DNA of 62,186 nt, filler included, from Choristocarpus tenellus KU-1152 (lineage: Eukaryota > Protista > Phaeophyceae), in NCBI GenBank assembly GCA_964200185.2. It is 11 parts of 11 records of this genome, joined end to end, with 100 filler letters (N's around TTAATTAATTAA, not from the genome) between each part and the next. Parts side by side here need not be neighbours in the genome. Positions count along the whole stretch, not along the records: positions 25,057 to 31,288 come from CAXNAD020008615.1; 10 more parts are not named here. One strand, given 5' to 3'. The translations under genes were made by a program, and so were the position numbers. The notes under the pieces were generated by a model, which worked only from the letters and a program-made list of their open reading frames with translations, did not search any database and had not been told where the DNA came from. Below, one piece after another: positions 1-62,186 of this stretch. How positions within the stretch are numbered: the first letter of the stretch is position 1; each line of letters starts with the position of its first letter.

Positions 1-56
1 CCCCTGCCCCGCAAACCTTAACCGCCTGTACGTGTGCATTTACTATGGTGTGTTAG

Positions 57-1162
57 GATGGATCCTCACAAGTGAGCCAGGTGGACCTTGCCAAAGGTTT
101 GAAAACCAGGAAAAAAAACGAGAAGGGAGGAGACTTTGACCTGGCAGGGTTGCTGAAGAAGACGGCGAAGATTGGAGTTGACGACTTAAGGAGGCAGTTG
201 AAGAACCCACTTCGGGACAATCAGGCAAGAGAGCAGCCTGGGATTGGAGGCTGCAGCAGGGCATGAGTGGTTTTGTCGGAGTGGAGTGGGGGAGTTGGGG
301 GAGGGGGCGTTGAGAATTCTTTTTTTTTGTATGGTATTTTTTTGTTTTCTTGGTGCCTCCTTGTTTATTTGTTGGGTTTTTCTTGTGGGAGGGATGTATT
401 TTTTGTTAACCCTAACCCTAATTATGGTTGATAGTTGTGTTCTAGCATTATAGATTGAAAACAAAAATGAAGTTGACTGAAGGTGTCTTCCCTTCTAGTG
501 CTCCTGATGAGAATAATGGTGTTGCCTGTGATAGTTCCACACCTGAGGGTCTTCCAGAAATGGAATGCTGAAAAACGTGCCGCTTCCCCTCCCCTGCCTC
601 ATAGACTCTGGTAGATGTTGGCAGCCCTCATGAACCTGAAGGAAAAGAATATCATAAAAATGTTGTTGACTCTGTACCATGACGAAAATGACATGTTTTT
701 GGACAACTTCCTAACTTTCCCCTGTCACCTCCAGCAGAAGCACTGGTTTCGACATGTATGTCAACAGTCCAGTTTAGCAGAACATTGGTGATAACACCCT
801 TGTTATGTGTCATGGTATCAATATGTTTTTATGTGACCCTTGTTCAGGTCCAACCAAGGGATATTCTTCTAGGTACAACGGTGGAGCATGTGAAACTCCT
901 TCGTGATGACCTTAGGGCTTCCACTGTCCAGGCTATTCAGGAATCGGAGTGTCGACTGGAAGAACGCCTGATTGAGCTGGAGGAGAAGCTGGAGTCCACC
1001 ACAAACAGGCTTTTGGTCAACGTAGATAAGCCGCCTTTATGCCCTCCTGTCTCAAGGTCTGCTTCACCAGCATTGGGGAGGGCACGATTAGCCACTCCGG
1101 GTGGGACAAATGGAACAAGGAGCGGATCCCCTTCTGCAGCTACTCCTTCCTTACCCACATGA
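57..1162 (+). CDS. 3' end of an unknown protein (exons 57-224 and 848-1162; coiled coil then Ser/Pro-rich tail)
   Basis: Acceptor ttag|GAT at 57; exon DGSSQVSQVDLAKG...LRDNQ ends at a GC donor (CAG|gcaaga). The phase-0 acceptor ttcag|GTC at 848 opens VQPRDILLG...CRLEERLIELEEKLE...PSLPT* (stop ends 1162). Confidence 0.6.
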
Positions 1163-3222
1163 TGCAACCCAGTGGGGGGACAGTGAGAGAGCTGTTGTTG
1201 CATGTGTTTGTGTTGATGTTCTGACCATTGACCATGCGTTGCTAGTCTCCTCGCCGGAGCTCGTTATTTTTGGAGTTAAGACTATTGTGTAATATTGACC
1301 TTTTGAGTGGTTGGGACAGGCGTTGCTTGCTGTCCATTGTCCATTATGTTTCTGTTGTATTTGTTTGTTATGTTGTTGATGTAGGTATCGAGTGAAGGGG
1401 GTGATGGACTGGCGGTTGTGTTGAAAAGAGTGAATGTCACGACCTATGATACGTATTCGTAGTGTTGTGTCTGTGTGTGTGAGATGGTAGGAGGAGTACA
1501 GAAAGCTCGGGCTTCATAGTTTTGAGTATGATGGCTGTGTATCACTGTTGTAGTGTTTGGTATAGAAGCCGGAAAGATTGGGACTGGTTTCACACGGACC
1601 ATATAAATGTATGCGTGTAATGGATGTGAAGTGCTTTTGACAGGGAGCATATTATGTGTTGAGCAAAATTAGCATTTCTCTCTGTTGAAGTAAGGGTGTT
1701 GAAGCTTGGAGGGTGGAACAAGATACTGCGTTAGACTCTTTGGTGAACGATTGTGTGTGTTTTGACTGAAAGTCCTTTTTAATAGCCTGCTGGGAGAGGC
1801 AAGCATCTTTCCGTTGGTATTCCTGGTGTGGGTTTGGGTTTGCACGACCTGGGACAGGCAGGGTGGAGTGTCGGAGGGAACTGTTTTATGTGTGTTTTGT
1901 TGTGTTCTCTATGGTTGGCTGAACACCGTATACTTTGACTAGTGCTTTTGTGTGTTTTTAATTGGGTTCCATGTCTTACTGATGGAAGTGCGTTTATGAA
2001 TATATTCCACGTCTGTCTGTCCCTACACCTGGATCAGAAAGTACACGTAAGTAGCCCCAGAGTATATAATAATAGTGATTAGTCGTGGAAGTTAGAGTAG
2101 TATACATCCGTCTTCAAGTCAGCCTTTATTTCTGTTTTGATGGGCTTAAACAAGGATTGCTCATGGGTTCTGCATACTGTATGTTGAAGAGAAGAACCGC
2201 CCACCCTTTGAAATACCTAGTTAAAAGGACAAGAGTACGTGCTTGTCCTTAATATTATTCTTTTATGGATGCAAGGAAATGTAAACCTTCAGGAATGGAG
2301 TTCATTTACATCGGTCAGAGGGAAGCAAAGACAGACGATACTTCATACACATGCTGGGCATCTTTTAGAACTCAATCTAACCCATGAAAGGATTTGCCAA
2401 ATACAGTACTTCATTTTGTAGAGTGCTTTTTTTGTATTGACTTATATAGTAGGGTGGTCAGGAATTTCACTGCAACTTGAACAAATGTGTGCGAACACTA
2501 ACATTGTTTTTGCAATTGTAGGAAGCGACCAGAAGCAATAAATTGACGGTTACAGAGTGTCTGAGATTTCTTTTTCCACCTGGTTGTTACGTACGGTTTA
2601 GAGTATCACTCAAATGAAAGCAATTGATCTCTAGTTATACATTTTTCTAGTAGTCAAGAGTGAGAATAGTACTCATCATTAAAAAGTAAGTGTATGATAC
2701 ATAAATTACAATTAAGAGGGGGTGTTCTGACATTTGAATGGTTTCTCCTTTGACACATCTGTAATATGTCAGAGGGCATAATAATAAAAATAATAGTAAG
2801 AGTGTGGCGGACTTTGGGTAGAAGTGCGAAATACAACAGTATGCATGCACTCATAAAAAAGTGATTCGTAAAACAAGAGCAAAATGTATGTTGCGTAATA
2901 CTACTGAAAGAGTTACAATAGCTGTACTCGTTTCTTCCTCCCAAACGAGAACGCACACCAAACAGATCCACCCGATCAATTTCTCAATTTCTGTTCCAGA
3001 TAACCTAGAGTGACTGAGAAGAGGCGACCCCATCGTCAGGATGAAAAGGGAACGCCACTCCCCCCATCCCCCCCGTCCACAATCACCCCCATACTTCACC
3101 GAATCTTCTGGTCATTCTCCCTTCACCAATGTCCCCCCAATACAATATACTCCAGAATATAATCAGTGAGCGTCTTCAATGATCCTGCACCTACCTCTGT
3201 TACTGTTATTATTGTGGAAAAA

Positions 3223-3359
3223 GGCCCGAAGTATCTGGGGGGGGTGGTGGTGGCTGTCCATTGGAGTCAATTTTTTCATGTCGCAATTTTTGGGTGATTG
3301 GTTGCATAGTAAATGCACTTTTCCTGATTTTGGTCCAAATGGACACCCTGGTGTAGACG

Positions 3360-3408
<49 letters not shown>

Positions 3409-3606
3409 CCCTCCCCACCCCCCCCCACAAACCGCCCCCTCTTTCCCTCCCCTCTCCTTCCCTTTCCTTCTTTTNNNNNNNNNNTTTTTGTTTTTTTTTT
3501 GGTGGTTTTTGTTTTTTAAAATTTCCTTTTTTTTTTTTTTTGCTCAATGGACCGCCGCGGGGGGGGGCCCCCCCCCCCCCCCCCCCCCCTCCAGATACTT
3601 TGGTCC
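3223..3606. mobile_element. MITE family A copy (poorly assembled interior)
   Basis: TIRs GGCCCGAAGTATCTGGGG...CCAGATACTTTGGTCC; homopolymer noise and an N10 gap inside. Confidence 0.7.
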
Positions 3607-4017
3607 AAATTCCTCAACTATCCGAGGAGGAATTGTCTCTCTCTCCCTCCCTCTCTGTTGCGTAATCATTTGCTATCTTCTGTACCATCTCTAAAAACAA
3701 TTGTTGGTATTTACTCCGTAATACGTAAACAATCAGGGGTCTATACAATTGGAAATATTTTATTATTATGCCCTCCTAACATTTTGGAGATGTGCCAGGG
3801 GGAAAACTAATGAAAACTATTCACATGTCCGAAAAATCCCTGAAGAACAGTTGTCACAAATGTGAAAATTATTCATCTATTTCCTATTTTACTATGTTGT
3901 ACTGCTGTTTTGTTTTGCTCACGAATTCTGGATTATTATTATTATCACTTTATTCCTTGCTTGCCATTCATCTATTCTCCATTCCCCTTCTGGTTTCCTA
4001 TTTACCCTACCCCATTT

Positions 4018-4130
4018 GATGACCAACCAGTGTGAATGCCCTTCATCACTGATTGCCAGCCGTCCCCCACATTCGATGACCAACCAGTGCAAATGCCCTT
4101 CATCACTACTTGCCAGCCATCCCCCCCCAC
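4018..4130. repeat. Two-copy ~57-bp tandem duplication
   Basis: gatgaccaaccagtg..aatgcccttcatcact..ttgccagcc.tccccc occurs twice. Confidence 0.7.
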
Positions 4131-5222
4131 CTTTCAACCCACACAAGTTACCACTCCCCTCACCCCCACTGCAGTTCCCCACCACTCAACACCACTCCAC
4201 AATCATCCAAGAACACCCCTTCATGATCCACTTCAAACCGTGCCTTTGAGCTAGAAGACATGTACTCCACCGGAAGTTGACCTCCCCTTCCCCCCCCCAT
4301 TCCCAGTGTTCCCGTCGTTCGTTCGTGAGCAAGCGACGGGGTGGGTGGGTGGGAGTCACTTGCTCGGAGGTTGCCTTGGTCTCCCCTCCTCGTCTTGTAC
4401 CCCTGGTCTTCTTTCCTTTATCACTGACTGGATGCTGATCTTCCCCTTATCTACCACTCATTTCCATTATTAACCCTTTCTTCCCTTCCTTAACTATTCG
4501 TTCTCTTCCTGCTTCCTTCTTTTTCTTTCCCCTGCCCACGCTTGTCCTGTGCCCCCAGCCAACTAGAATTCTTCCGCCCACAAAACTCAGATTACTTCAT
4601 AAACTCTCACTTTGGAAATATTGGACCAAAAACAGTCGTGTTTTCATGGTTGCCATTATGATAGGAAGAGTGTTCAAGGTTAGTTTATGGGGCAACTGTA
4701 CTGACGGAAATCTATACTGCACCGTTGGTAACACTGGAGGCATTAGCATCACTATTTTTGGAAAACCGTGCTTTACCGTCAAAATTCCTCAACCGTACAG
4801 TGAGTTCCTACCGTTCATTGTACCGTCCAGATGTGTTCTATATTCCATGACCATACCGTAACCGTATACTGTGGTACAGAATTACTGGAGCAATTCAAAA
4901 ACCTTGAATCGTCGACAAAGAAGCAATGATATTTCCAAATGATCCCACTGACCTTACATATTTCGGAAGTTTCGGGGATATAGGCTGACATATAGAGGCA
5001 GACAAATTACTAGATAATATACATCGTGACTCATGCAGTGAGTGGGAGAGGTAATGGTGGTTTCTGCGAGAAGGGCACAGTAGAGGTATGTCCGCAGAAT
5101 TACCATGAGCCCTAAAAACATACACCTTGTGTGTTTTACGCTGGAGACAATGGGCCAGTAGAACAGGCGAGGCCTGATCAAGTCCTGGGTGGGTTTCTTC
5201 CCTTGCTCCTATATTGACTTCA

Positions 5223-5401
5223 GACCCAAAGTATCTGGGGGGTGGTGGTGGAGTCTACACCAGGGTGTTCATTTGGACCACAACCAGGAAAAGTGCACTT
5301 ACATTATCCATCCGATGTATGCAACCAAATTACCCAAAATCGCGACATGGAAATATTGGCCCCAAAAGGACAGCCGCCACCCCCCCCAGATACTTTGAGC
5401 C
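5223..5401. mobile_element. MITE family A, complete copy, TSD TTCA
   Basis: ttca|GACCCAAAGTATCTGGGGGG...CCCCCCCAGATACTTTGAGCC|ttca. Confidence 0.85.
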
Positions 5402-5935
5402 TTCATACGTAGTGCTAGTTGTCTAGCAGCACAGTAATGGTATCGGCTTGTTTTTGGATGTATTACATCGGATGCTAAACATGGGAAGGCGTTTGTTGTA
5501 AGCAACACAGACTCTTCTTGTGTTCCCTTCTGAGGACCTCTTCTCTCTCCCCCCCCTCTCCCCTACCACTCCTGTGCAAAGCATCAGCCGGCAAAAACAT
5601 TTCTACTTCGTCACCACTAGATCACATGGGCAATAAATATATAGGTTGATAGTAATAACAATGTTGGCAATCGTCAGGGTTAGGGTCAGAGTTTACACCA
5701 GAGAAAAGAAGGCATATCCAAAATATCCTTTACTTTCATTATTATAATTTCTAGTGTTGGTAGAAAAAGGAACAGGCCTCCTCCCATCCCTTATCCTTTA
5801 TTCAAAATTCGGTCATGAGACTGAGAGATATTAATCTCTCCAAAAAGTAAAATGCTAATTATTTCGTGTCCTGTGGGCAATGCAAAATACTCTGTACAGT
5901 AGTAGCAGATACTGTGGAGAATTTATCACCGAAGT

Positions 5936-6040
5936 GACTCAATGTATCGGGGGGGGGGGGGGTGGCGGCTGTCCATTTGGGGCCAATTTTTTCATGTTGT
6001 CGCGATTTTTGGATGATTTGATTCCATACGTTGGATAGAT
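5936..6040. mobile_element. MITE family A, truncated copy
   Basis: gactcaatgtatc + G-run + ggctgtccatttggggccaattttttcatg, as in the other family A copies. Confidence 0.65.
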
Positions 6041-6094
6041 AAATGATGAGTCGCCGAACTCTTCTGGGATTATTCTGCCTGTGTTCCTAGACGA

Positions 6095-6560
6095 CCGAAG
6101 CTTTTCACTGCGAAAGTGTTGAGGTTAAGGCTACGAGGGTCAAAAGTATCCCTTAATAGTGGTTGTGCCTGGCGACCTCAACTTCGTAACGTTGTAGTTT
6201 GTGGATCGTAAGTGATTGAAATAGTATATTGTTATTGTGTAGGTATGATTTTTTTTTCATTCAAGATGTAAGAAACATTTGTGTGGTTATATTGTAATAT
6301 TTTATCATTATGCCCTCTGACATTTTACAGATGATGTGTCAGGAAACCAATAAAAACTATACACATTGTCAGTATCAACCATGAAGAAATAAAATGTCAT
6401 AAATGTGAAAGCTACTAATCTATGTTGTTACTTCACCACTACCTATTATGTTTTACTACTGCCTTTCTGTGTCTCCAATCTACCTATACCTGTACCCCGG
6501 GGAGGAGGAGCTAGGGAGGCATCCCAAGAATCCAATAACCCCCTCCGTACCCATCTCCCT
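6095..6560 (-). mobile_element. Rearranged fragments of the RLE-type LINE (ORF end and 3' UTR)
   Basis: Matches 20150-20230 (ctacgagggtcaaaag) and 19700-19960 (ttatgccctctga; ctaggga.gcatcccaagaatc). Confidence 0.6.
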
Positions 6561-7073
6561 TGTAAGTAGAGTTGGAAGTTAGCGAATGATAATTGTACAG
6601 TTGTAGTAGTAGTTTGACTTTGTTATTATGTTGTGTATCTTCCTTCTATTTATATTACTTACTATCCATAAATGTCGTACATAGTAGAGGTAAAAGTCGA
6701 TTTATAGTTCAGAGGAGCGGAGGGAATGCTGTATACGTTCTGGTTCTAGGATCTGACATATTTTTTGCATTGAAATATGAATAATGTCTTGTTAAAGGAA
6801 GAGAAGTTTCGAATAAAGGTCAAACCGTTTAGGATAAAATGTTGTGTATGGAGACTCTTGGATGGTCGGTTGGACAATTATCTAGACCTTTAAACAAAAC
6901 ATGAACCAAAAACGAAGAAGTCACAACAGACACACAAGAACCTTTGTACACAAGAACATCTCTCCTGGAGTGTCAACGCAATTTTGAACAAGTTCCCTTC
7001 TCCTTAGGCCACATAGTCTCTAGTGAGGGCTCTAGTATTTTGCATTGCCCACAAAGTCAAAACCTTAACTACA

Positions 7074-8741
7074 ATGGGGACAGCCGCATCGGTTTGTGTG
7101 TGCATTGGTGATGATGACGACGAGTCAGGTACAAAGAAGTCGTCTGGGTGGTGTGTGGATGATGATGCGGAGGAAGCAGTCTTTATCCCTGAAGGTATGA
7201 AGTTGCCTACCCAACGTGCGACTATTTTTTGGCCCTCTGAGTTTACAACACCAAATCCCCCCTCCATCTAGTCATTCTTGCGTGAATGCTTGGTTAAGTG
7301 CTTCGTGATTCAGCAACAGCAACGATGCTTCTTTGTAACTACAATTTGAGCGCTGTGCTCTTGCGCATGAAAGAGGTGTCTGTGGGGCATGCGAAATTCA
7401 TCCGCCCTGTACCACTCTTGTTGCAGTGCCCATTGCCTGGTTCACTCTCCATATCTGAACCCAGTATATTGAAACAATTGACACCAGATGGAAGGACCAA
7501 GTATATCGTAACGGGTTTAGGAGGAGCAACCATTCGAGCAGGAGAACGACTGGAATCGCCTGTTATCAGGACACTACCGCAAGGAACGGTGAGCCCCTCT
7601 CGCTTAAAGTTGTAAGCTTTATACATTTGCTGCCTAACGCCCTATTTGTTTGAGTTGGAGTGCGAAAATGCTGAAGGTGTTTTATGCTCCTTGCACTTTT
7701 AGTGCGGTGTGTACGCGTGCTCTAACGAAAAGTGCATCAACCTCGAGGTGGTGGTTGGTTTCCATGCTGTACACGCACCACAAATTGTTATTCTTGGCGA
7801 GGATTAACTTGACAAATAGGCCCCATGAGGTGACTTTACCATGCCTAATATGGAGGATGAATGATAGTTTGACCTCACACAGTTCTTAGTCTTTTCTGTA
7901 TATGGTGTTTGTAACGAGGAGACACCTAGTCTGGAGTACATATTTTACCCTTACGCTTGATGATGTGACTGCAGAAGGTATTGCTTTACTACCTCGCTCT
8001 TTCACTCGCATGTAGTGGGTCAGAGGTCAATCTATTTTTAAAAATCGAACTTCGTGTTGATCAGTAAGCACTTTAAGGTTGCTTCACCTGAATTGAGGCT
8101 GGCTACATTACGATGATAGCACTGTTGACGGCCTAGATTATGGTATATGATTCTTCGGTGTCGTATGGACAGTTCCAGTGGACGCTTCTTGCCAAGTATG
8201 TCATTGCAACAGGAACTGATCTAGTTGTTCCTAGTTTGTGTGCGATGATGAAATCTTACAAAGGTAGATGCACAATGTCTGCTGGGCCCAATGGCCTGCT
8301 TGCATATAGATCTGTTGGCACATCTTCGACACTGAGAGGTTGCCCTCACTTCGTTAATATAATCAATGCAGTACATGTGTTCAGATCAAACTAAACGAAA
8401 TTGGTTAGAATTTAACATGTGCATTGTTCTGCATCAACATGTAGCACCACCCTTGCCCAGTACAGTCTTTTCTTACTGTGCATATTTTTATCCCTTCCGT
8501 CCACCTCCCATGCCGCCTCTGATACCCCCCCTCCCTTCCGAACAATGAACTGTTCCGAATTCTTTCGGAATGGTTACGTTTCGGATCACTTCATTGACGA
8601 TGAATTCAACAGATTGTGGATATTGATATAGTGCGTTCCAGGCGTGCTCGGATTACTCAACCCCTGAGGGGCTGGGGAAGTGTGTCAACCAAGAATGGTT
8701 ATGTCATCATGGAGCGTCTTGTGCGCCCCACGAAGTACAAG
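7074..8741 (+). CDS. 5' part of a predicted N-myristoylated protein with an SH3-like repeat (exons 7074-7194, 7488-7588, 8613-8741)
   Basis: GT-AG introns with compatible phases (1, 0) give MGTAASVCVCIGDDDD...FIPE-DGRTKYIVTGLGGATIRAGERLESPVIRTLPQGT-IVDIDIVRSRRARITQPLRGWGSVSTKNGYVIMERLVRPTKYK. The GAxIR..S..L..G..V...RARI..P..GW.S pattern is SH3b-like. Confidence 0.75.
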
Positions 8742-10165
8742 GTGGGGAAATAGATTAGCAAAAATAGATTAGCAAAACCTGTGTCTCCCCTCCCATCCCC
8801 CACCTCAGGGATGTGTGTTTTGAGTAATTCTGCGGCAGGAGTTGGTGATACTGAAAGGACGGCTATGTGGAGTATTTGGTGTAGGAACAGGGTAGAAACA
8901 CCAGGAGCTTCATTGTGCGGCATGTGTTACCAAAGGGTATACAGATTTTGGTCGCTAATGCTGCAATGCCTGCGGCATATACTCAGGCATAAAATGCTGC
9001 ACCTGTGCCAAATTTTGGTTCCCTGCTCCAATCAACAACTCAGGCTCTGTAGTGGTATGTAATATTTTCAATCTCACTGCTAACCTTCTGACTTAACTCT
9101 TTACCACACAAATATCTGAAATGCTAGTTCTGTCCCAAAAAACGAGCGAAGGTGTCTTCCAATGTATATGCTCAAGAACTGTGGGTGTTTTTTAACCTAG
9201 TCTGAGCAAGAACTGCAGACTTTTATTTAACCTAGTCCAAGTAGGCTTCAAATATCCAGAAAATGCTCAAAAAGGCAAAACGTATGTCAGTGGAATGTTT
9301 TTTTAGGGTCCTTAAGGTCAGGAGAATGTCATTTGTCTGGCCTGTGGAGCGGTCCTGTGTTACACATTTCTGAGTGGGTTGGTCCAGATCCGACACACTA
9401 ATTTCTATGGTCTGGTCCAGGAATATTTATGACAGAGCCAACCCAGAGCTGTCAGACATTCCTATAACAGTATGATCCAGTCGACCTGTCAGCCACGTTA
9501 GGCATGTCAATCACAGTGTAGAAAATATTTCAGCGATGATCCATCTAGAAGAGACTGAACTATGTTATTAAAAGTGATCATACTTGCCCACATGTATTTG
9601 GGACGATATGTGACGCTCATGCTTACTGTTGCTCATGGCGTGGTCAGTGGGTTGTTTACCAATCTTAAAGATCTAGCGTCAATAAAATTGCCCTCTTATT
9701 TCACAGGGGCAGCCCAGTGTAAAATACTTGTTACAATGTCAGTGTTGGGGCCACCAAATATTTTTGTGCCTGGTGTACTATCCACTCACACATTGATGAA
9801 AGGTTCTCATGCTTTCAATGTGTGAGCATGTTGAGGGTTGGGCCTATCTGCCTTTCTACTGTTGTTAAAACCATAGCTGTGACTCCCAGAACTAGAGAGG
9901 TGATACCTCTCTCCCCCCCGCAAGAGGGAGAAAAAATATATATTATTTTGTTATCCAACTTCGCTTTTTTGTTTCCAAGGAGTGTGTGATCTTTGACACA
10001 AGAGGGTACAGGATTAGACCCTTCAAAGGGAGTTATTCCATTCCAGGTACAAAATCAACTCACAGTGTTTTTTTTTGGGGGGGAGGGGAGGGGGGGGGGG
10101 GGGGTTTTTACTTTTTTTTTTTTGGAACCATTTTTTGGTAGTTGGTTTGTTTGTTTAACCCTTAT

Positions 10166-10265
10166 NNNNNNNNNNNNNNNNNNNNNNNNNNNNNNNNNNN
10201 NNNNNNNNNTTAATTAATTAANNNNNNNNNNNNNNNNNNNNNNNNNNNNNNNNNNNNNNNNNNNN
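10166..10265. other. Artificial contig linker; others at 15303-15402, 18864-18963, 22048-22147, 24957-25056, 31289-31388, 48123-48222, 50860-50959, 54159-54258, 58024-58123
   Basis: Identical 100-bp spacer of Ns around TTAATTAATTAA, which has stops in all six frames; seen ten times. Confidence 0.97.
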
Positions 10266-10630
10266 CTCCCCCCCAGATACTTGGACCCGTTACTTTCCTC
10301 AACATATATGATTTTGTCTGAATGAAGGTGGATCAACCACACATAAGTACAGAGATGTGAGAGCTGTATGGGCACTATTGTTATCTGATTATAGGGAAGT
10401 GTTTCAGTTTGTGTGGTGCAAGACCTTGCTCCTGCCACGATATCCAAACCTATTGTGGGTTTTCAGTTGGCTAACATCCAAATGGAGAAGTGAGGTAGAT
10501 GAAGTTTACTAGGAGTACTTCACAAACACCTAATCTCACAACAAGATTATTATTCAGATGAGAATGTTGTGGAGCACCAAAATTTCGGAGGAAACACATC
10601 CAACAACAGCCACAACAACGACAGGACGAA

Positions 10631-10852
10631 GAGTGAAACGTTTCTTAGAGGGTACGAGTTTTGCCCTGTTTATCTGTTTGGGGCTTGGTTTCCCAGTTTT
10701 TTTTTTAAATGACATTTTACGAAAAAGTGTGTCCGGAACAAGGATATTGACACTTCGTAACAAAACTGACAGTCAAAATTACATCGAAATCGTAACATTG
10801 GATTTTGGATCCCAAACCGATGCGGCTCCACCCTCTTAAGGTAATACGACTC
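10631..10852. mobile_element. MITE family B, degenerate copy
   Basis: gagtgaaacgtttcttagagggtacg...ccctcttaaggtaatacgactc. Confidence 0.75.
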
Positions 10853-11119
10853 AAAAAAGATGTTTCAATGTCACTTCAAACAAAGAGAACTTGACTGGGG
10901 ACAATAAGTGTCTTGGTGTGCAACCTCAAAGGATATTGGCTACGCACCTTGAAGCAAGCTATACTCTTCCATCCCTCCTCGGTGTGTGGATTGTGTGGCA
11001 TATACAAAATTCTGCTCCTCAACGCGCTTGAAGCATAGCAATAAAAATGTAGCTTGAGAACAAACAACGCTGGGAGGTCTGATGTATGACAACACTGCTT
11101 CAACATCAGGCCTACTCAC

Positions 11120-14100
11120 CGTGATGACATTGTACCAATAGGGAAGACCGCTTGACTCATCTAGACACTCTGTCCATTTTGCCCTCCCATCCTCTGGTTG
11201 AGAAAGAGATGCTGGATCCCAGGCACTTTGGCTGTCGCCTGCATTTACACTCTGACCCTTAGTTGATTCGGCACCTTCCTCTTGGTCATTTGGGTTTGTC
11301 CAGCTGGCCTCCTTCACAGTTAGAGAGACAGTTTGCCAAAAATGCAAAAAACAGGGGGAGAGCAATGAGAGTAGGGTTTGGGCAGATGCATCTGAGTGAA
11401 AGTATCTGAGAAGGTGTGAGCTTTTCCCTGTTTGTCCATTTGGGGCTTGGCTTCCCACGATTTTCTAATGACGTTTTAACTACTCCAAAAATGTTCTGAA
11501 GGAGGTAAAATGTATTATACATTATGAAAAGATGTGTCCGGAACAAGGATATTGATTGACATCTCCTAACAAACATGATAGCCAAAATTACACCAAATTT
11601 GCAACGTTGGATTTCGGGCCTCAAATGGACGCGACTCTACCCTCGAAGATGCTTTGACTCATCTTGCTCATGAGAAGAATGTGAGGGTTGTACTGTGGTG
11701 GTGCCAAGGGGGCAGGAGAAGGGATGCTACAGGGTGAAGGAATATGCTAATCAATAGCACATGCAGGCTACCCTCTTGGTCTAAGTGGTGCTCTCAGTAC
11801 CATACTGTCAACAACTCAGATTCCAACATCACATTTCTCTTCGTATTTCACTTGCATACCATACACACTCCTGGATGTAAGTTGTGTTGTTTTGGTGCAT
11901 AGGGAGGAGCAAGTCTCTGCATTGTCAATCTTGTAACTAGAGCTTTCATAATCATTGTGGTTGTTAGGATCAACATTGTGGCTATAATGCAGCAGAGCTG
12001 CTGATGCTAAGCTTAAAATGTGGAATGCTTGTCGTCCCGGTGTAGAGCCTTCAAATATGGAAAACACGAAAGGGTACTGAGTGAGCAGTCTACACAGGCT
12101 TCAATAGCTTGAGTGAGTTCTGCTCTTGGGACAAGGTTGGAGGTCTAGAGGCTCTGCACTTAGATTCCGATCTCCTTTTTACTCTACAATTAGTACATCT
12201 ACCAACCGGAGTGTACATCTCACTGTAGAAAAAAAGAATAACACACTAGGAGCAGATGCTATGATATTAATGCAAACTGAAAACAAGTGTAATTTGATGC
12301 AGATATGATATTCTAGTGGGCCGTCCTCTCCAACTCCTCTATTATGGGAAACCTACATCGCAATACACTATTCCAGCCATCATATCTCGATCTTTACAAT
12401 CTGACAGCAAGTTTCCTGTCCCCTCCCACCCCTTCCAATGCCCCAGTACCAACATATTCGAGTCCTCTGTAGGTTGATACTGCTGTGGAGCCCTCAATAT
12501 TTCGAATCTGCGGACTCTGGCGACATCCGATAGGCTGGAGCCTCTCTGGTTGAGTTTTCAACCAAAAAAAATGTTCATTCGTTGTAGGACCTTTGACAGC
12601 AATTCTACATGGTTTGGGTACTGCCATACAATAGACAGAACTTTCATATCCAAGAGGGCACAATCTCTGCTCAAACAGGGGGCAAAAGTAGGCCTCACTA
12701 CAGTCCCAATTTCTAGTACACCCCTCTATTGTACACTGCAGCATGACAGAGTTCTCACAGTCCAAGATGGTAGCAAAGAGGACCAATATTTCTCTCACAC
12801 TCTCAAACTGCAGGGATGTAACACCACAAGCGGTGTACTTCAAGGATACAGACTCAAACTATGTAAGAAAATTTAAAGCATTATACCTAGGTCCTACGGT
12901 GATGCTAATGGTGGAAGCGAGCGAATCAACTCTAGATATCCAAAATAGAAACATTTATTTTCTTGGAAGGTAAGGTGTGTAGGCTAACTTGTAGACGAGT
13001 TAATGCTATTTCTTCTTGAAAGACTGAGTGAAACAATTTAAGAGGTGGGTTGATATCGACCCGTCTGAGTTTCAAGCCCTCCTTAAACATTGTGCAACAC
13101 ATAATATATATATATATATATATAAGGAACATATGTATTCATGCCTACTCCTTGGGCGGGGGAGAAGAGAGAGAAAGCGAATAACCTGAGCCAAAGTATA
13201 TTAGAGGGTAGAGCTGCGTCCATATGGGGTCCAAAATCCAATTCGGCGATCTTGATGTAATTTTGACTATTGTGTTTGTTAGGAAGATGTCAATACCCTT
13301 GTTCCGAACACACCTTTTCATAACGTATAAATTTTACCTACTCCGAAACATTTTGGAGCAGGAAAATGCTATAAAAAAAAACATAGGAAGCCAAGCCCCA
13401 AATGGACTAACAAGGCAAAACTCGTACCCTCTAAGGTACTTTCACTCACCTTTTCCACCTCCCTCAGCGGCTACAGGAAGGTGTGCATTGCTTTGTAACC
13501 ACGAATCATAACCCAACCCCCAACCCTAATCCCTGCCCTAACCTTAACATTAACTGCAACTGTAGTATGACTTATCAGAAACAATCACAGGAAGGTGGGG
13601 AGGGTCTTACCCTCGCAAGGGGTATGCTCTAAGGTTCCAAGTCCAATGTGACGTATATATGCGATTGGAAACGTTTTTTTTTTCACCTGTGTGACTGTGT
13701 TGAAGTAGTAGCTTGCCCCTGCACTCTCATCCCAGTACTCCACCCATTCCGCCCCCTCTCCCAAGGCATTCACGAGGGCCCCACTTCCACCGTCTCTTGC
13801 TATGTCTCCTGAGCTTGTGATCTCCAAGGCGTCACTGCCAGCGTCTACTGTGCCCTCACCAACAATTGATCCCTCCAAGGTTCTTCCAATGGTATCCAAC
13901 CGACTGGATACTCCCGCAACTATCTGGCCCTGGTTTCCCTCGATATTGGCTAATCCTGTCCCTAATGATGCCTGTGAGAGCTTGTCTGACGTGATATGGG
14001 AAGGTGCTGAAACTGGGTTGAGGTTTGGGGTTCCTTCAACCGATTGTAAATTTCCCTCTATGTTTTGCAAGCCCAGGGTTGGAACTCTGTCTGTAGAGAT

Positions 14101-14268
14101 TTCCAGTTGTGCTGCCTCGTTCTTGGGTTTCACATTGCTTTTGTATTCCCCCTCTGTGGGAGATGGGGCTGTGTTGATGTTGGAGGCATTTCTGAGACTG
14201 TTGAGCTCCCGCTCTCTTGTCTCCAGGGCGGCCTGCTTTTCCTCCAAGGCCCTGAGAGCCTCCTCTAC
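11120..14268 (-). CDS. Tandem WW-domain protein, internal exons 14268-13687 and 11311-11120
   Basis: Splicing completes WW1 (AEWVEYWDESAGASYYFNTVTQ|EASWTNP); WW2 is KWTECLDESSGLPYWYNVIT|gtgagt. An N-terminal coiled coil (VEEALRALEEKQAALETRERELNSL) precedes them. All junctions are GT-AG, phase 0. Confidence 0.85.
11394..11660. mobile_element. MITE family B, TSD ATCT (intronic)
   Basis: atct|GAGTGAAAGTATCT...GATGCTTTGACTC|atct. Confidence 0.85.
13188..13447. mobile_element. MITE family B, TSD ACCT (intronic)
   Basis: acct|GAGCCAAAGTATATTAGAGGGTA...TACCCTCTAAGGTACTTTCACTC|acct. Confidence 0.88.
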
Positions 14269-15402
14269 CTGTTGTTGGGTTAGGATTAGGGATAGAGTTG
14301 AGGTTGGTGTTGCGTTAAGGGTTAAGTTTAATTGAAGTTTTGCCAGGCGAAACATCCTTTCGATTGGGATCTCTGAATATATTATCTCCATCCAATGGTA
14401 CCTTCACCCTGCAACACACTGCAACCCCTTCTCTTTGTAATGCCATATTAAATATACTCCGCACATTGTAGTGTTATGTCATTCAATCTAGTCCTGAAGG
14501 TGCCTCACAGTGATCATATTGATTGGATTGCTTAGAGCTGAGGGCAAATCAGATGTGGGTGAGCGGAGAATTATGCCAATAGGAAGGGTTTACCCAACAG
14601 GTCTAGATACAGATTGGATACCATGACATATTTTGTGTGGAAGACGAAAGGACAGGGAATGGATGACACTAGCCATCTGTCGCAGTTTGCATTATCCAGG
14701 TTATACAATATTGCCGATAGAAGCACAAACACTGTCGGAGGAGATATTTTCAGGATCAGTTGGTTCAAATGAACAAGTAGGTATGATACAATGGTATTGC
14801 TAGCCTTTCCAGGTGGTGTCATTTGATGAGTGACATGCCTGTATTTTGGCATCACACAACTCAACGTATCATGAGACTAAGTCGCACAATTTAGAGCAAT
14901 GTCCCATTGTGAAATAAGCACTGAGCAAAAAGAGCGGTTTCAGGTGGTGAACGTTGACAATAGTTGTATTAATTATTCCCTTTATTGGCACTTTGGCGGT
15001 ACCTTCAAATTCGAGTCAGTGTATTGTTTGAAACAGCATAGTCGCACTAATCATGGGATTAACCTTGCAAGGATTCAGCACCAAATTCTCCAGAGTGTAC
15101 AAGTTCAACCATAGGGCTGCTATGTGGTTGATATTCTGTTGAGTTCCAGTTAAGTGTCAGACAGATGGGATACTTGTGTGGAAATTTGATCAAGTAGTAA
15201 GCATAGCAATATGTGCTACATATGATAGACGAGGTAGCCTATATATTACGCGGGAAGACTCTTTCCTCCGGAACCTTAGGATTGGGTCAAAGTACCTGGG
15301 GGNNNNNNNNNNNNNNNNNNNNNNNNNNNNNNNNNNNNNNNNNNNNTTAATTAATTAANNNNNNNNNNNNNNNNNNNNNNNNNNNNNNNNNNNNNNNNNN
15401 NN

Positions 15403-15473
15403 AAACACATGGGAAGCCAAGCCCCAAATGGACAAATAGGGCAAAACTCGTACCCTCTAAGATACTTTCACTC
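15403..15473. mobile_element. MITE family B right end at contig start
   Basis: ggaagccaagccccaaatggac...taccctctaagatactttcactc. Confidence 0.75.
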
Positions 15474-16382
15474 GTAGATGTCAAAACACTAAGTTCCATG
15501 GTCGATGGAAACCCCCCAAAAAACGACACATCCAATGCACAAAGGACAAGCAATCCACATGATGTACAAGCAGCCAAGACCCACGTGCAAACCAATGCGA
15601 AACCGAAATGCAGAGGCGACTTGTATGTCCGTATAATGTGCAACCACGCGGAGACCCATATGCACTTCTCCATGTCCGCCGTTTCGCTGCTTGAGGGGGC
15701 ACGTAAAAGGCTTGTCTGGTGGGTGACCCACCCGCGCTCCTTGTGTGACCCCTACCCTTGCCCTTGCCCCTGGCCCGACCCGCCGCTTCCTTCCCCACTG
15801 ATCCAGACCCTTTGCTGCCCTCCTGTGCCATGGGGCAATTGATACATAATCGATCCTTGTGCCTCTCGTCGCCTACAATCTCCACGTAGGCACATTCGCC
15901 TTTATGCGTGATGGAGCACTTTGGGCATGAATACCTGTCGCGCGTGTCATTGGAGAGCGTTAAAGAGGCAGGATAGTATTTTTCCAAATAATTAATTGGG
16001 CGCAACAACGCAACGCGGGGATCCACGTTTACGAAGTACCACGAAATTGGTGGCGCAAAACAGCATGATGTAGTACAGGTGAGATACAACAGTCAGTGAT
16101 GTACATGCATTAACACACAATCGGATAGTGGAAAATAAAGAGACGTGGGGGTAACGACCGCAGTGCCACACACAGAGGGACCCCGCAAGTTCCATCGGTT
16201 TAATGGCGTGCACCGCTGAAAAGAGACAAACTAGTTAGCTGTTCGGGGATTGGAAGGAAACCAATCTTACGCCATTAATTACCCGCCATCCCCGTGTGCA
16301 CCGTTACAACTACGTTACTCACCGAGACGTAGGTGGAGGATTGCATTCAGTACAGCAAATGCCCGCGTTCCACCCTCCATGG

Positions 16383-16642
16383 GAGTCAAAGTATCTTAGA
16401 GGGTATAGCCGCGTCCGTTTGGGTGCCAAAATCCAATGTTGCGATTTTGATGTAATTTTGACTATTGTGCTTGTTAGGAAGTGTCAATATCCTTGTTCCG
16501 GACACGCCTTTTCATAACGTGTACGTTTTACTGCTCTGAAATGTTTCAGAGTAGGTAAAACGTCATAAAAAAACCCTGTGGGAAGTCAAGCCTCAAATGG
16601 ACAAACAAGGCAAAAGTCGTACCCTCTAAGATACTTTCACTC
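16383..16642. mobile_element. MITE family B copy
   Basis: GAGTCAAAGTATCTTAGAGGGTA...TACCCTCTAAGATACTTTCACTC. Confidence 0.88.
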
Positions 16643-17392
16643 TGGCCGTTTTGTTCTTCTTCTGCACCAGGAACGCTGCCGACAGAACCCCCTTCGCCCG
16701 TATCCTCCCTGTCTGGCAGTCCGTCCCCTCCCTCGTCTTCGTCCCCTCCTTTGTGTTCGTCCCCTCCCTCGTTTCCATCCCCTCCTCTGTGTTCCCACCC
16801 TCCCTCATCTTCTTTCTCACGGTCATCTGATGCCGATCTGTTGTTGCTCTCGACGTCTGCGCCGCCGCCATCATCGCCCCACCTGCTGTGAAACTGGTGG
16901 AGTTTGACCTGGTTGAGGATATCCTGGTATTTCCCATCCCAGGTGGAGAGAGGTAAGCGCGTAGAGTCGAGTCCTTCTCGATAATCTGGTGTTGAACATG
17001 GCGGAGGACGTTGTTGAGAGGAGGGGACGATGGTGACGTTAAAAAGAGGAGGGTGTAATGGAATTACGATAACATGTCAACCGAACGGAGCAAACCTTTC
17101 GGTTTATGCAGTGAACGTGTTTAATGGAGGCGGCTTGCGGGGCGAAATAGTTTGAAAGAAGTCTATGCCGAGGACGCCAGTCTGTCTGTAGGTTACGACA
17201 GTGACACGTGTTGGGCGCAGAAACGAGATACAGATTGACGAAGATCGTTGTCTAGAGTAGAAGGAAACGATTGGCTATTCCCACTATTAGCAATGAAAGA
17301 CTAGAACTGACAAAACAGCATCGTTTGTTGTAGGGAAGGTAACTCTGTCGCTCATGATGATGACGAAGACCCACTACCAATCCTACCAAGCG

Positions 17393-18516
17393 TCAACTAA
17401 TTGTTTTTGTACAAGCCATTTCAGCTGTAATTACCAACACAGGAGGCACACTCACGGCTCTGATCCGTTGCAGAGGTTTCATTCCGACTACCGTCGCGAT
17501 GTTTGCCCTCAGCTGCCGGACGGTCCCTGCTTGTTGGTCGCCAGATGAAACCTTCTGCAGAAGTTGGGCCACCTCCCTCTTCCTCTCCTCGTGGTGGGGC
17601 TTGACCCAGATGTCGTGCATATTGCCCTTCTCATATCGAGCTTGTTCATTTCCCTGGCAGCCCGTGCATCATTCACGTAGCGTCCAAAAAAAAGTTTTGC
17701 AACAGCCAATAAGTGCGGTGCCGAAAAATATGTTGACAGTATATTTTGCAATTGAGGGGCGCATGGCCACGTATGGGTGCACAGGAGATACGGAAAAGGA
17801 AAAAAGGAAGATAACCGCTGTAACTTCCACCATTTACCAACCTTTGGAGCTCTGGTGTCCACTTCTCCTTGGGCAAAATCTGCCTGGTGCGCGAGACAAC
17901 CATCTCAGACATGTGCACGTCCGATTCGATCTCCTTGTAGTCCCTCGCCGTAGGAGTCTTCCCGTTGAACGACTTGTATCTGCAAAAAGAGAATGGCCAT
18001 GAACGACGTTAACAAAAACGATGCGCAGGTAATGATGACGAAAGGGTCGCCCATGCATTAAATATTCATGGATCGATTGTTGTACTTCATGACAGACAAC
18101 AACGCACATAAACAGGAAACACACACTGTTGGTAGAATCTACACAATCCTACGAAGGGTTCTTCGTTTGAAACAACAATGGCCGACAATATTCTTCATCG
18201 TAGGAGACACTTATTTCACGTCAATGTGCAATTTGCTGCGACCTGCATACATTGCGCTTACTGCTGTCTACACGATAAAACACAGTGGCGGTTTGACTTG
18301 CCTAGCAAGCAGATGGATGCATAGCCCCTGCTTGAGAGAAGTGAAGCCGGCAAACTTGTCGCGACAGAGATAGGTCAGTGTGACTGCGTAGCGGTCGACC
18401 TGTGATGCCGAGCTCTCACACACTTCCTTCAGTACCTCGAAGGACTCTGGTTTAAGGGACTTTACGCCTTTCTGCCCGTTTCGTACAATTGATTTCGACG
18501 GGGGAGTAACACCCAC
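17393..18516 (-). pseudogene. Decayed coding sequence, possibly a hAT-like transposase C-terminal half
   Basis: Frameshifted pieces SLKPESFEVLKEVCE..YAVTLTYLCRDKF, YKSFNGKTPTARDYKEIES..., LHPYVAM and HDIWVKPHHEE; only loose resemblance to hAT motifs. Confidence 0.3.
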
Positions 18517-18984
18517 CTTCGCGATGGGCAGAAAAGAAAAATATCATGCACCCAGTCAGCGAGGATGAGGCATCGTTATTACCGCACCAATGGAGTATGT
18601 ATGAATGAGGGGGGGTGTTATTCAGTGGCCTGGCCTAATGATGAAACAAACAAGGATATATTTATTGTTCTTCTGTGGTTAACCACACATTCATTCTACT
18701 ACCTGGTCACCCGTAAATCCATAGGTTGGTTGACAGGGTTCCTAAACGCGGGATAACTATATCAACTTAGGTAGAATAGGAGGACACAGAGGGATTTCAC
18801 AACAGCTGTAACCCAACTAGAGGAGGACTATAGCGCCACCATCCCACTAACGTTGACAACTCCNNNNNNNNNNNNNNNNNNNNNNNNNNNNNNNNNNNNN
18901 NNNNNNNTTAATTAATTAANNNNNNNNNNNNNNNNNNNNNNNNNNNNNNNNNNNNNNNNNNNNCCCCCCAGATACTTTGACCCT

Positions 18985-19125
18985 GGCATAGATGGGATTT
19001 GACCGCCCTTTTCCTGCCGTATCCTCCCTCTCCCCCTTTCCGTGTGCGTAGCCAACTCATCTAGAAAACATTCCGCTTGCTTACCAAGGCGTCCAAGACT
19101 TTCCACATGGAAGTTGAGGTTATAA
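18985..19125 (-). mobile_element. RLE-type LINE fragment
   Basis: Translates YNLNFHVESLGRLGKQAECFLDELATH. Confidence 0.7.
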
Positions 19126-19129
19126 CGAA

Positions 19130-19230
19130 TATTATGGAAAGCAAGTTTGTCTGTTATACCATTAGTACCGTATGTCATATACCATTATACTGATTGAGGT
19201 TGTTTTCTGAGGACTTCGGTTCAACAGTGT
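19130..19230. repeat. Dispersed ~100-bp repeat (second copy ~53990-54085)
   Basis: ccgtatgtcatatacc.ttatactgattgaggttg..ttctgag.actt is shared. Confidence 0.65.
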
Positions 19231-19694
19231 GGAGGATATTCGGAGGTATAGTGTTTTTCATATTTATATATTTTATTTGTTTAGGGCTTTATACTGACAT
19301 ATATATATATAGTTTTCATTTGTTTCCCCCCTGACACATCTACAAAATGTCAGACGGCGTAAGATTATATAATATTCGGAGGTACACCATAACTGGTAGT
19401 AAAATAGTAAATACTCGAGTAGATTAATGTTTTTCGCATTTATGACAAATGTTACTTCTTTTTTTTGGCATGTGAATAGTTTTCATTGATAGTAATAATT
19501 GGTGTGAATAGTTTCCATTAGTTTTTCCCATAACACACAGCAAAATCTCAGAGGGCATAGAAAAAAAATACTCGGAGGGATTGATTTTCCACGCCACCAC
19601 AGAATCACACGATTCATAATATACGAAGTTTGTTGTCATGTTTGGCTTGGAAAGTCTTCTACGTCTTACAACAAAACACTACTACACACTACTA

Positions 19695-20235
19695 TTTATT
19701 ATTATGCCCTCTGATATTTTCAAGATGTGTGAATTGAAAAACCAATGAAAGGTATTCACACCAACTATTACCATCAATTAAAACTATTCACATGAAGTAA
19801 GAGTTGTCATAAATGAATGTAAAAACATAGTCTATTTACTATTTTACTATCAGCTATGCTGTACCAATGCCTTCCTGTGCCTCCAACCTAGCTTATTACT
19901 GCACCCCAGGGTGAGGAACTAGGGAAGCATCCCAAGAATCTAACAAGCCCCTCCTTGCCCATCTGCCTGGCGACTCCAGCCTAAAACGTATGAAACGTCT
20001 AGACAGGGCCACCTGTGTTGTGACAGAGAGTATTTGTGGTAGGTGGGATTTGACCGCCCCTTTCCTGCTGTAGACTCCAGTCCCTCTCCCCTCTACTGTG
20101 TGGGTAGCTAGCTCATCCAGGAAACTGTCCGCTTGCTTACCAAGGTGCCCAAAACTTTCCACCGCAAAGGTGTTCAGGTTATAACTACGAGGGTCAAAAG
20201 AGCCCTCGCAGTGGGTGCGCTTTCGCGCCTGAGCT
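19695..20235 (-). mobile_element. 3' end of a non-LTR retrotransposon with a restriction-like endonuclease (CRE/R2-type), including 3' UTR
   Basis: YNLNTFAVESFGHLGKQADSFLDELA...QILSVTTQVALSRR fits the RLE C-terminal E-x-x-G-x-x-G motif. The UTR ends cagagggcataataa. Confidence 0.75.
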
Positions 20236-20509
20236 ACATACAGCAGTACCTACATAGTTGCATTGCTATTGTTTGTTGGTACTACTACTATTTCTATTAT
20301 TATGCCCTCTTTTTTGTAAAACTACTCTTTCATACAATATCCAAATACTTATTCTATTTTTTGTATTGTTATACTTACATATATGTGTATGTTATACGAT
20401 ATATATATATATATTGTTTGATAAGGTATATGTGGGTGTAGCTTCACACATGTACAATAACAGAGTCAAAGTAAGCGAGAGGTACATATAGTTGTATCTT
20501 GATACTCTA

Positions 20510-20986
20510 CAGTCGGTGTGCCTATATAAGAGAGGGTAGGGATAACAACAAAAATATCTCTTATATCCCGACCCTCTCTTATTGTATATAAGAGTGCTTA
20601 CCTCTTAAACCGAGGAGTCGTGATAAGAGAAACCTATGTTATCTCGAGCAACAGTGGTTGAAGGTATAGTGTGGCGGACCAGGAGTATTACCCTGTATGT
20701 TGCAGCTGGATCCCGCTGCGCAGGGCATCGTTACACCTGTACAGTATAGTCATCTAAATTTGATGTGATATACTTTTGTTATATTTTGCTTAACTTGGAC
20801 ATGGCTCTTTGGGAAACCCCATACTCAAGTAGTGAAAAAAAGTGCGGGTGTGCTCGATATAAGAGAGAATTGGCAGGAAAACGGCTAAACCTCTCTAATA
20901 GTGTGAAAAGTGGCGACAAGGAATTTACCCTCTCTTATATCCCTTTTTCTCTTATATTGACCTCTCTTATAAAGGTACACGGACTG
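20510..20986. mobile_element. Tc1/mariner-pogo type MITE, TA TSD
   Basis: ta|CAGTCGGTGTGCCTATATAAGAGAGG...CCTCTCTTATAAAGGTACACGGACTG|ta; TIRs match at 23/26; several internal ATAAGAG/CTCTTAT motifs. Confidence 0.85.
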
Positions 20987-21499
20987 TACTGACAAATATG
21001 TGCAAAGTTCGACTTTTCTTACAAATGTGTAGAGGATATTTCCGAATTGTCTGGAAAAGTTTCAAAGAATAGAGAAGTCAGCGCTCTCAACTTACACTTA
21101 GCACTTCATATACAGAAATTTGAGTGAATTGTAAAAGATTCGAAAACTGACTGAGAATGCAAAACGGTCAAAACCTGGGTACCTCGTTTACTTTGGATCA
21201 CAATATTAGTACTTAATTATGTAAAAACAGCACTAAGGGGTGTTGCAACACCATCATTCAAAACAGTAAAAAAATGACTGCCTGTCATTCATTAGTAACT
21301 TTCCCTGCAACACGATCGCCACCACCATAGAAAAACGTAGTAAATAACTTCTTACTTAGTATCATCTAATTAGAAAATGACTATCCTTATTCCTGTTCTT
21401 ATTTTCAATGTTGGAGGGCAAAACAATCAAAATAATGATTGGTGGTGTTGATAATCATGATATGACATGATGGCGATGATGATAATGACAATGAGCAAA

Positions 21500-21915
21500 G
21501 TGTTCTGGATGAGCTAGCTATGCACGCGGTAGGGGGGAGAGGGACTGGAGGCTATAGCAGGAAAGGGGTGGTCAAATCCCACCTACCACAAATACTCTCT
21601 GTCACAACACAGGTGGCCCTGTCTAGACGTTTCATACGTTTTTGGCTGGAGTCGCCAGGCAGATGGGCAAGGAGGGGCTTGTTAGATTCTTGGGATGCTT
21701 CCCTAGCTCCTTGCCCTGGGGTGCAGCAATAGCTAGGTTAGAGGCACAGGAAAGCATTGGTACAGCATAGCTGATAGTAAAATAGTAAATAGACAACTCT
21801 TTTTCACATTTATGACAGCTGTTACTTTTAAAGGGATTTTTCTTACATATGAATAATTTCCATGGTTTTTCTTTCTCTTGACACATCCGCAAAATGTCAG
21901 AGGGCATAATAATAG
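21500..21915 (+). mobile_element. RLE-type LINE 3' fragment with 3' UTR
   Basis: Close reverse complement of 19700-20120; ends gtcagagggcataataata. Confidence 0.8.
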
Positions 21916-22003
21916 TGTACATTACAATGAGCATGTGGGTCTAGTACTTACACAGTATTGGCGTAAATAGTGAAGAAATAAATAGTGAAAATAGATGGGT
22001 GAA

Positions 22004-22169
22004 GGCTCAAAGTATCTGGGGGGGGGGTGATGGCTGTCCATTCGAGGNNNNNNNNNNNNNNNNNNNNNNNNNNNNNNNNNNNNNNNNNNNNTTAATTAAT
22101 TAANNNNNNNNNNNNNNNNNNNNNNNNNNNNNNNNNNNNNNNNNNNNCCCCTCACAGATACTTTGGGTC
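22004..22169. mobile_element. MITE family A ends on either side of a linker
   Basis: tgaa|GGCTCAAAGTATCTGG...[gap]...CAGATACTTTGGGTC|tgaa. Confidence 0.65.
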
Positions 22170-24054
22170 TGAAGATAAGAAGGTGTGAAGCCTCACACGA
22201 CCCCCTTTGCTGAACGTGATTACATGGTTGAAATTAGAAGAATGACCTTTGTGGGGTCTCTTCTCATTGCTTGTTTTATTATTATTTGTGCTTCCTACAG
22301 AAGTCAACAATTAAGTCAAAGTAGTTGAATTCAAATCAACAAAACCTATACATATTCCATTCATAATTCTGATTTACTTTCTCATTAGTTACATCACATG
22401 GACTTAATCAAAATTACTATCTCTCATACACAAAATAAGGTGCACCTCACTATTGTCCTATTTTACACACTCCCCCATGAGAGTGCAGGCAATGAAAGAG
22501 TTGCTGGAACTCTCAACCCTAAAACATCTTATTGTGCACACTCCCATTCTGCACACTTCCCCATGAAAAATGGAATTAAAAGACGTCAGAGTGGTTCATG
22601 AGAGTGAATACCCCCCTGACTTTTTGGACCAGGGAGAGGATGAGAAGACTTCTTGGCAGGGGGGCTGCCAAGGGCGCAAATCTGTTATCTCCAGAAACCC
22701 CCCTACCACTTCCCAATCAGAGGTGGATAGCATCAACTCAAGGTTAGGTTAGAAGAGTGTATCACACGTTCCTATTTCCACGATATAGAACGTCATCCCC
22801 TCTACCTATTTTCCCTTGCACACTAAGTTTTACATCTTTTTGTCAAGTGATAATTCTGTTCCCCACCGTCTTGTATTTTAATGTGACCCCCTGCAGTAGT
22901 CAAGAGTGAGCTGTGATGTAGTTTGCAGACTGACTATTGAAGTCAGGGATATTATAACTACCTGAGGATTGAAGCAACATCTCAATGTTGTGACTCCTAT
23001 TTTGTTATCCCAAACAGAAGCAAAGAGCCCGTATCTCCATGCACTTCACTTCTATTGAGGTGTATTTCTTGTAAGTGGAAGGACTGTAGACCTCTACAAG
23101 ATAAATTATACTTCACGAAATTAGGACTTCAACTGCATCCAAGAACAGTAATAAATGTGCTTTGAAGCTTGAACATGGTCTCTGCATACATGCACCATCC
23201 ATGTGCAACGGACCATGCATACACAGACACGTACTCTGTAGGTGTCGCAAAAAATCGCGGGAGCTTCGTGCAAAGATAAAAACGACTGGTTGACAGCTTA
23301 GGGTCCACCACGAGAATCTCACATTTCCAATTCTAAATCAGATTTCACATTATCATAGCTGTAATGAGTAGCAGGAAATGTGCACGATTTATCTATTTAG
23401 TGTTTTGTCCCTGGTGGTACTTGACCTGTTATATGCCTCAACCCCATTTGATAGTGTGATATATTTGGCACCATGCAACAGAAACCTCACAAAAGGCTAT
23501 TTTGCCAATCAATGGAATCTCGCGGCACATGGCAGAGCCCTACTGATATTTGAGTTAAGTTTCTTCTCCCTGACCTATTTTCAAGATCCTACACCCCTAC
23601 ATAGTGAGGGACTGAGGGGTGAATGCACCACAAGAACATATTCTGTATTCCTACCTACCTGGAGCACTTGGGACCACTCTCGAATACAATATGCTGCAAG
23701 CATACAGTGTGGGCACGGGAGTTCAATAGAGGTGCATTTGATCTCTTGTGAGCAGATTCAATACAAATGCGAGTGGGGTGACCTCTTTTAGTGGTTCTTT
23801 GATAACTGAGGACTGGATAGATGATAGATGTCCCTACATAGAACCTAACCAATGTCATATCAGGTAGTGGGCTGGTCCCGACCATGCAGTCCAGGTCAAA
23901 GGGGAAGAAAATGACCCCTCAACCTGCTCTTGTTGACTCAGGGCTTTATCCCTAAAGTCTACATAGTACAACACAATTACCATGTGGTGTGTGATCACCT
24001 TCTCATCCTTCAGTTGGATGCCTGTCATACCGCAACCCAACAAAAAAAATCGTA

Positions 24055-24610
24055 TCAGAATCCCCCACGGGCATATTTCTTTGTGGCTCTATCTTTTCTG
24101 TTGTGGTTTGCCACTGATGCCTTGTTGGTGGCCTTTCGCCTCTGCTGGATTTTCTCCCTATCCCGATCTGCTCCCCCCCCAGCCCCAGCCTCTCCACCTC
24201 CTCCACCCCCTCCATCACCACCCACACGCCCTCCACGTCCCCTTCCTCCACTTCTACCCCTGCCACCATCCCCACCACCTGCTCTGCCCCCGCCCCGACT
24301 CCTCCCTCGGCCACCACCTCCACGTGAGCCACCTTCGCCAACTAAAAAATTATTGATAACAAAGATGGGAAGGTAAGAGATGGGGCAACCTTCTGATTGG
24401 TTCACTATGAACACAGGCAATTCAATTTGTGTATAATGCTTTCTACCCCACTTAGTTCTTGGCAAAAAACTCACCTCGTTGTTTCCCTCTACCCTCCCTG
24501 CTCCCCCTATCTGTTTGACTGCTGCTGTTTTGCTCCTCTCCTTCCCCTTGTCTTCCTCTCCTTCCCCTCCTAAGCGCCAGTTCCTTGAACCTCCCCCTCG
24601 AGGGCCATAG
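24055..24610 (-). CDS. ASCC2: Activating signal cointegrator 1 complex subunit 2-like, last exons (terminal exon 24341-24055)
   Basis: RGG-rich stretch then QQRRKATNKASVANHNRKDRATKK*, matching the conserved ASCC2 C-terminus as I recall it (RRKKEANKATRANHNRR). An upstream exon ends at a gtgagt donor near 24474; its start is uncertain. Confidence 0.75.
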
Positions 24611-25579
24611 CTATACCATTAAGCAACAAGGGCCAACATAATTGATCACAACAAACACAAGACAGGCAGGAGGTGGGGTAGGGGGGAGATCAAGCGACTG
24701 TAGAGAGGTGAAGGTTGAAACACAATGAAACACTTTTAAGTACTATAGTGCCCCTCATAACCCACACAAAAGAATAAGGTGAGAATTCATGGCAGGATAA
24801 GGGGAAGGAGGTTTCAAAGACGATTGTTTCTAACTAAAGCACAGTTAAGTTAAAGTGGAATTTGATATGGGGTGTATATATACACAAAATGAACGGCAGG
24901 CAATCCAAGCCTGCATATTTACCAACAATTCATGGGTCAAAGTATCTGCGGGGGGGNNNNNNNNNNNNNNNNNNNNNNNNNNNNNNNNNNNNNNNNNNNN
25001 TTAATTAATTAANNNNNNNNNNNNNNNNNNNNNNNNNNNNNNNNNNNNNNNNNNNNTCTGGTTTGTGGGACACTCATCCTTATTTAACAGTACCCCCCCC
25101 CCTTGCCATCTCCAGGGTGGCCTTGTTCGTTGCTCCTGAAGACGGGAAGTTTCTGACTGGTCTTTCTCTTCTTTTATCTCCTTCTCGAGGTACTCAGCGC
25201 GAGTATCCAATCTCTTCTCCTTTTTGTGTCACACCTTCTTGGCAGGAGTATATATGGGTGACAGACAAAAACATATTGTGTTCCCCCTTAGCTACCTCCG
25301 CCCTTCTGGAAATGCTGACGGCGAAAGTCTGTTGCCCGAGTACTGGCTGATCGAACTGCTAGTTACTTCTGCACCTGAACCGGTGATTGCAATGGAGGAG
25401 AACGCAAATAACAGCGAGAGTACCAATGGAAGACGAGAGTGAGTACACTAATAAAGTGGAACCTACTCTGAGGCAAATTGAACGAGATGTACCCTCAGGT
25501 TATGGCTGTTTTGCATTCTAAGTCTGTTTTTCAATCTTTTGCAATTCACCCATATTTCTATGGATGAATTTCCAAGTTT

Positions 25580-25775
25580 GACTTGAGAGCGTTTATTTCT
25601 CTATTGTTTGAAACTTTCCAACAATTCAGAAAATACTCTATACTGATCTCTCTATTGTTTGTGACTTTTCGACACAATCCACAAAATATCCTACATGCAT
25701 ATGAAAAAAGTTGAATTTGGCACATATTTGTCATCCTTAAAATTCAACTCTGGATACCTCTCGTTTACTCTGATG
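25580..25775. repeat. Dispersed repeat (related pieces at ~20995-21200 and ~31905-32065)
   Basis: Shared ttctct.ttgtttgaaact..ca..aattcagaaaa and caactctgg.tacctctcgtttact. Confidence 0.55.
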
Positions 25776-26549
25776 ACTCTCTACACAAAATCGACATACA
25801 AGGGATATACAACAGTATTGCTGCGAGTATCCCCATGCGTAACCTCAAGGTCTTTCCCTCGTTAAAGGGAGGCGCTGAAGTCAAGGTCTAGGCTGCAGAC
25901 TATTGATGTGACCCGGTAGACACAGTAAGGCAGCCTGCACCCTTGCACAGCCTCATGGTCGTAGAGTGAGACCCTGAAGTCATGATCTCCAGTGTAGACC
26001 ATTGATGTGGCCATGCGTGAACGCCCTCACACATGTTCACAATATCTGTTCCTCACTGAGGATGTTCATCTGAGCCGCAGATGCCACGATGCAGACCCTT
26101 CCCCCCAATTCGAGAGAAGTGGAGGATGAGATGGGTTCAGGAAATCCCAAGGAGTCCACAAAACCATACAGGGTTAATCCAGGACGTTCCAGGGAGCCAA
26201 CAAAGGTCCCACATGGTGAGCTGGGTATTTTCTCCAGTATGAAGAGATGAGGAAGGACCTCCATGTTACAAATGTTCCCAGCCACTTACCTTGATAGGAT
26301 ATGTAGCTTCAATTCACAAGCCTGTAGGCTGATGATGAGGCCCGTAGACTGCGCCGTAACAAAAATAATGTCAAATATGCTGGAACTCTTGCTTTGATTA
26401 TTAAAGTTCTGATTTGATTGAGGTATAAAAAACAAGTGAGATATTAGCATTGAGTGTTCTCACAATCGTAAAAATTAAAAGTCAAAAAGCGCAACATAAA
26501 ATATCTAGGACTTAAAGCTCATAGTGGCGTTTATGAAAACCACCATTAA

Positions 26550-27990
26550 AACCCATCGCCTGTAACACAAAATTCGAAGTATTTCGCATATTGGTCCGTG
26601 GCAAATGGCTTGGACTCTTCCAAAACTGTTGTTGAACGGTTCCACTCACCCAATGACTGCCGTATATCCATAGAGACCAAATGACGACTTGAGCGACAAT
26701 ATTTTGAAGTACATTTTGCACTAGGTACTTGCGTATGACTTGGACGGATCTCAAACTGATGTCTGACGAGATCAACTCCCCCATATCCATACGATACCAA
26801 AGGTCACTTGAGCAGCAACATATTGAAGTATTTGTGATAAGAGTCAGTTGCACACGGCTTGGATAGATCCAAAACTGATGTCTCACCGCTTCACCCACAT
26901 ATTAACTGCCCCACGAGATAGCAATGGTGACTTCAGCGGCAACATTTTGAAGTCCATGATTTATCAAGTGCCAGTTACACACTGCTTGGATGGATGCAAC
27001 CATTATTTGGCCGTTTCTCCACTCATTATCTGCCCAATACCCACAATGTATCAATGACAACTCGGACGGCATGATGGTGGTTATACTTGTACAGTAGATA
27101 GAGATAACGGCGTTTGTACTAATAATAACACTGGTGAATCAGTTAATGTTTCTCGCAACAATGATAACAGTTGGAGTATTGATACTAGTAATACAGAAAA
27201 CATAAATGTATTTGGAAGTAATTACCCTAGCAATGATAGAGATGGTAAAGATACTAGTGGCGGATATAGTGGTAATTCGGGAGGTGGTTTTGAATATGAA
27301 AGTAGTAAATATGGATTAGATAACTTAAAAGAACTACCGAGAATAGCTACTGAAAAAGAGTTCGCTGCAACTTGCCATGGAAGCATAGCTGTAAATTCAA
27401 TTATAGACCACGCTATTACTAGAAACTCTCAAGGATATGGACCTGATGCTCTTGCTAATATAAAAACATTTAATTTAAGTCATAATTACTTGGGAGATGA
27501 AGAAAAAAAAAATTAAACAAAGGTTTGTATGGATATACACTAAACTTACAAGTTTTTAATTTTTGTAATAATAAAATGGGAGCGGTAGGACTAGATCATT
27601 TAATAAAAGGTTCTATAGGTATAGACCACCTACAAAAAGGTGGGAATGATATACATAACATAATGCAAGGAATATTGACTTTACCAACAACTAGTATTGT
27701 TTGCTTAAATTTAGCAAATAATAACATGGGTTTGAAGCGTTTCGCACAAGTGTCAGTTACATATTTCTTGGATGGTTTCTCGACAGGCTCACCCAAACAG
27801 TAACTACCCAATATCCAGAAGACATTAACAGTGACTTGGGCGGCAACATTTCAATGTATCTCGCGTAAGTGTCAGTTGCACATTGCTGAGACGACTATTT
27901 GATCGTTTCTCACTCGCCCAAGAACTGTCCAATTTCGTTTAGGTACCAATGTTGACTTGAGCAGCAACTTCTTAAAGTTGTTTTTGTATT
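26550..27990 (-). repeat. Degenerate ~120-bp tandem repeat with Cys-rich coding signature, interrupted at 27071-27730
   Basis: Landmark gactt(g/c)(a/g)gc(g/a)gcaaca..ttgaag at 26686, 26805, 26929, 27059, 27833 and 27954. Minus-strand pieces read SKPCATD, KKYVTDTCAKRFK and KCCRPSHC. Confidence 0.65.
27071..27730 (+). pseudogene. AT-rich intronless leucine-rich-repeat protein fragment of probable foreign origin
   Basis: Open frame from 27073: DGGYTCTVDRDNGVCTNNNTGE...LANIKTFNLSHNYLGDEE. After one frameshift in an A-run: LNLQVFNFCNNKMGAVGLDHL...IVCLNLANNNMG. Three RI-like LRR cores; codons end overwhelmingly in A/T. Confidence 0.75.
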
Positions 27991-27999
27991 ATTCAGAGG

Positions 28000-29520
28000 T
28001 GCACATTGGATTGATGGCTGGTAGATTACCCGGAATGGTAGAACTTTCTCCATGATGAACAGTGCGACTTCCAGCCCCAACGCTCCACATTGTATGTGCC
28101 CTCCAAGAGGTCAATCGGAAAATACATGTACCTCTATTCATGTGTGTATCAACCTACGTAAGGCATACGACTGTTTTGATCACGACCTCCTGAGAGCTGT
28201 TCTTACCGGATTTAGAGTGCCTAAGGAGATTATTTCAGTCATCTGCCAAATCGCATATTTGAAAGTGAGTGCAAAAAATAGTTTGAGATTGGACAGGGCC
28301 TTCCACAAGGGCGTGTTTTTATACTTCCATCCTCTTCAACATCTTCTTCACACCACGGTGCTAAGTTTAGTGGTTAGAGAGTTCACCGCTTACTCGGTCA
28401 TCTCCCAGGTAGCGACAACAAATATCTAGACCAGAGGTGGAGGAGCAACTGGAGGTGAAATAACAATTTTGTGAGTCTTGTAGGGTATGCTTTGTGCCGA
28501 TGATGAGGGCATTGTCTCAAAGACCCAAAGAGGTTTGGCCAGGATGATGACGATGACTATGAATGCGGTCAAGTAATTCAGTCTGACTGTGTCAGAGCTA
28601 AACACAAAAAATACGTCTTCGGTCTGCTAATAGTCATGCAGATCCTGCCACTGTACCAGAACTACAAACAGATCGATAAGTTTGTTTATCTCGGAGGAAA
28701 GATCGACGGAGCTGATATCACCGCTGAGATCAGTCAGATGATCCAGAAAGTTTGGAGTCGTGTTCCATATGTGCAGCCAAGTGCCTATGACATGAGGCTC
28801 AAAGTATCTGAGGGGGTGGCGGCTGTCCATTTAGGGCCAATTTTTTCATCTTGCGATTTTTGGGTGATTTGGTTGCATAAGTCGGATGGATAATGTAAAT
28901 GCACTTTTCCTGATTTTGAACAAAATGGCACCCTGGCGCAGACCCTCCCCCCCCCCCACAGATACTTTGGTTCATGACCTCATGAGTATCTCTCAAGGTT
29001 CAGATTTCAAATGCTCAAAGTTGAAGTGCCCGAGGTTCTGTTACATGGTTGTATGGCATAGACACTCCAACAGGTCCAATAGATGAAGCTTCACTCCAAT
29101 CAACACAAATTCCTTCTATGCTGCATCACATATTACAAACAAGAACATACTGATCATGCACTGTCCTGCAAAGATACCTTTGTGAAGACTGGTTGTGAGA
29201 GTGTCAAGGTGACTGCGCAAATGGAAACTCCTATTCGCTAGGCCAGTTGCACTTTGGGGATTCGTGACTCCCAACGTGTTGATGTGTGGGGAGCTTGCAA
29301 CTGGAAAACAAAAGCATTGTAGAAAGGACAAGAACTGGTGGATATGCTTACAAGACGATCTTGAGATTTGGAGCTACAGGTGAGGGATGGGGCATAAGGA
29401 ACAAAGAAGACCGATCAACATACGTGGTACGAGTGTGTGGATGCCAGCACAACGAGCTTCATGGCAAGGAAGGTGGGATCCCAAAGAAGCCAGAATACTT
29501 GATGTACGCCGTGCTAAAGC
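28000..29520 (+). mobile_element. RTE-clade LINE reverse transcriptase relic
   Basis: INLRKAYDCFDHDLL, GLPQG, LFNIFF, MLCADDEGIVS, DKFVYLGGKI, LMCGELATG..WWICLQDDL; multiple frameshifts. Confidence 0.85.
28796..28973. mobile_element. MITE family A nested in the RTE relic, TSD ATGA
   Basis: atga|GGCTCAAAGTATCTG...CAGATACTTTGGTTC|atga. Confidence 0.88.
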
Positions 29521-29980
29521 AACACCTAAGGTAGCCCAAGCAACCAACACAACCACCACCAACATTACCACTGTCCTGTGAACGGTGCTTTCTCATCTGT
29601 ATACCGATTTTATGTCGCCAGTGACGTTTTTCGGTTTCATTGAACCTCGTATGATATATTTTTTGTGGTTGTTGGTGCTTTCATCTTTGGTTCTTTTCTC
29701 TTCTTGCTTTCTTCTAGAAGTCCTTTTGTCCTCTTCATTTCTTGTATATTTCTGTCATTGGTTATATTTCTCAGTATGTATTGCCTTGTTCGGGAAACCT
29801 TTTCAACCAAAGGTGTGGGACTCTTCAGATTAAGGTGAATATAAATATTAATACATCCGTGCCATAAGTCTGTGCTGCGTTGTTCATAACTTTTGAAGAT
29901 GATGAAATTAATTTCTGAAGAAGATTTGGAATCCTTGAAGAATTTCTGGTTAGGGTCAGCTCTTTTTATTAACATTATTA

Positions 29981-31288
29981 CTCCCCATCCATCACAATTT
30001 TATTAGCCACAGAAAAACACTACATGTCTACCTTTGGCGTGTTTTCATGCTCACCAGACAACTGCCTCTTCCTTACCCCTGTGTGCTCTCCACACTGAAG
30101 TCATTACCCCTTTGTATCTAAGTACTTGATTATACACCACAAAAAGGAGTTGCCAAGCCCTCTCTAGTGTGGTTTCATCATACTCCTCATACTGTTTCTT
30201 AATGGCCTTCACCATCTCCTCAACGGACCCAAACCGATCCCCAATCACTCGGCATTTCAAAGACCTGAAGAAGCACAGGTCCTTGATATTGAGGTCGGGG
30301 GAGTTAGATGACCGCGTCACAAGCCTAGTCGACCACTCCTCAGTCTTCCCTGCCCCTGACAAGATTTCCGAGTTGCCCTTGCCCGTGTGGGGGGTGGCAT
30401 CGTCTTGCTGAACGACAACGTGCTTCCCCTGCAACCAAGGTATCTTGGTCTTGATTGCAGGCAAGTAACTCCTCCATGTACCACTTGCTGTACCAAAAAT
30501 GGTCCAAAGTACAGTCCTGCCCATACACATCCCCCTTTGTATGGTTCTTGCTTGTCCTGTCTGCCGTTTTTGGCGCACACACACGCCAAATACCAAGCTT
30601 TCCATCAAAGCTGTGAGCCGAATCTGGGCGGGCGTTGACTGCAATGACCATGGTTTTGGGGACATGACTCTTGTGCTGCACAGTAGGGGACCCTGGAAGG
30701 TCACTATCATCCTCATGCAGAAATACCCTAACCCTTTCCGCATCAGCCATCACGTAAAACCAGGTTTCATCCACATGGATTGTGCTCGCCATGGAGGCGT
30801 ATACACCACTTTTCCAGTCCACTTGATCGCAAACAAAGTCGATTCTCCATACCTTATGCCACGATCTAAGCTTGGATATGCAGCGGCGATTCGGCATGGC
30901 CCCCATATTATCCAATCACCTGCTTATGGTGCTCGTGCTATAATTCAGTCCCTTAGCAGTCGTCTTCATTGTGACCTGACGCAATGTGAATGACCGACTA
31001 TCGAAGTTGATACTATGTATTGCGGCCATCTTGGTCAATGTGAGCTCTGAAGGCCGCCCACTATGTGCCGCCACCCCTAGGTCAAGCGTGTGGCCACGGC
31101 CGAGCTGATCGGCAACGTCCTCCCAGAGCCCTCGCACGTAACGCTCAGACACTCCAAACTCCGCCACGAGGGCTGGTCCAACGTATCACGGCAGCTTATG
31201 CTCACCAGGGACCATTCTGTTAGCCTGCCGCACTGCAAGCGCAACCTTAGTGTTCAGGGACACTTGGGCACCCTTCCTACACGGGGGT
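29981..31288 (-). mobile_element. Plant-mariner (DD39D-group) transposon, frameshifted transposase, 5' end cut by the contig edge
   Basis: IHVDETWFY, KTMVIAVNARP, FDGKLGIW, VQQDDATPH and NSPDLNIKDLCFFRSLK motifs. The terminus ta|CTCCCCATCCATCACAATT at 29981 resembles the Stowaway/plant-mariner TIR. Confidence 0.9.
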
Positions 31289-31552
31289 NNNNNNNNNNNN
31301 NNNNNNNNNNNNNNNNNNNNNNNNNNNNNNNNTTAATTAATTAANNNNNNNNNNNNNNNNNNNNNNNNNNNNNNNNNNNNNNNNNNNNCCCCCCAGATAC
31401 TTTGACCCAGTTGCATCCACCTTCACCCTCACACTCGACAATACCATTTCCTCCACCCATACCCAATCTAAGTTTGTTCTCCATCAATGACCCAAAGCAG
31501 ACGATAGATACCCAGGTTTTGGACATTTTGTATCAAAACCCAGTTTTTTCAA

Positions 31553-31850
31553 GAGTAAAAGTATCTTAGAGGGTACGATTTTCGCCCTGTTTTTGCCCGT
31601 TTGGGGCTTGGCTTCGCAAGTTTTTTTTCTTTTTAAGACATTTTCCTACTCCAAAATGTTTTGGAGTAGGTAAAATGTTTACATTATAAAAAGGTGTGTA
31701 AGGAACAAGAATAATGACACTTCCTTACAGACAGAACAGCCAAAATTTCACCAAAATCGCAACGTTGGATTTTGGCCCCCCAAACGGACGTGACACTACC
31801 CTAACCCTAACCCTAAGATACAAGATACAAGATAAAAAATACTTTGACTC
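31553..31850. mobile_element. MITE family B with telomeric repeats inside one TIR
   Basis: GAGTAAAAGTATCTTAGAGGGTA...ctaccctaaccctaaccctaagatacaagatacaagataaaaaatactttgactc. Confidence 0.8.
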
Positions 31851-32197
31851 ACATATTCCACAATTCAGCCACATTCTTACAGATGAAGCGTAAGCCTTTT
31901 ACTTGAGATCGTTGATTTCTCTGTTGTTTGAAACTCTTCAACGAATTTCAGAAAAGTTTTAAATTTACATTTTTGGTGAAAAAACAAAAACAAAAAAAAA
32001 TTGTGCATTTTTTTGACAGTGCCCTTAAAATGCACAACTCTGGCTACCTCTCGTTTACTTTGGCTCACCTCCCCACACAGATACGCCACGCATCATTTCC
32101 TCAAAACTTTCCCTCCCCTCCCTTGTTGTTGTTTCCTGTCCCCCTTACCCTCCCAATATCCCCCTCAACTTCAAACACAAACATGCCGTGTACGAAC

Positions 32198-32198
32198 A

Positions 32199-32235
<37 letters not shown>

Positions 32236-32243
32236 GTAATAAT
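32198..32243. repeat. (AAT)n microsatellite
   Basis: About 15 AAT units with one interruption. Confidence 0.9.
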
Positions 32244-32559
32244 CATGTGCTGCTGAGAATATGCAAACAATGAGGTGGTTTCCTGTACAAAAGCCTTTTA
32301 GTGTGTGTACAAAACCTCTTCTATTACTTCGCCGCATCTTTTTTGGGTCTTCCTTTTAAGCCTTATCTAAACCCACCAGGAGGGGCGAAAGGTGAATCCA
32401 CTACAAATGACTGACCAATGAGGGCAATGCTGTAATTCTCATCCAGGTTGCGGCAATAAAAGCTATATAGACCTTGCAGACTATGTGCACACTATTGACA
32501 GGAATGTCACAATGAGTTCAGCTCCTCTTGCTGCTAGTTCAGCGTGCTCTGAGTGAATC

Positions 32560-33200
32560 GGATGTCTGTTGGTCTCACATAGCTCACTTACCACACGAAG
32601 TCACAACAAAGGCATTGCTCTCAAATCTTGCAGGGCGCATGCAGCGGCCCTCACCTTTTGCAATGATACAACCAACGACTAAGACACTAGTTGCCAGACC
32701 TCGCAAGGTGAGCGGTTTGCACTACAGGCGCCAAAAGAGTTCCACCTATGCCTTGATTAGTAACACCCATCTTTCAATCTCTCCCCTGTCTGTCTTGCAA
32801 TGCCCCTTTCGATGCAGGGTGGCCTACCATACCTGGGTGATTTCATCACACTACCTTTAAAGGGATGTGTTGATAACATAACTGCACCCCCTTGCTACCG
32901 AGCAAAAAGTAGGCCCCTTCTAAATCGCTTGAGGCGAGGGAGGGAGTGGGATAACCTTGCGCATGCCTCTAGACAAGCGAATTCTGGTGGAGTGCCTGCG
33001 TGGAAGAAGTATCTTGAATGTACGCCTATCACCAATGAAGGTTCGGTCTGCAAAACCAACAGATGGTTGTTATCTGATCTTATGAACCAAAATGTACAGG
33101 GGGAAACATCATTGCCCAGTACTCTATTGGCGAGAACATGTAGCCCAGAGGGTTTAACTGGAAGTGGACCCTGGCTACTTGTCTGGACCCCACAACCAAG
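32560..33200 (+). mobile_element. Highly decayed non-LTR (CRE-like) relic
   Basis: ARPRKVSGLH..., ALSMQGGLPYLG and WDNLAHAS..GGVPAW loosely resemble the post-RT zinc-knuckle region of RLE LINEs. Confidence 0.3.
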
Positions 33201-33696
33201 ATCATTAGTGGGGTTCCAGTTGGCGTTGATCAAGCCTATCAAACCGCATACGGAGATTGCCCAGGGGTGCTCAGGGCATCAAGAACTATGTGGTGAAGTG
33301 AAGGTAACTGCTGGCGTATCATGGCCAGCAGGCTTCCTACAGCATAGGGCCAATACTAGTGTCTGCAATGTTTACCTGTAGCTCTGATTCAACTCAAGAT
33401 TCTTGACAAACAATTTTGCCTATTTGAAGAGAATGAGCAATCACATCATGGCCCACTGCTTCACCCAGACCAACCAGACCCCCCCCCCCCCCCCCCCCTC
33501 TGGTGAGGGAGACTACTGCAATTACACACTTGGCACCACACCACACCACTCCATGAATTTAAGACAACTTAAGGCCTTTTTCATCTCCTGCATGCGTGTT
33601 CCTCTCTCTAGCACAGCCCTCCCCACTACCCCCCTCAACAAATAAAGCAAAAAAATATTTTATGATAATATAAAAAAGAACTATCCATCCACACAC

Positions 33697-36600
33697 CTGC
33701 CCCATGTTGAGGCCAACCAAGCGGTGTCCAAGGCACAGTGCCACCACAGTCCCTATCAGTGAGTACCCCAACACCACAGGAAGGAGAGGGGGGTGTATCC
33801 ACAACAAGACCAGCGCAAAGCCAAGGAGATCGATCAGCCCTCCTGATAGGCTTGTCACGAACTTGACGCATTCCTCTGTGAACTCCTCTACATCTTCCTG
33901 GATTTTTTTTTTTTAATCGTACCAGAAATGCCAGCAGAAAAATAAGAAAAAAAGGTTTAAAAAAAAAAGAGAGGCAGATTAAAGGAGGCAGTTACAAGTT
34001 TTTTTTTTTTTTTGGGGGGGGGTCAACAATAGGAAGAAGGGCAGTGCAGGAGAGGGGAATTCATTTGGAATGAGGGCAACAGGTTCGTAGAGGAAAAAAG
34101 AGGCATTTCCTGCTATCAAGCAAGTCAGATTATGATTGTGAGAGACTTGGCATATCTAAGGTTTTCAGTTTAGGGTTTAAGGGGGAGAAACTTGGCAGCT
34201 GACAAGAATGATATAAAGTCCAACTACTGTAGTGGAGGTCAAGAGCAGTGTACCTTGAGCAATGAGGATGATATTCATGTAGGTATTGGCAAATAGATAT
34301 GCGAAGGGAAAGCTTTGCAGGTGGCAAGAAAAATTTATGTTGTGTTTAAAAAGGCACCTTTGAATTACCACTTCGGAAAAATAGTGAACAGCAACAGGTA
34401 CATCTTGCACATGGATACACTCAAATAGGTGCATGTCAAAACAACAGGCAATACACTCTGCAAAAACGCTGTCCAGGACATACTTTGCAAAATTTACTCT
34501 CCTGTAACTACTCAGATTATCATTCAACCTTTCCTAGTCCCCTCTCTAGCCAGGCACACAAAGCTCGCCACATAGGGATAATGATCGTCAGAACCTTCAT
34601 TCGGTCACTCCTGCTTTATCTCATTTCACTCAGGCAATCATTCCAAATCGCAATCAACACGTTCCATCCGGCTCTTCCCACTCCCCAGGAACAAGATGAG
34701 GGGCCTTGTTGATTCTTGCACCCTTAACTCTTACAGTAAGAACATAGCACAAGAGAAACCTTCCCGCCCTTTGTTGATCACGGGAAGTGGGAAGAGCCAG
34801 AAACGTGTTGGAGTGATGATGATGATTACGTTGGAATAGCAATAGGTATGAAACGGGACAAAGAAGGAACAGGACAACGAGGGTTCCGCCAACCATAGAA
34901 CCCTGTGCTGCAGGGGGTTGTGTATGCAGCAAGAAAGAGTACAGGCGTGAACAACAATTCAAGTAGTTGGAGGAGGGTACACGCCTTGGTGAAACGTGGA
35001 CAGGACAAAGGTACTTTGCTCTGCGGCAAGCAGTTTGCGACGATCATTGCCTATGTTTGACACGTAGCCGATTGAGTTCATGAACTCAATCCATGTCTAC
35101 CTACACCTCTACCTGCACCTCCCCGTTACCTTTTGGGATAATATGACCCCTCTCATTAGTTCCCTGCAGTCGTCAAATAACTGATGCAGCTAACCCACAG
35201 GCAAGCATGTTGCTCGTCGAACAGAACACGGGCTGTCCTTTTATTTAGTTTTCCGATCTTTATCTATATCTATATCTATATCCACCTACTGTGGTGTGTT
35301 CACGTGGATCTCTTAAGCTCGCCTCTAGCCCTAACATGAAGTACAAATAAGCAGTGCTGTACTTCATTGACAGCTCTACCAGATAAGCGCTGGCTAAACG
35401 CAGCCGGACTATATCAGGGGTATTTACATAGTGAGCGCTTAGTTCCACTCCCTATTCATGGCCTAGTGTTTATCTCTTTCCCGTGCGTCACCTGTAGGCA
35501 GTCCCAAAAAGAAAGCAGTCATGAGAGGACAAAAGCTTCTCAAAGACGGGCAAGCATAGCTAACGACCCTATCAGAGCGTGCAGGTGTCCTGGAGGCTGA
35601 CTTGTAGACAATCTTAGTGTATGCTGGTGACCCACTGCCAGGCAGGATGGAGACCCCCCAAACTCCAAGCCCTACAATGTTTAAAAGAGGCATTCATAGT
35701 CTAGGCTATTTACCCACTGGTGTGAGCAATAAAAGTTGTTAAAATAGAGGGGACATGGAACCTTCAGTACCTATCAATGATCTCAGCTCGCAGAACTTTG
35801 GCATTTGTGAACTACAAAATAGCATTTTTCATCAGTTGACCACAATCAACAGATATTCACTCACTCATTGCCAAAATCGACCATAAGGTGCACTCCTTCA
35901 AAACAAAAGCACATCAAATAGTGGTATAAAAGAGAAAAAGAGCAACATACTTCAATAGGAAGAGACCAAACCAATTAGAGTAAGTGCTTAATAGAAGCTG
36001 AAATACACAGCATAAAAGAAGCAAAAGCAACTCATCAAACTGATTACTGCATTCATCCCCTGTGATGATCAGAGACCGCTGCAGGTATTTAATCAAGACC
36101 TACTGATGCCACCCAGCACACAAGACAGGACAGTGATGTGGCCTCACAATCCACTACATCAATGCTGCAACCCTAATCCCAACCTCCACCAAACATGTCT
36201 CCTACAAAAATCGCCATACAGACTCACAAGAGACTTGCAACGAGCCCTTGCCACTTTGAAGTTGAAGTTGCTCTGGAACATGCTCTGGAACATTAAAAGC
36301 AAAGTAATGACACTACTGCATGCAATATACTGCTCTTAGCTACAATGTACTGTGTGGAACAACACAATTGTCTCGCGTATATGACTAATCTGTATTGGTG
36401 ACAGAACTAGTAGTGTGTAAATGTACAAGGCTCACCAAACACATACTCCGGAGTATACAACAGGGTGATGTTATATATGCTATGGCATGAACTTCTTGAG
36501 CAAGACACGTTCCTTGAGGGCATTTCACCAAATCAGCCAGATGCAAAGGGACTGCCTGTGAGCTGGACCCGTTCCAATATTTTCAAACGTGTGCAGATCA

Positions 36601-39600
36601 TGTACACCAAGTACAGAAACTTCGCCCAGCCTGTGGGGTCAGACAGATTCTACGATTTTCTGCCATACCCAGACCAGGTCCACCAACTGTTGGGACCTGT
36701 CCAGTCCTCGGCTGAACAGGTACAAATTGTTTTGAGTGAAAAAATAAAATAATTCGCATCCGAAATTTAAAAAGCTTGAAATTTTATATTGACTCAACTC
36801 AACTGTGGGTGCATGAGGCTTAGCAAGAGAAGCACTCTGAGCGCTGAGTGATATGTAGTGCTTTGAGGGAAAAGGCCCCCCGGGTGGTGAGGGGTCACGC
36901 TAGAGGCATGAAATTTGCCTACTATACTCTTTTCAGTGCTCTATTCCTGTTGCCAGGAGCTTGTCGCACTGCAATATCTGAGGTGGACTTTAATACTGCT
37001 CATCTCTTGCTCAAGCAAGACTGAAGACTGAGGGGGTGAGGGATGACTGTGAAGAGCAAAGACGAATATATCACTATCTCCATACAGCTCTATCAGCACA
37101 GAATTCTTACGGCGACACTAGAGGAGAGAGGGTACACACGCATACAAGAGAACACAGGCCCTAAAGAAAAAAGAAATTAATAGTGAGAAATAGGATCAAT
37201 GATGTAACCACTGCCCAAAAATAAAAAGTATGATGACTAAATAATAAAACTCTCTTGGTTATGAACTCGGGCAGCTCTCAACAAAACGAACCAAGGCGGT
37301 TGTTCACAGCACTAACCCTAACCCTAAACGCTAGATATTTTCTGAAATTTCTAGGCCACGGCCATCAGGGATCGCATCCTCACTGGATCAGGTCCGCCCC
37401 GTGACCATGTTAGTGCTTATGTGAACGAGGGCGAAGCAGTTTGATTCTATCGCAACTACTCAAAAAAAACGCCTCCTGAAAGCAATACTCCAGAGCAATA
37501 CTCCAGAGCAAAGCGTATCAAAAACGCAGTTATTCCCGCTTGTATACAGGACAATAAAACACTGGCGAGGATCAGAATCTGTCCTCTCATCTCATACACT
37601 TCTCTGCCAAATGCGATTGAATTGAATAGCTACAGCAAAGACCAGACGTGGGCTCTGGTCCCCAGGTTCAGCAGTTACACTGTACTAACGAAGGGCTACC
37701 GCATGGTATTCCTATGAACAAGGCAGTCAGGCAGTCAGGCAGTCAGGTAGTCAGGTCACTCACGGTAATGCGCTGGTCGGGGTTATCGATGTCTTTACCC
37801 ATCTCAATGGTGTAGTATGCCCCACTTTGCAGGTAGCCGTGTATGATTCGCCTGTTGTTCAGAGGTATACATAGCCAGGAGACAAAAGGATTTGAGAGGC
37901 TCATGGGCAATGAGCGGAGTGCCAATATACTTGCCAGGCATGTGAATGGAAAACATCAAACATCCCAGGGTGCTAAATGCAAATGCGCAACGGATAAAAG
38001 TTGGGCTAGTTAGTTCAGATATTTTAGATCTTCTCGTAGTATTTTCCTATTTTTCAAATATCCATAGACCTAGGTAGGTGTAAAGCCCCACAGAAAATAT
38101 CAGAGCAAAGTTTAGAGACAGGACGTGCTAACAAAAAAAATAGTAGTATCAGTGCCAACAAACAAAAAAATGGCGCAAGGAGTGGACATAGTTCCAGAGG
38201 ACAAAAGAGAAGAAAAAAAAATCACGAGCAGTAGGAAGGCATATTTCACAGAAAATTAAAAAATTAAAAAAACGGTTGAGCAACCGGCTGGAAAAAAATA
38301 ATAACTAAAAATAATAGTACCTAAAATAAAGATTTGTACGAAGGGAGAACAAACGCAACATATATATATATATATATATTTATTGTTTCTACATTTTGGG
38401 CCATCATTTTTTTTTGTTTAAATCAAAAAAGGAAAGAAGGGCAACTACTGCTGCAAAGGATCGTCATTGTTGAGAGACACAGTCCATGTACTCGTGTCAA
38501 AACAGTGGCTTGCAGTTCGTACTATTCATTCGGTGTGTGAAACCAAAATACATGTAAGAAGTAAGAAGCAGAAGGAAGCAATGTAGAGGACAAGGAGTCA
38601 GTTGTTGTTACCACATGAGGGTACGAGACAAGGGGAGTGGCGGAGATGAGCAAGTACGCCTGCTCGTTTACAACAGAATGGGAACTGAAGGCTGACTTAA
38701 GAGGTGCAACATTTCAACGGATGAGTGGAACAAAAACCAACTGCCAACGAACTGATGACAAAAGAAGGTAGGAAAAGGCTGCACTCATAGACAAGATCAG
38801 CTCACTTCATTCTAAGCAGCGTAGAAGAACATACACAACCTTCTGAAGACTTAAAGAGAACATACACAACCTTCTGAAGACTTAAAGGGATCATCATAAC
38901 TTTCTAAACCTGCAGCAGGCAAGTAACCGCTTGGGTTCTTGTGGTGTCCTCTGCACTAAACCAATTACAGTAGTGCGAACCATAGGTTGTCGTAATATCG
39001 CCCCACACTTGCTAGGGCGCACAGGCACACCCAGGACAATGCACTGCCTGCATCACAGAAAAAACTTGACATTTAAAGTGTAGAACACAAAAACTAATTT
39101 TCCGGCCAACGGGTGCTACAGACCAAGGGTGTGCTTGGAGTACAATGGACATCACAAAATGGTTTTGACATCAAGAGCAACTGCAGACAAACTGCTGCCT
39201 TGGTATTGAACATTGCAGTGCAAATCAACCCTAAAGTTGTCCTGGATACTGGATGATGGTAGGGTCAAATATGGTTGAAAGTTCAACAGTAACTCTGTTA
39301 TTGAGCATTACATTGCCCTGAGTGCACAAACATGTATAAAGGGTTAGACAGAATCTAAGGCATCAGCAGGTTGTAAACCAGTGCTCTGAAACCGATAAAC
39401 AGGTAATCATGCAGTCTTCTTTCAACCTACAGTCCTTGCCACCCTCCAAACAAAACGTATCCCTAGCATGATAGAATGCCTTAGTTCTAAATCACAGCAA
39501 GTATGAGGGACATGCACACATGCTCGCTGCACAACTGTGTCACAAACACTCCGGAATAAGCACACAGCATATGGAGAAAGTATGGGTTCCCCCCCACATC

Positions 39601-40855
39601 CAAATCCACCTTGACTGCACCTCACCGGTTGTATTACATTACAACATTGGGTGGGGTACAATAATGCGACTTTCTCACTCCAACTTGGTTGGGGCCTATG
39701 GGATATCCCGTCTGAGGCACTCACTATGCATCTATGCCATTTGCAAAAGAAATAGTTGACATTCCACTAAAGTGGTGCAGGCAATACAACATTGATTGCC
39801 ATACTTGATCCATAACATTGCAAGTAGTAAGTCCAACAATATTATTCACTCCAATCGCCGCACTCATTCTTGGATCACAAGCAATTACAAAAGATCACCA
39901 ACTTCGAGGGAACATGTCTCAATAACGGAAAATCTGCTAAAGTCACCTTGTTAGATGATCTCGCCACCTCAAAGCCACCCTGTCTTTCGCATAATCCTGC
40001 AAGGCCACTACCGGAGCGCCGACAGCCATGGCGACACCGAATAGGCCAAGCAGCCGACTGAATCCCTCTGGTTCGTTCGAGCTCAGGGAATCCCAAAACC
40101 TCGCCCCCAAAAAGGAAAAAACGATGCTAACGCCACACGTCGCAAGCGTCAGGGTCAGCAACACCAAAAGCTGAGGTGCAGTCCAATTGGGAAGGAGAGG
40201 CCAGGGAATAGAGGGGTAAGGATAAGAGTTCAGAAAGTTTGAGAATGCTACATTCTTTTCATCAATTTGTATCGAGAGATTGTGCGACCTTGGGGCTGTA
40301 TGAGTTGACCAAATACGAGTAAATCATCACAGATTAAGCCTCTGGCCTTCCCACTTCCAAAAGAAATCCCCATGGGCTGTACACCTGCAGAGACAGTCCC
40401 TCCATCTCTCCGCAGGACCGGCAGATCTCAAAGAGCGTTGATAAGCCCCTCAAAACATCGTTTCTGGTTCCTTCCACTGCAGAGCGCAATATATAGAGCT
40501 TGAGCGACAGCCATCGCAAAGACTTACGTCGCCACCACCATATTCCCTTTCCACTTTCCACCCCGATTCTACCATTTTTCCCTGAAAAGCAAGAATTGTT
40601 GCCCATTGCTCCTTCCAACTTCTTCTTTTCATCTTCACTCTTCAGATTGGCCTGTTTTTGGTAGCCATGCCCTCCTCTCAGCAACACAAAATGTCGACAC
40701 AGAGTTGTACCATCAGGGGGTTCAAGTCCATACTTGATTACCAAGGATCCCAGGTCTCTTTGCGAGGGCCCACGACCTCCTACTAGTACTTTGCTTAGGC
40801 AAGGTTGAACGTTTCCAAACAGTAATGCCACGGCAACCACAGAAGGGACGAACAT
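33697..40855 (-). CDS. ABC transporter subfamily D / YddA-like, N-terminal half (exons 40855-40385, 40170-39947, 37851-37764, 33897-33697)
   Basis: Phase-compatible GT-AG junctions give ...FSFLGARFWDSLS...LRWRDHLTR-RIIHGYLQSGAYYTI..IDNPDQRIT-EDVEEF...LIDLLGFALVLLWI...LGHRLVGLNMGQ. IDNPDQRIxED is the ABCD membrane-domain signature. The N-terminus is hydrophobic. Confidence 0.9.
34600..35250 (-). mobile_element. Possible Copia integrase relic (intronic)
   Basis: MIVANCLPQSKVP...TTPCSTGFYG...GRFLLCY loosely follows the Copia ARCLL.QSKLP / TP.E.FYG / G.FLGY motif order. Confidence 0.35.
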
Positions 40856-43681
40856 CAAGGTGATAGTATGGGTGTTGAAGAAGGAAGAACAACATCATCA
40901 ACAGGATGGGATCGTTTGGGATGCCTACATGCACATGCCTTAACCGTTTTACAAAAGTAAGGCATAGTAATGTACAAAAATTACATACTCTAAAAGTTTG
41001 AAACTATCAAACATTTGACCTCACATACTACTTGAAATGTATTAAACATGTCCAATCCCCCTTGGTGTTCCCCTCATAAATTTCACTGGTTTGCACCCCT
41101 TCTGCGCCCAACCTCTTCTCAAGAAGATTTTATCTCGTTTATCCAATTCCACAAAGTAAGCACAAGAGATTATACACCACCAACAAGAAGAGGTTTCAAG
41201 GACTAGAAATATGGCACAGTGTACATCAATAAAGTACAAGCTAATAATGCTGTGAAGGATAGTCAAGTGCATAAATGGATCGGTGAATTGTAACATTAAA
41301 TGTCAGCTGTGATCCATTGGTCTAAATCGACTAACCAGGTCCATTCAAGCGGGGTGTCACTCAGTCCATACATAATACGGCTATAATCGGAACCCCATAT
41401 TTTGTCCGTAAGTCACAACAGTTCGCCCAGAAGGAACTGCTCAGTATGGCAATGACGCAGTCGGAACGGGTCTGCTAGATGTCGGTCGCGAACAGCAGTT
41501 CAATCAAAACAAGTGCCTCCAAGAGAACCTTTCGCTCCGTATGTTCAACTGTATGTCTCAGGTAGATTTCTCAAACACCGAAAGTCGTTGTGATTATTTA
41601 GTCATGAAGTCTCGACTTCCTCTCATCAAAACTCTTAGTGCCCACTTCACATTCAGTGATTTGCTCCTTCCCACTCCAGTGATTCTGTTGATAGCTTCCT
41701 CGTTACCCAGTTTAGTATGTCTTGATGGATGAGGTGGTACTTGAATTGAATACATACATCTCATTTGTAACATTCCGACCTCAATCAATACTGGGCTGAG
41801 GTTGGGACTAATGCCTAAGCAAAATTGCATTTGGTCTAAGAGCTGAGCATTGGCAGAAAATATTTCTCCCTACTCCAACTGCCTTGCTGTATCAAATGAA
41901 GCAATGTCCACACCCTCTCCTAGAGTGTACTATATATAGGTGAGGTCTTAGATTAAGGGAAGTTGAACAATGGCACCAGATCTGGGCAGCTAATAACATA
42001 GCGGGAGAGCACAGCAGTTGTATTTTCGCTAACAATAAGCCTGACGTGGGGAAGAGTAGTGCCTCGTTTAGAGAGAAAGTAGGGGAATGACATCCCAACA
42101 ATTATATTATGCAACATACATAATATTGAAGTACAAGAACAAAGTGGCACCATTGAGAAAGGAGACTTCTTTAGAAATCTGCAGAATAACCACCCCCCTC
42201 AAAACTAGAGTCCAGCCTGTACCAAGGTTGGCCTCCTTGCATGTCTACACAATGGCACATACACTGGTATGCACACATCTACACGCACATGCACACATGG
42301 TCACAAAACATCGCAATGTAGCACCTACACACAATGCATGTACACACGAACATCCAAGAGTTACAAAAAATAATGGGTATAACGAACTTCACTGTAATAA
42401 TGCAGAAAAAGGTACGCCATCAAACCAGAAAAAAATTATGTAGAAATTCACAACAAAGAAGGATGTATTGGGAAAATGGGGGGAGCAGACAATTGCCAAC
42501 AAGAGAATAGCAACAAGGAAGAGAACTCTATTAGCTGTGGCAAGGACATTGGGCACACGAGAGCATGCAATCCAAATTGCACTCAAAACAATAGTAGCTG
42601 CAAGGAGGCACGGAGTGTTGAACCCTGACTGTATCAAGGTATCAAGCCGTGTACTCTGGCCATCCAATAACTACAGATACATTTTGCCTCAAACACAAAG
42701 TGTAGGCGGCGCACAGTGTAACCACAGCACCCTCAGCATGCTAGCTCAAGGCTTGCACATGTACCTACAGGACAGTGCAGAATAGGCATGGGATTGGGTT
42801 GGAGGCGACTTGTTCATGTTTCATGAATACAATTGCAAAGCTTTTTAGAGGTGAAGTATCAACTACTACTATAACACCTAAAGGAGAAAAAAGTCCTGTT
42901 CTCACTAAAGATGGACGTTGCATATTTCAGCAATCCAGAGAGACTACACCATGAGGTAGTTTAATGTGTCATTTAAAGAGTAATCTGGATTAAGGGAATT
43001 GCCCACAAATTAGAATCCCTTCAATGTATGGCATTGATTCTTGGCAACAACCGCTCATGATATCCTGGCTATAGATGAACTACTGCCCGATAAGTGGCAC
43101 TATATCAGTACAAATGTTGACTTCTGGATCATTTCTTGGGATAACTACAAAAAAATAATACCCTCATCGCCCAAATCTGACTAACGCAAAGAGTGTATCC
43201 AAACCTATCTCAAGAATATTTTCTTTGCATGCACATATGCCCCTGTCAAATGCTACCAAGTCAAATTTGCTTTAAAAGGGATAATTCCTTCTGTTTGAAA
43301 CTTGGGTTGCATTGTGTAAATCAAAAGAAAAGTCAATTGCACTCACTTGAAAATTGTCTTCAACACAGCCTTACTCCTCCTCTCTGTGCCCACAAGCACA
43401 CTATCATCTTCCGGTAAGATGAGAACCTGTGAAGGGAAACTATAGTACAGTCATACAAGATTTCATTCAGGAGAGGGAATGGAAGTCCATGGGCAAACAA
43501 GTTCCACTTCATCAAACCACCATCAAACCATTATCACTTTCACAAGGATGTCTTGAAGGTCGACGATTTTACTGCCAGAAGGCTTGCCACTAAACTATGG
43601 TGAAAACTCAGCAGTCAGCCAACTTGGGTCTTCCCCAGCCCACAGAAGCTTTTCAAAACTTCAGGGTAGCCAAAGCAAGAA

Positions 43682-43938
43682 GAGTGAAAGTATCTTAGTG
43701 GCTACGAGTTTTGCCCTGTTTGTCCATTTGGGGCTTGACTTCCCTCAGGGTTTTTATGACATTTTCCTACTCCAAATATTTCGGAGTAGGAAAAATGCAT
43801 ATGTTATGAAAAGGTGTGTCCGCAACAAGGATGTTGACATTTCCTAACAAACACGATAGTCAAAATTACATCAAAATCGCAACATTGGATTTTGGCCCCC
43901 AAATGGACGTGGCTCTACCCTCTAAGATACTTTGACTC
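43682..43938. mobile_element. MITE family B, TSD AGAA
   Basis: agaa|GAGTGAAAGTATCTTAG...CTAAGATACTTTGACTC|agaa. Confidence 0.9.
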
Positions 43939-44025
43939 AGAAAATAATATTGAGATAGTCGCCTCTCCTATGTTAAACATCATCACTCATTAAGCACCTG
44001 GAATACTGTTGTCGTCTCTGTTTAA

Positions 44026-44285
44026 GAGCCAAAATATCTTAGAGGGTAGAGCCGCGTCCATTTGGGGACCAAAATCTAATGTTGCGATTTTGACGTAATT
44101 TCTCCCATCGTGTTTGTTAGCAAGTGTCAATATTCTTGTTCCAGACACAACTTTTCATAATATATACATTTTACCTATACCAAAACATTTTGGAGTAGGA
44201 AAATGTCATTAAAAAAAACTATGGGAAGCCAAGCCCCAAATGGACAAACAGACCAAAACTCGTACCCTCTAAGATACTTTCACTC
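44026..44285. mobile_element. MITE family B, inverted relative to its neighbour
   Basis: GAGCCAAAATATCTTAGAGGGTA...TACCCTCTAAGATACTTTCACTC. Confidence 0.9.
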
Positions 44286-44840
44286 TAAGATGGTTGAACC
44301 AGCAGGGGCATGTGTGAGGAGTATACCCTATTAAACACCAAAGATGTGCCATATTGAGTCAACAGAACATTTTGCTGTGCAGTAACCCCTGCCCCCTCAT
44401 TCTTTTTTCCATCTATTCGTCATGATAGTACTGCGTGTTTTCTTCAAAAGTGGGAAAGTATTGCTACCCATTCACTGTACTCTGGAATATGGGAGGGTGA
44501 CCCCCGTCATTGGCTATCTCAGACCCTGCTCCTGAGTCAAACCAACTAAAAAGTAGGCAGAGTGGCATTGTAAAGATACCAAGAAAGGTAAAAAACATGC
44601 CATTTTGAACAGTTGCAGAAAGAATCTTTGCTGAAATGTGGTTTCAGTTTGTTTGTGCGAAGGGGGAATATCAATTTGCGAACACTATTATACACATAAA
44701 GAAATAGAATAGAGGGCACTTTGATGTATTGCACAGGGTACGAAAGGTGGCTTAGAGTGCATAAGGGTCCAAACCCACCTATTTCTAAATTGGTTTGACT
44801 CTCCTATCCTCGGTACTCTTCTACTTATACCCGGCCTTAC

Positions 44841-47818
44841 CAGGAGATAGAAGTCCTTCTGGGATGGAAAGGCCCCCACCCTATGCTTTACAAGGATCTC
44901 CTGTACAACAGGGTTCCCAGCAAGATGGTCTGATGATGTCTGCCTCCACTCGATCACAACTCCACCTGTTTGCTCCCCTTTTGATGTATTTTCTACGCAG
45001 TGAATGTACTTTTCATCCCCTGTGTCTGACTCTTCCTCCTTGCTTATGCCCCACAAGTAGTACTTGGGTCGGGAGGATTGGGTGCGAGCATGGAAGCCAG
45101 GCAGGCCAGGTTCATTTGCAGGCAGAAGTTTTATTGACCTTCAAACCAGAGTATCACAGCGAGGGGTGGGAGAGGAAGTGCTTGGTGTAGAAGGGATATG
45201 GCGGAAGATGATTTTAAATCTGCACCTAAGTCTTGTATGATCTGAGAGAAACTAGGAAGGGTTGTGGGCTAAACTCTTGTTCTTGCCACTTCTTATCAAT
45301 CCTTCGAATGTTCAGTTTGTTGGTGGGCCTGTCAAAGCAGGTTAGGGGGTGGTGAATCTGCCCAACCTTTTTAATATTTCCCCCTCGTTTTGGTAGAACC
45401 TCAGGGTTCTGTTCACAACAAATGGTCTGCGGTGGCAATTCACCTACAGGACCGGCAAAGGGGAAGATAAGAACGGGGAAGGGCAATGGACATAAGGTAG
45501 ATCATAAGCACAAATATGATTCATTGAATGTCCTGCTATGTATATGATTGGAGAGCAGTGTGCCCTAACATCTATGTTATTGGCTTACCTTTCTTTGCTC
45601 AATGTTGTCATTTTGATTGGCCGCACAATAGTTTGATTATTTGGGTTTACGTTCATCTTACAAATCCGTCCTTCATGTGTGTGTGACTTACTACTCTATC
45701 ATCTCTTTCTGATTGGGGCCGTCAAGTCCAATTTCTTCTGCTATTGTGGAGTCCACGGCAAGTTCTGAGGCAGGAACCGGCATGGAGGGGTCTATTGCAT
45801 AAACATATCCAGTTCTTAATGCGTTCTCCTCCCCACCTGCATCATGTTCACCACATGTCCATGAGAAGCCGAGATAAATGAAACTACACAACATCTCTCT
45901 GCCTCTTCCACCCCTCCTCCCCTTTGTCCTCCCTCAGTCGGTCCCACAGGAGACCCAGCCCCTGTTTCTAGGCAAAGGAACGAAAAAGGTATGTACACTA
46001 GTTCGTTAGCTGCCAGGGTAACCTGCACCCCTTGGGCAGGGTCAGTGTCGAAGAATTCTGCCTCCACCGGTTGGTCCCCAATCTCCCCCACACATGGCAT
46101 TACATGCCTGCTGGGCAAATATTGGGTTGGATGTGTGAGTGGATAAACAGCAGGGTTTGACTGACATCTAAGAGCATGTCCCATGTGAGATGGTGAAAAT
46201 TGATTTGAAGAGGAGAAATGCTGTGATTCACTCTTTGATTTCAGTGTTTGTCTCTGCTTGAGTCTGTGTTCTCCATCATGATAATAAAAGCACCAGTCAG
46301 TTATTTAAGAATAGAGTTAGGACATAAAAGATTGGGATGTATGATTTTGTTAGGACTTTGAAGTTCTTGTGAGGGAGATAGGCGGATGACTGAACAAATT
46401 CTTGATTGCTCCAATGGAAGAAGACCCTGAGGTTGGGTCGACCTGTGGGAGTTCCTCAAGAGTGTGATATGATTTCCAATTCATGATAGATGCAAAAGGA
46501 AGTAATGTATCATGAGTAGTGACTCGAGGATGATTTGCTGTGCTTAAATTATATTTCCCTTCCCCCCATCTATTACCCTTGCTCATGGACCTCCACTATA
46601 GCGTGGACTAATGCTAAGATAAATAAATGATAATTGTAGCGAAAATAGAGAACGAAAAAAAAGAACGTCAATCAAGTGTTGCGGATTATGAAAAACCAGA
46701 ATATAATGATAACATTAATGTTCCTAGTGATAAATAGTGACAGCAACAAAAATAATGATACTCCGGAGTATATAGTAACAACACAATTGAGGGGGTAGGG
46801 GGCATCCGTGAAAGGTATCGTATACATCAATACGATGGCCTACATGTTACTTGCCCCAGTTGAATGCATTTCTGCGCACCACCCCTTACTCGATTAGACT
46901 TGCCATTACTCTGTTGTGGGCACCACATGGACAACATCATAGGGGGCACCAGGCTCCCATTTGCAGAGATTGCTTGCCTTCTCAAGTGCCGCCACTCCTC
47001 CGACTTGGTGACAACCCTGAGTTGATGGTCATCAAGGTCAATGGTGAAGCGCTCCTCATGGTTGAACGGGTTTCTCAGGGGATGCTCGAAGAAGAGGGGA
47101 CTTAACAGGAGTATAACATCACCATCCAGAAGAGGGAAGAAGGTGGCACACACACAAGATATACGTTGGGGGCTATTTTTTGGATGGAGATGGTGAAGCA
47201 AGCAAGAGTGAATACTTTTGACTTGAAATTTGTCTGCCAAGAACATCGATCTATGATTGGTGAACCATGCCTGGCGCAGCAGATTTAGAATTCGCTTAAT
47301 ATACTTCATTTATATGTGAAATTGTTTATGTTGCCTTGAGTTAGGTGTACTAATCAACTGTTGAATGTTAGACCACCGCTATGAATTCATCGCAAGGATT
47401 TTTGTGGTTGTGTGGGAAGTGGACAATCATATACAAAAGGTTGTGTTTTTGTCAACCTTGCAGAGGGGTATATATATATTGTCCTCATTTATATGTTTTT
47501 GCCAAGGACCTCAGACCGGAGTGACTCTGGGAGGTGGCCAGTATACCCAATGCTCTCGAAGAAGGGTATATCTACTGCGGGTCCAACTCAGTGTGCATGT
47601 TTCATCACAAGATGATGCACATTTTGCGTGTAATCTACAACTTCTTTAGGCTCATGTGTACGTTGTTGTGTATAGCAGATTGTTGCACTCTGGAAAATGT
47701 TAACTTAATGTTCATTCTATTGTCATACCTTGCAAAGGAGAAAAACAGATTGTACTCTGTGGTGAGCGAGAATGCCAGGATGTGCCTCACCATTGACTTT
47801 TTTTGTCCTTCCCTATAC
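44841..47818 (-). CDS. NPHP4: Nephrocystin-4, internal exons 47818-47729, 47100-46978, 46107-45837, 45443-45367, 45138-44841
   Basis: Spliced: YREGQKKSMVRHILAFSLTTEYNLFFSFAS-PLFFEHPLRNPFNHEERFTIDLDDHQLRVVTKSEEWRHLRR-HVMPC..PVEAEFF..LAANELVYIPFSF..-VNCHRRPFVVNRTLRFYQNEGEILKR-SIKLLP..KYIHCVE..QEILVKHRVGAFPSQKDFYLL. This is collinear with NPHP4 motifs as I recall them (FFEF.LKNP, EWR.F, RFYHPE..LK..I.LP, P..KDF). Confidence 0.9.
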
Positions 47819-48222
47819 CTGGATACCATTGGTAGCGCAAAATGTTTCCATGAGAACATACAGACTTTCTTTGTGTTCATCCACCATATATAGTAGTCAA
47901 TAGGGAGGGAGAGGTTCATTAGAGAGAAAAGACATGCTGCACATGTCCAATTTAAAGGGCACTGTAGGATATGATGGATAGAGCTCTGGAGGTAAATGTG
48001 TAGTATCTGTATGCGTGCATGTATTGTGCGTATGCATTTATGCATAAAAGCAGACAACTTTGGGGTACATTGTAGAGCAGTCAACTTTTGAGGCAACACT
48101 GGCAGTTGCTCTTTAGACATTGNNNNNNNNNNNNNNNNNNNNNNNNNNNNNNNNNNNNNNNNNNNNTTAATTAATTAANNNNNNNNNNNNNNNNNNNNNN
48201 NNNNNNNNNNNNNNNNNNNNNN

Positions 48223-50686
48223 ACTGGGTGCAGTGGTGGAGGAGTAGGAGGGAGTAGCAGGAGTGAAGTGGGTTGTAAGGACCCGTTAGGGGGGGGTTTG
48301 TGGGGGCCAAGGAGGGAGGGTGGTGTGTCACATTCTCACAGCATGGGTGGGGACCGGACTTTGCTTTCGGGGGCTGGGAGAGATGTGGGAGGCAAGAACC
48401 AGCCCTCCTTGGAAGATGGTCATCATGAGTCTACGGGGGAGGGAGCTGGGAGGGATAGGCAACATGGACGGAAACATGGGCGGTTTGAAAAGAGAGGGAA
48501 GTGGGGCAAGAAGGATGGGACAAATAGTAGACCAATCATGGACTGGGGAGCTTGGGGTCAAAGGGGACAGCGAACGTATGATAGCACTTGCTATGGGAGG
48601 ATGGAGTACAAACCTGATGTGAGATGGACAGAGTCAACTATTGTAGAAATGGTTATAATATCAGTAATTGCAATGTGAGAGGGACTTGGCTGAAAGGTTT
48701 GGTTGTGAACTTTGTCTACTGTTTTCTGGATATTTGGAGGGCAAGGGATGACAGGGAAGGTTTTGTGGTTTTGCTCTGTTTAAAGAAAACCTTTTTGGGT
48801 TAGGGTTAGGGTTAGGGTTAGGGTTAGGGTTAGGGTTAGTTTTTTTTCTTTGGGTGTGTGTGTATGTCATATGCTTTGATCTATGCTTTGATCTTTTATT
48901 CTGTGCTAGTGTATGTGTAACATTTTGATTTTTGGATTGACTGTCATGAATTTGTATTTGTATTACAGAGAACGAGGAGCTTGTTTGTAGTGTCATTAGT
49001 AGAGAGTTCAGGGTCGTGGTTAGGCAGTTCATATCCCCAGCTCATAACCCTAGCCCTAATATTTATATATATTTCCAAATAATATGCTGTGTATTGATTT
49101 TGTTGACAAACTCGAGTTTCCCACAGACTGTGTGGGGTTGGTGGATCATCATGATGACAAGAATGATACTGCTGTTGATGTACATGCAGCTAGCGCTGAT
49201 GGGGTGTAAGTTTGTCCTATCATACTGCCATCGGTGTCTTTCATGATCAAAATGTAGTATTGTACACTTGACCCTACCATTTCTGTATTTCCTTCCCTTA
49301 CCCTACCCCTATTTCTTGTTTTTGTATTGTCAAATGCATTAAGTGAAAAAGTGTCCACTTTTCCATGCCGATCTATCCATATTTGTTCAAATGCAAAAAT
49401 TTTCAATTTTTTTGTCTTCAATAAAATGTATTTTGATGAGAAAACCTTATGTGTACAATTTATTCCCACTGTGTATTCCACGTGCTAGTATGCTTCGAAC
49501 AGGTTACCTCCTAGCTAGCTCTTTGCTTATTCTTGGTCTTACCTGCTGCCTTGATATTTTCTTGGTGTGGATGTGTGAGTTGTATTTTTTTTAATTGAGA
49601 CCTGAAGTTATTCCTAGTGGGGTGGATCTCAGGTATACCCACCATCTACCATGATGTGCAAGTTCTTGGTGGTCATTTATTCTGTTACTGCTCCTCATTG
49701 TTCAAAGGTTGAATTTGAGAGTTAGGGTTATTGTTTAGATTTCAGAGTATTCGTACTGTGATGGAAAGTTCATTCATGCTTCAATAAATGCTTCATTCCA
49801 TACTTGATTACGTGCTTTTATGACCAAGAATCCTATAGGTCACACGAAATTTGACTAATCAAACATCAGTGATTTCAATCATTTATATTCTCTGTTATTT
49901 TTTATCCGTTTTGGTGAGGGTTAGGGTTGGGATTAGGATTAGGGTTAGGGCCCTATGCTGACTGGTTAACCATGAAAAGCTCACATGGTGGGATTCCTAC
50001 ACGGATGGGATCAAATTTCAAGTGTGTGGACCTTTGGATAGATTAGAGTTTGTTGCTTCCTAATACTTTGTTGAAAGGATGAGGGGTTAGGGTTAAGGCT
50101 AAAACAGGGTTATATCTTGTATAGTCATATCTTAGTTATATCTTGTTTGTAGTTATGTATTTTAGTTATATCTCCTTTGTATGTGCCCCTCATGAAATTT
50201 TGAGGGAGTTGTGAAGGATACTTTCAGTAAGTTGAACTGTTACTGTAACTGCGCTGAACTGAACTAGTTATTGTTCAAGTTTTGTTAGGGCAGTTCTTAA
50301 AAGGTTAAATCCATTTGCTTTTGGCACAGTATTGCTTTTTTTTTTGCAACATATTGTTCCATAACCCTAACCATAACCCTAAAGGTTCATAGTGGTGAAA
50401 TTTCATTGGTTCAAGAAATGGTATGGATGGCATTAGATATTCCTGTGCACACCATTAGGTTAAAAGGAAACTCATTTTTTTCTGAATAGACTTGTTCTTA
50501 GAAAAGCCCTAACCCTCTATTTGTTGTTGAGGTGGAAGCATTGATGCGACGAGAGATGGCGAATTTGCGCCAGTGCTTTGATCGTGCTCTTGAGCCTCTA
50601 GGAGGTACATCGGCTCTGTCTTCTTCTGGCTCAAGCAAGCAGCAAACAGCCAAGGTGCTTTCCTCTCTAGACCATGCACTGGACAC
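48223..50686 (+). CDS. Unknown protein, candidate exons ~48223-48620, ~49126-49205, 50532-50686
   Basis: Gly-rich open frame from the contig start; short exon ending gtaagt; exon VEALMRREMANLRQCFDRALEPL...LDHALDT|gtgagt. Joins are not verified. Confidence 0.45.
48797..48838. repeat. Interstitial telomeric array (GGGTTA)7
   Basis: Seven perfect units; shorter degenerate runs at ~408, 13510, 14280, 31800, 37313, 49918 and 50382. Confidence 0.9.
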
Positions 50687-51961
50687 GTGAGTGATCATAC
50701 CATTCTTAAGCAGTAGGGTTAACTCAGCTGGGTTTAGGGCTAGGTTCCAGTCTGCCACATGGTACAGGTATGGTATATGTATGGTATTGGTGGAATTACT
50801 TGCATTGTACTGTGGCAGAAAATATCGTGAATTGGAGTGCTCTGGTCACCTCTCTGATTNNNNNNNNNNNNNNNNNNNNNNNNNNNNNNNNNNNNNNNNN
50901 NNNTTAATTAATTAANNNNNNNNNNNNNNNNNNNNNNNNNNNNNNNNNNNNNNNNNNNNCACCTCTAACCCCTCCGGTATCTCGGTGTTTAAACAAATAG
51001 AAAGGGAAAAGGGGGGGGGGGGGGTTGGGAAGGGGGGGGGGGGCAAGAGGAATATATAGTTGAACCTTGTTTGGCCATTGGAAGGTGATACTAGATGTGA
51101 CGATAAGGATACCTGGTGTGGATTTGCATCTTATGGGATCATTTCAGAGCTGGTCCTAATATTTCACTACAAGAGTCCGAAATATACTTGCAGAGGTGTC
51201 CTGCTGACAGCTTGAGGGAAGGAACCAGATCCATCTAGTGTATAAGGTTATGTACCTTCACCTCACAAGTAAACATCTGCCTTTGACTCCATGTTGAACC
51301 CGCCTGGCACCCATTTTTTCTTCCGAGGCCAGGAAGGAACATGAAGGCACACATGCCTCACTAGCCATTGCACTTTGAAGTAACTTGAGTAGAATTAGAT
51401 GACATCAACAATCCAATTTCCCACAATACTGGAAGCACATTGAATGGAATCGTCAAGCAGTCAACATTCAGACCCACATAGGGGATACTTGTAGCAAGAC
51501 GTGAGTTCCTCTTCCTCTGGAGGAGGAGAGAGAAAGAGATCCAGGAAATGACATGGAGCCATGGCTAAGACCTCTGTCACCGACCATGACATCACCACCA
51601 CCCCAGCCACGAATGGCATTGATCACACTCTTGGGTTCAGTCAGGTCATGTGATCTCATGAGGCATCCCGATAATGATATCCTCATCAGTAATATTTGTA
51701 CTAATGGCAAGGAACATTAATCATAGTACAAAACCATATGATTCAATGCTGTGAAAAGAAGTTGCGAAGAGAAATATTTTTCCACTAATGGGATGGCCTG
51801 TTCACCATTGTAAGTCAACGACCTGCGATTGCACTGTAACCTCCCCCTCCTCCTCCAATCCGTGAATCACTTAATCCCAACAGTGTTTTCTTGCCATTGC
51901 ACAGGAGGGAAGGGGACCTTGGGAGCAGATGCTCTGCATCAACAAAGAGCTTGGGGCTCAC

Positions 51962-52941
51962 CGGAAAGTCATCAGGCCGCACATCTATGGAGGTGTCAAT
52001 GGTATTGTTTGCGGTGCGATCAATAGCCGCACAGAGTTCTGGGTATGACTGTATTAGGTCAACCATCTTGCTGGGGTTTTCAAACTCGTGGGAATACCTG
52101 CCAACAAATGAATGAAGCGTTGGTGAGTTGGGGGAATGAGTTGGTGGGGAGAGCTTCTTGGGATGGGGGAGAGCTGGATGGGATACACTTATGGGTAGAG
52201 ATATTGTCATATTTTAAATTTGTTTTCAGCCTCGGCCCAACTTGATGCTACTGTTTCAAACTTTGAAGCATGCTATTCCCATTAGAAGATGACAAGGGAA
52301 GTACTCCTACTGGCCCAGGAATGGGTTGCATATCAAACCAGATAATCATCACAACTCTGTAACATGTGTTTTGTACATTTCTCCTCCAGAGTCCTACCCC
52401 TGGAATTCAATCCTACTTCTCAACTTTTTCATTTCCCTGGGATTACTCCCGCAAGTGAAAGTATCTTGGAGGGTACGAGTTTTGCCCTGTTTGTTCGCTT
52501 GGGACTTGGCTTCCCACGAGTTTTTTGTGGCATTAAACCTGCTACAAAAAGTTTTGGAATAGGTAAAAGGTATATGTTATGAAAAGGTGTGCCTGGAACA
52601 AGGATACTGACACTTCCTAACAAACACAATAGCCAAAATTACATCATAATCGCAACATTGGATTTTTGGCCTCCAAACGGACGCAGCTCTACCCTCTAAG
52701 ATGATTTGATTCAGAACCTAACCAGACCTCAACATCAGACAAACACTATTGTGCATTGTTTCTATCCCAACTACAAGAACTTGTCTGGAAACCCCAGAAC
52801 CCCTCCAAAACCCAAACTCCAATGCTGACTCGAACCCCAAGCTAGTACCAGTTCTGGTGTGATTAGGAGTGGGAATAAGCCTTACCTTGAGGAAGAGGAG
52901 GCAAAGCCATTAGTTTCTGACAGAGTTGAGATCCCGGTCAC
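51962..52941 (-). CDS. Unknown conserved-looking protein, exon 52097-51962 (plus a possible small exon ~52941-52886)
   Basis: ggcag|G TAT..: YSHEFENPSKMVDLIQSYPELCAAIDRTANNTIDTSIDVRPDDFP|gtgagc. A phase-compatible small exon lies upstream. Confidence 0.55.
52453..52712. mobile_element. MITE family B copy
   Basis: aagtgaaagtatcttggagggtacg...taccctctaagatgatttgattc. Confidence 0.85.
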
Positions 52942-54087
52942 CTGTTTATCGACAAATGGACACACATGCAACCCAATCATCACCAGGGAGGGTGGGGTAA
53001 GGTGGTGAATGGAGACTTGGAAAGGATGTCGGGTTGACCAGGTGTGTATGTGTGCACGCGCGCGCGCATGTATGAGAACGTGTACTTGTGCCAGCATGTC
53101 AGTGATGGTATCCGTGCGACTTGGTTTGCTAATGTGACAAAATGAGTTCACGGTCAGGCGCTTGTGAACTACTTGTTCCTGTCTTAGGATACAGATATTT
53201 CCCTACCCTTACCAAAGATCTATCACGCCTGGGAGTCTCTTGCAGTTCCTTCTGTACCCCAAAATCCAAGCTCCAGTTCCTTTCTTTCCTCAAAAGTTGT
53301 TTTCACCCATTGAGATTGTGAGTATTACGTTACATGCAACACAGGCCATGTACCCTCAAGAAGGCTGTGCCATCAATCGCACTCCCCTAAAAAACACTAA
53401 TATTCTGAGGTTGGCATGCTTCCTGGAGGGGAGGCCCACAATGCCATAGCACAAACTGTGTTCAGTACAACACTCCAGAATAGGACGATTTCGACTCATT
53501 CGGGGAGTTTTATGATAGGAGCAAAATACATGGTCTTCGTTCATATCCAGGCTAACACCTAGTCAAGAAAACTTGATATATAGGTGACTCCTTTTTTTTT
53601 ATTTTTTTCAGTGTGTCATGTGCTTTGGAGTATTTGAGGGTGGCCACAATAATGCAGAGGAGATTCTCGGGTTGGAGAGACCTGAGCTCCCAGTTGGTGA
53701 ACGTTCGATAAAATGGTTGCTTGCGCAAGGGATCGATGGTATGACAAGCAATTGATCACATGACTTTCATCTTCAATATCATCTACTTGCGGATAAACAC
53801 TACAGCTTTGGAACACCTCTCACATAGTGCTTGATTTGTTTTCATGGTTGCATCAAGATGAGCAATAATAATTGCAGTTGAAATTAAGAAAGCATGTGAA
53901 TATCATTAAGGACAATACATGGTACTTCAAAGTGTACAGCTCTGAAAAACCATCATTTGTTGCAATATAGAAGGAAAATATAATGACTACAATAGTGGAA
54001 AGCAGGTTTTCTTTTCTTATACCGTTATTTCCGTATGTCATATACCGTTATACTGATTGAGGTTGCGTTCTGAGAACTTTTGTTTAA

Positions 54088-54158
54088 GAGTGAAAGTATC
54101 TTAGAGGGTATGAGTTTTGCCCTGTTTGTCCATTTGGAGCTTGGCTTCCCATGGGCTC
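54088..54158. mobile_element. MITE family B end at contig edge
   Basis: GAGTGAAAGTATCTTAGAGGGTA then gtccatttgg. Confidence 0.75.
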
Positions 54159-54258
54159 NNNNNNNNNNNNNNNNNNNNNNNNNNNNNNNNNNNNNNNNNN
54201 NNTTAATTAATTAANNNNNNNNNNNNNNNNNNNNNNNNNNNNNNNNNNNNNNNNNNNN

Positions 54259-54415
54259 TAGCCAGCTCATCCAGGAAGCTTTCCGCTTGCTTGCCGAGGC
54301 GCCCAAAACTTTCCACTGCAAAGGTGTTGAGGTTATAACTACTGTATATATATAGTTTTCATTGGTCTCCCCCCTGACACATCTGCAAAATGTCAGAGGG
54401 TATAATAATAAAATA
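54259..54415. mobile_element. RLE-type LINE fragments
   Basis: agctcatccaggaagctttccgcttgcttgccgaggcgcccaaaactttccac, followed by a 3'-UTR piece in the opposite orientation. Confidence 0.65.
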
Positions 54416-55429
54416 TAAATGCTGCTTCTTAGAAGTTGCAGAGGAAAGATTTGTAATTTGAGTACGTATACAACAGATGTCTTTCAATTTGTATTCTGCC
54501 TATTTTTTCTCATTGGTCAGCATTTAAAAAATATATAAATGTACCTCTCCTTCAATCTCAGAAAGGGAAAAAAAAACACCCACATAATAAGGAGGCGTTT
54601 TGCACCCAAAATTAATAAATATATAGTACACAACGGAGTGCTTCATTATGTAAAAAGATACTGCGGGAAAAGTTGCCCTTCAAAACTTTTTTTAAAGTGC
54701 AATAACTAAAAGTATTTTTATTAATGGGTTTGTATGACGCTCAGTGCGTGTTTGTGAATTCCTTCTTTTTCTCACCTCTGGGTAGTTTCCCCCCTCATTC
54801 CGTTTTGCCGGCCAGCATCGCTGTATCCAGTCCTCATCCCTAACAGTCTTGGACAAGGTCACCAATTCTCACATAGATCGGCGTATCACTGGACTCATCA
54901 ATACATATATATATATGTATATATATGTCGAGGTACAATGAAAAAAAGGAAGCGATTTTATTTTATTTTAAAGAGAGTGTACGTCTCAATATGTTCTCCT
55001 CCAGAAGTGAGATATCGTGTGTATGAGGGTAGCTGTTGTCGGTAGCTGTTGTCTCGCCAACCTTTCTTTAGTCCACATTGTCAATAACATAAAATCAACT
55101 AACTTCAAATCAATTAAGTCAAATCAATCAAGTTAAAATCAGATGTGACCTCCGCCCCTCCACCAACAAGCTGTGACAGCTCACCTGAGCTCTAGCGCTA
55201 TCATGTTGAGTACAGCTTGTCCTGGCATGGTGCAGGTATGGAAGTACTTAGCAAACTCCCCAAGAGTCAAGGACTTTATAGCACCCGTTCACCAAGGTTT
55301 ATACATTCATGCATACATTCGTACAAAGGCTCTTGTCATCAGCTTTCATTTTGATGTATATGTTGTACTATTCTTGTGGCATGACAGTGAAAAAAATAAA
55401 GACTGCTCCCAGAGGCAAAAGCTACTGGT

Positions 55430-56090
55430 ACCATTTTACCAGCTATGCTGTACCACTGCCTTCCTGTGCCTCCAATGTAGCTATTCCTGCACCCCAGGGT
55501 GAGGAGCTAGGGAAGCATCCCAAAATCTAATAAGTCCCTCCTTGCCCATCTCCCTGGTGACTCCAGCTTTAAACGCATGACATGACTAGACAGGGCCACC
55601 TGCGTTGTTACAGAGACTACTTGACATAGGCGGGATTTGTCCGCCCCTTTCCTGCTGTAGTCTCCAGTTCCTCTCCCTTCTATCGCTTCAGTAGCTAGCT
55701 CATCCAGGAAACTTTCCGCTTGCTTACCGAGGTGCCCAAAAGAGCGAAAGTATCTTAGAGGGTACGAATTTTGCCCTGTTTGTCCATTTGGGGCTTGGCT
55801 TCCCATGTTTTTTTTTATGACAGTTTCCTACTCCAAAATGCTTCAGAGTAGGAAAAATGTATACAGTATGAAAATGTGCGTCTAGAACAAGGATATTGAC
55901 ACTTCCTAACAAACTTAGGGTCGATAGCCAAAATTGTATCAAAATCGCAACGTTGGATTTTGGGCGCCAAATGGACGCGGCTCTACCCTCTAAGATACTT
56001 TGGCTCAAAACTTCATACCGTGAATGTGTTGAGGTTGTAACTACGAGGATCAAAGGAGCCCTAATAGTGGGTCGGCTTTTGCGCCTCAAC
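55430..56090 (-). mobile_element. RLE-type LINE 3' fragment split by a MITE B
   Basis: SFGHLGKQAESFLDELA...QVVSVTTQVALS; the LINE sequence resumes after 56006. Confidence 0.8.
55742..56006. mobile_element. MITE family B, TSD AAAA, nested in the LINE
   Basis: gtgccc aaaa|GAGCGAAAGTATC...GATACTTTGGCTC|aaaa ctt, versus uninterrupted gtgcccaaaacttt at ~20146. Confidence 0.9.
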
Positions 56091-56199
56091 TGCATATACC
56101 ATTAAAAAATATTCGTCATATCTACTCTGTTAACCTGTTTTGTAACGACTGAAGTGGAGCAGCCATAATACGAGATTTCCAATTTCTAGTTTGTTGTAT

Positions 56200-56882
56200 G
56201 TGTTCTCTACATGTGGACACTTTTCAGTTTCGACTTTGTTGCTGCACCTATTTTACAACCGCCAAAGAGGACCTGCATCTGGGCATATTTCCAATGTCAC
56301 TCGGGTTCACATAGATCGTCCACCAATATCCCACTTCCCATCGTCTTGTGCGTGTGGCTGATGATGAAATCCCAACTTGTTGACTTTCTGCTTATCTAAG
56401 AGGACTGGCTTAATCCACTGCTTGGCCTTTACCACCTTCTCGCGATTTCACATATCCCACAACGAGGCAAGGGAGCCCCCAGCTTTGGGCGCCCATTTGT
56501 GGAAGGATGTTCAATGTACCGATGAGACATCCCAAACGTTGAGGATACTTCTATAGTGACCATATGACCCCTTGCGACGTAGTAGAAGTTCCATGCATTC
56601 ACCCTGTGTTGTCTGGCTGTCGTGGTCCTTCAGATGACGGAACACAGTGATTCGGGAAGTTCCTAAGTCCTCAGCGATGGCCCCCGCCGTCTCCCAAGGC
56701 ACCTGAGTCTCGCACCCTCTCACCTCCAGGCATTGTGCCACCACACTGTTCTTCGTCGGGGTGTTTTGAGTCCTGACCCCGGACAGACTTCTGGACAGAA
56801 GAATTGAAACCAATGGGCGACGACGGAATGAGCGTGCCGCTTGAACAACAAGGGGCTTCATCCTAGACATCTCAATAAGCAC
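56200..56882 (-). mobile_element. Decayed Tc1/mariner-like transposase N-terminus
   Basis: HTH-like TAGAIAEDLGTSRITVFRHLK, and WIKPVLLDKQKVNKLGF similar to the mariner KP.L...K..RL.F linker. Confidence 0.5.
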
Positions 56883-57480
56883 ACACTGTTAGAGCATTAG
56901 TAAACCCCTGTGTCTACCGAGCAGATAGTCAGCTAATGTTCTAACGCCCACTTTGATAGTTTTGAACCCCGTCAAGTGTGACTCGGTCGACTTTGCACTG
57001 GTAATTCTCTACAGTAATGGCATCCCACCATCTCAAACTGTAACATAACTTTTGCAAATACAGTTAATTCCGAGCAGAGGAAGTACTGCTTAACAGGAGT
57101 TACATTCGGAGAATTTTTCACCTTTACTCTGTTGTATCTTTTCTTGGAACTGCTGAAGAGAACCTACACGTTCCAAGATTTTCTATGTCTACTCCACTGA
57201 ACCTGTTGTGTAACTGCCGAAGAGGAGCTGCAATGCGGGATATTTTCGTGTCTGGTCTGGTATGCCTATTTTGCAACTCTAGTGGATGATAAAAATAGAG
57301 ATTACTTTGACTGCCACCAAAGTAATCTTGGCCCACTCTTTTTATCTCGACTAAACCTTATGTCAAGCGTTGAGCTAAGCACTGATTGAAGCATCGAGAG
57401 AAGAGTAGCTGACACCCATTCATGGCTATCAACTGTGGACCCCCTCGTAGCGTCGTCTTAAGATCGTTGGATTTGAGTTG

Positions 57481-58023
57481 TACATCCTGTGGAGGTGAGT
57501 TCTGGGGCACGCTGTGACATGGAGGTCCTACCGAGACTTCTACCCTGTAACATGGCGTTCCTTTTTATACGATGATATTGATGATAATCCAAGTGAGAGA
57601 TCCAGGATACTTGACGACTTGTACATCAGGAGTTCTATACGTGCATCAGTATCACCTATAGGCCTGTAGATTGGAGCTATACATCCTGTGGAGGTAAGCT
57701 TATGGGGCGCGCTGTAACATGGAGGTCCTACCGAGACTTCCACCCTGTAACATGGAATTCCTTTTTATACGATGATATTGATGATAATCCAAGCGAGAGA
57801 TCCAGCATACTTGATTACTTGTGCGCCAGGAGTCCTATATGTGCATCAGTATCACCTATAGACTTGTAGATTGGAGCTATACATCCTGTGGAGGTAAGCT
57901 TCTTGGGCCCGCTGTAACATGGAGGTCCTACCGAGACTTCCACCCTGTAACATAGAGTTCCTTTTTATACGATGATATTGATGATAATCCAAGTGAGAGA
58001 TCCAGCATACTTGACGACTTGTG
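57481..58023. repeat. ~200-bp tandem repeat, at least 2.7 copies, running off the contig
   Basis: tacatcctgtggaggt at 57481, 57680 and 57880 (periods 199 and 200 bp). Confidence 0.9.
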
Positions 58024-58591
58024 NNNNNNNNNNNNNNNNNNNNNNNNNNNNNNNNNNNNNNNNNNNNTTAATTAATTAANNNNNNNNNNNNNNNNNNNNN
58101 NNNNNNNNNNNNNNNNNNNNNNNCCTCAAAAAAGAATGGGATAGGGTGAAACTTCAACCACCAACATGCTAGACCTCAAGAATATCGTGAATCAACCCAA
58201 TCACAGGACCACACTGATGGCCATTCTTATTGAATCCTGCCTCATCTACCCCATATACAAGTGGCGCATATCCTGTTTGTGTGGTCAACCTGGAGAATAC
58301 CATGAACTGAGAGGGGATGTTGTGTACTGAGAGTAGATAAATGAAACTTGCCCAGAATTGCAATGAGGGGGGGATCCTTATCTTCTATCCTTCACCATAC
58401 TTCACCTGCTCGCCCAATGTGTGTCCAGCACAAAACCAAAAGGAAATTTCATCAGAAAGCAGACACCTGGGCATTCAACCTTGTCTATAGTTATTGCGTT
58501 GGAGCGCATGTGCACATGCAGCACCCAGCACATCCATACACACATGATACCAGTAAGGAGGCGGTTGGCATGAGGGGGTAGTGGTGCTCAC

Positions 58592-61500
58592 CTCACAGGG
58601 TAAGCGAGCCTCCATGGCTCTTACCCTCTGCCGGCGCTGGGCCATGGAGGTGGTAAACATCTCCAGGTTGAAGAACTTTGGCACCTCTTTGTCTGCCCTC
58701 CTCCCAGCAGCCTCATCCATGCCTGAGACCCCATTGTACCATGTACCTGTCGACAGAGCAACTTTTCTTTTCTCCACCCGGTCCAGTATAGCAGCCATGT
58801 TTGGGTGTAGCCCAGGAAGTGCCCTCAAAGAAGCTGCCCCAGAGCCCCTGCAACTCCCCACACCATCTTCACCACCCTTGACATGCACATCACTGCCTTC
58901 TGTTGTGGGGACGACTGTAGGCTCAACACCCACTGTCCCTGCAGATGAGGTAACAGCAGAGCTGGAGTTCGCCATGCTCCATCCTTTGTCAGTGGCCCCT
59001 CTCTCATCACTATTGCCTCTCCCCTGGCCCGTTTGATGTGCATTGGGACTAGGAACAGGGTATGTGCTTCCGACAACTGACTCGGCCCCATTGGGAATGC
59101 CTGCCATTGATGGATGGAGTGAACAAAGGATGAGTTATTGGGAGAACACAGAGTGGAAAAACACTGGAATGGGGGAGTGAAGGGAGGAGATTTTTCAATG
59201 GTGGGGCAAGGAGGAAGGCTAGGTGACCCCCCCTTGAACTGATTCACACCAGAGAATATTATAGCCCAAGCAGTATAGTGATTAGGGCAGATTTGATCCC
59301 CCAGTTGTTTCCTCATTGATTCAACACATTGGCTACCTCAAGGCGTGCTGGCGGTGAGGAAAAAAAAAATGGAAGCACATCCTGCTCACAACCCAAAATG
59401 AAATCTATGCAAACTTGAAAAATAAACTCTATAGTAGTATCAATCTCTCGTATGCCCATGCAAGTTCTTGACTATAAAAACATATGATATAGGGTGTGGC
59501 AACACACCCTTTGATCACCAGGGGATGGTTGCATTTCTGGATGATCTCCGCCCATTTCAACCTCCAACTATTGCGATAATTACAAATATTTCAAGGTATT
59601 TTTCCACCACCTGACCTTATTATGTCACTCGGCTTAAAGAGTGACCTGTCAAAATTCTAGTCTTTATCTCTAAAAATGTGATATGTGACTAGTTCTCAAG
59701 TGAACAGACGAATGTTAGGGCACAAAAAATGTCGAATTTGGATATCCTGCATTACATATTTTGAATGGGGATGAAACATCCGCAGGAGAGACAAATGCCT
59801 ACTCAAAATTCCAAGAATAAGACCGGACGAGGCTCTAAAATGTATAGGCCAATCAAGAGTCTAAGGTACAGTTCCACTCACAGGGAGTCAAAGCATTAAG
59901 AGGGTAGGGCCGCATCTGTTTGAGGGCCAAAATCCAATGTTGTGATTCTGATGAATTTTGGCTATTGTACTTGTTTGCAAGTGTCAACATCCTTACTCTG
60001 GATACAACTTTCATAGTCGCATATATTTTAGGTAACTGTGTTCACACCGTAAACCGAAAAGGGGCATAAAAAAACCGTGGGAGCCAAGCCCCAAACGGGC
60101 ACAGAGGGCAAAACTCCAACCCTCTTAAGTGTTTTGGGTCAGAATGTCAGCCTACTTGTAAGGAAACCACTATCTAATGTTCAGTATAAGGTCCCCAAAA
60201 CAACACACAATACCCCAAAAGAAGCTGTACTCGAGTGATTTAGTTGTAAGCCCAAGTTGTACTCCACCTATACCCAGGCACAACACACTTTCATATAAAA
60301 GGTGGTTGGAGTTGTGAATCAGTTAGTTCTGTGACTTAGGACCGGCAGTGAATGACTAATCATGATCATATCATAAACAGATAGGCACCAAACAATTTGT
60401 TGTGCCCTGTATCAATGGGATCCGGGCAAATAACTCTTATCTCAGAGTGTGTGGTTGACTGAGCACACCAAGGCAAGCGGACCTCCTGACAGATGAGAGG
60501 CCTCACCGGAGGCAGGGGATTTACGAGATAGCTCTCCTTCAGCCTCATTTTCATTACAAACACGACTTAAGGCTGTGGATAAAGATACTAGGATTATCAA
60601 CTATAGCACCGTGATATCTCCATGGAGATACCAACCATTAAATGTTTAAGTGCGGAGATGTTAGTCGTCTGTCTGTGGAACAATATGATAAGTAGATTCC
60701 CAATATCCAACTAATAATTACTCGTGACAAATCAAATGCAAAATCTTACAACTGGTGCTAACAAACACTTTGACATCATTTTTTCTTTGTGACACATCAT
60801 TATGTTAGAGAAGGACCACAGAATTGTCAAAATCTATCCCTTGGAGAGCATGTAGTAGAGCCCAACCTTTGGCAACTTTAATGGCATGAGTTTGTACAAC
60901 TGGGCACACAGTCGTAAACTAAAGCAGAGTAGAGAGGTGGTGGTGGTAGTGGTTCAGAAGTCTCAACATAAAATATGTCCAAGGCTTATTTACAGTACCT
61001 GGGGGCACTAAAATAGAAGAGAACATATCACAGGTCTCAAATTACACATTAGTAGCCAGAGTTAAGTACTGCACACTCAATAGTAGTCAACATTATCTTT
61101 TCTGTTTGGAACTGGTGCATTTTTGAAGTCTAAAGTGGGTCACCATCAGAGGTGCATTCCCCCTAAACGGTCATAGAAGAAAAATAATGACAATTTTTTG
61201 CGGGGTGTCGTTTGCCTTGGTCAATCGCTCTGGCATAGAGAACTAGAGCAAAAATGCTTAGGTTAACTCTCAGGTCATGATGTTAGATTTTGACAACTGT
61301 TTTATTTGTATGTCAGCATGACTCACTCAAGGCCACACACAGACAAATGCAAACACTAGCGCAATGCCCCTCCCTTCCTCACCATCCTACATCCACAGTT
61401 GCAGGAACATTTAGGACTGAATACTGTCGCCTCCCATCCACTTTATAAGGAGAGCCCACTGTACTTCTAACCAACACATGTGTTATCCCTAACTTACCAA

Positions 61501-61729
61501 TTGATGTATTGCCATCATCATTATCCACCCCACTGCTGATCCCCTCAAACACAGGTGTCGCAACTGACGCTTTGTTGTTGAAACCTCCTTGAACAGGCAG
61601 AAACATGGCCTGGTCTTTGACTCTGACTCGTTTCTTTGCAACTTTTCGATTGCACAGATTGCTCGTCTCCCTTGAGCACCGAGAGACTCGCCCATGCTCT
61701 TTTGCTTGTGTTGCCTGCTGATTCAAGAT
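58592..61729 (-). CDS. Unknown protein, exons 61729-61498 and 59100-58592
   Basis: ttgcag|ILNQQ...NTSI-G|gtaagt joins in phase 1 to ggcag|GC ATT (GIPNGAES...PKFFNLEMFTTSMAQRRQRVRAMEARLPCE|gtgagc). Confidence 0.6.
59885..60140. mobile_element. MITE family B, old degenerate copy
   Basis: gagtcaaagcattaagagggtag...aaccctcttaagtgttttgggtc. Confidence 0.7.
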
Positions 61730-62186
61730 CTGCAAAGGCCATCATGCCATTACAGGGTTAGATACAGAGGTACAGAGTCTGCGTGTAAGTGGTGTATATT
61801 GGTTCTGAGACGGCAAATGGACAAACAAAGAATAAGGCATCAGTATAAATTGGTCTCAGCATGGAAGAACTTCTCACATTGAAAATATATATTCGTAATA
61901 AGGCCCACATACCAAAGAACAAAAGGGCATGTTGGGCAGGAGGAAAAGGAACTAGTGGGGAGCGCAAGGCACTGGGGGTGGCTGGAAGCAATATCCTTGT
62001 ATACAATAGTAGAAAAAATCCCTTGGCAGCAAGAGAGTTCGGTACTCTGAGAGCAGGGTCTGACAAAAGTCTACATTTCCACCATTGCCTGAGACAACAA
62101 GGGATGAACGTGAAGAGGGGATTGGGCGGTATGCATGTGACAGGGCATTCCAAAATGTTTCAACACACCATGCTACCTTATCACAC

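Follow-up and report, generated by a model that had tools for sequence, protein, structure and literature searches.

Wolbachia insertions in the nuclear genomes of arthropods and nematodes, like the nuclear insertions of organelle DNA (NUMTs and NUPTs), are captured by end joining at breaks, with little or no microhomology and with small deletions. Such insertions are functionless, and they keep the composition of their donor while they are young. Phage WO of Wolbachia carries eukaryote-like cargo genes, which have been termed its 'eukaryotic association module'. In the nucleus of Volvox carteri, a 9-kb rickettsial block has been interpreted as the trace of a past endosymbiont (PMC4324946). 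Nuclear integration of DNA from intracellular Rickettsiales is already established, and the locus presented here is a new and cleanly bounded case of it that introduces no new principle.

The window, that is, the whole stretch of DNA that was analysed, comprises 62,186 nucleotides of Choristocarpus tenellus KU-1152 (Phaeophyceae; GCA_964200185.2). The locus lies in the piece at positions 25057–31288 (CAXNAD020008615.1), which consists of repeat-rich DNA of ~45% GC. Positions 27071–27730 hold a block that we interpret, with a probability of roughly 85%, as a dead nuclear integrant of bacterial DNA, namely an internal 660-bp fragment of an RI-like LRR gene. The features of the locus are listed below with their coordinates in the window.

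26544–27070, no strand assigned: left part of a host tandem repeat with units of 119–130 bp, ending in the 5′ part of the interrupted unit (...gacggc); direct-repeat families D1–D4, unit alignment, and summed depth of 54–146 in run X1 against 21.6 for unique sequence.
27071–27730, + strand: probable inserted internal fragment of a bacterial (Rickettsiaceae-type) LRR gene; blastn to loci L023, L002 and L001, phmmer against protein P0001 (E = 8e-67), GC 0.318.
27073–27510, + strand: piece 1 of the broken frame, 146 codons, with an N/G/S-rich N-terminal module, the region of an ATCHGS motif and the first LRR; translation, 87% identity to residues 19–164 of protein P0014 and 79% to P0001.
27503–27512, + strand: A10 run, the site of the frame break, one letter shorter here than in all aligned bacterial relatives; alignments.
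27516–27730, + strand: piece 2 of the broken frame, ~71 codons, with the second and third LRRs, stopping mid-gene at the right junction; translation, 93% identity to residues 170–240 of the L001 protein and 89% to P0014.
27460–27495, 27546–27581 and 27696–27731, + strand: three LRR motifs; translation.
27731–28062, no strand assigned: right part of the host tandem repeat, which restarts with tttgaag, the rest of the interrupted unit; repeat search, unit alignment, and summed depth of 38–50 in X1, above the unique level.

As in Volvox, Rickettsiaceae-type DNA lies in the nucleus of a eukaryote and can be read as the trace of a past endosymbiont (PMC4324946). The Volvox block is ~9 kb long and contains four genes, whereas 660 bp of a single gene are present here, and the relatives of the donor are in this case marine, coming from a Tara scaffold and a seawater run (PMC4324946 for Volvox). 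Compared with the Wolbachia insertions, the donor is of the Rickettsiaceae type, and one short fragment is present in the 6.2 kb available.

A preliminary description of this DNA had singled out the block as AT-rich, with A/T-ending codons and an open frame of ~147 codons broken only once, and measurement bears this out. Its GC content is 31.8% (0.318), against 0.440 in the left part of the repeat, 0.422 in the right part and 0.455 in the rest of the piece, and 83% of its codons end in A or T. The frame starting at 27064 is open for 147 codons and meets a TAA directly past the A10 run, while a second frame carries on from 27516 up to the right junction; translation and alignments both place the single frameshift in the A-run, and neither host run (X1, X2) differs there in length. 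Shuffling the insert 2000 times gave longest open stretches of 48 codons on average, with none above 120. There are 0 stops in the 217 codons of the insert, in which 4.6% of single changes would create one. As had also been stated, the insert has neither a start nor a stop of its own, and the ORF list shows only the last third of piece 1 because the first in-frame ATG, GTG or TTG comes near the end of that piece.

When piece 1 was searched with phmmer against 1.84 billion representative proteins, only 10 hits were returned at E ≤ 0.001. The best of them, P0001 (418 aa), shares 79% identity over query residues 1–144 (E = 8e-67), and the sole clearly different protein among the hits is a generic ROCO-type LRR protein (E = 3e-5). 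No closer eukaryotic gene was found by HMMER search among the 1.84 billion proteins. A scan of 185,579 bacterial and archaeal genomes, one per species, yielded one locus only, L001 (contig 10 of the MAG with the title 'Rickettsiaceae bacterium isolate SGMAG-38'), where a 429-aa ORF holds the 3′ two thirds of the block. A word search recovered 24 further members of the family. The closest member, P0014 (442 aa), is 87% identical to piece 1 and 89% identical to piece 2, and its gene lies on L023, a scaffold that its record name identifies as a Tara metagenome. Scans of JGI metagenomes gave nothing with piece 1 and only generic LRRs of 28–38% identity with the family alignment. Four loci align with the block at the nucleotide level.

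L023, 3005–3665, with window 27071–27730: 86.7% identity (blastn, single one-letter gap at the A-run).
L002, 1464–2124, with window 27071–27730: 81.2% identity (blastn, single one-letter gap at the A-run).
L001, 8644–9050, with window 27325–27730, the 3′ 406 bases: 89.7% identity (blastn, single one-letter gap at the A-run).
L005, with window 27361–27731: 82.6% identity (nucleotide alignment).

Both alignments that extend to the left end begin at 27071, and the right-hand limit of all four is 27730 or 27731. In proteins of 418–442 residues, the block covers residues 19 to ~238. The best hits are bacterial (the MAG labelled as Rickettsiaceae, the Tara scaffold, and L005, a 160-kb contig with housekeeping genes) and not eukaryotic, in keeping with the transfer from endosymbiont to nucleus that had been proposed at first. 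Judged by identity, the direct donor would be an unsampled lineage, since its closest sampled relative is 87–90% identical.

In a maximum-likelihood tree, for which the broken frame was read through with an X at the break, the Choristocarpus sequence groups with P0001, the L001 protein and P0012 in a 100/100 clade of bacterial proteins. Relationships within this clade are poorly resolved because its members differ in the mosaic make-up of the N-terminal module. A module of ~70 residues at the N-terminus (DGGYTC...CTNN...NDNSWSIDT) is common to P0003, P0004, P0009 and P0028–P0032, which are longer proteins with differing middles. The family shuffles its modules, and its tree is blurred as a result.

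A relative of the insert was also detected in run X3, a seawater metagenome, in which two 151-nt records match the insert only. One covers 27376–27512 with 17 differences and the other 27554–27699 with 10. At 9 of the 12 listed differing places the X3 letter is that of at least one bacterial relative, and the X3 read that passes the A-run has the bacterial form. These matches indicate that relatives of the donor live in the sea.

The block had been said to encode three RI-like LRRs. This holds for the family, as far as can be judged from its full-length members: in Pfam searches P0001 scores 23.8 for LRR_6 (cut-off 23.4), the L001 protein 24.1 for LRR_1 (cut-off 20.6) and P0009 38.9 for LRR_6, which also reaches the cut-off. 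The fragments in the window are too short for significance, and Pfam found nothing significant in them (LRR_1, E = 0.18) or in the flanking ORFs; an Rfam search gave no match. The AlphaFold model of P0001 is confident only at residues 110–280 (pLDDT 70–87), where it predicts alternating strands and helices. Against solved structures, the best Foldseek matches of the model are the LRRs of NLRP1 (TM 0.61 normalised to the target, rmsd 2.9, 171 columns), NOD2 and ribonuclease inhibitor, with Legionella LegL1 lower down. The modelled LRR part superposes on these RI-like (Pfam LRR_6) proteins and also matches LegL1, whereas identity to the solved LRRs is only 14–23%, and the family adds an N-terminal beta module with Cys that is particular to it, as well as a C-terminal domain that matches nothing in Pfam. 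Only a fragment with three repeats is present in the window.

The genes that surround the relatives bear on the nature of the donor. The order RecT, LRR gene, DUF805 is found in L002 and L023. RecT is the immediate upstream neighbour of the LRR gene in L002, L007, L009 and L023, and DUF805 lies downstream in L002, L023, L001 and L005. In L001 a resolvase is found upstream and DUF805 downstream; at a greater distance lie genes for a terminase large subunit, a ParB-methyltransferase and a helicase. A module of small ORFs, RecT, the LRR gene and DUF805 recurs at L023:1990–4657, L002:454–3099, L009:1945–4695 and L007:766–2279. Together with the neighbours in L001, this recurrence suggests that the LRR gene is prophage-borne cargo encoding a eukaryote-like protein in these bacteria. 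The L001 contig could itself be a phage contig binned with the MAG, given its terminase, ParB-methyltransferase and helicase genes; since it is prophage-like, a phage of such a bacterium is a possible vehicle for the fragment.

These arrangements are the grounds for a first alternative, in which the DNA came not from a Rickettsiaceae chromosome but from a phage or prophage of the bacterium, or from another AT-rich intracellular bacterium misbinned as Rickettsiaceae. The RecT genes upstream of four of the LRR genes and the phage-type genes of the L001 contig speak for it. The 160-kb contig L005 speaks against it, as here the LRR gene lies near gyrB, rpoD and dnaG, with two DUF805 genes flanking it on one side and xseB, yceG and an NDUFS4-like gene on the opposite side; so does L010, where the gene adjoins nuoG, pyrH and frr. 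Queried with the family alignment and with each of the two pieces, IMG/VR returned no close relative, only generic LRRs of 30–50% identity. On this balance we regard such a donor as rather unlikely, and it would still mean bacterium-associated DNA in the host nucleus. The placement of the donor in Rickettsiaceae is tentative: it follows the title and binning of one depositor's MAG, and the other relatives are unlabelled contigs. All loci with GC measured lie at 32–34%, like the insert, and the relatives occur in compactly organised bacterial DNA. At L005:10001–11001 the LRR gene is split into two overlapping ORFs of 128 and 213 aa, and is either decaying there as well or disrupted by a misassembly close to the same AAT-rich codons.

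LRRs of the RI-like kind are a typical eukaryotic feature, and giant viruses commonly have AT-rich, N-rich coding sequences. Both facts, and the circumstance that the direct donor is unsampled, could be taken in favour of an indirect route, by way of another eukaryote or a giant virus into which the bacterial gene had passed beforehand. However, every relative above 40% identity whose contig was read sits among bacterial genes, the viral contigs of the three scans hold no close match, and the codon usage and GC content of the insert equal those of the bacterial genes. We consider this route very unlikely. An origin in a giant virus as such was dropped when the three IMG/VR scans gave no close match.

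The host sequence that received the fragment is a degenerate tandem repeat at 26544–28062 with units that are 60–84% alike. Its units are too diverged for Tandem Repeats Finder, which missed it; it was revealed by a direct-repeat search and a MAFFT alignment of the units. In the caatg...gacttgagcggcaacattttgaag register the units measure 119, 124, 130, 114 (insert removed) and 121 bp. Unit alignment confirms that taking out the insert restores a repeat unit, of 114 bp against 119–130 bp for the others. Without the block the interrupted unit reads ...gacggc(a) followed by tttgaag, and it is ~4 bases short of the consensus exactly there.

At the left junction, host sequence ending in ...gacggc is followed by ATGATGG..., and the A at 27071 can be assigned to either partner. 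At the right junction, bacterial homology ends with ...AACATgGG at 27730, and host tttgaag follows. Microhomology amounts to at most 1 base on the left and 0 on the right. The preliminary description had placed a CATG at both junctions. The left one (27070–27073) does straddle its junction, but the right one (27725–27728) lies inside the bacterial homology, 2–5 bases from its end, and its G is specific to the window, all bacterial relatives compared having an A at that place. No target duplication was found at the junctions (flanks gacggc and tttgaag), and no terminal inverted repeats at the ends of the block. Insertion as a transposable element was rejected on these two grounds and because the block is an internal gene fragment.

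A junction with no duplication and no terminal repeats, and with ~4 bases missing, fits the capture of a stray DNA fragment by end joining, a pattern known for organelle and Wolbachia insertions. Of the capture by NHEJ or microhomology that had been suggested, the end-joining part is retained, while at ≤1 base the microhomology part is not. The homology and boundaries of the block, the contigs that bridge it, its single-copy depth and the bacterial setting of its relatives are observations, whereas the route taken, the way the break was repaired, a recent date and an infection of the host are inferences. The donor DNA would have come from a bacterium living inside the host cell, or from its prophage, and would have been captured during end-joining repair of a double-strand break within one host repeat unit. 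Some 4 host bases would have been lost at capture, with essentially no microhomology involved, and one letter of the A-run would have been lost after insertion.

Physical joining of the block to host DNA was assessed in two host runs, X1 and X2, which are different samples of one study and possibly the assembly's own data. In X1, one contig of 3235 nt spans 25600–28822 with 0 differences at a mean depth of 21.6, other unique contigs having 17.5–24.5; in X2, a contig of 1081 nt spans 27024–28104 with 0 differences at a depth of 6.09, against 5.7–8.2 in its neighbours. The bridging evidence consists of short-read contigs, and these Logan depths are per-contig means and not local values, which makes them coarse. 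None of the X1 and X2 contigs ends at 27071 or 27730. At this level of detail the block is joined at both junctions without a step in coverage, so that the refuting outcome of unspanned junctions or a coverage step, named beforehand, did not occur. In the bins of the flanking repeat, depth is 2–6 times the unique value, and in the bins of the insert it is at the unique level, so paralogous copies of the repeat exist without the block. The insert being single-copy and the flanking repeat multi-copy, the block is not common to all copies of the repeat, which had likewise been named as a refuting outcome. In run X4, from a related organism, no reads covered the locus, and no empty site was observed. 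In X1, the bin 27476–27609 has a summed depth of 27.2, against 21.6 in the other insert bins. This excess comes from a short extra contig, at least 85% alike, over the most conserved LRR part, which could be a second nuclear fragment or the gene of a live bacterium in the sample.

A further alternative takes the block for an artefact, in which host DNA became joined to DNA of contaminating bacteria in a chimeric molecule or during assembly, for instance by ligation at CATG. The occurrence of CATG near both ends and the origin of both supporting runs in one study could be cited for it. Yet contigs from two runs and different samples pass both junctions with 0 differences at host depth and no break at either, the right CATG lies 2–5 bases inside the homology and so is not the joint, the insert sits exactly where ~4 bases of the repeat unit are missing, and the block has a frameshift and window-specific changes of its own, which a resident copy would be expected to show. 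We regard an artefact as highly improbable.

The flanks are multi-copy repeats by their depth in X1. They include an ORF at 30051–30743 that, by language-model features only, resembles eukaryotic DDE_3/mariner transposases and for which Pfam gave nothing. The putative transposon remnants and the repeat depth suggest that the flanks are nuclear.

The age of the integrant was approached through the changes on its own branch, with L023 as sister and L002 as outgroup. On this branch 37 changes are synonymous and 27 non-synonymous; under neutrality 79% should be non-synonymous, and neutrality is rejected (P = 2e-10). It follows that most of the distance arose in a bacterial lineage not yet sampled; most of the 10–19% that separates the insert from the sampled bacterial genes would have built up under purifying selection. 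Neutral decay since insertion appears to be ~3% or less in a crude two-part mixture. The chance of finding 0 stops in 217 codons is P = 0.39 at 3% decay and 0.12 at 7%, and a small decay fits the lack of stops, the single indel and a GC content that has not drifted toward that of the host. The window branch and the L023 branch do not differ significantly (Fisher P = 0.19). That the insertion is recent, as had been proposed, is plausible, not proven.

Most likely the fragment is now functionless. The least probable of the readings considered is that the host uses it as an exon or small LRR peptide kept by selection, for which the 0 stops in 217 codons and the non-synonymous share below neutral might be quoted, but an in-frame start comes only among the last few codons of piece 1, the frame is broken by a frameshift and has no stop of its own, the fragment lies in a tandem repeat among transposon remnants, no RNA run contains it, and the low non-synonymous share is explained by its evolution in bacteria before the transfer.

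A dead integrant of bacterial DNA at this locus suggests that a bacterium of this type once lived inside the cells of the lineage, and would imply that the bacterium infected the host lineage. A precisely bounded piece of DNA from a bacterium of obligate intracellular type in a eukaryotic chromosome is direct evidence of that bacterium's access to the heritable nuclei of the lineage, and its value is that of a physical record of such access by a marine Rickettsiaceae-type bacterium. The insert can also serve as a marker with which populations and sister species could be screened to date the infection. The donor gene, moreover, belongs to an undescribed LRR gene family, of which 24 members were found at 90% clustering and 10 representatives in the search of 1.84 billion proteins. 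Found in marine AT-rich contigs that resemble those of intracellular bacteria, and often beside phage-type genes, this family is a candidate host-interaction factor.

The position of a eukaryote-like repeat gene beside phage-type genes (RecT, resolvase, terminase) in a putative obligate intracellular alphaproteobacterium recalls the eukaryotic association module of phage WO. Unlike the WO cargo, the LRR gene lies among housekeeping genes in L005 and L010. As a tentative extension, more doubtful than probable, the Choristocarpus lineage may carry, or have recently carried, an undescribed heritable marine symbiont of the Rickettsiaceae type, the fragment being one of many integrations and the donor gene part of a phage-associated RecT-LRR-DUF805 module that delivers eukaryote-like LRR proteins, as a counterpart of the phage WO cargo.

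Further elements were observed in the same piece. Broken ORFs of a Tc1/mariner-type transposase (DDE_3 / Transposase_1; language-model features, score 0.92; no Pfam hit) lie at 30051–31167 on the - strand. At 28052–28900 on the + strand, a decayed stretch resembling reverse transcriptase, with non-LTR-like motifs, was recognised by eye, without Pfam confirmation. A short element at 28682–28949, which ends in a C-run, has many variants and reaches a summed depth of ~812,000 in X1 against ~22 for unique sequence; it may be a SINE-like or satellite repeat.
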